Positions 1-64,000 are shown, counted from the stretch's first letter. The stretch: DNA of 64,000 nucleotides from a virus (IMGVR_UViG_3300020468_000003:32001-96000); one strand, 5' to 3'. Translations and numbers: made by a program. The notes: generated from the letters alone by a model not told the origin.

Positions 1-3000
1 AACTCTAAAAATGTTATCAACAAATTCAGTTCCCACTCCGATAATATCATTATCATGAGTGTAAATTGAGGTAACACCACTTCCAACTGTACTATCAGTA
101 ACAACGATATGATAACCGACTTGTAAATCAGTAGTATTGTTAGTAAAGAACTTGATTGCTAAATCAGTTCCAATACCAGCAACTGTTGAAATACCAGTTA
201 TGATACCTGTATTACCTTGAACAGATTGAATGTTTGTTACTACCTCATTTATTAATCTTGGTTGAGGTATGATAATTTGTGGGGGTACAGGTGTATTAAG
301 TGAATTAGTATATCCAAGACCTACATTAGTAACACTTATTGATGCGACTGCTCCATTTGTGATAGTCGCAGTTCCTGTTGCTGTTGTACCAATACCAACT
401 CCAATGAATTTAGGAGAAGAGAATTTAACATCAACAGTTGCTGTTGTATAACCAAAACCTGTATTGGTTATAGTTGTCGCAGTAACCTTTCCACTTGAAT
501 CCACTGTTGCGGTTGCAGCAGCAGAAACAGTATTAATCTCATCCAATACAACAGCATCAACATATGCGGTTACTACACTAGACTCATTTTCTTCATAATT
601 AAAGAATTGTCCATTATCAAGAAGTATATCAGTATCTCCAACATTAACATCTCTGATAATTCTTGAAGTTGGGAATACCATTCCCTCAATAGAATCTCTT
701 GCTTTAGAAATTTTCTCTCCATTTATAAAGATATCTCTTTTTTGTTTAGTCCAATTAACACTTCTATCATTAAATTCATCAATACCTGCATCAGCATAAG
801 CATTAGTTTCTATTCTATCTGATGATGCTATATCATAAACTATTCTACCTTCTGATTGATTTACAGAAGTTTGAATACCAGATGCTTTTCTAACTGATAG
901 AGTATCTCCAACTTTAACACTTTCAGCAATATCTGTTTCTACACTATCAATTGATCTTGTTCCATTATAGAAGAATATAGAAACTTTATCTTCTTTCTTC
1001 GGTGCTTCAAGGAATTGTATTGAAGATCCACCATCAAAGAGATATGCTTTTGTTGGTTCTTGTAGAACCCCATTAATAAACACTACTAATGTAGCATCAA
1101 TATCAATTAATTTTGAATCATTATCATTAGTGTCTATTTGGAAACTAACTAATTCAGCATTGTAGAAGAGTGGGAATACTGTTCTAACATCATCTTGAAG
1201 ATTATCAATAGGATCAATGAAATCTAACTGTCCAAATTGCCAAGAAGCAAATCTATCAGAGAATACCTCTACAACTTCTAATTCAAATGGTTTTAATGGT
1301 TTCTTCAATCCTTTTGCTGTTACCAATCCAACAGGTGCAAACACATCTCCAAGTTGGAATGCATATCCCGCACCTTTGATTGAGAAATCAGAAACTTCAA
1401 AGAACTTAGCAGGAGCAAATGATTTCTTAGATGTTACTGTACCAAAACCAATAGAACTAGTAACAATACCAATGAATGAATTTATAGATGATCTTACATT
1501 TGCACAACCATTAGCATCTGTATTGTATCCAACAGCAGGATCTGCTGTAATTGTTAGATCAAAGACTTGATCTCTTGTTGTATAATCAGACTTAGCAATT
1601 GCTACGTTGTTAATAACTTTATTTGCTAGATCTCTTGCAGCATGGAATACGTAAATTGATTCCTGCTCTTCTCCTGCAACGTGTGCTCCAGTAATATAAA
1701 GATTAGCAGCATCCCATATTTCATCATTACCACCAAATCTTAAGTTAAATGCAACTGCTTCAAGAACATCAACAACATCATCCTTACAATTTTGACTTCC
1801 ACCAGGAACACTAAATGATGGATATACATCTAACATCTCTCCAACAGAAATATCAGCAATAATTAATTTATTCGCTTCTATTAAATCAGCAGCATCTGCA
1901 AATCTATTTGCAAATATTGGACTAGAATTAGCACCTAATTTGAGATTAATTAATTCGTTTATTCCAGTTACAGTTGTTGCTCCAATACCTCTTCTACTTA
2001 CACCTGTAATATCTAAGTCAGTATATGTTGGTTCATCAACTAATACATCTGGGTTTGTGTATCCGCTACCACCATCTACGATAGTAAATTCAACTTGTCC
2101 ACCTGTTCCATTTACTGATGTTCCTGCGTTAACTGTAATTGTTTCAGTTGTTGTTGCACCTATACCCAGAACTGCTCTGTGTATTGGGTCTGTTGCTCTT
2201 GGATATGAATGATCAGTTGCAAAATTGTCTTGAGCACATCTGAATGTCAAACTTCTTGTATGAATTCCAATTGAACCATTCGGACCATCAGTTCTAATAT
2301 TACCAGGTTGTGAACCTACAAATGTATGTGTAGATGTGTCTGATGATGTACCTACAACCACAGTAAATGTATCTGCATCAACTTTAGTGATTGCTAACCA
2401 TCTACCACTAGCAGGATCATCTTCTCTTGGGTAATAATGTTCAGATATATTATTATCTTTTGCACATGTAAATGTAAATGAGTTATCTGCAAGTTGAACT
2501 CTTTCTCCAGTTACCATACCATGAGCAGTGCTTGTATTTACTGTTAATACTCCTGTAGAGGGGTTATAAGACGCACTACTGGTTGTTAATATACCAGCAG
2601 CTGTAAATCCATGTCCTGCACCAAGATTCAATACAAGATCACCTGTAGACGGTTCGTAAGATGCTGTGGATATCGATACACTAGAATTTACACTTGCACC
2701 AACATTAATAGTAAATGCAGTTGATGAAGTTACAGTAACTGCAGTTGTTACTCCTGCAATTGGGTCATGAGGACGAGGATAAGCATGAACAGTAGCAAAA
2801 TGATCTCTTGCACATTTAAAGTTAATACTTCCTTCATCAAGAGTAATAGTATCGCTAGTGCTCATTCCATGTGCAGAACTAAATGATAATGTTAATACCC
2901 CAGATATTGCATCATAAGACGCACCGTTAGGTGTTTTCTGATTACCTACCTCTGAACCACTTTGAACGTTTACAGCACCTGTGGACGCAGAATCAAACGT

Positions 3001-6000
3001 ATGTAAGTAATTTCCACCATAATAAATGTTATTTGCTGTACTATACCAGAACTTATGTTTGTTAGTCTTAACTTCTGCTGTTATGTTTGCAGTATTCCCT
3101 ACATGTCCAGGTTCATATACACTAACACCAATTGCTACTCTTCCATTATAACCAGATCCAAATGCTCTAGCAGTTGAATTATAGTATGGATAGACAGTTC
3201 CAAATCCAACATAAGTTTGATCAAATGTGCTAATTCCAATTTTTACTTTAATATTTGTGGAATCAACAATTTCAGTTATTCGGAATATATTACCTAAAGT
3301 TGAATTACCATATGTTGTAATTCCTAATGCACTAGTAAATCTCGCACCCTCAAGATAAACATCTTGGTTTTGTGCATTTAAATTATGAGCAGTTCCTGTA
3401 GTTAGATCTAATATTCCAGTATTAAAATCATAAGAAGCAGTGCTTATTGATTTGCCAGGTGTAGTAAAGGTTGGAATACCAATTATTCCTGATATTGAAC
3501 CACCTGCACCGATAACAGGTAGAACATCAGCACCTAATAGAGGAGCAAATCCTAAACCAGTTGTAGATCCAAGAGATATTATTAATCCACCTTTAGGGAA
3601 AGCATTTTGATTAGGATCTTGCAGTGAAACTACAGGAGTTCCATCAGTAGATGTTATACCTGTAAATGTAATTTGAGAATCTGAACCAGATTGTTTGTAG
3701 AAGAAATTATTTCCTGCATTATTATCTGTTGTTGGAGTTTGGAATATTCCATTTATTAATACTAACCCACTTCCAGTCTCTATACCAGTTGTACTAACTC
3801 CTGATTGTCTAACTGTAAATGTTTGAGCAATACCTGTAAATTCATTAGAAACATCATCATATATTAAATTATTTGTATAATCCTTTCTCAAGAATACTCT
3901 TCCATTAAATTCAGAGAATCCTTTAGGGAGATTACTTTCATTAATAGTTACTAAACCACTTCCTTTTGGTGGATCAGTAAAGAATATATTTTGTCCAGCA
4001 AAGTTATATGAACCTCTATAAATTCTTGCTGCGGTTCCATCAGTGTGTAGTGTTGCTGCAGTACCAACATAACCTCTTATAACTTCAACTAGTTTTACAT
4101 CGCCATCACTTATTGGTCCTACTGATGTTGTTCCTAGACCAACACCACCAACTTTCATAAATTCGTTATCAATTTTTAATATATCTCCATTACCTATGGA
4201 AGTAATACCAGTCATTGAGAACACTGTTGATGCTGTTCCTATTTGTCCACCATTTGCTTCTAAATCATAAACTATTGGTGTATATGAAAGTGGAGATTGA
4301 ATTACATCATCAATAGAAATTATTGCTTTCTCTAACTTCTTAACCATTTCAAAGGAATGTTTATTACCACTTCCTTCATCTGTAAATGTTACTGCAATTC
4401 CTGCAGCTGCATATTCAGGTCTTGTAGCAATTTTAAACTTTTCGTTATTAGTTCTAATTGCATAAACTTGATATGGAAGTTTGTTAGTTACAATACCAAT
4501 AGAATCAGCAGTTACTCCAATACCAATAGAGGTTGATGTAAGTCCTGCTACTGATGATCCTGCTCTGTAAATTAATTCTTCTCCAGTTTCAAAGAAATGG
4601 TTTGTTATTGAAAATTCACCAGTTACCTTGTTTAAAACTGTAGTCTCTGATGGATTCCAGAATTTTTGGAATATAGGTGTATCCTGATAATCCATTCTGA
4701 AGGATGTTTTATTAATTCTTGAACTATTAGTTGCATCAAATAAACCAATACCAAACTCTTGTGTTTTGATAGAACCATAATTAATATTTTGATATAGATT
4801 TTCTATTTCTACTTCTTGATATAATACTTCATTAAATGATTTAATAGTAACAATTCCAGTTACAGAGGAATCAGGGTAGAATTTAACTGCAACATTTGAA
4901 CCATCAATAGCAGCACCAAATGTTCCTATTCCAGTTGTACTTCCGATTGATAAGAAAGGATATTGAGTAGAATAAGTATCTGTACTATCAGGACTTAATG
5001 TTAATATTTGATGTAATGCATAGGTTGCACCATAACTTACACTAACTAAAGATTTAATAGAGTTAGTTAATGTTGCATCTGCACTAAAGATTGTAGTTTC
5101 TCCAGTACCAACTGTAGAATTACCTGAGAAATATGCACTTCTTTCGTTACCATCTGCTTGAGAAGTTCCTATCTTAAATCTTAGAGCACCATCAGCATTA
5201 GATGTAGAACCAAATCCAACAGCATTCGCTCTAACAGTTACTGGAACAGTAAGTGGGTTTGTATATGATAATGTTAATTTTCCATTTGCTACAGATGCAA
5301 CAAAGTTTGAGAAATCATTCCCATTAAAACCTTGAGCTGAATCTGAATCAACATAGTAATCACTTACATAAGTGTCAGTTCCGTCATGATGAACATATAA
5401 TTCAGTATAGTTCTGAGTATACAAATCATTTGCATTTAAATGTAAATGAACGTGCATAGCATCAAAGTTATCAGAATCATATTCAAGTATAGTATTAGTA
5501 GAACCAACTCCTACAATAGCATTTGTAGACTGGTTCTTTATTAAACCAATAGATGTGGATGCTAGTCCAACTACGTTGCCATTAAATGTATCTTTAATAA
5601 ATTTAACATCATAATCAATATTGAATACATCATTAGGTGTAAATCTTAGAGATAAAGTGTCAAACTCATCAACATTACCTTCTAATGTGGCAAATTCAAG
5701 TTCTGTCCAATTATATTCGTTTGTTGTTGTATTTGCTATACCTGTAGATGATAGATATCCTTTCCTTAAAGTAAATGCAGATTCAAATTGTGGATCATGA
5801 AGTACAATCATTTCATAAATTGCATTTTGTAAGTTATTGGTACTTCTAATTTGAACCAAATATCTTGCAAAGTCTTTTCCAGATTCATCTAAATCTATAA
5901 ATGTATCATTTACATTTTCTTTGTTTGTAAATTGCTTGCTTACATCATCAATTACAAGAACTCTATTTGTTTTACAAATAATACTATCAACAAAACTCTT

Positions 6001-9000
6001 AAATCTAAACTCAAGGAACTTGGAAGTATTTCTACCTTCTATTAGTTGATTATCAGCATCTCTAGCTTGAGCAAACCCATAAATTGTATCAACTCTAGAT
6101 TCATCTATTAGATCTGTGAATATTAAGGATTTTACAGTTGTTACTCCTATACCAACTGAAGTATTGGTTGATAATCCAACATCAACAAAGTTCTTTAAAC
6201 CAGTCGTATGGACTAAACGATTAATTACATCTATTGAATCTTTATACTGAATAGGACTCTTAACTGAGTATGATAAATTTTGATAATAATCATTGTCAGG
6301 AAGGACTTGAATATCATTATTAAGTTCTCCTGTATTTTTCTTCCATCCTCTATTTGCTCTTACAGAGAAATCAATATCAAATTTAGCATCACTCTTGATA
6401 ATTGCTTCTATAGTTCCACTTGAACCAGATTGTACTCCTCTAAGGGAATCTCCAGATTTTACTTCAAATTTTCCAGATGTTTTAATATAATCTGGTAAAA
6501 CTGTAGTTACATTTAAGTCTGTTGATTCTCCGTTAACAAATAATTGCTCACCTGATACAAATTTACTCTTACCTTGAGTAACTTTGAATACAGGATAATT
6601 AGATCTCTTAACTATAGTTGCAAATGATCCCTGAGTCGTATCTGCTAAACCTGGATTAGTAGTTAAACCTGCAACACTAAATTTAAGTTTTGCTGGTATT
6701 AAATTTTCATAAGATATTACATCAAAGAATCTGAATCCATAATCTTCAGAGTTAAATCCACTACCACCTATTCCATTTTTAGTAATTCCTTCTACAAATA
6801 TTTGTTCTCCGACAGTAAAGATAGAAGTACTGAATCCAAGTAGAGGTGTAGTTAAGAAACAAGTAACTATACCACTACTTGAAGTTTGCATAGTGGATAT
6901 TCCAACACCATTACTATTATTAATAGTGAATAAATTCTTACTATTAAAATTAAGTCCAGATGGTTGTTCAAATATATTAATAGAAGAAACTGAACTAGAC
7001 TGAACCTCAGTAGTTAATATACCATCATCAATTTTTTCTCCTGTAATTGAATCTACGATTGCAATATCAGGTGCTGTTGTGTAATTATTTCCACCATCGA
7101 CTATTTGTACATCTGTTATTGTTAAATTAGATTTTAACTCAAGTGTAGATGGTATATTTGCTTCAGGTCTAAGAGATTTATCTGTATTATACTCAAATGC
7201 TTGATCAATAACTCTTATTTCTTTTATCTTACCTACTGTTGGAGATTGAGCAAATAATACAGCATCAGAACCATTTAAAGTTGTAATACTTGAAATACCA
7301 GGCAATTGCTTGTAATCATTACCTTCTGATACCATTTTAAGTTTAGAAATAGGTCCTAAAGCATTCTTAGAATCAGTACTATACTTCATAGTAGTAGTAT
7401 TGTCTGGTGTGTAAAGATTTAATTCAGGATCTTTAAGTAAGGATATCACAAATGAAGTGGAAGCTACACCAACAACAGAGTATGTTCCATCATACTTACT
7501 ATTATCAAATGTAATTTGGTTAAAATTAACAACTGTTGAATCTGCTGTGGATATAAATCCACCTTTTTCTACATTATAGAATAATGGTTGTGTAGGATCT
7601 GGTACAACATCAATTAGAGCATCTGTATATGTTAATGTAAACGAAGCAGTAGATGTTACACCAACAGTTCCAACACCTGAAGTTGAGAAAGTTGTTGTAT
7701 TTGCAACAGATACAAATTGATTTTCAAATGTTTGATCGGTATATAAATTAAACTTAAATCCTTGTAATGTGGAATCTGATAAATCAAATACAACATTATT
7801 ACCTTTAGTTGGGAATAATCTTGGGTTGATTGCTGATAACTCTTGTTCTGCTCCACCTGTAGATCCTATGGATACAATCTTAGGAGGTGATGCAATAGAA
7901 TCTTCATATGTAAGAGCAAGTTTGAATCTATTCTTATCAATCTTGTAAACATAAAATAAACCAGGTTCTAATCCAGTTGCAACTTCATCTTGAGCATTAT
8001 AATATATTTTTTCCCCTGTTACAAATGGATGATTATTAAGTGTTACTATATTATCTAAAGTATCAATGGCAGTTGAAGTAAATCCAATAGGATCAATAAC
8101 TAATTTCTCTATATCAAAGTTATACTTAACTCTTACTTTTGTTGATGTTCCAATTCCAACAGATCTATTTGGTACAACACTTAATGAAATTTGATCATCT
8201 GGTTGTAAGTTATGTGCAGTTGATACAGAAATTACCGCATCATTTTTTTGAACTACGCATATAATTTTATTCTTAGTGGGTTCTAAAGAATATTCATAAT
8301 TATCTGAACCATTACTAAAGAAGAATAAACCATTTGTAGATGTTGTTAAACCAGATTGAGTTACAATACCAATAAAGTCTGATGATTTATTAATAACAAA
8401 AAGATTCTGATCAGTATCCCCAATATCAAATGTTGCAGAAGATTCAGTATTTGCTACAGAAATAGAACTACCACCAGCATTTTTTCTTAAAATTACTCTT
8501 TCTCCACTACGGAAAGGATGGTTAGGTAAGTAGATACTTTGATTAGCAATTGATATATCATAGTTTCTATCTCCTAAAGGATATTCTATTGTACTTTCAA
8601 TACCTGCAGTAGATCCAACACCAACAGATTCAGTAGGATTAAAGAATACTTTTTCATTTAATGATGAATCAAAGAAAGAAGATTCTATTGGAATTTCAAA
8701 TGTATTAGGATAAACAAATCCTCTAGTAGTAGTTGTATGTGCTGTGCCTGTAACACCTCTCTTTGCTCTAATTATTCCTCTTTCATTGAATATATTCAAT
8801 ACTGATAATACTTCAGTTCCAATACCGATTGTAGATCCAATTGATAATGAATTAGGTATACTAGAAACATAAATGTCTGTCATAATACCAGAAGAACCAT
8901 TAGCAGGTATATCCTGATATATGTTAAAGTTTTCTGTAGATATTGCAACTCTTCTCAATCCTGCAATCTGATCTACAAATGTTGATAAACCACTTATAGA

Positions 9001-12000
9001 AATTACATCATTAGTATTGAAAGTGTGGAAAGGATCAACTTTAACGGTTATCTTATTGTTGCTCCATTGTAAAGTACAATTTGTAAATTCTGAAACAGAA
9101 GATGCTATAGAAGTTACTGTTGCACCTTCTACTTTAGAAATGATTGCACTTGCACCACCACCATTAGTCCCTTCATTATCAAAATTAATTACATCGTCTA
9201 CTTTATAGTTAATTCCAGCATTTCTAATATCCACACCTGTAATAGATCCTTTAGTAGTAGATTCGATTTCTGATTCTTGACTAAAGAAACTTTGAGATTC
9301 AATAATAAAATCATTTCTAGATCCAGTTATACCTAACTGATGTGGGAAAGTATTTCTAACTAACTCTGATGAATTTAAATCAAAACTTTGATCTTTATCA
9401 TCTAATTGATTTAATGATCTAAATCTCTTACCTACAAAGTAAGGGAATTTTGGAGTAAATAAACCATCAGTTGATATACCTGCAAAATATGCATAAGTTC
9501 CATTTGGATATTCTGGAGTTTTACAGAATCTTGTATTATGAATATCTAAATCTCCAGTAGCATCATATCTGTAATCTTCAATGAAGAATCCATTTGCAAA
9601 TCCGCTTGGACGATCTACAATAATAGATGGATCTAATTTATAACCTACTTGTAATGGTCTTACACCCGATGTAGGATCAAGAGGATCGCTATAACCAAAA
9701 GGGCCGTAGATTGGATGTCCATCATAAGCATATCCAATGATTGGAGAGTGTGTTGTTCCTGTATCATTAAATTCTCCAGATGCTATTTCATTTGAATAAG
9801 ATAGATTAACATATTCCAATCCTTTCTTAAGAGTAGGATACAAATATTCAGATCCATGTCTTTGAGCATCATTTATAATTAGAGATCTAACACTACTGGA
9901 TAATATTGCATTTTTACCTGCTGATGTAACACTAATACTAGTTTTTGCTTGTGTATAATTTGTTCCTTCAGATATAACAACTACTTCTATAAGTTGACCA
10001 TCTCTTATAATAGGACGAACTACTGCACCACTACCATCTCCAACTACTATTGCTTCAGGAACAGAGAAATATTCAGATCCTCTAGATCTAACATCAACTC
10101 TAATAAGTTTACCACCAACTACAACAGGATATAATGATGCACCTTTACCATTTTTAATACTAACACTAGGAGATCTCTCAAAGTTTAATGTTGTGCTTCC
10201 ATATCCAGTTCCAGTTTCATAAAGATAAGCATCTATAATATTACCTCTAACATAAGGTGTTGCTGTGATAACCCCTGTACCTGCTGCACCGAACGAAACG
10301 TTAATGTTTAACTTTATGTCTGGATACTTGAATTGGTGGAACCCAGACCCAACAGAGTCTAATTTAATGTATAACTTACTATCATAATTATCTCTAATAG
10401 TTCCAGCAACACCTGCATCAGCAACTCTAAACTGATCTTTACTTTTCTCAAAGATATAATATTGATTAGTAGTAACTAATCCAGATATAACAGTTCCTGA
10501 ATTTTGATATTCTACTAAATCACCTTCTTGGAATCCATGATTTTTAAAATTAACAAGATGATCTATAGTAGATATGCCAACTGGTTTAACACTTAGCTCT
10601 CTATTTTGATAATTAGAACCTCCTTCTATAACTCTAATTGATTTTAAAGTCTTCTTACCATTAAAAGTCCTAAATCTATGAATACCAGAATTAGAAGTAG
10701 TAGTAAACCCAACAGTATTAATACCAGTTTTGAAATCAGTTTCGGAGAAATATAATCTAATTGTTTTTGAGTTTACAAATTCTGCGATATATTTTGTATT
10801 CTCTATTAAAAATCTATTCTGATCTGCATTAGAAGCAGCAAATGTTCCTATCCCTAATGCAGGATTACCATTTGTTCGGTATACAACTTCTTCTCCATCT
10901 GCAAAATTATGTTCTCCTAAAAATGTAATAGTTTCTGCAGTCTCTCCTATACCACCACCAAATGTTAATAATCTAGCATCAAAACTAGCACTTAAGAATG
11001 ATTGCTCAACAACTGGTTCTAAAGCAACACCATTACCAGGACCTCCACCAGTTATACTAACAGAAATAACTTTATCTAATTCTTTTGTTTGAGGATCTAC
11101 TAAAATTTTATCAACAGATCCACTAAGAACTGGTCTTACAAGTGCTGTTGTTCCTGATCCAGTATTTGCAACCTCCATAGTTGGTGGATTTATAACATCA
11201 TAACCAGTTCCTGAGTTTACTACGTTTACAGATGTTAAAGGACCTGAATATATTTTATCTTGAGATTTGTAATTCTTAATCTCAACACCATTTATCATCA
11301 TACCCACAGTTTCTGTGGTAGTATCTAATCCATCATTCTCTCTAGGTATTAACGGAAACTTTCTAAGAAGTTTTTGTGGTTCAATTTGTTTTTGATGAAC
11401 AGATCTTAAAGTAAAAGTATGTTTTCCTCCAACTCCTACAATTAAAGGATCAAATTCAAGATTTAAATCTCCTTGGATAAAAGAGTTTGATGAATAAAGT
11501 TTAATTTTATTTTTATCGTTTAATACTCTAACGTAATATGATTTACCTGTATCTAATCCTGTGATTGCTACATTTTCTGGTTCATAAACAACTTCATCGC
11601 CAGTTAAAAATGGAACGTCAGTAGGGAAATTGATAATAGAATATGCCAATTCTCCTGTATCTGCTTGTAGAGCATTAGTTTCCGTGTTTCCTGCACCAAT
11701 AAAGGTTATAGCAGTTCCAACCACTATAGATGGTGTTGAAGGTACAGTGTCTTGTCTAAATGTATAAGATGGAAGAGAGTTAGATGCAACATACAAAAAC
11801 TCTTCACCATAAAATCCAAAATCAAGATCTTCGCTATAAACGTTCTGTACGTCCGCAAATAAGTCTGAATATTGTAGAGGTACAAATTTACTTGTAGTCT
11901 TCTTTGGTACTCTTCTAATCGAATGTGGGATGCTTGCATCAGTGCTAAATCCAGTATAATCTAGTGTTACTTGCTTATCATTAAAATCAATAGCAGTAAC

Positions 12001-13491
12001 TTTAGCATTTGTTAATTTTACCTCTTTAGTGCTATCGTTTATAATATCAACGCGATCATTTATTTTTAAACTTGCTTTATCAATTGTAGACTTTAAAGTA
12101 AACTGTTTTGTACCTGTATCAATATTAGAACATTCATAACTGGAACTAGTATTGTATATGAAAGAATTAGCAAATCTTTCCTTATCAGTTCTATCTGCTG
12201 CTGATACTGGATTATTAATTACATCTCCTAATTCTTTAACTGTTATTTTTTCATTAACTAATGCAAGACCTGCATCTTTTGCAAGATTTATATTTGATAC
12301 TATTGCTGCTACTCTTAAGTTAACTGGTTTAGTGAAATCTCCATTTTCGTAACCAAATATAATTTTGTCAGATCTAATATCAGCAGCTGCTGTAATATCA
12401 TTATCAATACCAGAACAATTTAAAAATTGGTTTATTGTTTTATCAGTATATGTTATAGTGTTAATACCACTAAGAACAGTTCCAGTTGCATCAAACCCAA
12501 CAGTAGAATCAACTGTAATTACTGAAGATCCAGCTGAAACATTAGTTATAGATTTTGTATTAGGAGTTACTTCAAAATCCCCTTCAATGAGATCTTTATT
12601 ACTATATCCAATAAACAGTGCTAACTTATAATATGTCTTATTATTTCTAGTTAATATTTCAATTTCAGATACTGCTGCTTTTGTTCTAGGATTACTTTTA
12701 CTATAAATTGTTTGTCCTACTAATTTATTAACATCTCCTGATAGTTTTTCTACTAAAACTATTTCTCTTCTAATATATTCTGCATCAGAGGGTTTTAATA
12801 GAAACTGTTCTAAGTCAATAACAGAAGGTGAAACACCAAATAAAACTTTGTAGAGTATTCTAAATGATTCTTCTGTACCTTTTGATTGATAAAAAGTTCT
12901 TGCTTCTTTAATAAAATTACCAGCATCCAATTCAGGTACGAAACCTACATCTTCTAAACCAGGTGTATATGAATATTTTATCTTTTTATAAAATTCTTTT
13001 AAAAATAAAGAACTTAAATTCTGTACTGGAGATTCATTAGTATGATCTGCACTAACCGATGTATCAAATACAAGTTCTTCTGAATCACTAAGACTATGGT
13101 AGGATGTTATTCCACTAAAACCACGTACACAACCTGTAAAAGTATTTGTAGTTAAACCAGTATATGTAATTATTTCATCATCAATCTTAAGAAGACCATA
13201 TTCATTAGGAAATCCTCTTGTACTTTCAACAGTAATAGTACTATCTGTTGAAACAGAATCTGAAGTAAGAGAAGTAACACCTACAATAACTTGTGGTGTT
13301 AATTGGTCAAGACTTAAATACTGGTCAAGATTATCAACCAGGTCAATAGGACCTCCTTGATACTCCTGTGAACGGTAGTATTGCTGAAAGAATTCTACTG
13401 TCTTAGGACTTTGATCTAAAATATATTCAGGTAATTGTCCTTCTATCAGTTGGTGAACCTTTACTCTCGATTCGATACCAGTTTGTATCAT
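1..13491 (-). CDS. gp7: Baseplate wedge initiator gp7-like giant structural protein (>4497 aa, continues past window start)
   Basis: ATG at 13491, 3 nt after the gp6 stop. It reads MIQTGIESRVKVHQLIEGQLPEYILDQSPKTVEFFQQYYRSQEYQGGPIDLVDNLDQY, and the same frame is open at spot-checked positions (about 9.7 kb, 2.2 kb and base 1: ...DIIGVGTEFVDNIFRV). The ORF track omits it because no stop falls in the window. The gp25-gp6-gp7 order is typical of cyanomyoviruses. Contains a YHYH-type domain (HSPIIGYAYDGHPIYGPFGY, about 9690-9750). Confidence 0.85.
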   Translation of the reverse strand, partial: MIQTGIESRVKVHQLIEGQLPEYILDQSPKTVEFFQQYYRSQEYQGGPIDLVDNLDQYLSLDQLTPQVIVGVTSLTSDSVSTDSTITVESTRGFPNEYGLLKIDDEIITYTGLTTNTFTGCVRGFSGITSYHSLSDSEELVFDTSVSADHTNESPVQNLSSLFLKEFYKKIKYSYTPGLEDVGFVPELDAGNFIKEARTFYQSKGTEESFRILYKVLFGVSPSVIDLEQFLLKPSDAEYIRREIVLVEKLSGDVNKLVGQTIYSKSNPRTKAAVSEIEILTRNNKTYYKLALFIGYSNKDLIEGDFEVTPNTKSITNVSAGSSVITVDSTVGFDATGTVLSGINTITYTDKTINQFLNCSGIDNDITAAADIRSDKIIFGYENGDFTKPVNLRVAAIVSNINLAKDAGLALVNEKITVKELGDVINNPVSAADRTDKERFANSFIYNTSSSYECSNIDTGTKQFTLKSTIDKASLKINDRVDIINDSTKEVKLTNAKVTAIDFNDKQVTLDYTGFSTDASIPHSIRRVPKKTTSKFVPLQYSDLFADVQNVYSEDLDFGFYGEEFLYVASNSLPSYTFRQDTVPSTPSIVVGTAITFIGAGNTETNALQADTGELAYSIINFPTDVPFLTGDEVVYEPENVAITGLDTGKSYYVRVLNDKNKIKLYSSNSFIQGDLNLEFDPLIVGVGGKHTFTLRSVHQKQIEPQKLLRKFPLIPRENDGLDTTTETVGMMINGVEIKNYKSQDKIYSGPLTSVNVVNSGTGYDVINPPTMEVANTGSGTTALVRPVLSGSVDKILVDPQTKELDKVISVSITGGGPGNGVALEPVVEQSFLSASFDARLLTFGGGIGETAETITFLGEHNFADGEEVVYRTNGNPALGIGTFAASNADQNRFLIENTKYIAEFVNSKTIRLYFSETDFKTGINTVGFTTTSNSGIHRFRTFNGKKTLKSIRVIEGGSNYQNRELSVKPVGISTIDHLVNFKNHGFQEGDLVEYQNSGTVISGLVTTNQYYIFEKSKDQFRVADAGVAGTIRDNYDSKLYIKLDSVGSGFHQFKYPDIKLNINVSFGAAGTGVITATPYVRGNIIDAYLYETGTGYGSTTLNFERSPSVSIKNGKGASLYPVVVGGKLIRVDVRSRGSEYFSVPEAIVVGDGSGAVVRPIIRDGQLIEVVVISEGTNYTQAKTSISVTSAGKNAILSSSVRSLIINDAQRHGSEYLYPTLKKGLEYVNLSYSNEIASGEFNDTGTTHSPIIGYAYDGHPIYGPFGYSDPLDPTSGVRPLQVGYKLDPSIIVDRPSGFANGFFIEDYRYDATGDLDIHNTRFCKTPEYPNGTYAYFAGISTDGLFTPKFPYFVGKRFRSLNQLDDKDQSFDLNSSELVRNTFPHQLGITGSRNDFIIESQSFFSQESEIESTTKGSITGVDIRNAGINYKVDDVINFDNEGTNGGGASAIISKVEGATVTSIASSVSEFTNCTLQWSNNKITVKVDPFHTFNTNDVISISGLSTFVDQIAGLRRVAISTENFNIYQDIPANGSSGIMTDIYVSSIPNSLSIGSTIGIGTEVLSVLNIFNERGIIRAKRGVTGTAHTTTTRGFVYPNTFEIPIESSFFDSSLNEKVFFNPTESVGVGSTAGIESTIEYPLGDRNYDISIANQSIYLPNHPFRSGERVILRKNAGGSSISVANTESSATFDIGDTDQNLFVINKSSDFIGIVTQSGLTTSTNGLFFFSNGSDNYEYSLEPTKNKIICVVQKNDAVISVSTAHNLQPDDQISLSVVPNRSVGIGTSTKVRVKYNFDIEKLVIDPIGFTSTAIDTLDNIVTLNNHPFVTGEKIYYNAQDEVATGLEPGLFYVYKIDKNRFKLALTYEDSIASPPKIVSIGSTGGAEQELSAINPRLFPTKGNNVVFDLSDSTLQGFKFNLYTDQTFENQFVSVANTTTFSTSGVGTVGVTSTASFTLTYTDALIDVVPDPTQPLFYNVEKGGFISTADSTVVNFNQITFDNSKYDGTYSVVGVASTSFVISLLKDPELNLYTPDNTTTMKYSTDSKNALGPISKLKMVSEGNDYKQLPGISSITTLNGSDAVLFAQSPTVGKIKEIRVIDQAFEYNTDKSLRPEANIPSTLELKSNLTITDVQIVDGGNNYTTAPDIAIVDSITGEKIDDGILTTEVQSSSVSSINIFEQPSGLNFNSKNLFTINNSNGVGISTMQTSSSGIVTCFLTTPLLGFSTSIFTVGEQIFVEGITKNGIGGSGFNSEDYGFRFFDVISYENLIPAKLKFSVAGLTTNPGLADTTQGSFATIVKRSNYPVFKVTQGKSKFVSGEQLFVNGESTDLNVTTVLPDYIKTSGKFEVKSGDSLRGVQSGSSGTIEAIIKSDAKFDIDFSVRANRGWKKNTGELNNDIQVLPDNDYYQNLSYSVKSPIQYKDSIDVINRLVHTTGLKNFVDVGLSTNTSVGIGVTTVKSLIFTDLIDESRVDTIYGFAQARDADNQLIEGRNTSKFLEFRFKSFVDSIICKTNRVLVIDDVSKQFTNKENVNDTFIDLDESGKDFARYLVQIRSTNNLQNAIYEMIVLHDPQFESAFTLRKGYLSSTGIANTTTNEYNWTELEFATLEGNVDEFDTLSLRFTPNDVFNIDYDVKFIKDTFNGNVVGLASTSIGLIKNQSTNAIVGVGSTNTILEYDSDNFDAMHVHLHLNANDLYTQNYTELYVHHDGTDTYVSDYYVDSDSAQGFNGNDFSNFVASVANGKLTLSYTNPLTVPVTVRANAVGFGSTSNADGALRFKIGTSQADGNERSAYFSGNSTVGTGETTIFSADATLTNSIKSLVSVSYGATYALHQILTLSPDSTDTYSTQYPFLSIGSTTGIGTFGAAIDGSNVAVKFYPDSSVTGIVTIKSFNEVLYQEVEIENLYQNINYGSIKTQEFGIGLFDATNSSRINKTSFRMDYQDTPIFQKFWNPSETTVLNKVTGEFSITNHFFETGEELIYRAGSSVAGLTSTSIGIGVTADSIGIVTNKLPYQVYAIRTNNEKFKIATRPEYAAAGIAVTFTDEGSGNKHSFEMVKKLEKAIISIDDVIQSPLSYTPIVYDLEANGGQIGTASTVFSMTGITSIGNGDILKIDNEFMKVGGVGLGTTSVGPISDGDVKLVEVIRGYVGTAATLHTDGTAARIYRGSYNFAGQNIFFTDPPKGSGLVTINESNLPKGFSEFNGRVFLRKDYTNNLIYDDVSNEFTGIAQTFTVRQSGVSTTGIETGSGLVLINGIFQTPTTDNNAGNNFFYKQSGSDSQITFTGITSTDGTPVVSLQDPNQNAFPKGGLIISLGSTTGLGFAPLLGADVLPVIGAGGSISGIIGIPTFTTPGKSISTASYDFNTGILDLTTGTAHNLNAQNQDVYLEGARFTSALGITTYGNSTLGNIFRITEIVDSTNIKVKIGISTFDQTYVGFGTVYPYYNSTARAFGSGYNGRVAIGVSVYEPGHVGNTANITAEVKTNKHKFWYSTANNIYYGGNYLHTFDSASTGAVNVQSGSEVGNQKTPNGASYDAISGVLTLSFSSAHGMSTSDTITLDEGSINFKCARDHFATVHAYPRPHDPIAGVTTAVTVTSSTAFTINVGASVNSSVSISTASYEPSTGDLVLNLGAGHGFTAAGILTTSSASYNPSTGVLTVNTSTAHGMVTGERVQLADNSFTFTCAKDNNISEHYYPREDDPASGRWLAITKVDADTFTVVVGTSSDTSTHTFVGSQPGNIRTDGPNGSIGIHTRSLTFRCAQDNFATDHSYPRATDPIHRAVLGIGATTTETITVNAGTSVNGTGGQVEFTIVDGGSGYTNPDVLVDEPTYTDLDITGVSRRGIGATTVTGINELINLKLGANSSPIFANRFADAADLIEANKLIIADISVGEMLDVYPSFSVPGGSQNCKDDVVDVLEAVAFNLRFGGNDEIWDAANLYITGAHVAGEEQESIYVFHAARDLANKVINNVAIAKSDYTTRDQVFDLTITADPAVGYNTDANGCANVRSSINSFIGIVTSSIGFGTVTSKKSFAPAKFFEVSDFSIKGAGYAFQLGDVFAPVGLVTAKGLKKPLKPFELEVVEVFSDRFASWQFGQLDFIDPIDNLQDDVRTVFPLFYNAELVSFQIDTNDNDSKLIDIDATLVVFINGVLQEPTKAYLFDGGSSIQFLEAPKKEDKVSIFFYNGTRSIDSVETDIAESVKVGDTLSVRKASGIQTSVNQSEGRIVYDIASSDRIETNAYADAGIDEFNDRSVNWTKQKRDIFINGEKISKARDSIEGMVFPTSRIIRDVNVGDTDILLDNGQFFNYEENESSVVTAYVDAVVLDEINTVSAAATATVDSSGKVTATTITNTGFGYTTATVDVKFSSPKFIGVGIGTTATGTATITNGAVASISVTNVGLGYTNSLNTPVPPQIIIPQPRLINEVVTNIQSVQGNTGIITGISTVAGIGTDLAIKFFTNNTTDLQVGYHIVVTDSTVGSGVTSIYTHDNDIIGVGTEFVDNIFRV

Positions 13492-13494
13492 ATT

Positions 13495-15393
13495 TTATCC
13501 TCTTTTTAGCTCTCCGTTGCTATAACTAGATGTTACCTTAAATCCTACACCTGAAATCTTCTCTCCTGAAGATATAGTGTCCTTAATCATATTTATCGTA
13601 CTTTTTGAAACATCAAACTCAAGGTATAAATCCTTCAATCCAACTACATCATTAGATTCTGGGAATGCTTGAACTTCAATTATATCATCTGCTAAAACAG
13701 TACTGGTTATTAAAGTTGTAGTTAGAATTACTTCTCCTTTTATATAATCTACAATACCTGCAGATTTAATAACAACTCTATTTTCTCCAGTTTCTTCAAT
13801 TGGTTTAACTATTGAAAGAACACCAGTTCTTCCATCTGTATTAGGAATATCTGTTAAGTAAACTATATCAGGTTCATTGATAATTCTAAATCCAGTACTT
13901 TTTATATTGAAACCACCACTATTTACATGGAATCTGTTTCCGAAGCATAATTCATACTGTGCTTCTTGATTTACAAGTGCTCTTAGATTTCTTCTAATCC
14001 TTACTCTTGTAATATTAGAAGTTATAGAACGATCTACATCATCAATTACATTTAAAATCTTACTATATTTAAATCTTCCACCAAATTTACTTAAATCCAC
14101 AGAATTTGAGTATGATTGAAGAGAATTTGAAACGTTTGTCTTCAAATTATCAACGTTTGTAATCTGAGATGAGTTGAAATAGACTGAAGAATCAACTTCA
14201 ACATAAAGAATTTTAATATCAACAAGTTTTTGGTTAATTCCTGTTAATGCATAACTCTTTAATTTACTCAAAATAAAGTCTTTATCAAAATCTGACACAA
14301 AATCGCCATTTTTTGGTTTAATACTAATCCTAACAGTACCAAATTCAGGTGGTTCTAACTCTTCCCCACCAACAACTGATATAGATTCAGTGTTTGGGTA
14401 GATATTTTGTATGATTGCCTCATAATCTCTTGCTGTAACTGCTCTAAATTGAGCAGCATATAATCTTGGAGCAAAATATTTAACTGATTCTATGGGTTCT
14501 ATGTCTGTTCCACTAGTACTTTTAGTAACTGTAGTTAATTGTGCTGATGTTACTGTAACAGGATTGTTCAAACTGTTTATAAATGTACCTGCAAATGAGA
14601 AATTAGCAGCTCCATTACCCAATTCTCCATCTGTAACGATGTAGGTTACTGTAATTTCTGTCCCATTTTCTAATTTTTTACCAAAAATACCATCTCCAAA
14701 GAGTAATTCGTACTTCTCATCCTGTACTTCTTGTATTAAATATATTTCCGAATCAGATCCAACACCAATAATATTATCAACAAGTGAATATTCTCTTCCA
14801 GTACCTGATTCTCCTACACCTTTTACCTTAACAACAATGGTTTGTATGTCTATAAATGGGTTATCAAGTAAAAAACGTTGATCTAAACTACCATCAACTG
14901 TAAATTTCTTCTTTAAAAGTGCTCCTTGATATATTAAAACTGGATCTTCGAGTGTACCAAAACTTGCTTTACCATCTACTACTGCTGTGGTAATAGGTTC
15001 TGGTATAGAAAATATGTAAGAACTATCATCTGTAGCACCCACACATACTGGTCCTCTTGCTTCAAGGGTAAGTGTTGCTAAACTTGCTGAACATTCTACA
15101 TCCAATCTTATACTTGCTCTTGAACAAGTTCTAGAACGAGGTACATATCCTATTCCTCTTGCCAAAGATACGACATTTTCCCTCAAAGTTGCAGAATCTA
15201 AGAAAGATTCATTAACAACCATGTTTGCATTGAAGGAGTTAATGTAAGTATTGTATGCTAAAGTATTTAAAAGAACCGAAAAGTTAGATCCCTCAAAATC
15301 AAAATCAGTAAAAGTAGAATTTGCTCTCAAATAATCTTTTAACTGTGTCTTGATTTGATCAAAATCTAAGTTTGTAAATTTAGTAAAAGGCAT
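13495..15393 (-). CDS. gp6: Baseplate wedge subunit gp6
   Basis: 632 aa; N-terminal LDFDQIK..L..YL....FTDFDFEGS..SVLL..LAYNT and RAVTARDY motifs of the T4 gp6 family. Confidence 0.93.
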   Translation of the reverse strand: MPFTKFTNLDFDQIKTQLKDYLRANSTFTDFDFEGSNFSVLLNTLAYNTYINSFNANMVVNESFLDSATLRENVVSLARGIGYVPRSRTCSRASIRLDVECSASLATLTLEARGPVCVGATDDSSYIFSIPEPITTAVVDGKASFGTLEDPVLIYQGALLKKKFTVDGSLDQRFLLDNPFIDIQTIVVKVKGVGESGTGREYSLVDNIIGVGSDSEIYLIQEVQDEKYELLFGDGIFGKKLENGTEITVTYIVTDGELGNGAANFSFAGTFINSLNNPVTVTSAQLTTVTKSTSGTDIEPIESVKYFAPRLYAAQFRAVTARDYEAIIQNIYPNTESISVVGGEELEPPEFGTVRISIKPKNGDFVSDFDKDFILSKLKSYALTGINQKLVDIKILYVEVDSSVYFNSSQITNVDNLKTNVSNSLQSYSNSVDLSKFGGRFKYSKILNVIDDVDRSITSNITRVRIRRNLRALVNQEAQYELCFGNRFHVNSGGFNIKSTGFRIINEPDIVYLTDIPNTDGRTGVLSIVKPIEETGENRVVIKSAGIVDYIKGEVILTTTLITSTVLADDIIEVQAFPESNDVVGLKDLYLEFDVSKSTINMIKDTISSGEKISGVGFKVTSSYSNGELKRG

Positions 15394-15394
15394 A

Positions 15395-15796
15395 TTATCT
15401 TGTTGCTTCTAATAGGAACGTATAATCTTGTGTTGGTGCAGATTCTCCAATCAAACTGAAGTTTACATTTACTTCAAATTGATTATCATCTGGATTCGCA
15501 TCCACTTTAACTACTAAGTTAGAGACTCTTGGTTCAAAGTTTAGTATTGCTTCTGTAATTTCACGTTCAATTACTGATGCTGTAGCAAAATCAACAAAGT
15601 CGAACAATGATCTACGGACATTTGATCCGAAGAGACTATCAAAAAATCTTTCTCCACGAATAGTTTGAACGATATTGCTTACAGACTTACGAATACACGC
15701 AGTATCTCTCAATACAGGTATATCTTTTGTAACAGGATGTGGTTCAAAAGATAGACTTATATCTCTAAATTCTCGTGATCTTAATTGGGATGCCAT
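15395..15796 (-). CDS. gp25: Baseplate wedge subunit gp25 (GPW/gp25 family)
   Basis: 133 aa; GERFF...FGS...LF and FEPRV motifs; adjacent to gp6. Confidence 0.92.
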   Translation of the reverse strand: MASQLRSREFRDISLSFEPHPVTKDIPVLRDTACIRKSVSNIVQTIRGERFFDSLFGSNVRRSLFDFVDFATASVIEREITEAILNFEPRVSNLVVKVDANPDDNQFEVNVNFSLIGESAPTQDYTFLLEATR

Positions 15797-15832
15797 TTAT
15801 ACAATACTTCTTCATTGTATTTAGCATGTTTT

Positions 15833-16348
15833 TTACAATAAGTTACAAGGATAGTGTTTATTGGGTTGTTCCCACCAAAAATGGAGGTCAAATTGGTCGC
15901 TATCGTACTGTAAAGACGTTAAATTGCACTTAAAACGACTATGTTGGCTCTCACAAAGTGCTACAGCATACAAATCAGCACCTGATGCCCTTGTCATTAC
16001 GTTACATAACTCCATCAAATTATTTCCTTGCACTACACCAGACTGAACTAATACAAACTTATCCCATCTTCTCTGCCACTTCATAAAATTCTGTGTAAAT
16101 TCAGTTAAATACTCAGTTTTGTCTTCATCTGGGTATGGAACGTTAACTGATTCAATATTAAATATCTCTTCATCCACTGTTAGACTATGAGAAATTATTT
16201 GTGTCGCAATTCCTGAGTAATCAGGAGCAACACACAGGAAACAAGTGTTTTTTGGATGAATTGGCATCTTTGCCATCTTCATTTTATACACTAATTCCTG
16301 TATTAATGCCCTTTCTTTATCTTCTGATATAAAAAGTAGTTTTTTCAC
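15833..16348 (-). CDS. Phosphoribosyltransferase-fold-like hypothetical protein
   Basis: 171 aa; FVLVQSGVVQGNNL resembles a degenerate PRPP-binding loop. Confidence 0.45.
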   Translation of the reverse strand: MKKLLFISEDKERALIQELVYKMKMAKMPIHPKNTCFLCVAPDYSGIATQIISHSLTVDEEIFNIESVNVPYPDEDKTEYLTEFTQNFMKWQRRWDKFVLVQSGVVQGNNLMELCNVMTRASGADLYAVALCESQHSRFKCNLTSLQYDSDQFDLHFWWEQPNKHYPCNLL

Positions 16349-17148
16349 CCTAATTCTGGATAATCTGTGTAATTTATACCATCAATTTGGGGACCTCCGT
16401 AGTTTATGCCATCAATTGATGGATCTGCAGTCACATAAAACTCAGATGCAGTGTTTCCGACACCTACTTCACCTACTAGATCCCAACCTGATGGATCATT
16501 ATTCCTTTCTTTTGCTGTTTTCCAGTAATAATTGTCCTCAGAACCCAATCCATCTCTATCATGACCATTTTCAACCTGATAATACACCGTTGAGACCTTA
16601 AAATCGGGCACTTTTGGTGTTTCTGGGGTTAAACTGTTATCATATATCCTCATTCTGTTGTTAGGATAGAGTGCAAACTGCCCATTATCCAGTTCTAAGA
16701 GGTTAAAAGACTTATGTTCAGCAGGTTGTTCGCTAGTTGAGTAATCAATTGCGTCTACATCCTGATGATAGTTGTCTAAAGTACAAATATATGTACCACT
16801 TTGCGTTCCGAAGTCTCTTGTATAGATTTCATAGTGCATTGAACCCACAAATTGCTTCTGAGTTGCCACTACACCATAGTCCATACAGTTCCAAAACTGT
16901 AAATTATGCAATGTCATGTCTGGAGTTGGTGTTTCTGGGTCTGAAACAAACGCAGAAATCGGCAACTTATCAAACATCGCAGCATATTCGGGTAAATACG
17001 TCTCAAAATAAAAGGCACGACCAGGAATACTCTTAGCCGATACCCATACTCCTTTAACAAACTCACCATGACCACTCTTATGGTCGGTTAAGTATTCCTT
17101 TCTTACCCACACTTCATAAGAAGGTAAATTACAAATAAGTGCTGGCAT
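16345..17148 (-). CDS. Conserved cyanophage hypothetical protein
   Basis: 267-aa ORF; 4-nt overlap with the downstream gene. Confidence 0.7.
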   Translation of the reverse strand: MPALICNLPSYEVWVRKEYLTDHKSGHGEFVKGVWVSAKSIPGRAFYFETYLPEYAAMFDKLPISAFVSDPETPTPDMTLHNLQFWNCMDYGVVATQKQFVGSMHYEIYTRDFGTQSGTYICTLDNYHQDVDAIDYSTSEQPAEHKSFNLLELDNGQFALYPNNRMRIYDNSLTPETPKVPDFKVSTVYYQVENGHDRDGLGSEDNYYWKTAKERNNDPSGWDLVGEVGVGNTASEFYVTADPSIDGINYGGPQIDGINYTDYPELG

Positions 17149-17153
17149 CTAAG

Positions 17154-17276
17154 TTATCTCCCCTGTCCTCTGTATCTCTTACGAGCCGAGTTACGCGATG
17201 TGGGGGCATATTTTGAATGCTTACCTCTTCCTTGTCGAGACTTTTTAGGTTTTCTGTCTCCTTCTTTCATTGCCAT
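17154..17276 (-). CDS. Small Arg/Lys-rich basic protein (40 aa)
   Basis: Hand-translated MAMKEGDRKPKKSRQGRGKHSKYAPTSRNSARKRYRGQGR*; fills the gap between genes; below the ORF-track cutoff. Confidence 0.65.
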   Translation of the reverse strand: MAMKEGDRKPKKSRQGRGKHSKYAPTSRNSARKRYRGQGR

Positions 17277-17279
17277 AGT

Positions 17280-17438
17280 TTATTTTCGTATTGTTTCGAG
17301 TGATTCAGGTCGAGGGGTTCCCTCGCTGTAAAATTTCTGAGAAAGATCCATCATAGTATCGAAGTATTCTTCCTCAGTTAAGTTTTGGTAGACGAGTTCC
17401 CCGTCCACCTTAATATCAAATAACTCTAGTCTTTTCAT
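17280..17438 (-). CDS. Small hypothetical protein (52 aa)
   Basis: Hand-translated MKRLELFDIKVDGELVYQNLTEEEYFDTMMDLSQKFYSEGTPRPESLETIRK*. Confidence 0.6.
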   Translation of the reverse strand: MKRLELFDIKVDGELVYQNLTEEEYFDTMMDLSQKFYSEGTPRPESLETIRK

Positions 17439-18315
17439 GTCCTACACGGATACGAGGGTCGCACCAGATTTCAAAACCTGCTTCCTTTGCATCAAGACAG
17501 AAAGATACGTCCTCTCCGCACATATCCTGCACTTCTCCAGATTCAAAGACCTGCATCTTAGGTGCGAACCATGGATAAGGCATTTCTGGATGCTCAAATA
17601 CTCCATGTTTAATCAGCAACCATCCGAAACCTGTATAGTCTACTGTAAAAGGTTTGCGTCTTTTCTGTATTGTTTCAAGAGTTTCATGATTCATAACTCC
17701 ACCATTAGATCGGAAATCATCCTCCTCTAACCAGTGTGCAACTGAAGTAGTTTGACCATCTTCAGTACAATACCAACCACCAACAATTGATCTTTCCTTA
17801 CTCGGATCAACCTTAAGGTTCTGTCCAATAACCTGACTTGCTGCTTTACCATCAGCATCTAATACAGCATTACCATCTTTATCAAGTATATCCTGTACTA
17901 CATCTTCCTTGGTAATTGCTTCTTCTGGTGTTGCCATCAGAACAAGTTGATAAAACTTCTCTGAGTTGAATACTATATCACTATCAATCCATAACTGATA
18001 ATCATACTTTAACTTACCATCCCAAGGTATCTGATCAGGACCACGAAGAACGTTTGCTCCTAAACATTTACATCTTGCAAAGTTCACCATTGAACTATAG
18101 TCTTGAGAAATCTGAATACTTGCTCCTGCTTGTACTAGATCAAAACATAGTTGAACGAATGACTTTAAAAAGATATAACTTACACCTCTACCAGGTAAAC
18201 AGAATACTACTGTTTTTCCTTTTATTAATTGTCTTGCTAAAGCATAATCCCATTCTTCCTTTTTTGGTTTGGACTTGACGGGGGTTTTTGCTTTAACTGT
18301 AAATCCTTTAGCCAT
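17416..18315 (-). CDS. Glycosyltransferase (GT-A fold)-like protein
   Basis: 299 aa; LWIDSDIVF (DxD), TGFGWLLIK, GEDVSFC and IWCDP..RVGHEK motifs. Confidence 0.7.
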   Translation of the reverse strand: MAKGFTVKAKTPVKSKPKKEEWDYALARQLIKGKTVVFCLPGRGVSYIFLKSFVQLCFDLVQAGASIQISQDYSSMVNFARCKCLGANVLRGPDQIPWDGKLKYDYQLWIDSDIVFNSEKFYQLVLMATPEEAITKEDVVQDILDKDGNAVLDADGKAASQVIGQNLKVDPSKERSIVGGWYCTEDGQTTSVAHWLEEDDFRSNGGVMNHETLETIQKRRKPFTVDYTGFGWLLIKHGVFEHPEMPYPWFAPKMQVFESGEVQDMCGEDVSFCLDAKEAGFEIWCDPRIRVGHEKTRVI

Positions 18316-18337
18316 AATGTGTTGTAATTACATTCAT

Positions 18338-18366
18338 ATCATACACTATTATATAGTGGTTGTCAA
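18338..18366 (-). promoter_or_regulatory. Sigma70-like promoter TTGACA-N17-TATGAT
   Basis: Near-consensus hexamers with a 17-nt spacer upstream of the 18315 start. Confidence 0.7.
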
Positions 18367-18585
18367 TTAGTATGAATGATCATCAAGAGAGGGGTTTTCC
18401 ACCTCTATTTTTTGTGCAGGTAACTTAGTATATGATAGGTCTTCTTCTTTATATGATGTATGCATTAGACCAACCATTGCTTTAAGTGTAGTCCAAGTAA
18501 CTTTGAAATCTTCTTCTTTTACCGAATGTAATATACAATCCTTACCTGCGTAAAAATGATATATGGTATCAGTTTCTTTAATCAT
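18367..18585 (-). CDS. Hypothetical protein
   Basis: 72-aa ORF in operon context. Confidence 0.6.
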   Translation of the reverse strand: MIKETDTIYHFYAGKDCILHSVKEEDFKVTWTTLKAMVGLMHTSYKEEDLSYTKLPAQKIEVENPSLDDHSY

Positions 18586-18814
18586 CTTCTTTTTCTTTTA
18601 AGATTAATTCGTTATCTGAGGATATGTCTAATTGTAGCATAGTTCCCTCATACCATCCCATATCGTTAACCATCCACTCAGGCAGATCAATCATGAAGTT
18701 CCCAGTTATGGGATCGACCTCTACAGGCGAAAAATTTTCTGCGGGATTTTTTTGCATATCATGAAAAATCGTATTGGATTTCGTATGGGTTTTGACTTTA
18801 TGTATAACGTTCAA
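18578..18814 (-). CDS. AbrB/MazE/SpoVT-like DNA-binding protein (true start probably the internal Met of MQKNP)
   Basis: GNFMIDLPEWMVNDMGWYEGTMLQLDISSDNELILK matches the swapped-hairpin pattern. Confidence 0.6.
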   Translation of the reverse strand: MNVIHKVKTHTKSNTIFHDMQKNPAENFSPVEVDPITGNFMIDLPEWMVNDMGWYEGTMLQLDISSDNELILKEKEDD

Positions 18815-18899
18815 TATTTACCTCTCGAATCGGGTCGTTTATAGCTTATCGGTACCTACCCGTTTTATATACGGGGTCGGCATACTGCAACTGCACTAA

Positions 18900-19085
18900 C
18901 TAATAATAATTAGTGCTCTGCGGTTGTCCTGATACTGGGCATGGGGGTAATGGTTCGCCTGTGTAATATGGGTTCCAATAGTTTGCCAGTTCAGCAGTGG
19001 GGAGGTGTGGTTGGATGCTTACATATGTCCCAGTGTTGGAATATGTAACCCACCTGCGATCTCTGGATTTGAGATCGCTTGCCAT
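18900..19085 (-). CDS. Hypothetical early-region protein
   Basis: ORF-track 18900..19142 trimmed to MASDLKSR so it does not overlap the upstream gene. Confidence 0.5.
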   Translation of the reverse strand: MASDLKSRDRRWVTYSNTGTYVSIQPHLPTAELANYWNPYYTGEPLPPCPVSGQPQSTNYY

Positions 19086-19093
19086 AATTAATC

Positions 19094-19516
19094 TCATACT
19101 GCGAACCTCTTCTTTCCATGGTAGAAGTTGTATTCTCTGCACATGGTTCTAACCTGTAGATCTGTATCCCATTCTGTATCCTCTGGAAATAGGTTGTCTA
19201 ACGTTCTGATTCTGCTGATCTTCTGCCAGACTGAAGAGGTGCTATGCTTAGTGTTTGGAAACTCAGAAAAGAATACTGCTCTTGCTGATTCCATGTCCGC
19301 ATGGTTCAGTAGGTACGCATTTAATAGGCACTCTGTCTCAGCATCTGTATAAGGTGTCTTTTTCTTAGATGCTGTTCTTTTAGCGTCCTCTAAAAGTTTT
19401 CTTCCGTGCTTGAATAGCAGTCTGTCTGCTCTCTCAAAGTTGTGTAGTCCTAAGTACTTAACCTGTTCCTTAAGTTCGTTGAATGTGTCGATTGCTAACT
19501 GGTCTGTTGAGTTCAT
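19094..19516 (-). CDS. Hypothetical protein with possible Myb/SANT-like helical domain
   Basis: 140 aa; PYTDAETECLLNAY...FPNTKHSTSSVWQKISRI resembles Myb-like repeats; TATAAT and hairpin upstream. Confidence 0.5.
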   Translation of the reverse strand: MNSTDQLAIDTFNELKEQVKYLGLHNFERADRLLFKHGRKLLEDAKRTASKKKTPYTDAETECLLNAYLLNHADMESARAVFFSEFPNTKHSTSSVWQKISRIRTLDNLFPEDTEWDTDLQVRTMCREYNFYHGKKRFAV

Positions 19517-19586
19517 AATGTTTGTTTGTGTATACTACAATTATAAAGGATAAAGGGGGTACTTGTAAACCCCCGAAAGGAAAATA

Positions 19587-19763
19587 TTAATCTTTGTCTG
19601 TATATTCTCCTTCTACAACTCTATTACCGTTAAGAGCATACCAGACTAACTGAGCATGTCCGAACTGTTGTGCCATGTCGTAACATAGGTCGAATCCGAA
19701 GTCATTTGTAACTTCTTCTTTAATATCTGTATTTGGAACTTCGATGAATTTTTGAATGAACAT
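19587..19763 (-). CDS. Small hypothetical protein (58 aa)
   Basis: Hand-translated MFIQKFIEVPNTDIKEEVTNDFGFDLCYDMAQQFGHAQLVWYALNGNRVVEGEYTDKD*; lies downstream of the promoter element at 19801. Confidence 0.7.
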   Translation of the reverse strand: MFIQKFIEVPNTDIKEEVTNDFGFDLCYDMAQQFGHAQLVWYALNGNRVVEGEYTDKD

Positions 19764-19800
19764 AATTTTTAAATTTGTTTTGAACTTTGTTTATACTTCT

Positions 19801-19863
19801 ATTATAAACAATTTTTTGTCTCTTTTGGGAAAATAGTGGACAGTTTGTTCGACTGTCCACTAC
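19801..19863 (-). promoter_or_regulatory. Early-promoter element copy 1 (TATAAT plus perfect palindrome TAGTGGACAGT-N7-ACTGTCCACTA)
   Basis: -10 at 19801-19806; 11-bp perfect inverted repeat at 19834-19862. Confidence 0.8.
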
Positions 19864-19867
19864 TGGT

Positions 19868-20158
19868 CTATCTTAGGTGTGCGTAGTTTCCTGCGGGATG
19901 TGGATTTGATTTAGTGTAACCAAATGAACTGAAAAACTGATCAAGTAGTTTGTAATCTAATTCCTGATTGAGTTCCCATTCCATTCTGCCATTCTTCTCA
20001 ATCCTTTTACCAGAGTAAAGTTCAACTTTGGCGATTGCTTGTACTCCCCATTCTTGAATCTCATCAACGAAAGTTGAGAAGTCTTCGCATAATTCTGCTA
20101 CGTCGTTAAAGTTGTCTACTTCTCTGATTCTGTTGATTAGTCTTTCTGTTTGATTCAT
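19868..20158 (-). CDS. Hypothetical early protein
   Basis: 96 aa; AGGAG SD and promoter element upstream. Confidence 0.75.
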   Translation of the reverse strand: MNQTERLINRIREVDNFNDVAELCEDFSTFVDEIQEWGVQAIAKVELYSGKRIEKNGRMEWELNQELDYKLLDQFFSSFGYTKSNPHPAGNYAHLR

Positions 20159-20186
20159 GGATGGATCTCCTTTTGTTTATACTACT

Positions 20187-20242
20187 ATTATAAACACTAT
20201 TCCCCCAGAAAAGGGGGTTTAGTGTGCACTTTGTTAACTGTC
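20187..20242 (-). promoter_or_regulatory. Early-promoter element copy 2
   Basis: TATAAT 20187-20192; CCCCC/GGGGG hairpin; box AGTGTGCACT-N-AACTGTC. Confidence 0.75.
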
Positions 20243-20416
20243 TACTTGAGAGCATGCATAATCCCAAGGTGCGGGTTCGCATATTTTTTCAATCAGTGTG
20301 TCAAAGTCATTTTCTGATTCTGCGTCAACCCATCCATTCTCTATAAAAAATTGTCCCATTTTTACGAGGACTGATTCCTCTGCTTCAGTCATTGTCAATT
20401 CACGTTCCCATTTCAT
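20234..20416 (-). CDS. Small acidic hypothetical protein
   Basis: 60 aa; ends ...VDS* inside the promoter box. Confidence 0.65.
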   Translation of the reverse strand: MKWERELTMTEAEESVLVKMGQFFIENGWVDAESENDFDTLIEKICEPAPWDYACSQVDS

Positions 20417-20577
20417 GATTCAATCTCCAAAGAATTAATAAAGTTTGTACAATAACGATTAAATCGTGTAAGAGATTCAAACGGTATTTGGTCGTCTTCT
20501 TCACCGACGTAGTAAAAAAGTTTGTTAATGTCGCTCTGAAAAGTCTCCAGAGCGATTTCGTTTTTAGTGTAACTCAT
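20413..20577 (-). CDS. Small hypothetical protein (54 aa)
   Basis: Hand-translated MSYTKNEIALETFQSDINKLFYYVGEEDDQIPFESLTRFNRYCTNFINSLEIES*; ATGA overlaps at both ends. Confidence 0.7.
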   Translation of the reverse strand: MSYTKNEIALETFQSDINKLFYYVGEEDDQIPFESLTRFNRYCTNFINSLEIES

Positions 20578-20792
20578 ACCAGTGAATCCAGTCTGGACTG
20601 TGGAATTTCTTTTCCATCTCTAGCACCCCACTTGTTGATATGGCGTGAAGTTGTTACTGACCAAAACTGCTCTGTTTTTACGAATCCTTCACCGAAGATG
20701 TAAGCAGCAACAGGTGTGCGGTATGAAAACAAAATTCTTGCTTCTTTTGTTTCAACCTCGGTCATGTTTGATGCGATTGGTGTGAGTTGCAT
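20574..20792 (-). CDS. Conserved phage early hypothetical protein (FSY.TPVAA...S.TTSRHINKW type)
   Basis: 72 aa; AGGAG SD; motif recurrent in small phage early proteins. Confidence 0.75.
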   Translation of the reverse strand: MQLTPIASNMTEVETKEARILFSYRTPVAAYIFGEGFVKTEQFWSVTTSRHINKWGARDGKEIPQSRLDSLV

Positions 20793-20818
20793 TGATGCTC
20801 CTTTTTGTGTATATGTTT

Positions 20819-20874
20819 ATTATAATAGAAAACCCCCAGTGAATGGGGGTTGAGTGGACACTTATTTAACTGTC
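20819..20874 (-). promoter_or_regulatory. Early-promoter element copy 3
   Basis: TATAAT 20819-20824; AACCCCC/GGGGGTT hairpin with T-tract; box GTGGACACTTATTTAACTGTC. Confidence 0.8.
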
Positions 20875-21032
20875 TACTTGAGACCTGCTAATAATTCATC
20901 ATTCTTTCTTCTGAGTTCTTTTAACTCCGCACGATTAAAACGACGATAATCAATTTCGGTTGCAATTGCCATGCCTACCGTATATAATGCATAGCAGCCG
21001 CCAACTAATATTAAAAGTTCAATTCCTGTCAT
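20874..21032 (-). CDS. Small membrane protein
   Basis: MTGIELLILVGGCYALYTVGMAIA is a hydrophobic N-terminus; start trimmed from the ORF track; AGGAGG SD upstream. Confidence 0.65.
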   Translation of the reverse strand: MTGIELLILVGGCYALYTVGMAIATEIDYRRFNRAELKELRRKNDELLAGLK

Positions 21033-21100
21033 TTTTGGGTTCCTCCTTGGGAAGTTGTTGTTGTTTGTAATTTTTAAGAAGTTCTGCGTAAACTTCTGGA

Positions 21101-21385
21101 TCAAGCGGTTGCATAAGACCTCCCGAATCTTTCGGCATAATATCCGATATTTACATAGTCCCTTTTAAGGGTGCATATCTGGGTAATGTCTGCCAGTGCT
21201 AAAAGATGGTCGGGTGTGTAAACTGATGGATCGTCCCATTCAGAAACCGCAACTGCATTTTCAACGTCCATAGTTGTACGTCCGAGTTCGTCCGTAACTG
21301 CGGGACAACTCATAAGAAGTCCATCTTCAGCAATCCAGAATCCCATTCCGAAAGAGTGTGAGTAATGAATTTCAGGTTTTGGCAT
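21101..21385 (-). CDS. Hypothetical early protein
   Basis: Start MPKPEIH preceded by GGAGG; promoter element upstream. Confidence 0.7.
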   Translation of the reverse strand: MPKPEIHYSHSFGMGFWIAEDGLLMSCPAVTDELGRTTMDVENAVAVSEWDDPSVYTPDHLLALADITQICTLKRDYVNIGYYAERFGRSYATA

Positions 21386-21407
21386 TTGCCTCCGTGTGTA
21401 TGTCTTA

Positions 21408-21465
21408 ATTATAGTACCCATTAACAACGAATGGGAAAGTAGTGGACACTTTAACCAACTGGCAC
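21408..21465 (-). promoter_or_regulatory. Early-promoter element copy 4
   Basis: TATAAT 21408-21413; CCCATT/AATGGG hairpin; box GTGGACACT-N-AACTGGCAC. Confidence 0.78.
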
Positions 21466-22377
21466 AAAGCGACCACTATTAAAATTTGCGTATGAGAAAA
21501 TATGTCTATAAACTAATTTGTGCATACCGAACTTATTCGTCATTACGAATCCTTCGCCTATGTGCTTGTCATAACCTAAGTATGCTTGAACTGGATCGCT
21601 GTGAGTCAATCTGCTCATAACGTCCGCTTTAGTTTCTTGAACTAACTTCCAGTAGTTTATCAACCTTCCATGAATCCCGTAGTTAACGGGATCCACTTCT
21701 TTCCCTTCCCTATAGTCTTTATTTATTTGTTTCTTTAACTCTTTAGCGGTTTTATTATCTACGAACTGGATCCCCTTCGCCATATGTCTAATGAAATCAA
21801 TAGACGGTTTTAAGTTAGATATTGGATCGTTTTCTCTCTCCTTGACTTCTGCTCTGATGAATAAACAGTCGTCCATCTTTTCCCAGTTGTAATAATATGG
21901 AAAAGATTTCATAGGGTGTGCTTCAGCATTTGCAAGATTGTCTGTGCACTGTGTGGTGATGTATTGCGTGTGAGGTGCAATAATGATCTTTTGATCTACC
22001 ACGTCAGGGAATTTATATGTTAAGGTATTAGGTTTGTATTCATCAGAACCACCAAAACCAATAAAGTCCCCCTGAAAAACCATATAACCTAGATGGTGTG
22101 GTATGTGGTCGAAACACGCATGAAGAATTTTTGCAACTTCTCCTGTGTGATTTGCGTCAATATCCTTGTGTGAGTAATTGATCTTGATTTTGATCTTGTT
22201 AAAGACGCTTTTAGTACCCACGAAAAATCTGTGAGTCTTTGGATGATTACCCCATACAACTGCGGGTGCACCATCATATTTTAATGAGATGTTCCCACCA
22301 CCAGTAAACCAATCTAGCACGGATAAATCCCCTGTTAGGATTGTGTCTTCTGGATGTTCTAGGTGTGTGTTTTTCAT
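21451..22377 (-). CDS. DUF6267-like protein with ATP-dependent ligase-type nucleotidyltransferase motifs
   Basis: 308 aa; HLEHPED, KYDGAP (KxDG), FQGDF, GEGFV, HKLVYR..FS.ANF. Confidence 0.65.
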   Translation of the reverse strand: MKNTHLEHPEDTILTGDLSVLDWFTGGGNISLKYDGAPAVVWGNHPKTHRFFVGTKSVFNKIKIKINYSHKDIDANHTGEVAKILHACFDHIPHHLGYMVFQGDFIGFGGSDEYKPNTLTYKFPDVVDQKIIIAPHTQYITTQCTDNLANAEAHPMKSFPYYYNWEKMDDCLFIRAEVKERENDPISNLKPSIDFIRHMAKGIQFVDNKTAKELKKQINKDYREGKEVDPVNYGIHGRLINYWKLVQETKADVMSRLTHSDPVQAYLGYDKHIGEGFVMTNKFGMHKLVYRHIFSYANFNSGRFVPVG

Positions 22378-22383
22378 ACCTTT

Positions 22384-22442
22384 ATTATAACGAATAAAAG
22401 ACCCTCTGTGTAGAGGGTGTGTGACACTTAATTAACTGTCAT
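22384..22442 (-). promoter_or_regulatory. Early-promoter element copy 5 (probably gives a leaderless transcript)
   Basis: TATAAT 22384-22389, only 6 nt before the ATG at 22377; ACCCTCT/AGAGGGT hairpin; box TGTGACACTTAATTAACTGTCA. Confidence 0.78.
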
Positions 22443-22614
22443 AATCCGAGCCATCATATTCGCCTTCATAGTTATCATCGTAAATACGAACGGCTAACTC
22501 CGCATCTTGGCTTAATTTAATCCCTGCTCTATCAAGTGCTTCCCAAATCTTGTTAGAAATGTGGCTGTGTTCGTCTTCGGGGATATGTTGAAAAAGGTTT
22601 AAGTAGTTTTCCAT
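22432..22614 (-). CDS. Small acidic hypothetical protein
   Basis: 60 aa; ends ...YDS* inside the promoter box. Confidence 0.65.
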   Translation of the reverse strand: MENYLNLFQHIPEDEHSHISNKIWEALDRAGIKLSQDAELAVRIYDDNYEGEYDGSDYDS

Positions 22615-22889
22615 TAGAATTGCTCCCTCCTATCGTGGATAAATTCTTGCAATTCTTCATACGCACCTTCTTGATCTAATACCATAGGTGCAAGAAATTC
22701 ATACAAGTTTTCATCATAATCATCAATCTCATCTCTGATTTCATCCTCCGTGCATCTGTTCAATTCGGCAAGATAAGTTGTACGAATCCAGTCTGCCATT
22801 TGTTCGGTGTTCATATCGTTGATATAAAATTCAACGAATTCTTCCCTTAAGTCTTGGATTTGCTCTGCTGAAAATAATGATGTAATCAT
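22614..22889 (-). CDS. Acidic helical protein, paralogue family A
   Basis: L.E.FVE.YI.DM.T..M pattern shared with the ORFs at 22886 and 24192. Confidence 0.7.
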   Translation of the reverse strand: MITSLFSAEQIQDLREEFVEFYINDMNTEQMADWIRTTYLAELNRCTEDEIRDEIDDYDENLYEFLAPMVLDQEGAYEELQEFIHDRREQF

Positions 22890-23131
22890 AGTTCTAAAAG
22901 TTTTAAATTGAATGGTTTTAATTTATCATCGAAGAAATCTTCTCCTCCGAAATCTATCATTTCCCCGAATGCACCCTCTTGCCCATCAACAATTTTAATA
23001 TTTTCAAGGTTGTGGTGTAGATTGTCTCTTACATATTCTCTGAGTTGATTAACTTCCATATCTTCTACGAAGTCGTTAACCCAACTACGAACCAACTCAT
23101 CATATTTGGACTGTACCAGTTCTAACTTCAT
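22886..23131 (-). CDS. Acidic helical protein, paralogue family A
   Basis: ELVRSWVNDFVEDMEVNQLREYV. Confidence 0.7.
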   Translation of the reverse strand: MKLELVQSKYDELVRSWVNDFVEDMEVNQLREYVRDNLHHNLENIKIVDGQEGAFGEMIDFGGEDFFDDKLKPFNLKLLEL

Positions 23132-23346
23132 GCTACCAACCCCTCTAGAACTAATTGTTGCTGTGGAATTTCTTCTTCTTTGATTTCTACAGTTTCATAA
23201 TCGAATTCTTCCCAATCAAAATCATAGTAATCCCAACCATTTTCTGCTTCCTCTTTGGCTTCTTCAAGACTACTTGCCTTAACTGTAAAGTACTCCATCT
23301 TAGTACATTTACGAGTTACATAAAACTCATGTTCATAAGGTTTCAT
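23128..23346 (-). CDS. Small acidic protein (V.A.S.EEA motif)
   Basis: 72 aa; FTVKASSLEEAKEEAE. Confidence 0.7.
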   Translation of the reverse strand: MKPYEHEFYVTRKCTKMEYFTVKASSLEEAKEEAENGWDYYDFDWEEFDYETVEIKEEEIPQQQLVLEGLVA

Positions 23347-23489
23347 TAGAACTGCCTCCAGTGGTAAGAATTTTCTCCGTTAATCTGTTTGATTAACGCA
23401 TCTGCCTTTGCCTGATCTTCTTTTAGGAAGTCGTCTGCAAATTTGATCAAGTCTAATAGTCCTTGAACATCTTTGTTTTTGTTGTCCAT
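23346..23489 (-). CDS. Small hypothetical protein (47 aa)
   Basis: Hand-translated MDNKNKDVQGLLDLIKFADDFLKEDQAKADALIKQINGENSYHWRQF*; first gene after element copy 6. Confidence 0.65.
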   Translation of the reverse strand: MDNKNKDVQGLLDLIKFADDFLKEDQAKADALIKQINGENSYHWRQF

Positions 23490-23513
23490 GTAGAACCCCT
23501 TGTGTATGTCTTA

Positions 23514-23570
23514 ATTATAGTACCCATTAAATACGAATGGGAAAAAAGTGGACAGTTGTTAAACTGTCCT
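23514..23570 (-). promoter_or_regulatory. Early-promoter element copy 6
   Basis: Nearly identical to copy 4 (TGTGTATGTCTTAATTATAGTACCCATTAA...ACGAATGGGAAA); box GTGGACAGTTGTTAAACTGTCC. Confidence 0.8.
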
Positions 23571-23999
23571 AGTTGTCTTTGGGATTTCTACGGGTTTCGT
23601 GTAGAATCCTGTAATCTTCCATGTCTCGTCGTCATGTGTGATGTCTGTTTCATACGCATGCCATTTACCTTTCAAGAAGATGTAAAGGAATTCGGAACCG
23701 CAGTCAATTTGTGCCAGTTCATCAAGATTTTTTGATAGGACTGGTCCCTCATCTTTCCCACCATAATATTCAACGTGACCTTCGCAATCCTCGAACTCTT
23801 CGGTTTCCTTGTTATACTTGCTTGTAGAAAAGCACGAAGACATATTGCCACCGTCGATGAGTTCGCGAACTGTCTCATCTGTGTTGTAGTGCTCTTCAAG
23901 AGTTACACCCAACCATTCAGGATATCCATCCCAGTGATGATAAACAGAAAGAATGGAATCATCTTGTAATACATAACCAATTCGTGAACGTGTTGACAT
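23559..23999 (-). CDS. Conserved phage hypothetical protein (MSTRS...YxHWDGYP family)
   Basis: 146 aa with SVYHHWDGYPEWLG. Confidence 0.75.
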   Translation of the reverse strand: MSTRSRIGYVLQDDSILSVYHHWDGYPEWLGVTLEEHYNTDETVRELIDGGNMSSCFSTSKYNKETEEFEDCEGHVEYYGGKDEGPVLSKNLDELAQIDCGSEFLYIFLKGKWHAYETDITHDDETWKITGFYTKPVEIPKTTRTV

Positions 24000-24020
24000 A
24001 ATGTTTTTAAAAAATGGATT

Positions 24021-24139
24021 GTAGAGGTACTTGCACCAGAGTAATTAACTACTGGGGTCGATCTCGACATTTCAAGAGTGGGACTAAGATGCATCTGCCC
24101 TGTTAAGGTGTCTCCCGCTTCACTATCTCTGCCCTCTAC
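24021..24139 (-). ncRNA. Putative structured 5' leader RNA (about 119 nt)
   Basis: Starts at the predicted TSS; closed by a GTAGAGG/CCTCTAC helix with internal hairpins. Confidence 0.45.
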
Positions 24140-24145
24140 TCTTAT

Positions 24146-24203
24146 ATAATAAACGATTTTGAGTCGTTTTCAATAAAAAGTGGACACTTATTTAACTGTC
24201 CAC
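24146..24203 (-). promoter_or_regulatory. Early-promoter element copy 7
   Basis: TATTAT 24146-24151; AAACGA/TCGTTT hairpin; box GTGGACACTTATTTAACTGTCCAC. Confidence 0.78.
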
Positions 24204-24434
24204 TCTTGATTTTTTGAAGTCGCATTTCATGTAGTCTTGGACTTCATCAATAACTTCACCGAAGTAATCACCCCAATAATCCTTCGCATCATTTAGAAAT
24301 TCATCGTCAGTTTGACCATCAACATATTTGTCCATGTCGTTGTGAACATACTCAACTAAATCTTTAGTGTCCATGTTATCAACATATCTCTCAACAAAGA
24401 AAGATTTGAGCTCATTAATTAAGGCTTTGTCCAT
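24192..24434 (-). CDS. Acidic helical protein, paralogue family A
   Basis: Start trimmed to MDKALINELKSFFVERYVDNMDTKDLVEYV; ends VDS* in the box. Confidence 0.7.
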   Translation of the reverse strand: MDKALINELKSFFVERYVDNMDTKDLVEYVHNDMDKYVDGQTDDEFLNDAKDYWGDYFGEVIDEVQDYMKCDFKKSRVDS

Positions 24435-24583
24435 TATCCCATTTCCTCCAATATTTGCTGTGCACGAACTCCTGCAACATACTGAGCATCTTCGCAATGT
24501 GGATCTAATCCTGCTTCTTCAATCTGTAATAGTAGATCTTCAAAGATTCCTTCTAGTAGTTCTTCGTTTGCTAGGCAACTCAT
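24434..24583 (-). CDS. Small acidic hypothetical protein
   Basis: MSCLANEELLEGIFEDL...; AGGAG SD. Confidence 0.7.
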   Translation of the reverse strand: MSCLANEELLEGIFEDLLLQIEEAGLDPHCEDAQYVAGVRAQQILEEMG

Positions 24584-24610
24584 TTTGATCTCCTTTGTTT
24601 GTATATTATT

Positions 24611-24666
24611 ATTATAAGTCCCCACTCTTACGAATGGGGATTTAGTGGACACTTTTTAAACTGTCC
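24611..24666 (-). promoter_or_regulatory. Early-promoter element copy 8
   Basis: TATAAT 24611-24616; TCCCCA/TGGGGA hairpin; box GTGGACACTTTTTAAACTGTCC. Confidence 0.8.
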
Positions 24667-25130
24667 TATAAGTACCCTGCAGATTCACATCCTGGTTCAT
24701 CATAGAACCACTGGATCGAAACTTTTTTATATTGTCGTTTCAGTTCAGAGGCAACGTCTTCGGGTGGAGCCCATGCTGTGTCGAAATGGATCTGGAAATA
24801 ATCCTCTTCGTCGTCTCCCCATTCGACTGCATCCTTACGAATGTCCCATTTAGTTCCCCAGTTATGAACATTCCAGTCGTACCATCTGTCATCATTTTTT
24901 CCATCTGGGAAGTAATAGGATTCATAGATGAGTTTGCCATCCTTATTAAATTCCTGCCTTAGAGATGGTAATTCACCTTTATCATTCGGCATTTTTTTCC
25001 AGTCTGGTGGTGGAATGATCTTGGCGAATGGATTGTCTTGAGAGAAAATTTCTCTGATCTCATTGATCTCTTGAACACTTTCTTCATCCCATCCAGATAC
25101 TGTTACTCGGTTACTGCACCAATTTGGCAT
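24666..25130 (-). CDS. DUF1281/YubB-like ferredoxin-fold protein
   Basis: MPNWCSN, WYDWNVHNWGTKW, FDTAWAPP, YDEPG motifs. Confidence 0.8.
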   Translation of the reverse strand: MPNWCSNRVTVSGWDEESVQEINEIREIFSQDNPFAKIIPPPDWKKMPNDKGELPSLRQEFNKDGKLIYESYYFPDGKNDDRWYDWNVHNWGTKWDIRKDAVEWGDDEEDYFQIHFDTAWAPPEDVASELKRQYKKVSIQWFYDEPGCESAGYL

Positions 25131-25360
25131 TAGTTTAACCTCCAGTCAATCTTAAGGTATTCTGGATCAGCATAGTTCATCAACTGTTCTGGTTCCATGT
25201 CGAATATGAATTCTTCCATGAAATATTGAACTGAGAAGTTCCCTAATTCTTCAGCACAACGAAAGACCATTCCGATCTGTTCATTGTTTAGACCTAGAAC
25301 ATCAATACAGTAAGAGATGTCCTTTTCAAGATCTGAAATTCTTTTGGAAGATTTTTTCAT
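25130..25360 (-). CDS. Hypothetical early protein
   Basis: 76 aa; SVQYFMEEFI. Confidence 0.7.
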   Translation of the reverse strand: MKKSSKRISDLEKDISYCIDVLGLNNEQIGMVFRCAEELGNFSVQYFMEEFIFDMEPEQLMNYADPEYLKIDWRLN

Positions 25361-25385
25361 AAAAACCCTGTTTGTGTATGTTCTT

Positions 25386-25442
25386 ATTATAAAGGCAAAA
25401 GGGGGTCATGTAACCCCCTAGTGGACACTTTTTTAACTGTCT
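25386..25442 (-). promoter_or_regulatory. Early-promoter element copy 9
   Basis: TATAAT 25386-25391; GGGGGT/ACCCCC hairpin; box GTGGACACTTTTTTAACTGTC. Confidence 0.8.
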
Positions 25443-25944
25443 ACCTTAAGTAAAGATATCCTCCTGCCCAATCTACGAAGTTTGGATCTAATAATTTTTG
25501 TAGATCCTTTGGTTCGCAAAATGAGAATCTAACGTGCTTTGTATGCGGTGCCTTCCATGATGCGGGTTTGTATACGTTACCTAGGATCGATGGATCCTTT
25601 CCTACGAATGCATGAACGCTACCGTCGCGATATTCATTCCTATCTTGAAAAGTGTCGAACTCTTCTTGAATGATTTTGTAATACTTCCTGCCTACCTCAT
25701 AACGAAATCTCATTAGATTCGCAGTCCCGTCTTTCATCGCGTCTAACTGTTGTTTCGCATAACTTGAAAGATCTTCGCGCTCTAACTCTAGATTTCTTGT
25801 TAAGGACCTCTTGTGGTAGATGCGATAATTCTCAGTAATTGCTCTACAATAATCTTTTATGTAAGATAAAAGAAACGTTTGATCCGTTTGCTTTACTGAT
25901 TTTCCAATGATAAAATCATTTTTGGATCCAATTACTTGTTGCAT
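25441..25944 (-). CDS. Conserved phage early protein (GRKYYKI...SVHAFV...YKPASWKAP family)
   Basis: Start trimmed to MQQVIG (downstream of element copy 10); motif widespread in phage early genes. Confidence 0.75.
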   Translation of the reverse strand: MQQVIGSKNDFIIGKSVKQTDQTFLLSYIKDYCRAITENYRIYHKRSLTRNLELEREDLSSYAKQQLDAMKDGTANLMRFRYEVGRKYYKIIQEEFDTFQDRNEYRDGSVHAFVGKDPSILGNVYKPASWKAPHTKHVRFSFCEPKDLQKLLDPNFVDWAGGYLYLR

Positions 25945-25965
25945 AAGATTTGTGTATGTAATACT

Positions 25966-26022
25966 AGTATAAAGTCCCCGCGCATGTAATGCTACGAAGG
26001 TTGTGCCACTATTTAAAGTGTC
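25966..26022 (-). promoter_or_regulatory. Early-promoter element copy 10 (variant)
   Basis: TATACT 25966-25971; box TGTGCCACTATTTAAAGTGTC. Confidence 0.65.
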
Positions 26023-26246
26023 TACCACATGTCATCTGGTGTGTCATATGATGTAAAATCAGTCAGCCGTTTTTCTTCTCCTGCTTCTAGAGGTACCGAG
26101 AAGTTAATTTCAAACTCGTCGCTGTAATCTTTATAGTTGGTGATTTCCACGGGACATTCATTCAACCATTCTTGAAACATCTCATATTTTGTTTTACGTG
26201 GTTTCTTACGCATTTCGTCGTACATTGCCTGTTGATAAGTTTTCAT
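26022..26246 (-). CDS. Hypothetical early protein
   Basis: 74 aa; ATGA-type overlap with the upstream ORF. Confidence 0.65.
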   Translation of the reverse strand: MKTYQQAMYDEMRKKPRKTKYEMFQEWLNECPVEITNYKDYSDEFEINFSVPLEAGEEKRLTDFTSYDTPDDMW

Positions 26247-26449
26247 TTAAGTTGTACCTCGTAGTCAATAAATTTGATGCACCATCCTGCTGATGCTGTG
26301 ATCTCTTCAATAAGATCGTCTTCATCATCCGCGTCCCAAACACCGAGTGCGAGATCCCGCAATTCGATTTCCTCATCGAATGTGAGTTTGAATCCGTTGG
26401 CATAATCGTCATCGTAATCAAACTCAATTTCTGTTACGTTAAATTTCAT
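26243..26449 (-). CDS. Very acidic small protein
   Basis: 68 aa; VWDADDEDDLIEEIT..GWCI. Confidence 0.7.
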   Translation of the reverse strand: MKFNVTEIEFDYDDDYANGFKLTFDEEIELRDLALGVWDADDEDDLIEEITASAGWCIKFIDYEVQLK

Positions 26450-26583
26450 CTCGTAATGATTTCCTGTAACGATGCAAGATCATCCCAAGTTTCATCATCT
26501 TCTTGAATGAATGGACAGTCCATTGCTCTGTCGAGTGCAGTACTGAAGCGATCTAGTTGCTCATCAGTAAGTTTGAAGTTCAT
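26446..26583 (-). CDS. Small acidic protein (45 aa)
   Basis: Hand-translated MNFKLTDEQLDRFSTALDRAMDCPFIQEDDETWDDLASLQEIITR*; GGAG SD. Confidence 0.7.
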   Translation of the reverse strand: MNFKLTDEQLDRFSTALDRAMDCPFIQEDDETWDDLASLQEIITR

Positions 26584-26605
26584 AGAAATCTCCGTGTATA
26601 AACTC

Positions 26606-26662
26606 ATTATAGACAAAAAAATCCCCCTTGCGGGGGACTAGTGGACAGTTTCTAGACTGGCA
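26606..26662 (-). promoter_or_regulatory. Early-promoter element copy 11
   Basis: TATAAT 26606-26611; TCCCCC/GGGGGA hairpin with T7 tract; box GTGGACAGTTTCTAGACTGGCA. Confidence 0.8.
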
Positions 26663-26897
26663 TAGGCAATCCATAACTGATATGATACATATCCATCATA
26701 TAATCTCTTACTCTCTCCCGATCAAGGGAATCTCCATCTCCCCACGTAACCTTAAATTCAGCAAGCGGGTCGCTGCAGTCATCAAGATATTTGAGCGTTG
26801 CATATGCGATTTGCTCTTTAGAGACGTTGAGGGGATACAACCCACCTTGCCCGTAGAATGAAAACACATAATCGATGAACTCCTGAAAATTGTGCAT
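26652..26897 (-). CDS. Conserved cyanophage early protein (FIDYV.SFYG..GLYP...GDS.DRERVRD)
   Basis: 81-aa ORF downstream of element copy 12. Confidence 0.75.
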   Translation of the reverse strand: MHNFQEFIDYVFSFYGQGGLYPLNVSKEQIAYATLKYLDDCSDPLAEFKVTWGDGDSLDRERVRDYMMDMYHISYGLPMPV

Positions 26898-26920
26898 GAG
26901 ATGTTTTTGTATGTATCTTT

Positions 26921-26978
26921 ATCTTATCAGTTCCTGTAGCAATTGGTCATACTATGTGACACTAATATTTCTGGCACA
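26921..26978 (-). promoter_or_regulatory. Early-promoter element copy 12 (variant)
   Basis: TAAGAT 26921-26926; box TGTGACACTAATATTTCTGGCACA at the same spacing. Confidence 0.6.
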
Positions 26979-27026
26979 CTGGCTGATGCATTCGAGCTCG
27001 ATTTCTCTTATAATAAATTTATAAAC

Positions 27027-27050
27027 AAAAAAAGAGCGGAAGTACGCTCT
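27027..27050 (-). terminator. Intrinsic terminator
   Basis: Minus strand AGAGCG-TACTTC-CGCTCT followed by a T-run. Confidence 0.7.
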
Positions 27051-27307
27051 CTAAAATCTTCGCCACTCCCCCTGCCTTATAATATCTCTGTGTTCCTTTC
27101 CTGATATCCAATTCTCGTACTGGCACACTCGCTGTTGCCTTCCCTTTAAAATATGTTACACTTCCTCGAACAAACCATACAAAGGTATGTATATAAAACC
27201 AAAATTTAAACTGTCACATTGTGCCAATCTAGATGCGTCACATGTCGTATAATGTATTACATGCATGAATCTCGATGTGTATCATATGTTACTAGTACAT
27301 GCGTATC

Positions 27308-27655
27308 CTCGTCGAGATGTGTGCCCCTGCTCATATGTGTGTATGATATGTGCAGGCTCGTCGAGATACATGTGCGCAAGCTCGTCTAGATGCATGCGTT
27401 CATGTGTGCGAGCTCGTCGAGATTATGCATAATGATAGATGGATAGCTCGTAGAAATCCTGATTGTTGTCTCGTCGAGAGTTATATTCCTCGTCGAGATC
27501 TAAGTCTTGTGTATAAGACTGTGTACTCTCGTCGAGATCGTCACCTGTTTCATAGTCGAGATCGTACCAGTCTGCGCAGTCTTCGTACATAGTCGAGATG
27601 AATAGAATACTTATAGTATAACACATATCTCGACTAGAGGCAAGCTCGTCGAGAT
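27308..27655. repeat. Dispersed array of CTCGTCGAGAT (interrupted palindrome CTCG-N-CGAG)
   Basis: Exact copies at 27308, 27357, 27413, 27489, 27528, 27645; variants at 27381, 27447, 27470, 27553, 27590 and 27627 (inverted). Confidence 0.85.
27423..27590 (-). CDS. Very acidic Tyr/Asp-rich small protein (DLDE repeats); coding status uncertain
   Basis: MYEDCADWYDLDYETGDDLDES...; TTGCCT-N17-TATACT promoter at 27615-27643. Confidence 0.45.
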   Translation of the reverse strand: MYEDCADWYDLDYETGDDLDESTQSYTQDLDLDEEYNSRRDNNQDFYELSIYHYA

Positions 27656-27769
27656 TCACAGTAGTATATATGTACGCAAAAGGATCTATTGTTACAATAT
27701 AGTAACATTGTACTTATAAGACTACAAGTACTTCGCGACCCTGTGTGTTAGGAAATCGCGATCCGTGGG

Positions 27770-27798
27770 TTGACAAACTCCGCGTCTCATGCTACGCT
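27770..27798 (+). promoter_or_regulatory. Plus-strand sigma70-like promoter TTGACA-N17-TACGCT (extended TG)
   Basis: Hexamers and spacer read directly. Confidence 0.5.
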
Positions 27799-27860
27799 CG
27801 CTAAGTCAACATAAGATCTGAGCATTAAATCATAATACTTTCTCTCTTCTTTATACACAT

Positions 27861-27912
27861 ATTATAACACACTTAACATCCTTTTGCAATGTACTTGTAC
27901 TTATGGTATAAT
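27861..27912. promoter_or_regulatory. Back-to-back promoters sharing palindromic -35 TTGCAA
   Basis: TTGCAA 27884-27889; plus-strand TATAAT 27907-27912; minus-strand TATAAT 27861-27866; both have 17-nt spacers and TGn extensions. Confidence 0.65.
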
Positions 27913-28069
27913 TAAAAGAACCAGTTATTTAGACAGTTTACCAAAACCTATTCTCAATGTACTTGTACTTATAAATTAGTAATAAGTACATCCTATAAGT
28001 ACATTATATGAAAATTGATAGGTTCATCGGTAGAATCCCTTGGTATGACTGGAGTTTCGCCCTTAGTAT

Positions 28070-28606
28070 GTGTCATGGTTTCTTGAAGTGAGAAAGCATA
28101 AAGTTTTGAATGAAATAGAAGACTTAGAGGATTTCAGTGGTTACTCGATTGATACTGATGGAAACCTTTGGTCTCTGAAGTATAAAGTACCGAAGCTAAG
28201 AAAACCTGTATGGTCTGGTAAAGATGAATGTGCATATCTTACCTGTAGATTGAGAGATGATAATGGTAAAGCAAAGACTCTCTACATTCATAAGTTGGTA
28301 GCATTAGCATTTCTTCCGTGTGATGATCCTACCCGAAGGGTTGTGCATAAGAACAAAGATCGAAGTAACAACCAACTTGAAAACTTAGAGTGGATTGCTA
28401 ACGTAAAGGAGAAGAAGAAAGCATTAGACTTCGTATTACAGGAAGAACTGGTAAATAAGATACAGCGTATTCATGTAGTTGCTCAAAAGAAAGGAATTCG
28501 GGATGTGTCGTCTGATTCTTATTCATTTACCACGAAGATGATCGAAGATGCCATTGAAGCATACATTAAAGAGTATGGACTACGTAAAATTGATAGAGAC
28601 TTATGA
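28070..28606 (+). CDS. NUMOD4/HNH homing-endonuclease-like protein (degenerate) with C-terminal RHH-like region
   Basis: YSIDTDGNLWS (NUMOD4-like); IHKLVALAFLP...VVHKNKDRSNNQLENLEW (HNH_3-like); start codon uncertain. Confidence 0.75.
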   Translation: MSWFLEVRKHKVLNEIEDLEDFSGYSIDTDGNLWSLKYKVPKLRKPVWSGKDECAYLTCRLRDDNGKAKTLYIHKLVALAFLPCDDPTRRVVHKNKDRSNNQLENLEWIANVKEKKKALDFVLQEELVNKIQRIHVVAQKKGIRDVSSDSYSFTTKMIEDAIEAYIKEYGLRKIDRDL

Positions 28607-28728
28607 AAAATCCATTTAGAAAGAATAAAGAGACTAACTTGAAGAATCTCTTACAAAAATTGTTCCCAAATCATAAAATTACTGTGGTAAATCATAAAGA
28701 TGGTTCTCAGACCATTTCTCTCTTATAA
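28603..28728 (+). CDS. Small basic protein (41 aa) coupled to the HNH-like gene
   Basis: ATGA overlap; MKNPFRKNKETNLKNLLQKLFPNHKITVVNHKDGSQTISLL*. Confidence 0.5.
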   Translation: MKNPFRKNKETNLKNLLQKLFPNHKITVVNHKDGSQTISLL

Positions 28729-28938
28729 GGGGGGTTACTACCATAAGGAGAAGTTTTTACAGGGGTGTTACAGGCGATCCTGGCGTTAGTAGTTTGGTAT
28801 CAGTACTATACAAAACGGTGTATTTCGTTAAATGTGGAGCAGTGAGTAGAAAAACGCAAAAAAAATTTCCTCCGCGCCTCTCGACGGGAGAGAATGGTAG
28901 AGGAAAGGGGGAGAAAGGAAGATATAGAAATTATAGAG

Positions 28939-29271
28939 TTACTGGATAGTATATGAATATCCCTCGAAGTGTTCCATAACGTTGAGCATCGTTTCCTTAC
29001 CGTAGCATATAATTGTATGTGTCTGATATGGGGGATGTTTGCTTGCTTTGTGATCTTCGTATGTAAAAGTAAACTTTGGTTTATCATCTGGGTATTCGCC
29101 TGGTGTCCAGATTGATCCGTCTGTGTTGTAGGTATCAAACTCTAATGGATTGATTTCTTTTTTTGATTCTTTCATTTGTTCTACTAGGTGATCGACGCAA
29201 GATGCATAGTAACTTGCATTAAGTGTTTCTTCTGATTCATAGAAGTTGATGTAGTTAAAAGGTTTACTCAT
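28939..29271 (-). CDS. Hypothetical protein
   Basis: Start trimmed to MSKPFNYINF, overlapping the upstream stop. Confidence 0.6.
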   Translation of the reverse strand: MSKPFNYINFYESEETLNASYYASCVDHLVEQMKESKKEINPLEFDTYNTDGSIWTPGEYPDDKPKFTFTYEDHKASKHPPYQTHTIICYGKETMLNVMEHFEGYSYTIQ

Positions 29272-29761
29272 ATTTAAGTGCGACTGTAAATCTGTGTTTG
29301 GTGCGGAAAGAGGTGGCTCTGTGTAAAATTGATGCATCGAAGAAACATAAGCGATTTGGTTCGGGTGCAACTGAGTAGGACTTGTCGTTTACATAGAACT
29401 CTGTTTGTCCTAAAAAGTTGGGTGTCCACATTTCTTTGTGTGGATAGTATAGGAATGTCACTCCCTCATCTGCATCTGTATGAAAGTATGGTATTTCATT
29501 TGGTGCGAACAAATTGATATACATTCTTAACAGACATCGGTTTGGTACAAGTGGTTGAGTCTTCTCATAGAAAAAGCGATAGATGAACTCTCCCTTCTTG
29601 ATTTCTGCACTCATTCCAGTTGGAGCTACCTCTGCTTCATCCTTTTCGCCAAAAGTGTAGTTCGCATTCTGGCAGTACATAAGCACATTAGCCTGTTCTT
29701 GTGGATTTAACCAGTCGTCCCGTATATGAACTGGCACATCCTTTCCGTAAACAAAATCCAT
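29264..29761 (-). CDS. 2OG-Fe(II) oxygenase
   Basis: HTD...PNRLCFFDASILH...RFTVA (HxD...H...R). Confidence 0.85.
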   Translation of the reverse strand: MDFVYGKDVPVHIRDDWLNPQEQANVLMYCQNANYTFGEKDEAEVAPTGMSAEIKKGEFIYRFFYEKTQPLVPNRCLLRMYINLFAPNEIPYFHTDADEGVTFLYYPHKEMWTPNFLGQTEFYVNDKSYSVAPEPNRLCFFDASILHRATSFRTKHRFTVALKYE

Positions 29762-30402
29762 TATTTGCTAGAATTGTAAGAAGTTACTGCAAAGTTGAAT
29801 GCAATTGAGATACGTGGGTTACCAGGTGTTGGTTTGTTTGCTTTAACCTCATGCATTAGATATGATGGAAACATGATCAAATCTCCTTCATTGATGTCAG
29901 GAGAGAACAGTTCATCATAATTGTGTGAATCGAACTCTAATGAATGAGATCGAATGATGCCCATTGGATCAGTAAAGGTCAATGGACTATGCACCTTCTT
30001 ATCATAACATAGAAAATGTACACATGCAAAATGATTTGGGTCTAACGGATCTCCAATATGATTGTGTGATTCTTGCCACTCCTCGTCCTCATAGCAATTA
30101 TACCAACATTCGTCTACCTCCACCTCAAACTTGTTATCGAAAAAGGTTTTAATTAAATTATGATACTGTCTCTGTAATTCTCCTTGCGACATGAAAAAGC
30201 GATTGATGTCATCTCTTTCATGACTTGTCTTGATCTTTGTCGTTAACCATCCTTCTGGTGGTGTTAATGTTTTTTGAGTCGATTCAATAAATGGTAGCAG
30301 ATCTTGCTTCAACCTTTCATTGTTCTCTACCTGTCCCTGATAGTAAGAGATCGGGAAAATGGTTCTACGTTGCGTTTCCATGGAATTCATCAAATTCTGC
30401 AT
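29761..30402 (-). CDS. 2OG-Fe(II) oxygenase-like protein (TIGR02466-type, HxH)
   Basis: QESHNH...EGDLIMFPSYLMHEV...RISIAFN. Confidence 0.85.
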   Translation of the reverse strand: MQNLMNSMETQRRTIFPISYYQGQVENNERLKQDLLPFIESTQKTLTPPEGWLTTKIKTSHERDDINRFFMSQGELQRQYHNLIKTFFDNKFEVEVDECWYNCYEDEEWQESHNHIGDPLDPNHFACVHFLCYDKKVHSPLTFTDPMGIIRSHSLEFDSHNYDELFSPDINEGDLIMFPSYLMHEVKANKPTPGNPRISIAFNFAVTSYNSSK

Positions 30403-30712
30403 AATGATCGGGACTTTTCTTATTTCTTTTCTTCACAAACTCCAACTGATGCCAACTATGTTCATAACACAATAAAAGAACATGTATGTACCTGTGTGGA
30501 TTATTCTTATCGTACTTACAATTTGGTTTCTCTTTAACAGCAATTTCAATTGTAATGTAATTTAAGACTGGTCTCCATCCACCCTTAACTCTTGCTTGAT
30601 TGTCTTCAGATTTTGGTTTACAATAAACCCATCCTTCATGCTTCATTCCCAGATCCGTAGTCCAGATTACATAATCATCGACTTCTGGGATGTATTGTGT
30701 TTCTGTACTCAT
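30365..30712 (-). CDS. Conserved cyanophage hypothetical protein
   Basis: 115 aa; YIPEVDDYVIW...EGWVY...YITIE. Confidence 0.7.
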   Translation of the reverse strand: MSTETQYIPEVDDYVIWTTDLGMKHEGWVYCKPKSEDNQARVKGGWRPVLNYITIEIAVKEKPNCKYDKNNPHRYIHVLLLCYEHSWHQLEFVKKRNKKSPDHYAEFDEFHGNAT

Positions 30713-30879
30713 TAATCGGGAACTGCTTTAAGGTCTTTTGGACTGATGCCTTCATTGATCAGTTGATCTAATCTAACCTTACATTGTTCTTTTGTGAGTC
30801 CTGATGTATTTGCTTCAGGTGATTTAAACCATCCCATTGTTGTTTGTTGGACGATTTGCCATTTTTTCTCTTGAGTCAT
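30712..30879 (-). CDS. Small hypothetical protein (55 aa)
   Basis: Hand-translated MTQEKKWQIVQQTTMGWFKSPEANTSGLTKEQCKVRLDQLINEGISPKDLKAVPD*. Confidence 0.7.
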   Translation of the reverse strand: MTQEKKWQIVQQTTMGWFKSPEANTSGLTKEQCKVRLDQLINEGISPKDLKAVPD

Positions 30880-31695
30880 TTAATTAAACCTAATTGGTGC
30901 GGTGCGGGTTGTGATATCCCCTGTCATCATTGCATTGAATGAAATGGTAATACGAGGAATGCCATTATAATCTTGATAGGATTGCTGTACTCCGTGTGGC
31001 AACCACGATGGAAACATAAGCAAACTACCATTATTTACGATTGGTGAAACTGTACCTGAGTTATGAGCAGCATGATCTTTATTTACACTTGGTTCAATAA
31101 CTCTTGCAGCAGGTCTTGGATCACTAAAAGTTGTAGTTTGAGCAAATTGTGTTCCCAGATTTGGGGTACTTACATGCCATACTCCACTAAAGATAGAATT
31201 TGGGTGTGTATGATTCATGTGACAATATAATGGTCTAAAACCAACATTTGCCCACATTGAAGTCAAATAGACTTGTTCTACCTTATAATCATAATATGCA
31301 AATACAGCAGCAGCTTCTTTAAGTAAGAAACTATGTACTTGTTCAAAACCTTCTCTCTGGTGAAGATCATCGAAACTGTACCAACCTACAGGATCTTTTG
31401 GATCTCCTGCAATTGTTCCTGCATTCTCATCTTTTGTTGCTGCTAAGACTTTTTCCTTAACATCTTTAAGGAAATCTTCATCATCAACTCTTGATTTAAA
31501 AAGTAAAGAGGGAAAAAGAACACCAATGTCCCTATCGGTAACTTTGATTTCTTTTTCAACCTCCCTTGTTGGAGATACAGGTTCATTACTTAGTTGATTT
31601 ACTTCAACTCCAGTATTAATAGTAAATCCACCTTCTGGTTTACCAGATGGTATTTTTACATCACGATTCCATCCCGAATTATGTTCAGTTGTCAA
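30880..31695 (-). CDS. 2OG-Fe(II) oxygenase-like protein (TIGR02466 family)
   Basis: MWAN...HTHPNSIFSGVW...FSDPRP...LLMFPSWLPHGV...RITISFN. Confidence 0.85.
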   Translation of the reverse strand: MTTEHNSGWNRDVKIPSGKPEGGFTINTGVEVNQLSNEPVSPTREVEKEIKVTDRDIGVLFPSLLFKSRVDDEDFLKDVKEKVLAATKDENAGTIAGDPKDPVGWYSFDDLHQREGFEQVHSFLLKEAAAVFAYYDYKVEQVYLTSMWANVGFRPLYCHMNHTHPNSIFSGVWHVSTPNLGTQFAQTTTFSDPRPAARVIEPSVNKDHAAHNSGTVSPIVNNGSLLMFPSWLPHGVQQSYQDYNGIPRITISFNAMMTGDITTRTAPIRFN

Positions 31696-31738
31696 TTAAG
31701 TATCTCCGAATATGGTTATTATAGCATAATAAATTGAT

Positions 31739-31930
31739 TTAGACAAGGAACTCATCCATATAGTAATCAACTGTTACTTGCATTTTGGCAGCTTCCTTTT
31801 CTAAGTAGTCTCCATGTTGAGCAAGACCTTTATAGTATTCTTGTCTCTGTTTCCACTTGATGATTTCGATTTCAGATGTAATCATGTATTTTTTTAATAA
31901 TTCCATAAATTCTTCTATCTCTTCATCATT
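31739..31930 (-). CDS. Small hypothetical protein
   Basis: MNDEEIEEF...VTVDYYMDEFLV. Confidence 0.6.
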   Translation of the reverse strand, partial: NDEEIEEFMELLKKYMITSEIEIIKWKQRQEYYKGLAQHGDYLEKEAAKMQVTVDYYMDEFLV

Positions 31931-33698
31931 CATAAGTAACAAATCCCTTGGGTCTTTGTGTCCATTTCGGATTCTTATCTCTGTAACTTGGTTCTATAGT
32001 TTTCCTTTCTTGCTTTTTAACTTTCATTTTAACACGATCAGGCATTGAATCATATATGTGTTGTGGCACATCATCTTCTGTCCCAACGAAAGTCATATCC
32101 CCACTTGAGTCGTGTATAGTCTTACATAAGTATTCATACAATGAAGGAAGTGTCTCTGCATAATTTATATATTTCTGTTGGGTCTCTCTGTATAGTTCTT
32201 GTAACCTATCACAATGCATTTCTGGATCAAATCCTTTCAATTTTCCTAGAGATCTATGCATTTGTGCATCAATTGGAGAATAGTTCATTCCTGCAGCAAC
32301 ACACTGGAATCCCGCAGTACCCTCCCTAAATTGATGATATTTGTATGCGGACGTAGCATAGTAAAGTAATTCAAGATTCTCTCCCATTTCAGTTTCATAA
32401 TTCAATGAATTATTGATTGTTGGGTCAATTCTAACTCTCTCTGTTACATCTTGCCAGTATGGTGTATCATCTCTTGAACTCAATGCATAATGCATACCAA
32501 CAAAGTTTGCATGACCATAGAAAATATTTCTAAGTGCATAATTAAATGCATCCCTATCCCACTGATTAACAAAATCTTTGCGTAGTGTATAGATTAATGA
32601 TAATAACCACTCATATGTTGTCATTAATCCTGTACTCTCTAATGGTTCAACAAAACCACTTGATAAACCAATCGCAACTACATTCTTCTCCCATGTCTTT
32701 TCATGTATTCCATTTCTCATTGTAATGGGTTTAAATTCAAGATCCTCAATAGGAACATTATCATAACGTGTGCGGATGTAATCCTTGAACTCCTCAAGAG
32801 CTTCATCATCACTGATATACTTATCACTATAAACATACCCTGCACCAATACGTGACCATAAAGGTATGTTCCATGTCCATCCATTACTGAGAGCAGTGCA
32901 ATTTGTAAATGGTTCTAGTTGTTTATTCTTATCTGTATATGGTATATGTGTTGCCCATGCTTTATTATTTGGAATTATGTTCTCAATACTATTAAATTTA
33001 ACTCCTAATGCACCCTCTAATAATAAACTTTTGAAACCAGTGCAATCAATGTATAAATCAGCAGTTACTTTCTCTTTATTTTGTAAAATTAAAGACTCTA
33101 TACCATCATCATTTGTATTAATCTTTTCAACTGTTGAATTAATTAACTTTACACCCTTTGGAAGACATATCTTTTTCTTAAGATATTGTCCTAATGCGGT
33201 AGCGTCAAAATGAAATGCAACATCTTGAACAAATGAGAAACCAGGTGTCTTTCCACTACTATCATCAGACATCTTATTATTCTCTGAAATTGCAGCAATT
33301 GGATAGTGGCAACGTGCAAATGAATTTTGATCAAGACCACCCCTATTTCCTTTTAAGAACCACCAGTCATTTTGTGCTACTTGTTCTATTGGTCTTTGTG
33401 CCTCTCCAAAAGGATAATGGAATCCTCCTGTATCTTTTCCTAACCAATCTGTAAATTTAATACTTAACTTATAACTACCATCTGTTTCTGTTAAAAGATC
33501 TTTATCCTCAAGACCTATCAATGATGACCAGTGCTTTATACCACCAAGAGTACTTTCTCCAACTCCCAATATAGGAAAGTCTGGACTCTCAATGATAGTA
33601 ACATCAATGTTCGGAAGTTGTGTTGCAAATGTGGCAGCAGACATCCAACCTGATGAACCACCACCCACAATGCATATGCTTTTAATCTTTTTGCTCAT
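31926..33698 (-). CDS. Flavin-dependent (tryptophan-type, PrnA-like) halogenase
   Basis: IVGGGSSG FAD motif, GVGEST, catalytic Lys (SYKLSIKF), WTWNIP, GFVEPLESTG; start trimmed to MSKKIKS. Confidence 0.9.
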   Translation of the reverse strand: MSKKIKSICIVGGGSSGWMSAATFATQLPNIDVTIIESPDFPILGVGESTLGGIKHWSSLIGLEDKDLLTETDGSYKLSIKFTDWLGKDTGGFHYPFGEAQRPIEQVAQNDWWFLKGNRGGLDQNSFARCHYPIAAISENNKMSDDSSGKTPGFSFVQDVAFHFDATALGQYLKKKICLPKGVKLINSTVEKINTNDDGIESLILQNKEKVTADLYIDCTGFKSLLLEGALGVKFNSIENIIPNNKAWATHIPYTDKNKQLEPFTNCTALSNGWTWNIPLWSRIGAGYVYSDKYISDDEALEEFKDYIRTRYDNVPIEDLEFKPITMRNGIHEKTWEKNVVAIGLSSGFVEPLESTGLMTTYEWLLSLIYTLRKDFVNQWDRDAFNYALRNIFYGHANFVGMHYALSSRDDTPYWQDVTERVRIDPTINNSLNYETEMGENLELLYYATSAYKYHQFREGTAGFQCVAAGMNYSPIDAQMHRSLGKLKGFDPEMHCDRLQELYRETQQKYINYAETLPSLYEYLCKTIHDSSGDMTFVGTEDDVPQHIYDSMPDRVKMKVKKQERKTIEPSYRDKNPKWTQRPKGFVTYE

Positions 33699-33828
33699 TC
33701 TTTTTGTTTCTACGTTCTTCAACTAATTTTAGGAACTCCTCATCTGGAGTAAAGATTACAGGACCTTCGGCAATCCTCTCCTCCAGTTCATCCAATAATG
33801 GATCCTTTTCATTGTTTTTTTCAGTCAT
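33682..33828 (-). CDS. Small charged protein (48 aa)
   Basis: Hand-translated MTEKNNEKDPLLDELEERIAEGPVIFTPDEEFLKLVEERRNKKNEQKD*. Confidence 0.6.
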   Translation of the reverse strand: MTEKNNEKDPLLDELEERIAEGPVIFTPDEEFLKLVEERRNKKNEQKD

Positions 33829-33832
33829 TTTT

Positions 33833-34078
33833 TTACAAGAGATCTAAGTCTTTTCCGTGTTTGAGTTTATCCACTTCAACAGGTGGCACAAAGGCATTGA
33901 AATTATTTTTAATTTGCTCTAGTCTATCTGCTTGAGCACCTAGTTTTTTTAAAACAGTGCGACTATTAACATCAAACTTTTTAGCAGATGTATCAATCCC
34001 CTTTCCTAAAAGGACATCAATTAAAAAATCACACTCAGATTCATCTAAGTCTGATTGTAATCTATGTATGGTTCCCAT
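33833..34078 (-). CDS. Hypothetical protein
   Basis: Start trimmed to MGTIHRLQ. Confidence 0.55.
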   Translation of the reverse strand: MGTIHRLQSDLDESECDFLIDVLLGKGIDTSAKKFDVNSRTVLKKLGAQADRLEQIKNNFNAFVPPVEVDKLKHGKDLDLL

Positions 34079-34088
34079 AATACTCAAT

Positions 34089-34979
34089 TTAAACACCCTT
34101 GTCTTGTGTACTTTCGTCAACGATTGTATCTAATTCAGATAACTTTGGATACATTCCCTTAAATGTATCTGCGTTTTGTTTCTGTTTTTTCATATCATCA
34201 TCCATCTCTATTCTACCTGTGTTTTCATTAAATTGCAATAGCATTTTTCTACCTGCCTTTCTAGCAGTTTCTCTAAAGTTTGGCGATATACCAGTTGTAT
34301 CATTTGAAAATGTGGTTACATGATCACTTAACCATCCAGTACAAACATACTTACTACCTTTAGTGACAGTTTCTCCTCTATGATAGAAATACCATGAAGC
34401 AGGGAAACAAATCAACTTTCCAGTTTTTGGTGCTACATTGAGTATATCATTACTATTTCCACCAACTCTAAATTGTGTATGCCCACCATCAAAATCATCA
34501 TTGAGATACCACATATATGTGAATAATCTTCTTGCTTGCAAAACAGTTCCAGAATCTCTATATCCTCTTAATGGAAATACTATCGTATCTAAAATTGGAG
34601 AGACATCATCATCAGCATGCCAATCATAACTTTCTCCAACATTAGTTCTTTGTACTTGATATCCAGAATCAACCATGTCCCCTTTTGATTGAACAACATC
34701 ACCTAATTTTTCTTTTATGTAAGTTAAATATTTTTTTACATGTGGGGAAAGTACTTCAAAAAAGTATGCATCATATTCTTCCCATTCTGGCCATTGAGAT
34801 ATCCACAGATCAGTTGATTTTTTGATACTTGTTCCATCAGCGTGTCCCTCAGTATCAGATGCTGTGATTCCCGCACTTTTACGATGATCATATTCAAATT
34901 TTTCAATGATCTCTTTGCATTTATCAGCAGGTATGACATCATCATACTGCACTATCATATCGGCAAAATTAGTTATCAT
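34089..34979 (-). CDS. 2OG-Fe(II) oxygenase (prolyl-4-hydroxylase-like)
   Basis: YDWHAD...RLFTYMWYLNDDFDGGHT.F...PKTGKLICFP...HRG..V..GSKY. Confidence 0.88.
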   Translation of the reverse strand: MITNFADMIVQYDDVIPADKCKEIIEKFEYDHRKSAGITASDTEGHADGTSIKKSTDLWISQWPEWEEYDAYFFEVLSPHVKKYLTYIKEKLGDVVQSKGDMVDSGYQVQRTNVGESYDWHADDDVSPILDTIVFPLRGYRDSGTVLQARRLFTYMWYLNDDFDGGHTQFRVGGNSNDILNVAPKTGKLICFPASWYFYHRGETVTKGSKYVCTGWLSDHVTTFSNDTTGISPNFRETARKAGRKMLLQFNENTGRIEMDDDMKKQKQNADTFKGMYPKLSELDTIVDESTQDKGV

Positions 34980-35478
34980 GTTGTTTTAAATTAAATGCTA
35001 AAATAATTCTTTTATCCATAACAGGTGGACTAAAATGATATATCTCTGGGTCCCAGATTAATAAATCTCCAACCTTAACTTTAGATGTTGTTGTGTTACA
35101 TTGATGCAACGGATCTTGAAAATAAGTAGATTGTCCCTCGGTTAAAAATAAACAACCAGAACCACTTATTTTTGTTCCTGTATGATTATGTATAGGATGA
35201 AATCCACCAGGTTCATACACTTGAACCCAAGAATTGTCAAATGCTTCTGCAGGAGCTATAGGTTCTAAAACTTTGTAAATCCACGGAACTATATGTGCTT
35301 CATTCTTTGTACCATAAGTTGTCCAAAGTCTTCCATGATCAACATATTTTCCATACTTCTTACACCATTCTTCAACCTTATCAAGAAATCCCTCTGGTAT
35401 GGGAATATTATCTTTAATAACAATTGAAGGTGGAAAAAGTTGTTGATGCTCTGGTCCTTTTTTCTTTTCTTCACTCAT
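34969..35478 (-). CDS. 2OG-Fe(II) oxygenase-like protein (HxH type)
   Basis: WVQVYEPGGFHPIHNH...GDLLIW...H...RIILAFN. Confidence 0.8.
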   Translation of the reverse strand: MSEEKKKGPEHQQLFPPSIVIKDNIPIPEGFLDKVEEWCKKYGKYVDHGRLWTTYGTKNEAHIVPWIYKVLEPIAPAEAFDNSWVQVYEPGGFHPIHNHTGTKISGSGCLFLTEGQSTYFQDPLHQCNTTTSKVKVGDLLIWDPEIYHFSPPVMDKRIILAFNLKQHDN

Positions 35479-35875
35479 AAAATGCCTCTAATCCAACTGG
35501 TTCTCCAAAACTATAATCATAAGTTAATGCATCATGACAAACATAATGCGGATGATCAGGTTTTACACCTAATCTTTTACACAATTCAAGATGATTATCC
35601 TCCATGAGTTCTACTGCATACAACATATTGTTTAGTATGTGTTCCTCATCATGATACTGCAGCAATTTAGTTTTAAGAGTAACTAAAAAGTTACCACTAC
35701 CTGCTGAATTATCTAGGAAAGTAGAATTAGGGTTCTTTTTTACATCATCTGGTATATCATTTATCATTCTAGCACAAACATCCATAGGTGTAAACACTTC
35801 GCTAGTAGCATTTATCCTATCATCTGATCTTTCAATTACAGATCCTACACTCTTATTGTGGTCGTTTCTTTTCAT
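35471..35875 (-). CDS. Stand-alone SAM-binding half of an N6-adenine DNA methyltransferase
   Basis: EVFTP (motif X), FLDNSAGSGNFL (I), LYAVEL (II), CHDAL (III); no NPPY. Confidence 0.8.
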   Translation of the reverse strand: MKRNDHNKSVGSVIERSDDRINATSEVFTPMDVCARMINDIPDDVKKNPNSTFLDNSAGSGNFLVTLKTKLLQYHDEEHILNNMLYAVELMEDNHLELCKRLGVKPDHPHYVCHDALTYDYSFGEPVGLEAFYE

Positions 35876-38800
35876 AAAATATCAGGAATAGTTCTGAATA
35901 ATTCTTTTGAATTAGTATTAACTATCCTATTCTTTAGAACCATTTGATGTACTTCATCAGATCTTAAATAATCTGCAAGTTTATTACTCTCCTCCTCAGA
36001 AGATGTTTTTATGATAACTGTAGATCCACTAATAGAATGATCGTAAGGTTTGATACGGATCTGTCCAAAACCTTGTCCACCGTATTTACTATTCATTACA
36101 ACTCCATGTTGATTAATACAACAAGTATGCTGAGACTTATCAACATTAGTAACTTGCATCTCTCCATTTTTACCACCCATTGTAGTTATCATAGGATACT
36201 CTCCCTCAATCAATTGATTTAAGTTCAAATCTCCACGTTGATAGCGATGTCCCATATTGTTAGAAACATCTGAAACAAAATCTGGATTAGTAAATCTAAT
36301 ACAAGTATCATCAGTAAGTTGAATATTCTTTACTGTACCATCAAGATAAGTTAATTTTGTTAGTCCAGTGTATCCACGTTTCCATGTACAAATACATGTC
36401 TCTGTCATTGATATAGATGGAAATGTATCAGGAGATAATGCTTCAATAGAAACAATACCTGGTGTTGAAAACAAAGTTCTTCTAAACTTTGATGTGGATT
36501 TAGCAAAGTGTTTTGATCGAATTACTTCTGATACATAATCAGATCTTTTCATTGCACTTAGATAAAAATGTGTATCTAAAGTTTTTGCACATCCACCTGT
36601 GGTTGCACCTGTTACTGTAGATGTATCTGTATATGGTGGATTACCAACTGTAGCACTAAACTGCATTTTGTAATTACTAAGGTTGTCGGTTACATTAATT
36701 TTAGCATTAATCTGCTTTATTGCATAGCGATGAGTAGGATCGTTTTCCCACACCACTATGTCATCGGGTTCCCAAGATTTATTCTCTATTGCATATAAAG
36801 AATGAAGTCCAGAGGGATCTCCATGTATATACAACTTTTCAGTTGTATCCTTTTTTAAAGGAATCATCCTATCAAGAATATCTAATGAAAGTGTCTTTTG
36901 ATTCTTTCTTGTTGTTGCAAGTTTCTGTAAGGTTCCACATTCATCTTTAGACATAGAATGTTCAATATCTATGATTCCTTGATTAATTCTATTGATCCAA
37001 GATTTAGGTATAATCTTTTGTTCTAAACAAGCTTTGATAATACCAGTAGTGTCTCCTGTGTCATGTTCATAATATTTTGAACTAAGAATACTATCTACAC
37101 TTTTAGGTGTGGATTTATTCTTTATCATATGGAAGATAACTAATCCTATTCTCTCCATGTATGCTTGAATAGTTTCTGTTTTCTGTGCTATCTCAGACTT
37201 ATCAAAATGTGTAGAAAATTTAGATGAACTGGTAAGTTTCTTATTACTGTTTGCGTTAGCATTGTTTTCATTTACTGTAAAAGAACTCCATGAAGATAAC
37301 TTTGCACTCTTCTGAAAATTATCAAATTCAATGTCTCCTAACTTAAGAAAATCTAATTGAGATACAATACCTGATATCAAAGATACTGCACTGTCTACAT
37401 CATTAGATAGAATTTCGTTTAGACGTTCTGGTGTTACTTCTTCAAAATCAGAGAAGTATTCAAAGATAGGAACTAAATCAAGAAGTTCATATTCAGATTC
37501 TGTTAACTCATGATTCAAATCACATGCAGTAAAATACATGTTTCTGATTGTAGTAAAACAACGTTCTGGGCAAAAATCAATTACATCCCAAAAGTTTCTC
37601 TTTGTTGATCCACCACGGAAAGCAAACTGTGTCCATTGTTCTCTTGATGATCCTTCTGCACAATTCATAACAGTATCAATACCCTCTGCAGTTAGACCAA
37701 GAACATTTGCAGTTTTAGTTAAGATAACTGTAGATGTGTTAGTATCAATATGTGATCTGATTGTCTCAGAATTTTCTCTAGTATCTGAAGTTACAACTAA
37801 TGGTTTAAATCTTGTTGATTTAAAATAATCTACAAGTGCATGACATGATGCCATAGAAGGCAAAGTTATCATTACATGTCTACAGTTCTTTAGTATTCTT
37901 TTGTTATACTTTATTCCATCTTGAGTAAACACTTTACTCATAAATTCATCAACTAATATTGGTTCAGCAAAATCATCCTCATCTTTGTTTACTCTAAAAA
38001 TATTACCCATTGCATCAGGATCATCGCCATATAAGTCTTGATATTTACTGGACTCATACTTTGCAAGAATCAATCTCATCTGTGGAGAATTTACATACTC
38101 CTTTATACCTTGCAATTTATACAATTGCTCCTCAAAATATGAATATACAAATCTAAATTTAGGAAAATCTTCTAAGATTTTATGTGCAGTTCCTGAGACA
38201 TACAATACTTTTGTATCGAAGTGATCTCTAAGACTTATCCATTGATCTCCCTCATATCCAAGATGTGCTTCATCGAATACTATTAGATCAATATTACAAG
38301 GTAGATTCTTATATCTGTTAGGAGCTTGAATAGTAGAATATAGAACTATTTGTTTTTCAGTTCCCATCCAATACTCTATCTCATTCTTAAACTGATCTAC
38401 TTCACCATCACGAATATCAATGAATATAATATTATCAAAGTTTTTAAACTGTTGGGAATCATCTCTCCATGATTGTTTAGGAGAATTTCTATATGAAACA
38501 ACTAAGGATACCTTAACATTACTCTCTACAATAGAGGAAAGAACCATTGTAGATTTACCTGCACGACACTTAGCAAATAACAAATACTCTTTCCATTCAT
38601 CCCATGTTGAAGTTATCTCAGATACAAATTCTTTTTGGTGTTTGCGAAGTTTACGATATTCTTTTTCCTCTACATTATTTGTAAAAAACTCTTCTTCAAT
38701 AAGATCCTTTACAACATCAATACTTAAACCATGACCATCTTCAATTTTATAAGTCTCTCTACCAGTTTGTGTAATACCACGTTGTTTTTTTAACCAACTA

Positions 38801-38991
38801 TGTATCTCATGATCTCTACCATCAAAATCTGTCCACCATCCTCTCTTTATTCTTGCACTACCAACTGCTGCTAAATCTTGTTTTGACTTACCATAGTCTC
38901 CACCTTTATGTCTATCTTCATATGTGTGTATGGTTTCTCCTAAACCGAAGGCAGACGGATTACCTTTAAACCCGTCAAGGTAAATGTTCAT
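35872..38991 (-). CDS. SF2 (DEAH) helicase fused to an Eco57I-like adenine MTase catalytic/specificity region, with a possible N-terminal GIY-YIG/T5orf172-like domain
   Basis: LRKHQ (Q motif), AKCRAGKS (Walker A), VFDEAH, VSGT, QFAFRGG; C-terminal VGNPPY; N-terminal IY...LGET...R...DHEIHSWL...GRETY. Confidence 0.8.
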   Translation of the reverse strand: MNIYLDGFKGNPSAFGLGETIHTYEDRHKGGDYGKSKQDLAAVGSARIKRGWWTDFDGRDHEIHSWLKKQRGITQTGRETYKIEDGHGLSIDVVKDLIEEEFFTNNVEEKEYRKLRKHQKEFVSEITSTWDEWKEYLLFAKCRAGKSTMVLSSIVESNVKVSLVVSYRNSPKQSWRDDSQQFKNFDNIIFIDIRDGEVDQFKNEIEYWMGTEKQIVLYSTIQAPNRYKNLPCNIDLIVFDEAHLGYEGDQWISLRDHFDTKVLYVSGTAHKILEDFPKFRFVYSYFEEQLYKLQGIKEYVNSPQMRLILAKYESSKYQDLYGDDPDAMGNIFRVNKDEDDFAEPILVDEFMSKVFTQDGIKYNKRILKNCRHVMITLPSMASCHALVDYFKSTRFKPLVVTSDTRENSETIRSHIDTNTSTVILTKTANVLGLTAEGIDTVMNCAEGSSREQWTQFAFRGGSTKRNFWDVIDFCPERCFTTIRNMYFTACDLNHELTESEYELLDLVPIFEYFSDFEEVTPERLNEILSNDVDSAVSLISGIVSQLDFLKLGDIEFDNFQKSAKLSSWSSFTVNENNANANSNKKLTSSSKFSTHFDKSEIAQKTETIQAYMERIGLVIFHMIKNKSTPKSVDSILSSKYYEHDTGDTTGIIKACLEQKIIPKSWINRINQGIIDIEHSMSKDECGTLQKLATTRKNQKTLSLDILDRMIPLKKDTTEKLYIHGDPSGLHSLYAIENKSWEPDDIVVWENDPTHRYAIKQINAKINVTDNLSNYKMQFSATVGNPPYTDTSTVTGATTGGCAKTLDTHFYLSAMKRSDYVSEVIRSKHFAKSTSKFRRTLFSTPGIVSIEALSPDTFPSISMTETCICTWKRGYTGLTKLTYLDGTVKNIQLTDDTCIRFTNPDFVSDVSNNMGHRYQRGDLNLNQLIEGEYPMITTMGGKNGEMQVTNVDKSQHTCCINQHGVVMNSKYGGQGFGQIRIKPYDHSISGSTVIIKTSSEEESNKLADYLRSDEVHQMVLKNRIVNTNSKELFRTIPDIL

Positions 38992-39013
38992 TTTCTCCGA
39001 ATAAATTGGGTGC

Positions 39014-39094
39014 GAGAAACAAAAACTCGGACTTACAGGACGTAATTTCTCTGCTGAACAAAGACAACCATAGATCCTTGCCTGTTTTGTTTCC
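39014..39094 (-). ncRNA. Putative structured 5' leader of the helicase-MTase gene
   Basis: GGGAAACAAAA/TTTTGTTTCTC closing helix with two internal hairpins. Confidence 0.4.
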
Positions 39095-39102
39095 CTGTAT
39101 TA

Positions 39103-39157
39103 ATTATAGCATGAAAAAACCCCCTGTAAAGGGGGTTGTGACAGTTTCTAAACTGTT
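39103..39157 (-). promoter_or_regulatory. Early-promoter element copy 13 (hairpin doubles as terminator)
   Basis: TATAAT 39103-39108; AACCCCC/GGGGGTT hairpin with T-run; box TGTGACAGTTTCTAAACTGT. Confidence 0.78.
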
Positions 39158-39417
39158 TTTCTTTTTCTCATCCTAGTGGTCATTTCAGTGTATTCTACAG
39201 GTGCCCACTCAACTTCCTTGGGTTTTGTTTTTCTTAGATTAGCAGTCTCTTTTTTAACAAAGGTAGAAGATTCTTCTTTAGTATTCTTTGCAAGAGATTG
39301 TCCAGAATTTAATTCCTTTGCAACTTCTGGTTCATCAAATTGTTTCAAATAACTTTTTCTGCTAAAAAGTTTTTTGGATTCTACAGCATCTTCAGAAGTT
39401 ATTGGTTCATCAGTCAT
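39148..39417 (-). CDS. Hypothetical protein
   Basis: Start trimmed to MTDEPITSED. Confidence 0.55.
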   Translation of the reverse strand: MTDEPITSEDAVESKKLFSRKSYLKQFDEPEVAKELNSGQSLAKNTKEESSTFVKKETANLRKTKPKEVEWAPVEYTEMTTRMRKRKTV

Positions 39418-39676
39418 CGTATACTCGACATTCAAATGCGTCTGGATGATTATCACAATAGATTTCTAAATGCTTATCTTCATGTCTAGTGTGCCAATCA
39501 TTTATTTTACCCTCATTAGGGTCTACTACATCATCTTTATGTGAATCTTCATAATTAGCATGAACTTCTTCAAGTTCAGACTTTTTATACTCTAATATAC
39601 CATGATTAGTATGTTCTTTACCATCTTTAGGATCAAGATAAACTTCATGATTTAAATCGTGTTTAATAGTAGTCAT
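39410..39676 (-). CDS. cp12: CP12 Calvin-cycle inhibitor (phage type)
   Basis: C-terminal LEIYCDNHPDAFECRVYDD is the CP12 signature; late promoter upstream. Confidence 0.88.
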   Translation of the reverse strand: MTTIKHDLNHEVYLDPKDGKEHTNHGILEYKKSELEEVHANYEDSHKDDVVDPNEGKINDWHTRHEDKHLEIYCDNHPDAFECRVYDD

Positions 39677-39703
39677 AGTTAATTGATTAAACTCCTACAT
39701 TAC

Positions 39704-39711
39704 TATTTATA
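39704..39711 (-). promoter_or_regulatory. T4-type late promoter TATAAATA
   Basis: Exact match upstream of cp12; others at 41364-41371 and 49529-49536. Confidence 0.7.
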
Positions 39712-39719
39712 ATTTAGCA

Positions 39720-39938
39720 CTATCTTTCCATCTCTGCAAGTTCTAATGTTTCTTTACCAACAAACATACCTTTTAAATCATAATACAACTTATGGTTCTC
39801 TGTGTTAACATAGTGTCCTGTTATATTGGCACCATCACATGAGTACCCATATCCTATAACTTTTTCTGGGACACCATTAATACGAAATTTTTTTTCTGAA
39901 TGCAGGTAAGTTCCATAGACTTGATCTAAATTAAACAT
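39720..39938 (-). CDS. Hypothetical protein
   Basis: 72-aa ORF. Confidence 0.65.
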   Translation of the reverse strand: MFNLDQVYGTYLHSEKKFRINGVPEKVIGYGYSCDGANITGHYVNTENHKLYYDLKGMFVGKETLELAEMER

Positions 39939-40013
39939 TGGTATCTTTTGAATGTTAGGATATTATAACATAGTATCTATGACATTCAATATTTCTTTAC
40001 ATTTACTACAGAT

Positions 40014-40247
40014 TTATATGTTGTCTTTGTTAAAAAATGTTCCAAACATACCACTGTCTCCATCCTCTCTATTTTCTATCTTATCAATAACTTCACTGGC
40101 ATCTATGATATTTTCAATATTCGCCATCATATCTGCAATATGTTTGCTAACAAATGGTTTCTCTTGTCTTGCTGAAAATGCAAGTGCATTTCTTAAATTC
40201 TCTTGTGCGTCTCTCAACGATGTTTTAACTGTGTCTGATAATGCCAA
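40014..40247 (-). CDS. Conserved cyanophage hypothetical protein
   Basis: MALSDTVKTSLRDAQENLRNALAFSARQEKP; GGAGG SD. Confidence 0.75.
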   Translation of the reverse strand: MALSDTVKTSLRDAQENLRNALAFSARQEKPFVSKHIADMMANIENIIDASEVIDKIENREDGDSGMFGTFFNKDNI

Positions 40248-40259
40248 TGTTAATACCTC

Positions 40260-40418
40260 CTAGGGTGTGTATTCGTAACCATACTTTTGAAGATATTCTT
40301 CAAATAATTCGTCTGGGACTCTACCTTCCCAATAATCTTTTTCTGTATAAGTTTTTTTTAACTTATGTTCAGTTTTAGGTTCATTGCTGATCCATTCTGA
40401 CTGCTTGCTCAAAAACAT
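40260..40418 (-). CDS. Small hypothetical protein
   Basis: ...YTEKDYWEGRVPDELFEEYLQKYGYEYTP*; start uncertain. Confidence 0.5.
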   Translation of the reverse strand: MFLSKQSEWISNEPKTEHKLKKTYTEKDYWEGRVPDELFEEYLQKYGYEYTP

Positions 40419-40533
40419 TCTGTAATTCTTTTGATGTTAAATTATTTAACCAACTCCAATCTGGGTCTTTTTTGTCCCATTCTGCAGTAAAAGAACCATC
40501 ATCATTTCTGTTAATTTTTAGAGAGTTGTTCAT
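40381..40533 (-). CDS. Small hypothetical protein (50 aa)
   Basis: MNNSLKINRNDDGSFTAEWDKKDPDWSWLNNLTSKELQNVFEQAVRMDQQ*; ATGA overlap with ho1. Confidence 0.65.
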   Translation of the reverse strand: MNNSLKINRNDDGSFTAEWDKKDPDWSWLNNLTSKELQNVFEQAVRMDQQ

Positions 40534-41213
40534 CTTGGCATACGATCAAATATTGATGCCAAAATAATTTGGAAAAATGATTTTGCTGCGTTGCCTTTTA
40601 ACTCATCAAACATATACATGTTCAATCTGAATGCGTAATTTGCTTCTGTAATTATAGCATTCTTTTCTGATACTGTCAGTGGTAATTCATCTAATGCACT
40701 ACGATATTTTTCTTTATATGCTTTAGCATCATCAATATTTTCAAACTCATAAAAGTCTAAACCAGCTTTCTCTAAGTTCATTGCTTTCTTTGCAATGTTT
40801 TTTAATATTTGTCCTCCTGACAAATCTCCCAAGTATCGTGTATAATGATGACCAACTAATAATTCTGGTTCATCTTCAGCAACTTCACGAATACGATTAA
40901 CATATTGTTTACATGCTTGACTTGGTTCTATTTTAGTTCTCCAATCAAGACCATAGTAATATAGTAAATCTTTTTCTAATGCTATCAATCTTTCTAATTC
41001 TGGAAAATATAAACTACCAACTATAGGGTGTGTTCTTAACCCATATACTTCCTCCTCTAATGCCTTATAAACGAAGTAGAGATCCGATACTAAGCATTTG
41101 TAATTGTCTGGACTTACAACTCCACGTAAAAATGATTTGACAAAAGCAGTGTTCTCTGCTGCTGTATGTGATTTCTTTGTTCCTACTTTTAATTCCTTTG
41201 CAAAATTAGTCAT
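40530..41213 (-). CDS. ho1: Heme oxygenase
   Basis: GTKKSHTAAENT.F, HHYTRYLGDLSGGQIL, EANYAFRLNM. Confidence 0.95.
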   Translation of the reverse strand: MTNFAKELKVGTKKSHTAAENTAFVKSFLRGVVSPDNYKCLVSDLYFVYKALEEEVYGLRTHPIVGSLYFPELERLIALEKDLLYYYGLDWRTKIEPSQACKQYVNRIREVAEDEPELLVGHHYTRYLGDLSGGQILKNIAKKAMNLEKAGLDFYEFENIDDAKAYKEKYRSALDELPLTVSEKNAIITEANYAFRLNMYMFDELKGNAAKSFFQIILASIFDRMPR

Positions 41214-41334
41214 TTGATTCTTTTTTAAGTTCTTTTCGGATCATTTTTGCGTACAAAACATCTTCTTTTGAATACAATTTACGATTCCTTTTTGCGATCT
41301 TAATGATCCTTTTAGCTGCTTTTTTATTCTCCAT
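41206..41334 (-). CDS. Small basic protein (42 aa)
   Basis: MENKKAAKRIIKIAKRNRKLYSKEDVLYAKMIRKELKKESND*. Confidence 0.6.
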   Translation of the reverse strand: MENKKAAKRIIKIAKRNRKLYSKEDVLYAKMIRKELKKESND

Positions 41335-41358
41335 ATTGGTATATAATGTGTGTGTTAA

Positions 41359-41694
41359 TTAAGTATTTATACCATTTTGCCTTATTGATCCCGAAACTGA
41401 GAAACTTTCAGATGCCCTTTTTACCCTAAATTTAGGATTTAACTTAATTAATTCTTCATGTTCCACTATCTTACCTTTAACCCATATCATATCATCTTGT
41501 ATCTTATCTACCTTCTGATTTATGGACTGAATTAACTCCTCTACCATATACATTTCTTCTGTCATCGGATCTTTAATCCTTACTTCAAACCTTTCTTCTG
41601 GTGTCAATCTGTTTCTATATGGATACAACAAATCAGCAATCTCATCTGCTATCGACCATACGAATTCTCTAATTTTAAATAGGAGTTTATTCAT
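41359..41694 (-). CDS. Hypothetical protein
   Basis: ORF track; start trimmed to MNKLLFK. Confidence 0.6.
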   Translation of the reverse strand: MNKLLFKIREFVWSIADEIADLLYPYRNRLTPEERFEVRIKDPMTEEMYMVEELIQSINQKVDKIQDDMIWVKGKIVEHEELIKLNPKFRVKRASESFSVSGSIRQNGINT

Positions 41695-41884
41695 AATCTC
41701 CTGCAAATCCTACTGAGAAACTACTCTTACTACTCTTCTGAGAATCAACCTCATTACAAATAGTATTAACAACTCTTATGATATCTTCAGTATCTCCTTC
41801 CATATTCTGTTTGACATAGTCATACTTTAAAAAGAAATCATCAGCAACACTTTTAAACTCTTCTTGAGTTATGTTGTTCTTCAT
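41687..41884 (-). CDS. Hypothetical protein
   Basis: MKNNITQEEF...; ATGA overlap with the dehydratase stop. Confidence 0.6.
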   Translation of the reverse strand: MKNNITQEEFKSVADDFFLKYDYVKQNMEGDTEDIIRVVNTICNEVDSQKSSKSSFSVGFAGDYE

Positions 41885-42903
41885 AGTTTGATCCACCGTT
41901 TGTTGTTAAGTGTCCAGTTAGTAACCTCTGCTATGCGTTCACGAACAGACTTAGCAGGTGTCCAACCGAGTTCTCTCATCTTACCACCATCTAATGCATA
42001 TCGCAAGTCATGTCCTGGTCTGGAAGAATGGAAATCAACTAACTCATACTTTAATTCTTTACCTTGAGCATCAGCAATAATCTGTGCCAATTCAAGATTA
42101 TTGAGTTCTTCTGATCCCACAATATTAAACTTAGGGCATTTTGCATTTCCCCATGTAGGTTCAAATGCTCCCTTATATTGTAATAAGAAGTAAACTGCTG
42201 ATGAAACATCTTCAGCATGTATATAATGTCTTGAGCCAGGAATTGTTCTGGTATGATCGCTATGAATTGTAACTACCTCCCCATCTCTTGCTTTCTTTAT
42301 ACACATGGGTATAAACTTCTCTGGGTGCTGTCTCTCTCCAAACACATTCATAGTATGTGTAATGTATATTGGAAGTTTATATGTATTCTCATATGCTACT
42401 GCTAACTCTTCTGCACCTGCCTTAGTCGCACTGTATGGATTAGTAGAGTTATATCTATCATTCTCCTTATACTTGATACCATCAGGTGCAGGACCAAACA
42501 CTTCATCTGTGCTAAAATAAACAAATCTTTCAAGATTGTCTTGCTTTCTTGCAAACTCTAAGATATTAGCAGTTCCCACAACATTATCCATGATAAACTC
42601 CATAGGATAATCTATACTACGATCTACATGAGATCCTGCTGCTAAATGTAGAATATAATCTACCTGTCCTACTTCGCTACAAACTAAAGGATTAAGTTCT
42701 GCCTTTAGATCATGATGTACGATCTTTACACGTTTTCTAACTTCTGGATCAAAAGATAACATAATGTCATGCAGACGATTAAGATTACCACTATAATCTA
42801 ATCTATCAAGGGTAATGATCTCCCAATCAGTATGTTTTAGTAAATAACTGATTGTGTGGTGTGCAATAAAACCTGCTCCACCTGTAATAAGTGCTTTTGT
42901 CAT
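41881..42903 (-). CDS. rmlB: NAD-dependent epimerase/dehydratase (dTDP-glucose 4,6-dehydratase-like)
   Basis: ITGGAGFI, HLAAGSHVDRSI, STDEVFG, YSATKA, RPGHDLRYA. Confidence 0.88.
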   Translation of the reverse strand: MTKALITGGAGFIAHHTISYLLKHTDWEIITLDRLDYSGNLNRLHDIMLSFDPEVRKRVKIVHHDLKAELNPLVCSEVGQVDYILHLAAGSHVDRSIDYPMEFIMDNVVGTANILEFARKQDNLERFVYFSTDEVFGPAPDGIKYKENDRYNSTNPYSATKAGAEELAVAYENTYKLPIYITHTMNVFGERQHPEKFIPMCIKKARDGEVVTIHSDHTRTIPGSRHYIHAEDVSSAVYFLLQYKGAFEPTWGNAKCPKFNIVGSEELNNLELAQIIADAQGKELKYELVDFHSSRPGHDLRYALDGGKMRELGWTPAKSVRERIAEVTNWTLNNKRWIKL

Positions 42904-42905
42904 AA

Positions 42906-43562
42906 TTAAATAAAACCTTTGGCCAATGCTTTTTCGTGTATAAAGAATACTATAGTTAGTCTATCAGTTTTTGGACTATTTCCAAAACATCCAGTTAGAG
43001 CATGGATGTTATATCCATCGTAAGCTATCAATCTATTATACACGTTTTCTACGTTTGTGAACAGAGTGTTACGACTATCCAGAATTGATGTTCCTGTATT
43101 AGGTGGGGGATCTGGATTTAAAAATATTACCCCTGCACATGATAAAGAATCTCTATGAAATCTATCTGTATGAAAATCATTTAACATATCAACTGTATTA
43201 GCAGGACTCCTATGAAAATAAGTTGTGATCATGGGATCTACCATAGGTTTATTTGCTACAAGTATCTCCTCCCCATAGAATTCAGAAAGATCTTTTCCCA
43301 TGTACTCATCCTCATAATGTGGATATTTCCAATCTTTAAGATTTCTCTCTTCCCATACAAAATTAAATATATCTTTCTCTATCTGTAATAATTCTTCGTT
43401 ACTTCCATAACCTATTTTCTTAAACTTCTCAGATCTTATTCCTCTCCATCCTGGTCCTGAATCAGGTCTATCAGAAATTCTCCATGACCTATTTCTAAAA
43501 CCAAGTTCTCTTACGTGTTCAACGTCTGAAAAATAATTATCTTTTATTGTGATGTCAAGCAT
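42906..43562 (-). CDS. 2OG-Fe(II) oxygenase-like (DUF6445-type) protein
   Basis: FHRD...AGVIFLNPDPPPNTGT...ENVYNRLIAYDG...H...RLT. Confidence 0.7.
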   Translation of the reverse strand: MLDITIKDNYFSDVEHVRELGFRNRSWRISDRPDSGPGWRGIRSEKFKKIGYGSNEELLQIEKDIFNFVWEERNLKDWKYPHYEDEYMGKDLSEFYGEEILVANKPMVDPMITTYFHRSPANTVDMLNDFHTDRFHRDSLSCAGVIFLNPDPPPNTGTSILDSRNTLFTNVENVYNRLIAYDGYNIHALTGCFGNSPKTDRLTIVFFIHEKALAKGFI

Positions 43563-44070
43563 TTAATCTATCAAATTCAAAAGGTCCATAATCAGATCCC
43601 CAAACTTTCTCATTTGTAGTTTTGGAGTATCCAATATCAATTGTAGTGTATGTAGTGGTTGTGATTTGAACTCTACTCTGAACGTAAGAATCCCTTACTA
43701 TGCAATCACATCCATACAAACCACCAGAATATGTATTATAATCTATTTGGGAGAATAATAAATCACAACCATTGTTATGATGTAAATCATTTGTAGTAAT
43801 CGTATCCAGATTTTTAAATCCAGTAAATCTGTTTTTTTCTTTGATATCATAGTTTTTTACTTTCATTAGTTCCCCATCCATCACAGGTTCAATGATAAAT
43901 TGTCGGTATGGTCTATCCTCATCATATGTATATGCTTGTTCTCCATATATCAAATTGTTACCAATATCTTTATGTATCAATCTGATATGAGCATAGAATG
44001 TAGGATTTTGATATGCCTGTCTTCTATTATCAAATGTACCTATCAGTAACTCTTTGAGTCTTTCGATCAT
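43555..44070 (-). CDS. cpeT: CpcT/CpeT-family phycobiliprotein lyase
   Basis: G.FDN..QA..NP..YAHIR, YGEQAY, PYRQ, GCD, VWGS..GPFEF. Confidence 0.9.
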   Translation of the reverse strand: MIERLKELLIGTFDNRRQAYQNPTFYAHIRLIHKDIGNNLIYGEQAYTYDEDRPYRQFIIEPVMDGELMKVKNYDIKEKNRFTGFKNLDTITTNDLHHNNGCDLLFSQIDYNTYSGGLYGCDCIVRDSYVQSRVQITTTTYTTIDIGYSKTTNEKVWGSDYGPFEFDRLNA

Positions 44071-44225
44071 ACTGAGTACTTTTCTCTCATTGCTAATAAT
44101 GTTTCATAGGGAATCCATGCAGGATTCTCTTCTGCGAATTGAACTTCAACCTCAGTAAATATTTTTTGATAGTATCTACTGTAAGTTTCTCTAGTGTTTA
44201 AAACATTACAGAAAGGACTCATCAT
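44067..44225 (-). CDS. Small hypothetical protein
   Basis: MMSPFCNVLNTRETYSRYYQKIFTEVEVQFAEENPAWIPYETLLAMREKYSV*. Confidence 0.65.
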   Translation of the reverse strand: MMSPFCNVLNTRETYSRYYQKIFTEVEVQFAEENPAWIPYETLLAMREKYSV

Positions 44226-44248
44226 TTTGCACCATGCATACTGTTGAC

Positions 44249-44277
44249 ATTATAAAACCCTTAACTAAAAAAGTCAA
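44249..44277 (-). promoter_or_regulatory. Sigma70-like promoter TTGACT-N17-TATAAT
   Basis: Read directly; embedded in an AAACCCTT/AAGGGTTT inverted repeat. Confidence 0.7.
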
Positions 44278-44363
44278 GGGTTTATACTTTAATTGCAATT
44301 TTTATTTAAGGTGGATGCTGATATTTTATCATTTGACTGCTTTAGATAAATGTTTACGTTGAG

Positions 44364-44507
44364 TTAGAAAACCTCCCTACATACACGTTTACAAACATGG
44401 TCTTTGTCATCGCAGTCAATTAAGCATTCGTAGTATTCTGTGATTAAATCCTCATGGGGGTCTTGATGTTCTCCCGCCAATTGATTAAAAGGAATTAAGT
44501 TATGCAT
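44364..44507 (-). CDS. Small Cys-rich protein (47 aa, CX3C...CX3C)
   Basis: MHNLIPFNQLAGEHQDPHEDLITEYYECLIDCDDKDHVCKRVCREVF*; GGAG SD. Confidence 0.7.
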   Translation of the reverse strand: MHNLIPFNQLAGEHQDPHEDLITEYYECLIDCDDKDHVCKRVCREVF

Positions 44508-44632
44508 TAATTGTCTCCAAATATAGTGTGATAATAAAAAAAAGATTTCAGATCATCTGTTTCAACCCTAATTCTACTACTATTTAGTTAGGAGATCAAC
44601 ACAAAATCATTTTTGTTAACAAAAAGAAATGC

Positions 44633-44980
44633 CTACGTGATTGTACCTACTCGCCCATAATCATCCATTAATCTTACAATATCATCCTCTCTACACTCTC
44701 CAGTTTGAGTCTCAACTATAGTCATTCCATCATCCCCTGCCTTCGCTCTATGTGGAGATGTTTCACAAATTACATATATGTCTTCTGGTTTAGCATTGTA
44801 TTCGCTACCATCTGCAATAACTATTCCACTCCCCTCTGTAACAACCCAGAACTCTTTTCTGTGGTTATGATATTGATAGGAAAAAGAACAGTTAGGATTA
44901 AGATGTAATCTTTTTACTTTATAATTTGGTTCATCCAATAAAACTTCATAATGTCCCCATGGTTTAGTCACTCTCTCCAT
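44633..44980 (-). CDS. Mannose-6-phosphate isomerase type II C-terminal cupin
   Basis: KPWGHY, YKVKRL, SYQYHNHRKEFW, ETQTGECREDDIVRL.DDYGR. Confidence 0.85.
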   Translation of the reverse strand: MERVTKPWGHYEVLLDEPNYKVKRLHLNPNCSFSYQYHNHRKEFWVVTEGSGIVIADGSEYNAKPEDIYVICETSPHRAKAGDDGMTIVETQTGECREDDIVRLMDDYGRVGTIT

Positions 44981-44983
44981 AAA

Positions 44984-45262
44984 TTATCTCCACTTTGATA
45001 GTGATTTAGTTTCTACTAATTTTTCAGTTTCAATTATATCACTTTCATCTGCATTTGTGTGATGTGTTACTTCTTTTAAAGTTTTAACATAATCTATAAC
45101 ATGTTGTCTGATCTCCATAAGTTCATCATAACAACCTTGATTATGTGCACAACCACGCAAATTATGATCTGGTTTCCAAAGAGATTCGGTAAAGAGATCT
45201 AATGCTCTTTGATATTTTACAGCAGGTGTTTCACCCTTATCTATTGAGTTTTGGTCGTGCAT
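44984..45262 (-). CDS. Conserved cyanophage hypothetical protein
   Basis: RALDLFTES..KPDH.LRGCAHNQ.CY.ELM. Confidence 0.7.
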   Translation of the reverse strand: MHDQNSIDKGETPAVKYQRALDLFTESLWKPDHNLRGCAHNQGCYDELMEIRQHVIDYVKTLKEVTHHTNADESDIIETEKLVETKSLSKWR

Positions 45263-45480
45263 TTTCTTTTCTTATTTTGTTTTTTGTACTGAGCGATAAA
45301 AGTTCTTGCAGAATCTTCATTCCTACATTTCCTTAATCTTTCTCCATTATGTATCACGATGACAGCTTTTCCACCGCATGGGATAGCATAAAAACCATCA
45401 TTTGTTGCAAATCCCATTTTAGCATCTTTATAGAATCTGGCAATAGCCCTTAATTCTTTTTCTTCGGCAGTCATTGCCAT
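45241..45480 (-). CDS. Hypothetical basic protein
   Basis: 79-aa ORF in operon. Confidence 0.6.
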   Translation of the reverse strand: MAMTAEEKELRAIARFYKDAKMGFATNDGFYAIPCGGKAVIVIHNGERLRKCRNEDSARTFIAQYKKQNKKRKCTTKTQ

Positions 45481-45482
45481 GA

Positions 45483-45623
45483 TTACATTACTGCTGTTGT
45501 AGAAACAATAGTTGCATTTGGATTTCTTGCAAGAGCAACCTGCTGTGCTTCATGATAGTTTGCAGCATTAACTACTTCATTGAATAGTTTTCCTGCTACC
45601 ATTAATTGTACTTTAACTTTCAT
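45483..45623 (-). CDS. Small hypothetical protein (46 aa)
   Basis: MKVKVQLMVAGKLFNEVVNAANYHEAQQVALARNPNATIVSTTAVM*; AGGAG SD. Confidence 0.75.
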   Translation of the reverse strand: MKVKVQLMVAGKLFNEVVNAANYHEAQQVALARNPNATIVSTTAVM

Positions 45624-45664
45624 AGGAGTCTCCTTTTAATTATATATCCATTATAATGGATATT

Positions 45665-46753
45665 TTAATCTATTATGTCCATAATGGACACTTTGTAATC
45701 TGTCACTCTTTTCTGTATTAGTTTACCATACTCTTCATTAAGTTCGCAACCTATGTAATCTCTACCTAATTGTTTTGCTACCATTCCAGTAGTACCTGAT
45801 CCCATGAAAGGATCTAAAATTATATCTCCCTTTTCGCTCCCTGCTTTAATACATGGTTCAATTAATGCAGGTGGAAATACAGCAAAGTGTGCACCTTTAT
45901 ATGGTTTATTTGTTACTGACCAGACAGATCGTTTATTTTTTGTTGGATATGATTTTGTAAGTCCGCTATGTGGTTGGAGTCCTGTTCCTGTGTTATGGTA
46001 TTTTCCGTTTGTTCTGTCTCTTGTTCCCCAATCTTTTGCGGGTTCTTTGATTGCTTCATTATCGTAGTGGTATTTTCTATTTTTACTAAACAAAAATATA
46101 TATTCGTGTGCTTTAGTACACCTATCCCTTACACTTTCTGGCATAGGATTAGGTTTATGCCAAATGATATCTTGTCTTAGATACCATCCATCTGCTCTCA
46201 TTGCGAAGGCAAAGAGCCATGGGATTCCGATGAGGTCTTTTTCTTTAAGTCCATCGATTCTATTTCCTCTACGAGGACACACATCTGGTAAGTCTTGTTT
46301 TGAATTTGCAACAGTTTGTTTTGGAAGTCCTTGTCCTTTTCCAGGTCTGTAGTTATAGTAACTATCCCCAAGATTAACCCAACAAGTTCCATCATCTGTA
46401 AGCACATTGCGAACCTCCTTAAATACGTTTACTAATTGATCAACATATTCTTCTGGAGTCTCCTCCAATCCGATTTGATCATCTTGTCTTACTGCACCAC
46501 ATTTTGGACACACACTTTTGTATATGTAATCTCCAACACCACCCATGATGTCAGCATTTTTATGACCAGTAATACAATTTGAACCTTGCTTACCTTTTTT
46601 TCTATGATCACAATTAGGATCTCCTCCTATCCAAGTAGCAGTTCCATAATCCCTGAGACCATAGTATGGTGGAGATGTTACACACATCCTTGCCTGTTCG
46701 TCAAATTGTTTGAGTGTCTCCCGACAATCTCCAAATAAAATTGTGTCTCTCAT
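45665..46753 (-). CDS. Beta-class N4-cytosine/N6-adenine DNA methyltransferase
   Basis: VTSPPY (motif IV) precedes ILDPFMGSGTTG (motif I); HFAVFP. Confidence 0.92.
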   Translation of the reverse strand: MRDTILFGDCRETLKQFDEQARMCVTSPPYYGLRDYGTATWIGGDPNCDHRKKGKQGSNCITGHKNADIMGGVGDYIYKSVCPKCGAVRQDDQIGLEETPEEYVDQLVNVFKEVRNVLTDDGTCWVNLGDSYYNYRPGKGQGLPKQTVANSKQDLPDVCPRRGNRIDGLKEKDLIGIPWLFAFAMRADGWYLRQDIIWHKPNPMPESVRDRCTKAHEYIFLFSKNRKYHYDNEAIKEPAKDWGTRDRTNGKYHNTGTGLQPHSGLTKSYPTKNKRSVWSVTNKPYKGAHFAVFPPALIEPCIKAGSEKGDIILDPFMGSGTTGMVAKQLGRDYIGCELNEEYGKLIQKRVTDYKVSIMDIID

Positions 46754-47934
46754 GATCTGATAACTGATGTTGCTGCTTGTCCTTTGTTGAATACAGTATC
46801 AATAACTGCTTCAACCTTTCTTGCGGTTGAAATACCAACCTTAGAGTAAACTGGAACACATACAAGTCCATAAACTTTGTCTTCCGCACCCTTACGGATT
46901 ACTCTACCAATAGTCTGACTAATACCAATGTAATCCATAGATCTCATAAACAATACTGCCTCAAGACCTTTTACATTGATACCCTCTGAGAGGATGCTGT
47001 GATGGAGTACAACAAACTTTGTACCATCTACACCCCACTCGTTAAGTGTATTGAAGAACTCTTCTCTACTAACCTTCTTACCATTAACAAAAGCACCTGT
47101 CTTAGAAGTAATAAACATCCAGTTGTATCCACGCACTTGTAAATCCATAACAAAAGGAGTTTGAGATATCAAGTTAGTAATCTGCTTTGTAGACTTAGCA
47201 CATATCAATACTTTGTTCTTCTGAATATTATCAAGAGCATTGATCATTTGATCGCAATCAGCATCTACAACCAACTCATCCTTCTCTAGTATTCTTGTCT
47301 TGTATACTGCAACCTTTGGTGGTAAGATATGTCCTTCCTCCACTAACTTAGGTGCAGGTACTTGGCAAATAACATTACCAAAGATATCAGCATCATTCAT
47401 ACCAACCTTAAGAGGTGTAAGAGAATGCTTTGGTGTAGCAGTAAAGAAGTATGCTCTTGCAGAATACATTGAAAAGTATTCAACTGCTTCAACAAAGTTC
47501 TTCTGAACTCCATTGTGTGCTTCATCAAAATAGATTGTATCTACATTAATACCACTCTCTACAATCTTATGTAATGAATGATATGTAGTAAACATAAGAG
47601 TATTCTTTCCCTTATTTGCATAGTGAAATAATTTAACATCGTTTACTTGAGTACTGCAGAAATATAGACTCTTACCAGTTAGATCGCCACTGTGAACATG
47701 CATTACATCATCAGGATGAATGTCAATCATTTCGCGAAACTCTGAGCATAACTGCTTTGCAAGTAATATACGAGGTGCAACTACTACAATAGTCTTAGGA
47801 GCACTCTTGAACTGATATATCGCATCTTCTATCATGCACATTGTTTTACCACCACCAGTCGGAACAATAACTTGTCCCTTAGTGTTAGACTGCATAGCAA
47901 CTAAAGAATCAATTTGATGTGGACGTAATTGCAT
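46750..47934 (-). CDS. SF2 helicase (type III restriction Res-like ATPase, no obvious nuclease domain)
   Basis: MQLRPHQ, PTGGGKT, FDEAH, FTATP, LSEGI, QTIGRVIR; start trimmed to 47934. Confidence 0.88.
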   Translation of the reverse strand: MQLRPHQIDSLVAMQSNTKGQVIVPTGGGKTMCMIEDAIYQFKSAPKTIVVVAPRILLAKQLCSEFREMIDIHPDDVMHVHSGDLTGKSLYFCSTQVNDVKLFHYANKGKNTLMFTTYHSLHKIVESGINVDTIYFDEAHNGVQKNFVEAVEYFSMYSARAYFFTATPKHSLTPLKVGMNDADIFGNVICQVPAPKLVEEGHILPPKVAVYKTRILEKDELVVDADCDQMINALDNIQKNKVLICAKSTKQITNLISQTPFVMDLQVRGYNWMFITSKTGAFVNGKKVSREEFFNTLNEWGVDGTKFVVLHHSILSEGINVKGLEAVLFMRSMDYIGISQTIGRVIRKGAEDKVYGLVCVPVYSKVGISTARKVEAVIDTVFNKGQAATSVIRS

Positions 47935-47955
47935 TAACTTTGTTTCGTTATACTT

Positions 47956-48010
47956 ATTATAGCAAACACAATGCCATTTTGCAAATCCATGTGCCAGTAT
48001 CTTAACTGTC
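47956..48010 (-). promoter_or_regulatory. Early-promoter element copy 14
   Basis: TATAAT 47956-47961; box TGTGCCAGTATCTTAACTGTC at the same spacing; the upstream gene ends KDS* in the box. Confidence 0.7.
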
Positions 48011-48322
48011 TTTGTCCATTTTATCAGAAATTTTTTTGAGTGCTTCTTCCCATCCATCTTTATCTTGAGACCATTTATTTAATGGGCAAGACTCTAATAT
48101 AACTCTAGCTTTGGCAGGTATGAAACATCCACATTCTGCACACATATCCTTTTTCTTTATCCACATCTCACATGATTTACAAATCTCATGTCTAACCTTA
48201 TAGGTTTCATCAGATACAACTAAAGACTCAGGTCCATTCTTTTTAATATAGGTAATAATATCCCATGAAAAATTAGCAAAATTTTTCGTCTTCTCAATAA
48301 AAGATGGTTCGTCTTTTTCCAT
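48002..48322 (-). CDS. Cys-rich protein (DUF6171-like; R..IC..C...C..CGC...K.....CP..KW)
   Basis: CKSC...CAECGCFIPAKARVILESCPLNKW. Confidence 0.7.
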   Translation of the reverse strand: MEKDEPSFIEKTKNFANFSWDIITYIKKNGPESLVVSDETYKVRHEICKSCEMWIKKKDMCAECGCFIPAKARVILESCPLNKWSQDKDGWEEALKKISDKMDKDS

Positions 48323-48353
48323 ACATCTTAGTGTATCATATAATTATGTATTG

Positions 48354-49508
48354 TCAAGGTGTGGCAGGATAATCTCCCTTAATTGTAGTAGAACTAATAG
48401 ATCCAGTTACACTGTAACTTGTTCCTGCAATTGCTCTTCCTGCTAATCCACCATCTCCAGTATTATTACTATCTCCACCTGCTAATGCCCATTCTCCACC
48501 TGCACCACCACCTTCACCTGGTTGTCCTTGAGAAGAGTTACAACCATTGTCGGGATCAGGTGCACTACCATTATCTCCCTGTAATCCAGCAGATTCATTT
48601 CCATGTCCTCTTCCAGTACCACCATCACCACCTTCTCCACCAAGTCCACCTGCTACAGTGTATTCATTAAGGCAGTCGTCATATCTGTACCAAGCAGTTG
48701 TTTCAAACCAACAACTTCCCCACCAGTTACAAGGTCTTCGTCTTGCACATCCAGCTCCTGAATAGCATCCACTTGTTGATGTCCATCCTTCTGGGCAATC
48801 AGGACAACTACCACAATTCACAACAGTTTCAAAATCTTGGCATAATCCACTAGCACCTTGATCTCCTGTCTTTCCTTTTTCTCCTCCACCACCTCCACCA
48901 TAAATTCTTGCAGAGGAGTTTACATTTACAACTAAATTTTCTCCACCAGTAGAAATGATAGACAGTGCAGTTCCACCCTGCTGTCCACTGATTGAAACAT
49001 TACCAGGTTTTCCACCACCTAATCCAGGTCCACCCTTAATTGTGCCAGTGATATCAAATAAAACGTTATATGCAGGAGACTGTTCAAATGAAGCTGCAGC
49101 AGAAAGTGCATTGTCAGATCCTATATTACCATCTACAAACATAGTTTTGTTTATAGTTTTTGCTAAATTAGTATTCCAACTTAAAGCATCAATATCAAAA
49201 TAGATATCAGATCCAGTCTGTGTAATATAATAAAATTTTATACTATTTCTAAATTGCCCCAAAGCAACATCACTAACAGAACCTATTGCAGAATTTTCTG
49301 TAGCATCTGGAACTATCGGATTTGCACTTGTAGGACTTGTATCTCTCTTCAACTCTGACATACTAATTGGAGCAAGATCAGAAGCGAATGTTTCAGATCC
49401 ACCAGAAGTAGTTTTACGAGACTGTGCTCTAAAAGTTCTCCTTAACTCACTAAAAGTTATGGGTCCTGAAGCGAAAAATGGTCCTGCTTTTGATACTGAT
49501 ACAGACAT
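48354..49508 (-). CDS. Glycine-rich tail-tip adhesin-like protein (T-even gp38-like polyglycine type) with Cys/Trp-rich insert
   Basis: TIKGGPGLGGG...GQQGGTAL...ARIYGGGGGG...GGLAGRAI pattern; late promoter at 49529; downstream of fibre genes. Confidence 0.6.
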   Translation of the reverse strand: MSVSVSKAGPFFASGPITFSELRRTFRAQSRKTTSGGSETFASDLAPISMSELKRDTSPTSANPIVPDATENSAIGSVSDVALGQFRNSIKFYYITQTGSDIYFDIDALSWNTNLAKTINKTMFVDGNIGSDNALSAAASFEQSPAYNVLFDITGTIKGGPGLGGGKPGNVSISGQQGGTALSIISTGGENLVVNVNSSARIYGGGGGGEKGKTGDQGASGLCQDFETVVNCGSCPDCPEGWTSTSGCYSGAGCARRRPCNWWGSCWFETTAWYRYDDCLNEYTVAGGLGGEGGDGGTGRGHGNESAGLQGDNGSAPDPDNGCNSSQGQPGEGGGAGGEWALAGGDSNNTGDGGLAGRAIAGTSYSVTGSISSTTIKGDYPATP

Positions 49509-49537
49509 TTATATACTATCTTTTTTATTATTTATAT

Positions 49538-51004
49538 TTATTTTTTAATTATGACTGAACCATTTAAAACAGATCTATGGGGAACAGATCTACTTCTACT
49601 CTTTGTACTTTCTTGTAACTCATGATTTTCCTTACATTGTTCTAATATTTTTTTTGATTTGGGTAAATTTTTTATAAATTCATTAACTGAATCTGCATTT
49701 ATCATTTCTAAACCATTACTAACTTGTATGTAACTATCAATGTGCCATTGAGAATCCTCACTCATAAATCCAGCTGGTATAAATTCAATGGAACATTTTT
49801 CTTCATATGCCTTCATCCAATCTGTTTTATTAGCAGTCATATATTTCCAGAAAGGAGAGTCTATTCTATTTGTAGCATAATGTAGACAAATAAAATTAAA
49901 TATATCCAGATAACTTTTCTCATTAAAATTATTATAATTAATCCTATCAAAATCTAAAAACTTAAGAGTGGTATTATTCTGCACAAAAAATTGTAATTGA
50001 TTATAAACTATATGAAGTCCTGTAGATTCTAATGGTTCAATAAATCCACTTGCAAGACCAACAGATAAACAATTTCCTATCCAATTTTTCTTATAATATC
50101 CTGGTTTGTAATGAATCACTCTAGGATTATCATTTAATTCAACACCATGATTCTTTTTCAACCATTCATTATAATTTTTCTTTGCCTCTTCATCAGTAGT
50201 GAACTTAGATGAATATACATATCCAGTTCCATATCTTTTCTTCAATGGAATTTGCCATATCCAACCATCTTTTGTTGCTTCTGCTTGTGTATATGATGGT
50301 ATTTCTACAAGATTATGAGGTATCTGTTGTGGAATTGCTCTATCTAATGGAAGATAACCTGTAATATCAACCCACTCAGGGTTTAAATGTTTAAATAAGA
50401 CACTATTAAATCCAGAAGCATCGACATAAAAATCAGCAGTTACTTCTCCTCTATTTTTAAACACAATACTTTGTATACTTTTTCCATCTGAATTTACTCT
50501 CTCTACTACATCATCAATACGATCTATTTCATCTTCAATATCATTTAAAATATATTGTGAGACAATTTGTGTATCTATGTGGAAGGCATGATCATAATAA
50601 AAATCATGACTGGGAACTGTTGTTGTTGCATTATTATGTAATATCCCTCCATTGTAAGTTCCATTTGGAATTGAGTATAAAGATTCTGGATAATCTTGTC
50701 CTGAAGGATCTATATTACACTTATTAAATCCATGAAAATATTCTCTATTTCTTGTCCAATTTTTAAAATTTATTCCCAACTTTACAGTGCTTTCAGTGTC
50801 TTTAATAAAATCTGAAATTTGAACATATAGATATCTTTTAAGAAAATCTACAAATGCAGGTGTTGTACTCTCTCCAACACCTATATTTTTTTTCTTACTA
50901 TCGTAATATATCTCTACTTTAACTCTACCTACATAAAATCTTTTGAGCATAGCAGCAGCAATCAGTCCAGATGAACCAGACCCAATAATAATAATTTTTT
51001 TCAT
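49538..51004 (-). CDS. Second flavin-dependent (tryptophan-type) halogenase
   Basis: IIGSGSSG, IGVGESTTP, TVKLGINF, WIWQIP, GFIEPLESTG. Confidence 0.9.
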   Translation of the reverse strand: MKKIIIIGSGSSGLIAAAMLKRFYVGRVKVEIYYDSKKKNIGVGESTTPAFVDFLKRYLYVQISDFIKDTESTVKLGINFKNWTRNREYFHGFNKCNIDPSGQDYPESLYSIPNGTYNGGILHNNATTTVPSHDFYYDHAFHIDTQIVSQYILNDIEDEIDRIDDVVERVNSDGKSIQSIVFKNRGEVTADFYVDASGFNSVLFKHLNPEWVDITGYLPLDRAIPQQIPHNLVEIPSYTQAEATKDGWIWQIPLKKRYGTGYVYSSKFTTDEEAKKNYNEWLKKNHGVELNDNPRVIHYKPGYYKKNWIGNCLSVGLASGFIEPLESTGLHIVYNQLQFFVQNNTTLKFLDFDRINYNNFNEKSYLDIFNFICLHYATNRIDSPFWKYMTANKTDWMKAYEEKCSIEFIPAGFMSEDSQWHIDSYIQVSNGLEMINADSVNEFIKNLPKSKKILEQCKENHELQESTKSRSRSVPHRSVLNGSVIIKK

Positions 51005-51012
51005 AAATTAGA

Positions 51013-53187
51013 TCAGGATAAAGTCAAACTTGTACTTCCAATACCTGCAACTGTAAATGTTAATGTAGATCCTACTACACTTATTTGAACTGGAGTACCA
51101 GTTCCACTTGTAAATCCGTTTGCTGCTGTTACAATTCCTGTTTGATTAGCAAATCCTACCCATTCATCATCACAATATGCTTGATGTTCTCCTGCATCTG
51201 TGTTATAAATTATGGATCCAGTTTGCGTAGTAACACCAGCTCTCTGAGCAGTTGTTGCTTGAGGAGTTCTCATTGCTCTAGCAGAACTAAGACCTGGACC
51301 AGGACCACTTCCTGCTTTGGAGAAATCAACTGCAGCAAGAGGAACGTGCGTACCTACACCTAATAAACTATTTTCATCGCATATTACACCAGAATTATAA
51401 ACTCTAACCTGTGTATTAAAGAATCCTGCAGCTTCATAGCATGCAAAAGTTTCATTAGTATTCTGTTCATATAAGTATGCTATCGAAGTTGTTCCTACAC
51501 CAACTGCACCAAAGTTTGCTTGTCCACCAACGACTAAAGCACCACTAACAGCATTGCTAGTGTACTCATTACTTGTATTAATTCCAAGTCTTCCAATTAA
51601 TCCTGTTTTAGCTTGTGCATCAAGATCAACTATTGGGTCATCAGTTCCTATACCAACACTAGTTCCTGCACCAATACTGGAGTTTACATATATTTTTCCG
51701 AAAGTATTAATTCCTGCGTTGTTGATCTTAGAAGCAATAACATTTGGTAAATTAAATGTCCCTGCATCAATTGATCCTCCAATACTAAAGTTACCACCAA
51801 CAAATGCATTACCTGTAACAGTCGATGAACCAACCACATGTAACTTATGATTTGGATTTACAACTCCTAAACCTAAGTCACCTTGATATGTCAGGGTCAT
51901 CATATCGCCATTTGATTGACCATTAACAAAGTTAAAGTTACCTGTTGATAATCCTGCAGGACCTCCATGAAGAACTAAGTTAAAGTCTCCTGTATCGTTA
52001 TTAACAATATCAAGTGTTTTATCAGCAACACCAAACTTCATTGCTGCAGAACTAGCACCAACACCTACTGATTGTCCAATAGAAAGTACAGAACTATCTC
52101 CTTCAGAAACTATTTCTATCTTTGCAACACCACTTGGTTTGCGAATCTGAAGATCAGAAGTAGGAATAACAGTTCCTATACCAATGAATTTTCCATTATT
52201 TGCAAGAATAGTTCCACCAGTACCAACATGTAATACATCAGTTACTGTGCTTACTCCTATTGTTGAGAAACCTGATTTTATTTCAGATGCATTTAAAATA
52301 ACTACATTACCAGATCCAAGATTAAATCCTTCTGTTCCCGTTCCAATTCTTGCATCTGCTTCTTTATTAACTAATTCAAACCAATTTCCTGCGTGTGCAT
52401 ATAATGCTTTCCCACTCTCATGAACATGAGCAAATGCACCATGGTATGTTACAGGTGAAGGTAAATCTCCATAAGTTGCATATAAAAATGGAATTACATT
52501 ACTTACTGCTGCTCCAACGATTCTACCATTGGCATCAATACTTCCATCAACTTTTAGTGCATCAACTCCAGATTGAAGTTGAGTTACTGTTAATAATGGT
52601 AATGCTGTACTATCAATAATTGATGTAACACCTGTTATTCTTGCTTCAGGACCTTCAAATGAAAGTTGTCTTGTTGTTATTATACCTGTTGCTTTAATAT
52701 CTCCTGTTGAATTTATCCCAACACCTGGTGAATACTCATCATCTGCTGTGCCACCAATTTGAAGAGCATTGTATGGAAGTTCAGTTGCTATTCCAACATA
52801 TCCTGCAGAGTATATACTTGAAAAACCTAATCCAGGATTTACATCAATCCATTGAGATGTTGGTAAGTTAAGTAGATTAGCACCATCTCCAAAGTAAGTA
52901 ATAACTCCTGATGTGGAAGTTGCAGTGACAATACCTGATGGGAGTATAGATGTTATACCAACTTCTATCTGTCCTATAGTTGCTACTCCTGAAACTATAG
53001 CACCTTCTTCTATAAACGTATTTTTTATCGTTGCTATCCCTACAACTTTCGCTGTACCCCTGACATCCAAAAACTCTGTCGGAACGGATGTACCGATTCC
53101 AACCAGACCATTAGGATTTACGATGAAATTGTCGTCATCAACTTGGACACCATTACGAAAATTAAACGACTTCTTATAATTAGGCAT
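51013..53187 (-). CDS. Tail fibre/structural protein
   Basis: 724 aa with repeated VGIGT..P...LDV fibre motifs. Confidence 0.75.
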   Translation of the reverse strand: MPNYKKSFNFRNGVQVDDDNFIVNPNGLVGIGTSVPTEFLDVRGTAKVVGIATIKNTFIEEGAIVSGVATIGQIEVGITSILPSGIVTATSTSGVITYFGDGANLLNLPTSQWIDVNPGLGFSSIYSAGYVGIATELPYNALQIGGTADDEYSPGVGINSTGDIKATGIITTRQLSFEGPEARITGVTSIIDSTALPLLTVTQLQSGVDALKVDGSIDANGRIVGAAVSNVIPFLYATYGDLPSPVTYHGAFAHVHESGKALYAHAGNWFELVNKEADARIGTGTEGFNLGSGNVVILNASEIKSGFSTIGVSTVTDVLHVGTGGTILANNGKFIGIGTVIPTSDLQIRKPSGVAKIEIVSEGDSSVLSIGQSVGVGASSAAMKFGVADKTLDIVNNDTGDFNLVLHGGPAGLSTGNFNFVNGQSNGDMMTLTYQGDLGLGVVNPNHKLHVVGSSTVTGNAFVGGNFSIGGSIDAGTFNLPNVIASKINNAGINTFGKIYVNSSIGAGTSVGIGTDDPIVDLDAQAKTGLIGRLGINTSNEYTSNAVSGALVVGGQANFGAVGVGTTSIAYLYEQNTNETFACYEAAGFFNTQVRVYNSGVICDENSLLGVGTHVPLAAVDFSKAGSGPGPGLSSARAMRTPQATTAQRAGVTTQTGSIIYNTDAGEHQAYCDDEWVGFANQTGIVTAANGFTSGTGTPVQISVVGSTLTFTVAGIGSTSLTLS

Positions 53188-53200
53188 CTACTTACACTTT

Positions 53201-56200
53201 TTAGTTATTTAGTCTTTGTTCTAATGAATCAACTTTTGCGTTGAGTTCTTTAATTGCTTCCACAAGTAGTGGAACAACTCTATCATAATCAACAGCAAGA
53301 TATCCATTCTTACGTGTTGTAACTGCTTCTGGTAAAACTTCTTCAAGTTCCTGTGCAATCACACCAACATCTTTACCAGTCTTTCCAGACTTTTCATTCC
53401 AATCATATGTGTTACCACTGATTGATATAACTTTAGCAAGAGGATCATCAATAGGAGTAATGTTATCTTTCAGTCTAGCATCAGATGTGTAGAAAGCAGT
53501 AATGTCTCCTTCCACATTCAAGTCTGATGTCATAGTGGTAACAGTGCTTATAGAAACACTACTTCCAATTGCAGCACTTATAACAAGATCTCCACCTCTA
53601 GTGTCAATGGTTGTAGTACCACCAACACCAAGTCTAATTCCATCAATGTATGCTGATTCAAATGCTTGATCTTCCTTACCAACGTATGCTCCTTTATCAA
53701 CATCAGGAATAATTCCTGTCTCAACAATAATTTCATCGCCAAATGTTGCTTTACCAGAAATACCAACTCCACCTGCAACAACTAGAGCACCAGTTGTTTT
53801 ACTTGTTGATGGTGTAGTATCATCTAATTTAAGAACTCCAGTGATTGTTCCTGTATTTCTAAGTCTAACTTCTTTATTGAATGTTACAGGACCATCAAAC
53901 TGAGATAGTACCGTTCCAGACTTACCACCCTCAACTCTTAATCTTTCTTTGATTAATACTTCATCAAATACAACACTTAATCTACCAACTTCTTGTCCTG
54001 TTACAGTAGGAGATGGAACATCAAATGTTCTTTCTTGTCCAGTTGCAGAACTGGATTTCTTATTACCTATGAAGAAATCTCCTTCGCTGTTCATACCAGT
54101 ATAAACAACAACACCTGCAGATTTCTTCTGAGATTGTGCTAAGAAGGACTCTACCTCTGTTAGAGTTCTTACTTGTACTTGAGGTAAACCTGTGGAATAG
54201 TTACCTGGACCAAAACCAAGATATTCAAATGTATGTGCAGAAGCACGAATAATAGAAGGTCTTCTAAGTTCAATTGCTTTTGGTTTTATTTTCTTAGCAA
54301 TTGATCCTGAAGCATGATTTTCTTTTGGAGTTCCAAATACACCACGAATAACATTTAATTCATTAGTATTAGTTCCACTAAATGAGGAATTAGAAATCCT
54401 CATTATTTCATTATCAATCTGAATATATGAACCAACAGGGAATTGATTTAGAGTTGCAATACCACAAAGAGTTGAATCAGAAACAGCAACAGTATCTCCG
54501 TCTGAAATTGGTACATGAAGGAAGAACTTATCTAAGTCGTATGTTGGTATGCCTCTGGTTCCTAAATTCTCTGTTGTACTATCAGAAGCAGCATTATTTG
54601 CATCAAAACCATGAGGTAACAAGTATGAGGTAGATGATAAAGTATCTGATGTTTTAACTGTGAATGTAGTAACACCAACTTTTTCATTAACAACAAAGAC
54701 TCCTAATTTATTATTACTTGAATCTTTAAATTCAACTTTAGATCCTGCAGTTAAAGCATGTGCAAAATCAGTAGTAAAGGTTGTAATACCTAAAACTGGT
54801 CCTGCAACTGTGTTTACATGAACAGAAGGTCCTAAGTTTAGTAAATACTGTCCTGAATGAATTTCTATATCACCTGCAGTTAGAGCAATTGAAACTTGAT
54901 TCTTAGCAGGTATTGAAGCAATCTTATAATATCCTTCTCCAGTTGTTCCAATTCCTGTTATTTGAACAGTATCTCCTATGTTTGTAGAGATACCAGAAGA
55001 AGATATTGTAACTCCTGCACCTGTACCAGAACCTAAAACTGATGTATCAAAGTCTAATTCTTCAGCATCAGTATATCCAGATCCTCTAGAGATGAAATCT
55101 ACATCTGTTATAGTACCACCTGTACCGACTGTAACTTTTGCAGTCGCACCATCCCAAGTTGTGGTTCCATTATTAAGTAACTTAACATTATAATGTACAC
55201 CCTCGTTATAACCACTACCACCTGCAAATGAACTATAAGTAGTTACACCTGAGAATCCATGTTCTCTATCAAGAGTAACAGTTGCAACTCCCGCATTTAC
55301 ACTAGTGAAGACTGTTGTTACACCAGTTATTTTTTTACCAATACCAAAATCTTCTACAAATGAATCTAAGGTTTCTCTTGTTATACTCTTAGTAAGATCG
55401 TTAGATACAACTTCTCCAATTGGAGCTCTTTTTGCAAAGGACTTCATTGGACCAGGATTATCATTTACATTATCCTTATCTAATTCTGGATAAAGATTAG
55501 TAACATTTTGACTGTATTTGAAATCTGTAAATTCTTCAGTTAATGCATTATCAGAATTTAAAACATAACCATGATAAACACCATCTTGAACGTCCTTAAT
55601 ATAATCTGCAATTACCTCTGAACGATAAACATAATAATTTCTCTTAGTATCGTTCTTTTGGAATCTTGGTAAGTTTAAGTTTCTTGATGAAGTATCGCTG
55701 TTAAACACTCCTGGTGTATGAACAATACTATCAACATCGGTACTTGAATATGTAAATTCATGATCATTTACAATACCAGTTACAGTAAATCTTCCGTTAT
55801 ATCCTAAATTATTTGCACCACCAGTATTAGTTGTACTTCTTACATTTACAATATTAACTAAGTTACCTGTATTCAACTGGTGTGGAATTTCTGAAGTTAC
55901 GGTTACAACACCTGCACTTCCTGAAATACATGTACTGATGAATCTTGTATTTCTATCAAAGTCATAATCTGTAGAACCAATACTTACTCTTGATGAATCA
56001 GCATCATTTCTATATCCAGTAGAGCTAGACTCTTGGATAATAAAGGTTTCAGATGGTTGTTTAGCATTCTCAGCATCTTTTGGAACAACAATTCTAACTT
56101 TATATAATTTTTCATCTAAACTTCTTGAATCATCTGTTCTTACAACAAAACTGTTATCAGTTGTTTGTGAAAGGGTAGAAACTCCATTTGTATTTAATGC

Positions 56201-58480
56201 ACTGTAAATACTATTACCATGTGTACTATGGATATACCAGTTACTAACATTAGAGTCAAACTGAACTGGATGTCCAACATCTCCTGCACTCTTATCAGAA
56301 ACTCTACTGGTTATTGTTAAATTACTTCCACCATATACTGTAACTGCTGAATTACTATCTGCAGCTGCTTTAGATGATGCTAATTTAATTGTAGTAGAAC
56401 TTTCTTTAATTGCGTAATAAAGTCTATTAGGGACTAAGTTTTCTGGTAGATCACCATTGCTACTCTTAATAACAACACTTTCTCCAGTTAAAAGATTATG
56501 GGTTCCAATAGTGAATATATTACTAACAGGTCCAGAGATTACAGGAAACTCTTTAAATGCTATACTAATACCAAGGGAAGTTGTTCCTCCACTAACAGTA
56601 TTATCTAACATACAAATGTCAGAAGTAAATGTACCAATACCAGCACCTAGGTTAACAGAAAGAGAATCATTTACTTTTGCACCAACTCTATAACCCTGTG
56701 TTAATACTGGAGGAGCATCATCAAAGTTATTAAAACCAAAGAGATATAATTGACTTGAAATACCAACTGCTGTGGTAAGACCAACATCTAAAGACTGCCA
56801 ATCTACATTTGTTTCAGATTCGCTTATTGACCTTGGTGTTATAATAGATGTTATGTAAGATTTGTTATCTTTGTCAAACGCAGCTTTCCTAAATCCATCT
56901 GAAGCAAGTGAGAACTGTCCAAAGTTGGAGTTAGAGTTAGTAACGGAAGCATCACCACCACTCGAAGTTTCAAAATGCTTATTGAATCCAATCGCAAACA
57001 CAGAAACAATCTGCATGACAGCATCATTGGATATTTTAATATGAGTGGTATCAAATCCTTTTCTATAGACTGCATCAGAATCTAAATGATATACCTTTGC
57101 TTTATCTAATGAAGATGCACCAGATGATAGTTCTGCACCTGTTTTCTTACTTATAGATCTTCCTTCGTAACTTCTTGTTGCTTCATTATATTTTACAAAT
57201 GCACGATCATCCTTTTGTAGTGATATGCCAGTAAACTGGGCAACAACCATTGAACGGAAACCAGATGCTTTTGATCCGTCTGCATGCATACCTTGCATAC
57301 CAAATACAGATCTCAATGAAATATTAAAGATATAAGGAGAAGCACCAGAAACTGTATCAGTTTCAATTGTTACTACTGCACCACTAACATCGGGTATAGT
57401 TAAGAGGTTAGGTTGAACGTATGGTAAAAGATATGTAAAAGTTTTACTGTTAACTATACTTTGAACTTTAGTTGATATATTATAATCGTTTACGTTATCT
57501 GGAACTCCAACTCCATCAATCTTAACGGGAGTACCTTCATTAAATCCATGATCCAATACAGTAGTAACTGTTATAACAGGTCCTGCTGTTCCACCACTAC
57601 CAGATTCAATTCTAGCAATTGATAGAGGATCTGCAGCAAATGCACCTACAATTTCCCATTCTGGTCTTTGTTTCGCAAATGCATCTGGATCATCAGGATA
57701 CTTCTCTGGAATATTTCTTATAGAACTGAATGCGTTTGACAGTTTACTATAATACATGTCAAGGTCAGTTATATCATAACCAGAAACCTTATTAACACCA
57801 TCAGCATATTCAAAACAAGTTAGTTTATGGTGAGAGAAACTTGGTTTTGAACGGTTAGTTGTTGAAAAATCAATTGGATCGGTATATACAGTTCCTAATT
57901 CATTACCATCAAATATTGAGAACTGCCAGAAATAAGATGTACCAGTTATTCTAAAAATAGCAGATGCAGCAACATTTGTATCTGTTGGGTTTGGAATATA
58001 CTTCGGTCTTATCTTTGTTTTTCTTAAATCTAATCCAACAAGTGATGTACCACGAGGAACAATTACACCACCATTTACACTATTAAACTTATATAATTGG
58101 TTTTCTACCTGATTTAAATCGAAGTTTGAATCTAAATTTAAAGCAATTTCTTCAGAAGGTGGAGAGTTTGTACCAGATGGAGAAGTAACTCTTACACCCA
58201 AACTTGCATCGTTAAAGATTGCAAAACCAGGTCTATTATCTATAACATGCTCTCCTGGAAAAAGCAATATTGTAGTTTGTTCTATTTTATCGTTATTATT
58301 TCCTTTAAGATATGAAAATCTAGCAGACTCTATTAATGCCCTTTGTATAGTTTTAAAAGGTTTAGCAAGAGAATTTCCTTGGTTTTCAATACTATCGGTG
58401 GCTTCAAGATCATTTGGATTGACATAAAGTGTCCTTCCATCGGTGTTCTTGATAAAATTATCTAATTTATTAAGTGGCAT
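53201..58480 (-). CDS. Long tail fibre-like protein with C-terminal intramolecular chaperone (peptidase S74)
   Basis: 1759 aa; PFKTIQRAL N-terminal motif; C-terminal SDARLKDNI...GVIAQE...AVDY...L..L.EAIKEL. Confidence 0.85.
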   Translation of the reverse strand: MPLNKLDNFIKNTDGRTLYVNPNDLEATDSIENQGNSLAKPFKTIQRALIESARFSYLKGNNNDKIEQTTILLFPGEHVIDNRPGFAIFNDASLGVRVTSPSGTNSPPSEEIALNLDSNFDLNQVENQLYKFNSVNGGVIVPRGTSLVGLDLRKTKIRPKYIPNPTDTNVAASAIFRITGTSYFWQFSIFDGNELGTVYTDPIDFSTTNRSKPSFSHHKLTCFEYADGVNKVSGYDITDLDMYYSKLSNAFSSIRNIPEKYPDDPDAFAKQRPEWEIVGAFAADPLSIARIESGSGGTAGPVITVTTVLDHGFNEGTPVKIDGVGVPDNVNDYNISTKVQSIVNSKTFTYLLPYVQPNLLTIPDVSGAVVTIETDTVSGASPYIFNISLRSVFGMQGMHADGSKASGFRSMVVAQFTGISLQKDDRAFVKYNEATRSYEGRSISKKTGAELSSGASSLDKAKVYHLDSDAVYRKGFDTTHIKISNDAVMQIVSVFAIGFNKHFETSSGGDASVTNSNSNFGQFSLASDGFRKAAFDKDNKSYITSIITPRSISESETNVDWQSLDVGLTTAVGISSQLYLFGFNNFDDAPPVLTQGYRVGAKVNDSLSVNLGAGIGTFTSDICMLDNTVSGGTTSLGISIAFKEFPVISGPVSNIFTIGTHNLLTGESVVIKSSNGDLPENLVPNRLYYAIKESSTTIKLASSKAAADSNSAVTVYGGSNLTITSRVSDKSAGDVGHPVQFDSNVSNWYIHSTHGNSIYSALNTNGVSTLSQTTDNSFVVRTDDSRSLDEKLYKVRIVVPKDAENAKQPSETFIIQESSSTGYRNDADSSRVSIGSTDYDFDRNTRFISTCISGSAGVVTVTSEIPHQLNTGNLVNIVNVRSTTNTGGANNLGYNGRFTVTGIVNDHEFTYSSTDVDSIVHTPGVFNSDTSSRNLNLPRFQKNDTKRNYYVYRSEVIADYIKDVQDGVYHGYVLNSDNALTEEFTDFKYSQNVTNLYPELDKDNVNDNPGPMKSFAKRAPIGEVVSNDLTKSITRETLDSFVEDFGIGKKITGVTTVFTSVNAGVATVTLDREHGFSGVTTYSSFAGGSGYNEGVHYNVKLLNNGTTTWDGATAKVTVGTGGTITDVDFISRGSGYTDAEELDFDTSVLGSGTGAGVTISSSGISTNIGDTVQITGIGTTGEGYYKIASIPAKNQVSIALTAGDIEIHSGQYLLNLGPSVHVNTVAGPVLGITTFTTDFAHALTAGSKVEFKDSSNNKLGVFVVNEKVGVTTFTVKTSDTLSSTSYLLPHGFDANNAASDSTTENLGTRGIPTYDLDKFFLHVPISDGDTVAVSDSTLCGIATLNQFPVGSYIQIDNEIMRISNSSFSGTNTNELNVIRGVFGTPKENHASGSIAKKIKPKAIELRRPSIIRASAHTFEYLGFGPGNYSTGLPQVQVRTLTEVESFLAQSQKKSAGVVVYTGMNSEGDFFIGNKKSSSATGQERTFDVPSPTVTGQEVGRLSVVFDEVLIKERLRVEGGKSGTVLSQFDGPVTFNKEVRLRNTGTITGVLKLDDTTPSTSKTTGALVVAGGVGISGKATFGDEIIVETGIIPDVDKGAYVGKEDQAFESAYIDGIRLGVGGTTTIDTRGGDLVISAAIGSSVSISTVTTMTSDLNVEGDITAFYTSDARLKDNITPIDDPLAKVISISGNTYDWNEKSGKTGKDVGVIAQELEEVLPEAVTTRKNGYLAVDYDRVVPLLVEAIKELNAKVDSLEQRLNN

Positions 58481-58564
58481 TGTCGTTCACGACCATGAGA
58501 TTTCTATATTTTATTTATGGTAGTAGAAGTTACCCTACTTTCATAATATACTATAAAACCAGTA

Positions 58565-58738
58565 TCAAAGGTCTGAATGGGTTTGCATTTCAAACCACTC
58601 TTCTTCGGTTTCGGCTTGTTTCACTAATACTGATGCTTTACCAGCACTATCTAAAATTCCAATAAGTTCACCATCTTTAGCTCTGGCGATCATTTCATCT
58701 TGGTTTTCTTCAAATTCTTGAGTTGTTAGGATTTCCAT
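58565..58738 (-). CDS. Phd/YefM-like antitoxin-fold small protein (57 aa)
   Basis: Hand-translated MEILTTQEFEENQDEMIARAKDGELIGILDSAGKASVLVKQAETEEEWFEMQTHSDL*. Confidence 0.55.
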   Translation of the reverse strand: MEILTTQEFEENQDEMIARAKDGELIGILDSAGKASVLVKQAETEEEWFEMQTHSDL

Positions 58739-58739
58739 T

Positions 58740-58940
58740 TTACTGATTACTCAACGATAGGTCTGCATATTCAATTTGATCTGTGGGTAAGTATTCTTTA
58801 CAGACTTTCAATACCCCCAAAAATTCATCCGTATTGTCGCATTGTATTAATTTTTCATCAGACTCGCTACCAAGTAACAAAAATGTCTTAGCGCAAAGGT
58901 CTATGATCACACGATCAACGAATTCATTAGGATCTTTCAT
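58740..58940 (-). CDS. Conserved cyanophage hypothetical protein
   Basis: 66 aa; promoter TTGACA-N17-TATACT at 58963-58991. Confidence 0.7.
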   Translation of the reverse strand: MKDPNEFVDRVIIDLCAKTFLLLGSESDEKLIQCDNTDEFLGVLKVCKEYLPTDQIEYADLSLSNQ

Positions 58941-58997
58941 CCATGTTTTCTAAAGTACTACCAGTATATAGCACTAGGAGTATTATGTCAACAGTAA

Positions 58998-59540
58998 TTA
59001 TAACCCTAAAAGAGTTCTTAATTCTGCAGTTGTAAGTCCAACATTTTCAAGTTTTTGTGCTGCGGTTAGAGTAGATGCAGTAGAAACAATACTCCATGCA
59101 TTGGTAAGTCCTATTCCCGCATCAGCACCTCCAGTTGCTGTGTCCCATGATAATGCAGTTTGACGCAGTATTACAGGTGGAGTAAATGTGGTTACTCCTG
59201 CAGGAACAGGTCCCCATGGACTTGTAACAACTACAACTGATCCTATTGTTGCAGCATCAACAGAATAATAATTTCCACTGAGATCATCAATTTGACTCCA
59301 AGTTTGAGCACCTTCATCAAATACTCTAATTTTATTAAGTTCTGCTTCAGGTGGTGTTACTGGAGTAGTAAATGCAGGTGCATTATAATATGTGGGATTA
59401 TCTGGTGCAGATGCTTTTTCTAATACACCAATAAGCTCCTTGTTAGTCTCACCGTAACTATACAGTGGGCAAGTGTTTTCAGCATCTACGGTAATAGTGC
59501 GTTCTACACCATCATAAGTTTTACAGGTTACGGTTGCCAT
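58998..59540 (-). CDS. Tail fibre assembly (Tfa)-like protein
   Basis: Follows the collar-domain fibre; YSY...KEL.G...PAFTT..TPP...FDE....W pattern. Confidence 0.55.
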   Translation of the reverse strand: MATVTCKTYDGVERTITVDAENTCPLYSYGETNKELIGVLEKASAPDNPTYYNAPAFTTPVTPPEAELNKIRVFDEGAQTWSQIDDLSGNYYSVDAATIGSVVVVTSPWGPVPAGVTTFTPPVILRQTALSWDTATGGADAGIGLTNAWSIVSTASTLTAAQKLENVGLTTAELRTLLGL

Positions 59541-59581
59541 ATCCTTTTATAACAATTATCTAGAAGTTTGATTACACCTAT

Positions 59582-62221
59582 TTATGTTTTTATAATAGGC
59601 AAGAAATTAATATTTCGTGGTCTGGTCTCTGAACCATTGTTTCCACCATTTGTAGCGTTAGGTGTACCACCTTCAACATTTCTGATGAAACTAGAATCAT
59701 CTGCAGCTGGTCTATCATTAACACCACCACTCCAATCACTATTTCCAAGAGCATGAATTGGTATATCATGAGTATGAGTTTGGAATTGATGTTGCTGACT
59801 TGATGCAAAAGCTCTACCACTATCTACACCTTTACTATCATCATATCCTCTAATAAATTCTCCACGAAGATCGGGAACATTAAAGTTCTGTCCACTTCCA
59901 CCATATTGAAATCCAATAACATTATATAAGTCTTGATATTGTCCAGATGCAGGGAAATTACTTACATTACCATATGAAGAACCATCACAATATAAGAATC
60001 CAGAAGGAGGAGTTGGATAATTTCCACCACCTTTATCCGCAGCATACCATACAATACTACCTGTGACAACACCACCAACTGCACCAGTACCCTGAATACC
60101 TTGTACTCCCTGAATACCTTGAATACCCTGTCCACCAACAACACCACTAATACCCTGATTACCCTGTAATCCTTGAATACCTTGAGATCCTGTAATTCCT
60201 TGGATACCTTGATTACCTGCACCAGTATCTCCTTGAACACCTTGACGACCCTGTATACCCTGAAGACCCTGAATACCTTGAACACCTTGAGTTCCATCTG
60301 GTCCTTGAATACCTAAAAGACCTTGTATACCTTGTATACCTTGAGAACCTACACCATTATCTCCCTGTATTCCCTGTCCACCCTGTATACCCTGTATACC
60401 CTGAATACCTTGAGCACCATCAGCACCATTGTTACCTTGAATACCTTGAATACCTTGGATACCCTGCTCTCCTTGAATACCTTGAATACCTTGAATACCC
60501 TGATAACCTTGAATACCTTGTCTACCTTGAACACCTTGTTGTCCTTGAGGACCTTCTCCACCCTGAACACCCTGAACACCTTGAGCACCAACACCCTGAA
60601 TTCCTTGAATACCTTGAATACCTTGGTCACCTTGTGCACCAGTTGTTCCTTGCAGACCCTGAAGACCTTGATTACCTTGAATACCCTGAACACCCTGAAT
60701 ACCTTGATAACCCTGTCTACCTTGTAAACCTTGTGTACCTTGTCTACCCTGAATACCTTGGATACCCTGAATACCTTGAGATGCTTGGTTTCCCTGTGCA
60801 CCAGAAATACCTTGGATACCTTGGTTTCCTGTAGTTCCTTGAGTACCTTGTCTACCCTGTCTACCTTGATTACCTTGCCTACCTTGTGTTCCTTGAACAC
60901 CTTGAATACCCTGAATACCTTGTTGTCCCTGAACACCCTGAACACCTGCAGCACCTATACCTTGTAATCCCTGTATTCCTTGTGCACCTCTTATACCTTG
61001 TTGACCAGTTGTTCCCTGTGCAGCTTGAGTTCCTTGTAAACCTTGAGTTCCTTGTTGTCCCTGAATACCCTGAAGACCTTGGAAAGTAGCATCTTCAATA
61101 GATATCTTTCTAACATTATCATTACCTGCATCATATAATAATAGTAAATCATTTTGACCATCTGCACTTGTAGTTAATACTTGTTCTGTTATTGCCTTCT
61201 TACTTACTTTACCATCAAAGATAGATGCAGTAGACATTCCTGAAACAAATGATCCACCATCTACAGTTAAATCCGAAGTAGAGACTGCAGCACCAATTAC
61301 AATTTGATCACTAAAAGTTGATACTCCTACAAAACTTGAAACACCTGTTACTACTAAATTTTTTGTTTCAGTAGTTTCAGAGAACTTTGAACTACCAACG
61401 ACTTCAAATATAACTTCTGGAAACTGAGTTCCTATTCCTATTCTATCGTTTGTATAATCATACCAAAAAACATCAGCACCACCAACAGTTCCTGATGCAC
61501 TATGATATTGAATTTGAGATATTGTTCCACCTGCACCAGAGGTAACTGCGTTTGCAGTCTGCCATTGCATTCCACCTGCAGCAGTTTTGACTAGAAGTTC
61601 TCCCGTACTTCCTGTCCCGTCTGCAGCATCAACGATAGTTCCACTAATTTTTACATTTCCTACAATATCTAAATCATACTTTGGTATAGCACTTCCGATA
61701 CCAATATTACCATTAGTCTTAGAAGATAATATTGTTCCACCAACACCAATTTGAAAAACATCTGTTGCAGTTACTATTCCTGAGTTATTAACTAAAAGAT
61801 ATGGAGATCCTGCAAAACTACCATCATCATTAAATATAATTTGACTCGCACTACCTGGTGGAGATATAGTAATTGTAGATATTGATCCAAAATTATTTGC
61901 AGTTACATTTACAATATTACCAACAAAATCAAGTTTACTAATACTATTACCAGTACCAACTATTCCACCTTCATCAAAAATAGTTAGACCAGTAGTTAAT
62001 ATACCTGAAGGAGCAACCTGCCAATAACGATCATATTGCCCACCATTTTCAACAGTAACTAACTGATAATATTCATCTCTTATAGGAAGTGTTTTTTCTC
62101 CAACAAAACCTAAATTAGGTTCTGTTTCTTCAGGAGACAAATAAACATGACGATCTGTACCTAAACCAGTTAATGGTGTAAGTTTCCTTCTGCCACTTAA
62201 AAACCTCTCCTTATTCGCCAT
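59582..62221 (-). CDS. Collagen-like tail fibre with C-terminal phage tail-collar domain
   Basis: Long G-X-Q triplet tract; GSIVWYA...PSGFLYCDG...[13 protein letters not shown] collar motif. Confidence 0.88.
60087..61083 (-). repeat. 9-bp tandem repeat encoding Gly-X-Gln (about 110 triplets)
   Basis: Recurrent ACCTTGAAT/ACCCTGAAT units. Confidence 0.9.
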
Positions 62222-62222
62222 A

Positions 62223-64000
62223 TTATGTTGTACTGTTCTCTAGTATACTTGCAAGAAATTCCATTTGTAATGGTGCAACTAATCCACCAGCCTGAGCACC
62301 AATTTGAAGTGTTACTGTATTTAAAGTCGTAGCACCTACAGCAACTGAAGTATTATATGCAGGATCTTTATTTTCTCTTGGATAGAATTTAGTTACTGTA
62401 TTGTCATCTTTATCGCAAGTAAATCCAATAGATCCAGTTGCTATCTTAACATTTTTTCCAACCATTAATTTATGAGATCCAATAGTTACCACTAAATCTC
62501 CATTTGCAGGATTATATGTTGCATCTGTTGGTGTGTGATATACAAGACTTGAGATACCAACATTAACTGTTATACTATCCGATGTTGTTGATACAATAGG
62601 AATAGAAGTATTATAATATGGATCTGTTGTTCTTGGATAAGAGTGCTCTGAAGCATGATTATCCATGTCACAAGTAAATGTTAGAGAATTTGTAGCAATT
62701 TTAATTGATTCTCCACCTTTCTTCATATCTCCTACAGCATTAACAAAAGTATGAATACCAGTACTTGTAGAAGGATATCCATTAGGTCCTAATACTTGAA
62801 CTTCAAAAGTGTTAGTAGTTACATTTGATATAGGCAACCATTTATTGTTAGCATAATCATTTACTCTTGGATATGCTTTGATATCAGGACCAGTAGTACA
62901 ACTGAACCTTAAAGACTCTGTATTAAATTTTATTCTCTCTCCCGCAGAATACTCATGATTAGCAATAGTAACTGTCATGATTCCTGTAATAGGACTATAT
63001 TCCGCACCTTGTACCGTAGTAGTTACTCCACTCTTCAAACTATGATTTCCAATATTAAGAGTTAATTGTCCTGTTGTTGGTGCATAAGATGCATTTGAAA
63101 CATTATAATTGACAATACTTGATATTCCTACGTTTACAGTGAATGTATTAGTTGTAAATGTTGTAATTCCTAAATTAAAAGCATTATAATTCGGATCACT
63201 TCTTCTTGGATATGCATGATCTGTTGCATTTCCATCCATTGTACATTTAAAAGTAATACCATCAGTAATAATTCCGACTGTATTTGTATCAGTCAATCCA
63301 TGAGAGTTTGCTGTAATTACTAATAATCCAGTTGCTCCATCATAAGTAGCACCTGTAGGAGTAACGTTGCCAGCACCAGTAACTTTTACTGCTCCTGTTT
63401 TTGCACTAACAAATGTATGTGAATAGTCGCCACCCTGTATGACTGCACCAGCTGTTGCACGTACAAACTTATGATTATATGCACCACCAGCTATTATTGA
63501 GCTGGTTGCTGCACTAACAAATGTATGAACAGAATTACCAACGTAAGTATGTGGATATCCAATAGCACCACCAATATTAGCAGAGAATGTTTTTGATATA
63601 CCTACCTCATTAACAATCGTATCAACAACATATGATTGTTGTGGATCTGGGAAGAAGTTAGTGGTAATACCTGTACCACTAGGACATTTAAATTCTAATC
63701 CAGCTAAAGTTATTTCTTGTCCGACACCAAAATTATGTGGTGTTAAAGTTGTAACTGTTACGATACCACTTGGTTCATCATATACCGCACCTGTAACTGA
63801 TACTATACCACTTTGTTTTGCATCAACATATATTTCATCTACTTTTATTGCATCCTTCTCCAATACCAAACGACCATCAATAAGAACAACTGCATCATTT
63901 GGTGGAACTTGTATATCTCTTATAACACGAGTATCTCTAAAATTACCTGTACTTCTTGAAGTTCTTCTATGCCAGAATGTTACTGCAGGATAAGATGCTC
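62223..64000 (-). CDS. Repeat-rich virion structural protein (5' end outside the window)
   Basis: The frame stays open past the ORF-track TTG at 63869 to the window end ([16 protein letters not shown]...); contains F.C..D.....H.YPR..DP repeats. Confidence 0.75.

What the first reader, a model, noticed from the sequence alone, without database searches (positions are those of the whole stretch)
35471..39157. Phage RM-like system: nuclease-like/helicase/MTase fusion plus a separate protein supplying the SAM-binding half (split methyltransferase)
Seen: the 1039-aa protein has an N-terminal GIY-YIG/T5orf172-like segment, an SF2 DEAH motor, then an MTase region with intact NPPY but degenerate motifs X and I (QKTLSLDILDRM; HGDPSGLH). 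The translationally coupled 134-aa ORF (ATGA overlap) has intact motifs X, I, II and III (EVFTP; FLDNSAGSGNF; LYAVEL; CHDAL) and stops just before motif IV. The two are complementary. The operon has its own early-box promoter and structured leader. Inference: a two-chain gamma-class adenine MTase coupled to a translocase, expressed early, perhaps for self-marking and restriction of host or co-infecting phage DNA.
Basis: partly seen in the sequence, partly recalled or inferred. Interest (0 to 1): 0.78.

Follow-up and report, generated by a model that had tools for sequence, protein, structure and literature searches.

The report
Phage methyltransferase with separate cofactor-binding subunit
A marine T4-like cyanophage encodes a 1039-residue nuclease-like/helicase/adenine-methyltransferase protein followed by a very conserved 134-residue "half methyltransferase" holding only the cofactor-binding motifs. 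The pairing recurs in nearly every related phage contig examined and has not been tested experimentally.

Summary
Two translationally coupled genes (ATGA overlap) lie on the minus strand behind an early-type promoter and a conserved leader.

The large protein has four parts:
- a weakly GIY-YIG/T5orf172-like N-domain;
- an intact SF2 DEAH ATPase;
- a linker;
- an M.TaqI-like gamma-class N6-adenine MTase with its TRD.

The small protein has perfect motifs X, I, II and III and ends just before motif IV.

The partnership is strongly supported by comparison:
- 96 of 96 distinct small ORFs with enough upstream DNA follow a motif-IV gene.
- 57 of 60 MTase-domain genes are followed by the small ORF.
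- Some partners start directly at NPPY, so they have no N-half at all.
- Close single-chain relatives exist in canonical order and in circularly permuted order, with the breakpoint between motifs III and IV.

The large protein is not missing its N-half. AlphaFold predicts a complete Rossmann fold in cis, and its motif I (DPSGLH) resembles active M.TaqI (EPACAH).

The restriction role is inferred only. The same split MTase was already reported by this scan on another genome. I class it as a new variant of a known kind, interest 0.6.

The parts
39118..39137 (-). Intrinsic terminator hairpin of the upstream gene (AACCCCCTTTACAGGGGGTT plus a T run). The -35-like TTTACA lies in its loop.
   Evidence: terminator scan; sequence
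39103..39130 (-). Sigma-70-type early promoter-like site: TTTACA, 16-nt spacer, extended -10 TGcTATAAT (11 of 12 matches)
   Evidence: The same terminator-promoter arrangement precedes the leader in most of 26 other contigs.
38999..39104 (-). Conserved ~100-nt leader element (5' UTR cassette). Its hairpin is at 39081..39035. A possible 12-codon uORF lies at 39071..39033.
   Evidence: The 32-mer core is exact in 26 IMG/VR contigs, in front of unrelated genes. Three adjacent pairs show compensatory double changes. No Rfam family matches. There is one copy in the window.
35872..38991 (-). Large ORF, 1039 aa (P0001): N-domain, SF2 ATPase, linker, gamma-class MTase, TRD
38662..38991 (-). N-terminal domain (res 1-110). 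It is possibly a T5orf172/GIY-YIG-like nuclease, with Y4, R27 and E79 at the expected places.
   Evidence: weak; inconclusive
37552..38661 (-). SF2 helicase-like ATPase (res ~111-480): Walker A 140-148, DEAH 240-243, SGT 266-268, motif V 427-437, motif VI 455-461
   Evidence: (ResIII 30.9 bits against a 22.5 cut-off)
36862..37551 (-). Linker or coupler region of unknown fold (res 481-710). It belongs to phrog_22930 together with the helicase.
35875..36861 (-). M.TaqI-like N6-adenine MTase plus TRD (res 711-1039). The motifs are: X-like helix 700-709; motif I-like IHGDPSGLH 722-730; motif II VVWEND 746-751; motif III NVTDN 766-770; motif IV NPPY 784-787.
   Evidence: AF2 pLDDT 88, pTM 0.83. Foldseek finds M.TaqI at E 1.4e-11, TM 0.66, then CamA and PglX. 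phrog_3689 matches. Alignment A1.
35471..35875 (-). Small ORF, 134 aa (P0002): a stand-alone SAM-binding half-MTase. The motifs are X EVFTP 26-30, I FLDNSAGSGNF 53-63, II LYAVELMEDNH 85-95 and III VCHDALTYD 112-120. Its ATG overlaps the stop codon of the large ORF.
   Evidence: (phrog_4376, E 1e-69)
34969..35478 (-). Next gene in the same transcription unit, a 2OG-Fe(II) oxygenase whose start overlaps the small ORF by 8 nt. It is context, not part of the MTase.

Best explanation
The locus encodes a phage enzyme with the domain order nuclease-like, SF2 translocase, gamma-class adenine MTase, TRD, which is the Type ISP order. It works together with a separately translated 134-aa SAM-binding half-domain (motifs X, I-III).

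In this gene family the small chain is the constant subunit. The motif-IV (NPPY)/TRD chain is the exchangeable, specificity-determining subunit. The two chains together rebuild one M.TaqI-like Rossmann fold. The gene order, IV-VIII/TRD followed by X/I-III, is that of a circular permutation.

Shown here:
- the domain content;
- near-universal adjacency of the two genes;
- strong conservation of the small chain;
- partners that lack any N-half;
- natural fused forms in both orders.

Inferred:
- that the small chain also supplies, or is required for, SAM binding by the window's own large protein, which still carries a cis N-half;
- that the product methylates phage DNA at a TRD-defined site;
- that the ATPase and N-domain act on unmethylated DNA.
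For: 1. Co-occurrence.
- 96 of 96 distinct small ORFs with at least 1.5 kb upstream have a motif-IV partner within 1.5 kb. In the first, stricter count (51 partners found with the narrower motif-IV pattern) 37 overlapped the small ORF.
- 57 of 60 distinct MTase-domain ORFs found with the MTase domain as query have the small ORF just downstream.

2. Conservation. The small chain has 74% mean column identity, with every motif residue invariant. Its partners have 47% within one TRD family and belong to several unrelated TRD families.

3. Partners with no N-half.
- P-SSM2 gp036 has NPPY at residue 9 and S-CAM7 gp076 at residue 30.
- A 273-aa form is 86% identical to the window's C-half but starts at beta4. 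It occurs in at least 9 contigs, and its protein cluster has 187 member sequences. It is always followed by the small ORF.

4. Complementary coverage of one template.
- The small-chain profile matches CamA residues 28-83 and the MTase-domain profile matches CamA residues 110-276.
- On PADLOC MTase_II model PDLC03273, the small chain covers positions 43-127 and the Bellamy MTase covers 105-413. On the mad2 model the ranges are 269-352 and 357-444.

5. Fused relatives.
- Permuted single chains: P0074, P0115, P0201 and Aeromonas phage Aeh1 gp090, with NPPY or NPPF at residues 8-10 and X/I-III at the C-terminus.
- Canonical single chains: P0078, P0127, P0147.
- P0201 residues 2-302 match P0147 residues 107-408 (E 4e-37), and P0201 341-458 match P0147 3-109.

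6. Homologues of the window's MTase domain with a canonical GxGxG motif I exist. The one with informative flanks (L106) has no small ORF downstream.

7. No other motif-IV gene is present in the window or in the 105-kb genome record.

8. Contigs from RNA libraries of two studies bridge the junction between the large and small ORFs. This is compatible with co-transcription but does not prove it.
Against: - AF2 predicts that residues 720-783 of the large protein already form beta1-alphaA-beta2-alphaB-beta3 next to beta4, with pLDDT 85-91. A trans N-half therefore has no obvious vacant place.
- The cis half keeps the motif II Glu and motif III Asp.
- Its loop D-P-S-G-L-H resembles M.TaqI's functional E-P-A-C-A-H.
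- This module is itself conserved among relatives, so it is not a decaying relic.
- The 'canonical motif I means no small ORF' contrast rests on one informative locus.
- No interaction model and no biochemical data exist.
- Adjacency could partly reflect synteny in a variable island.
Confidence: 0.55

Rival explanations
1. The large protein is a self-sufficient M.TaqI-like MTase that uses its own cis N-half. The small chain still binds it but has an accessory role, for example as a second SAM site or sensor, an assembly or activity regulator, or the partner for N-half-less catalytic subunits that come and go by cassette exchange.
For: - A complete Rossmann fold is predicted in cis.
- M.TaqI is the top fold match.
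- Motif I is M.TaqI-like and motifs II and III are retained.
- The module is conserved among relatives.
- Loci exist with two NPPY genes, one with and one without the module, before a single small ORF (L071).
Against: - The small ORF is retained with invariant SAM motifs in dozens of loci where the only partner carries the module.
- The module is dispensable, as the 273-aa deletion form shows, whereas loss of the small ORF is essentially not seen.
Confidence: 0.25
2. The small ORF is an independent SAM-binding protein, acting for example in cofactor sequestration or sensing as a counter-defence. It merely flanks a variable island where RM-like cassettes insert.
For: - Thousands of stand-alone 100-200-aa relatives exist: 2759 clusters at E<1e-3.
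- The neighbouring cassette varies widely.
Against: - Adjacency also holds in distant phages: the Klebsiella T4-like phage KpV477 and S-SKS1.
- The ORFs frequently overlap.
- Fused permuted forms tie the domain to an NPPY half.
- A half Rossmann fold is unlikely to be stable alone (inference).
Confidence: 0.08
3. The assembly is not a methyltransferase in vivo. The NPPY/TRD module serves only as a sequence- or base-reading head that targets the translocase and nuclease, and the small chain is a regulator.
For: - Motif IV variants occur in some partners: NYPY, NFPF, NSPF.
- Motif I is non-canonical in all partners.
Against: - N, P, P and the aromatic residue of motif IV are invariant or nearly so in the window's family.
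- All SAM-contact motifs are invariant in the small chain.
- Short partners lack any nuclease or ATPase.
Confidence: 0.07

Closest known systems
M.TaqI / CamA / Eco57I-type gamma-class N6-adenine DNA methyltransferases (Pfam PF07669, PF02384)
   Same: - Rossmann catalytic domain with NPPY, followed by a C-terminal TRD.
- M.TaqI is the best fold match (TM 0.66).
- CamA is the best sequence match for both chains.
   Different: - The canonical motifs X and I sit on a separate 134-aa chain encoded downstream.
- The catalytic chain carries only a compact N-half with a non-GxGxG loop, or none at all in relatives.
Type ISP restriction-modification enzymes (LlaGI, LlaBIII); their properties are stated from my own knowledge
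   Same: A single polypeptide with the order nuclease, SF2 translocase, gamma N6A MTase, TRD. Bellamy-type relatives carry an Mrr-like nuclease gene, and their helicase hits PADLOC models of ~1600-aa fused RM enzymes.
   Different: - About 500 residues shorter.
- The N-domain is T5orf172/GIY-YIG-like at best, not PD-(D/E)xK.
- P0001 has no PADLOC or PDB sequence match.
- It has an extra small MTase chain.
- It is phage-encoded.
Natural two-chain C5 MTases M.AquI and M.EcoHK31I (from my own knowledge)
   Same: One catalytic domain is divided between two polypeptides encoded by adjacent genes.
   Different: - Those are cytosine-5 enzymes split near motifs VIII/IX.
- Here an amino-MTase is split between motifs III and IV.
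- The SAM-binding part is encoded second.
- One constant small chain is paired with many different catalytic chains.
Beta-class amino-MTases (order IV-VIII, TRD, X, I-III)
   Same: The gene order of the two chains, and the residue order in the fused relatives (P0074, P0201, Aeh1 gp090), is the beta order.
   Different: The sequences belong to the Eco57I/N6_Mtase (gamma) lineage. Neither chain hit PF01555.
Earlier report of this scan on another cyanophage genome (e1-5931989, e1-5931975)
   Same: The same 133/134-aa SAM-binding half placed after the catalytic and recognition halves, and the same shared-subunit reading.
   Different: - Here the partner is fused to a helicase and an N-terminal nuclease-like domain and keeps a cis N-half.
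- This report adds the permuted and canonical single-chain relatives and the fold of the cis half.

Membership tests
Gamma-class N6-adenine DNA MTase (M.TaqI/Eco57I type) | Motif IV (D/N/S)PP(Y/F) on beta4 | tested here: met
   GNPPY at 783-787. N, P and P are invariant in 24 homologues.
Gamma-class N6-adenine DNA MTase (M.TaqI/Eco57I type) | Class I Rossmann fold plus C-terminal TRD, similar to solved members | tested here: met
   AF2 pLDDT 88. Foldseek finds M.TaqI at E 1.4e-11, TM 0.66, then CamA and PglX.
Gamma-class N6-adenine DNA MTase (M.TaqI/Eco57I type) | Pfam family score above the curated cut-off | tested here: not met
   The large protein scores 21.6 bits on Eco57I against a 25.3 cut-off. 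The small protein scores 20.1 bits on N6_Mtase against 20.4. Homologues do pass the cut-off.
Gamma-class N6-adenine DNA MTase (M.TaqI/Eco57I type) | Motifs X (F/Y-T-P) and I (glycine-rich loop) on the same chain, N-terminal to motif IV | tested here: inconclusive
   The large chain has LSLD in place of FTP and G-D-P-S-G in place of GxGxG. M.TaqI itself has EPACAHG. The canonical motifs are on the small chain.
Type ISP restriction-modification enzyme | Nuclease, SF2 ATPase, MTase and TRD in one polypeptide, in this order | tested here: met
   The nuclease identity is uncertain.
Type ISP restriction-modification enzyme | Mrr-like PD-(D/E)xK nuclease domain | tested here: not met
   The N-domain model has a beta-beta-alpha-beta-alpha layout. 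Its best matches are GIY-YIG nucleases at Z 4-5.
Type ISP restriction-modification enzyme | Sequence similarity to known members | tested here: not met
   P0001 has no PADLOC model at E<0.01 and no PDB chain at E<0.4.
Type ISP restriction-modification enzyme | ATP-driven translocation and DNA cleavage | not testable with these tools
   Needs biochemistry.
T5orf172 / GIY-YIG superfamily | Profile match of the N-terminal domain | tested here: inconclusive
   The window's own domain has no hit at E<1. Of 19 positionally homologous domains, 4 hit T5orf172 (E 4e-6) and MUG113. hhalign between the two groups gives 30% probability, E 5.5e-4.
T5orf172 / GIY-YIG superfamily | GIY-YIG fold | tested here: inconclusive
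   AF2 pLDDT 81. VIA-align's top matches are HIGLE (Z 5.0, 87 residues, rmsd 3.3) and Slx1 (Z 4.2 and 4.1). Foldseek finds nothing.
SF2 helicase-like ATPase (ResIII, PF04851) | Pfam score above cut-off and motifs I, II (DEAH), III, V, VI | tested here: met
   30.9 bits against a 22.5 cut-off.
Two-chain (split) DNA methyltransferase | The two genes always occur together | tested here: met
   96 of 96 and 57 of 60.
Two-chain (split) DNA methyltransferase | Single-chain relatives cover both parts with the break at the same place | tested here: met
   Canonical forms P0147, P0127, P0078. Permuted forms P0201, P0074, P0115, Aeh1 gp090.
Two-chain (split) DNA methyltransferase | Neither chain is a complete domain on its own | tested here: not met
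   This is not met for the window's large chain, which has a predicted complete fold. It is met for the small chain and for the N-half-less partners in relatives.
Two-chain (split) DNA methyltransferase | The chains bind each other and both are needed for activity | not testable with these tools
Needs co-expression and methylome analysis.
Beta-class amino-MTase (PF01555) | Profile match to N6_N4_Mtase | tested here: not met
   No PF01555 hit at E<=1 for either chain. Only the order of the parts is beta-like.

The most novel reading that the evidence does not exclude
One constant, separately encoded SAM-binding half-domain acts as a plug-in cofactor subunit for a whole repertoire of interchangeable catalytic/TRD subunits. 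These partners may be free-standing, in tandem pairs, or fused to nuclease-translocase motors, so phages can change methylation (and perhaps restriction) specificity by swapping cassettes without touching the cofactor module. In this reading, the compact cis N-halves kept by helicase-linked partners have been re-used as helicase-docking adaptors rather than SAM sites. The family would also be a living record of the fission-and-fusion route to circular permutation of DNA MTases, because the canonical, split and permuted states all still exist.
Probability: 0.35. Interest if true: 0.75.

Novelty: new variant of a known kind. Interest (0 to 1): 0.6.

Why it matters
- If the small chain is a required subunit, this is a widespread natural split amino-MTase. 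I found it in hundreds of marine phage contigs and in cultured phages: P-SSM2, S-CAM7, S-SKS1, Bellamy and Klebsiella KpV477. A fused permuted form occurs in Aeromonas Aeh1.
- Annotation currently calls these proteins 'hypothetical', or labels one half as a whole MTase. Methylome and REBASE-style predictions for such phages would be wrong.
- A constant cofactor subunit with hypervariable recognition subunits would be a new way for phages to diversify DNA-modification specificity in the arms race with host restriction or with competing phages.
- The family offers the halves-as-independent-polypeptides evidence that the fission-and-fusion model of circular permutation asks for (criterion quoted in PMC3320104).
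- The system can be tested directly in cultured phages and by co-expression in E. coli.

Tried and rejected
- The look-up of encoding contigs, so the flanks of the canonical-motif-I homologues (P0028-P0051) could not be looked up.

Searches that found nothing:
- Searching those homologues in IMG/VR.
- Searching them in GTDB genomes.
- The metagenome scan gave only two such loci, and only one has informative flanks.
- Rfam has no family for the leader above noise; the RsmY and Phe_leader rows only reflect the terminator.
- Foldseek found no match for the N-domain model.
- P0001 has no PADLOC hit and no PDB sequence hit.
- Four literature searches found no description of this split enzyme. Bujnicki 2002 is not held in the library.

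Weak or limited results:
- The leader's folding energy against shuffles is weak (z = -0.84).
- Laying RNA-library contigs shows presence and contigs that bridge the two ORFs, but cannot show transcription, strand or timing.

Ideas rejected:
- That the 65-aa pre-NPPY module is a decaying remnant. It is conserved within each helicase-linked class.
- That other NPPY halves in the same genome could be the small chain's real partner. None is present in the window or in the 105-kb record, though that record is only about 49% complete.

Full report
**What is there**

The window is part of a T4-like cyanophage. GC content is about 33%. The genome record is 105 kb and about 49% complete.

Two ORFs lie on the minus strand. 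One runs 38991..35872 (1039 aa, P0001) and the other 35875..35471 (134 aa, P0002). The small ORF's ATG overlaps the large ORF's TGA, giving ATGA. A third gene, a 2OG-Fe(II) oxygenase at 35478..34969, overlaps the small ORF by 8 nt, so the transcription unit continues beyond the finding.

**Upstream region**

A terminator hairpin (39137..39118) carries a TTTACA in its loop. It is followed after 16 nt by TGcTATAAT. This is the best promoter-like site in the region, at 11 of 12 matches.

The ~100-nt leader (39104..38999) does not fold better than shuffled sequence (z = -0.84) and matches no Rfam family. It is nevertheless a conserved cassette:
- A 32-nt core occurs exactly in 26 IMG/VR contigs and in P-SSM2.
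- In most of these it sits behind the same kind of terminator-promoter and in front of unrelated genes.
- In the hairpin 39081..39035, three adjacent pairs change on both sides together (AGGA/UCCU to AGAA/UUCU, AAGA/UCUU, AGGG/CCCU), and none is broken.

The element also contains a possible 12-codon uORF preceded by AAGGA.

**The large protein**

- Pfam finds ResIII above its cut-off and Eco57I just below it.
- PHROGs splits the protein into phrog_22930 (residues 9-710, unknown function) and phrog_3689 (719-1036, DNA MTase).
- SF2 motifs I, II (DEAH), III, V and VI are all present.
- An AF2 model of residues 700-1039, built with 24 homologues, has pLDDT 88 and pTM 0.83. Foldseek's best matches are M.TaqI (E 1.4e-11, TM 0.66), CamA and BREX PglX. 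The C-terminal third is therefore a gamma-class adenine MTase with its TRD.

The N-terminal 110 residues are less clear:
- The window's own domain has no Pfam hit.
- Of 19 positionally homologous domains in related proteins, 4 hit T5orf172 (E 4e-6) and MUG113.
- Profile-profile comparison of the two groups gives only 30% probability.
- An AF2 model (pLDDT 81) has GIY-YIG nucleases (HIGLE, Slx1) among its five best fold matches, but at Z 4-5, which is within the range of chance arrangements. Foldseek finds nothing.

I treat 'nuclease-like' as plausible and unproven.

**The small protein**

It matches N6_Mtase profile positions 26-88 and is the defining member type of phrog_4376 (E 1e-69). It carries EVFTP, FLDNSAGSGNF, LYAVELMEDNH and VCHDALTYD and ends about ten residues before the place where motif IV follows in canonical relatives. 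An alignment of 27 phage copies has 74% mean column identity, with all of these motif residues invariant.

**Is the large protein missing its SAM-binding half? No.**

- The AF2 model places beta1 (720-723), alphaA, beta2 (745-748), alphaB and beta3 (766-768) next to beta4/NPPY, with block pLDDT of 85-91.
- Within the family alignment, IHGDPSGLH aligns column for column with the canonical CIPGAGIGTY and LDVGIGCGG of some homologues. The change is GxGxG to G-D-P-S-G.
- Motif II Glu (VVWEND) and motif III Asp (NVTDN) are kept.
- An X-like helix (LDILDRM) is present but lacks the F/Y-T-P.
- M.TaqI, an active enzyme, has EPACAHGPF at motif I (checked). DPSGLH resembles it.

It is not evidence that the site is dead.

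**Evidence for a partnership**

*Neighbours in cultured phages.* In the phage collection the small ORF occurs in 46 records at E<=1e-5, and the large protein in only 9. The neighbours of the small ORF vary:
- helicase, MTase half and small ORF as three separate genes (S-CAM7);
- a second copy behind a 205-aa protein with NPPY at residue 30 (S-CAM7);
- a 193-aa protein with NPPY at residue 9 (P-SSM2 gp036);
- a 459-aa protein with NYPY (S-SKS1);
- helicase, MTase, an Mrr-like nuclease, then the small ORF (Bellamy);
- the reverse order in ACG-2014f.

*Wider survey.* I fetched 80 IMG/VR loci using the small ORF as query, 23 using the MTase domain, and 58 metagenome loci using the MTase domain. 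I then annotated their ORFs.
- Every one of 96 distinct small ORFs with at least 1.5 kb of upstream DNA has a motif-IV partner ending within 1.5 kb.
- Of 60 distinct MTase-domain ORFs found with the MTase query and having at least 450 nt downstream, 57 are followed by the small ORF.
- The partner ORF overlapped the small ORF in 37 of the 51 cases found by my first, stricter count.

*Classes of the partner next to the small ORF.*

| Class | Count |
|---|---|
| No N-half (motif IV within the first 35 residues) | 13 |
| Compact N-half | 21 |
| Longer N-extension | 33 |
| Fused to a long N-terminal part | 25 |
| Motif IV not recognised | 4 |

Seven loci have two tandem NPPY genes before one small ORF (L054, L055, L071, L100, L103, L107, L147).

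*The helicase-less variant.* A 273-aa form is 86% identical to the window's C-half but begins at beta4. It occurs in at least 9 contigs, and its protein cluster has 187 members. It is always followed by the small ORF. In L141 it lies directly behind the same leader element. The cis N-half can therefore be lost, while loss of the small ORF is essentially not seen.

*The canonical exception.* One of the three exceptions, L106, is a homologue with a canonical GIGCGG motif I. This fits the split model, but it is a single case.

**Fused relatives**

A profile of the small chain was searched against 1.84 billion representative proteins. It finds 2759 clusters at E<1e-3, most of them 100-200 aa. The longer hits are of two kinds:
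- Canonical single chains: the small-like domain comes first and NPPY follows about 10 residues later (P0078, P0127, P0147).
- Permuted single chains: NPPY or NPPF is at residues 8-10 and the small-like domain is at the C-terminus (P0074, P0115, P0201).

BLAST shows the permutation directly. P0201 residues 2-302 match P0147 residues 107-408 (31%, E 4e-37), and P0201 341-458 match P0147 3-109. The break lies between motifs III and IV. That is where the small ORF ends and the N-half-less partners begin.

Cultured phages show both states. Aeromonas phage Aeh1 gp090 is a permuted fusion (NPPY at residue 9, FFTP at 295, EPSCGDG at 322). Klebsiella phage KpV477 has a GIY-YIG-plus-NPPY protein, a 110-aa protein and a 153-aa small-like protein in a row.

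The two chains also cover adjacent, non-overlapping parts of single templates:

| Template | Small chain | Partner |
|---|---|---|
| CamA (residues) | 28-83 | 110-276 |
| PADLOC PDLC03273 | 43-127 | 105-413 |
| PADLOC mad2 | 269-352 | 357-444 |

**How it most likely works**

For the family, I consider it well supported that the small chain and an NPPY/TRD chain together form one M.TaqI-like catalytic domain. The small chain is the constant cofactor-binding part and the other chain sets specificity.

For the window's own pair I give 0.55 to the reading that the small chain is needed for SAM binding or activity of the large protein. Three arguments support it:
- The small ORF is kept intact in dozens of loci where the only partner carries the cis module.
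- The window and its genome record hold no other NPPY gene.
- The near-identical C-half works without the module in the 273-aa lineage.

The main rival (0.25) is that the large protein uses its own M.TaqI-like N-half and the small chain has an accessory role.

The two types of compact module correlate with the two helicase types. The 'GDPxGxH' module goes with the phrog_22930 helicase. The 'aKEPDxG' module goes with the S-CAM7b-type helicase. This suggests, without proving, that these modules dock the helicase.

The domain order of nuclease-like, SF2 ATPase, MTase, TRD is that of Type ISP enzymes (my own knowledge). Sequence searches give no link to them. Restriction of host or competitor DNA remains inference.

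**Expression**

Contigs from RNA libraries of two studies cover the locus, and several bridge the junction of the two ORFs. Such contigs cannot show transcription, strand or timing.

**Prior knowledge and novelty**

- Four full-text searches found no paper on this arrangement.
- Natural split C5 MTases (M.AquI, M.EcoHK31I) and circular permutation of MTases are known (my own knowledge; PMC3320104 gives the fission-and-fusion criterion).
- This scan already reported the same split MTase with a shared SAM-binding subunit on another cyanophage genome (e1-5931975, e1-5931989).
- New here: the helicase-fused partner with a retained cis N-half, the fold evidence for that half, the canonical and permuted single-chain relatives, and the counts.
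- I class it as a new variant of a known kind, interest 0.6.

**Limits**

The interaction and the flanks of most canonical homologues therefore could not be tested.

Noticed in passing
window 38999-39104 (minus strand): The leader is a mobile, highly conserved ~100-nt 5' cassette. It is found behind early-type promoters in front of unrelated genes in 26 cyanophage contigs and in P-SSM2. Its hairpin shows three compensatory pairs, and no Rfam family matches. In RNA-library contigs its bin has 3-6 times the depth of the flanks, with many loose ends on both sides.
   Followed up: partly
window 39033-39071 (minus strand): A possible 12-codon uORF lies inside the leader (MVVFVQQRNYVL) with AAGGA 5 nt upstream. 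The covarying stem pairs this SD-like AGGA with codons 11-12. Two of the three compensatory changes are synonymous.
   Followed up: no
window 35537-35581 (small ORF residues 99-113): C99, H108, H110 and C113 are invariant in 27 small-ORF homologues (C-x8-H-x-H-x2-C). This may be a metal site that stabilises the half-domain. It is not a feature of ordinary gamma MTases.
   Followed up: no
L012, L014-L016, L094, L129, L131, L133, L141: This is a helicase-less deletion variant. A 273-284-aa protein, 86-87% identical to the window's C-half, starts at beta4 (MQFSVVVGNPPY) and is followed by the small ORF. In L141 the same leader lies directly upstream.
   Followed up: partly
L054, L055, L071, L100, L103, L107, L147: Two tandem NPPY/TRD genes with different TRDs precede a single small ORF. 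This suggests that one cofactor subunit serves two catalytic subunits.
   Followed up: partly
L006:2939-3502, L008:4985-5587 and about 10 IMG/VR loci: In Bellamy-type cassettes a 187-200-aa protein with an Mrr-like D...(Q/E)xK pattern lies between the MTase and the small ORF. It has no Pfam or PADLOC hit.
   Followed up: no
L005 (S-SKS1), L017, L022, L036, L044, L088: Some partners carry motif IV variants: NYPY, NFPY, NFPF or NSPF in place of NPPY.
   Followed up: no
window 45665-48057 (minus strand): A helicase (phrog_16, 435 aa) and a DNA MTase (phrog_67, 362 aa) lie about 7 kb upstream here. In most other phages this conserved pair lies directly downstream of the small ORF.
   Followed up: no
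window 28939-35478 (minus strand): Directly downstream, and partly translationally coupled, is a cluster of 2OG-Fe(II) oxygenases and a tryptophan-halogenase-like gene. The scan noted it separately as e1-5976356.
   Followed up: no
L191 (Aeromonas phage Aeh1 gp090), L190 (Klebsiella phage KpV477 gp028-030): Cultured T4-like phages of enterobacteria and Aeromonas carry the permuted fused form (Aeh1) and a split form whose NPPY chain has a clear GIY-YIG N-domain (KpV477). They are convenient experimental models.
   Followed up: partly
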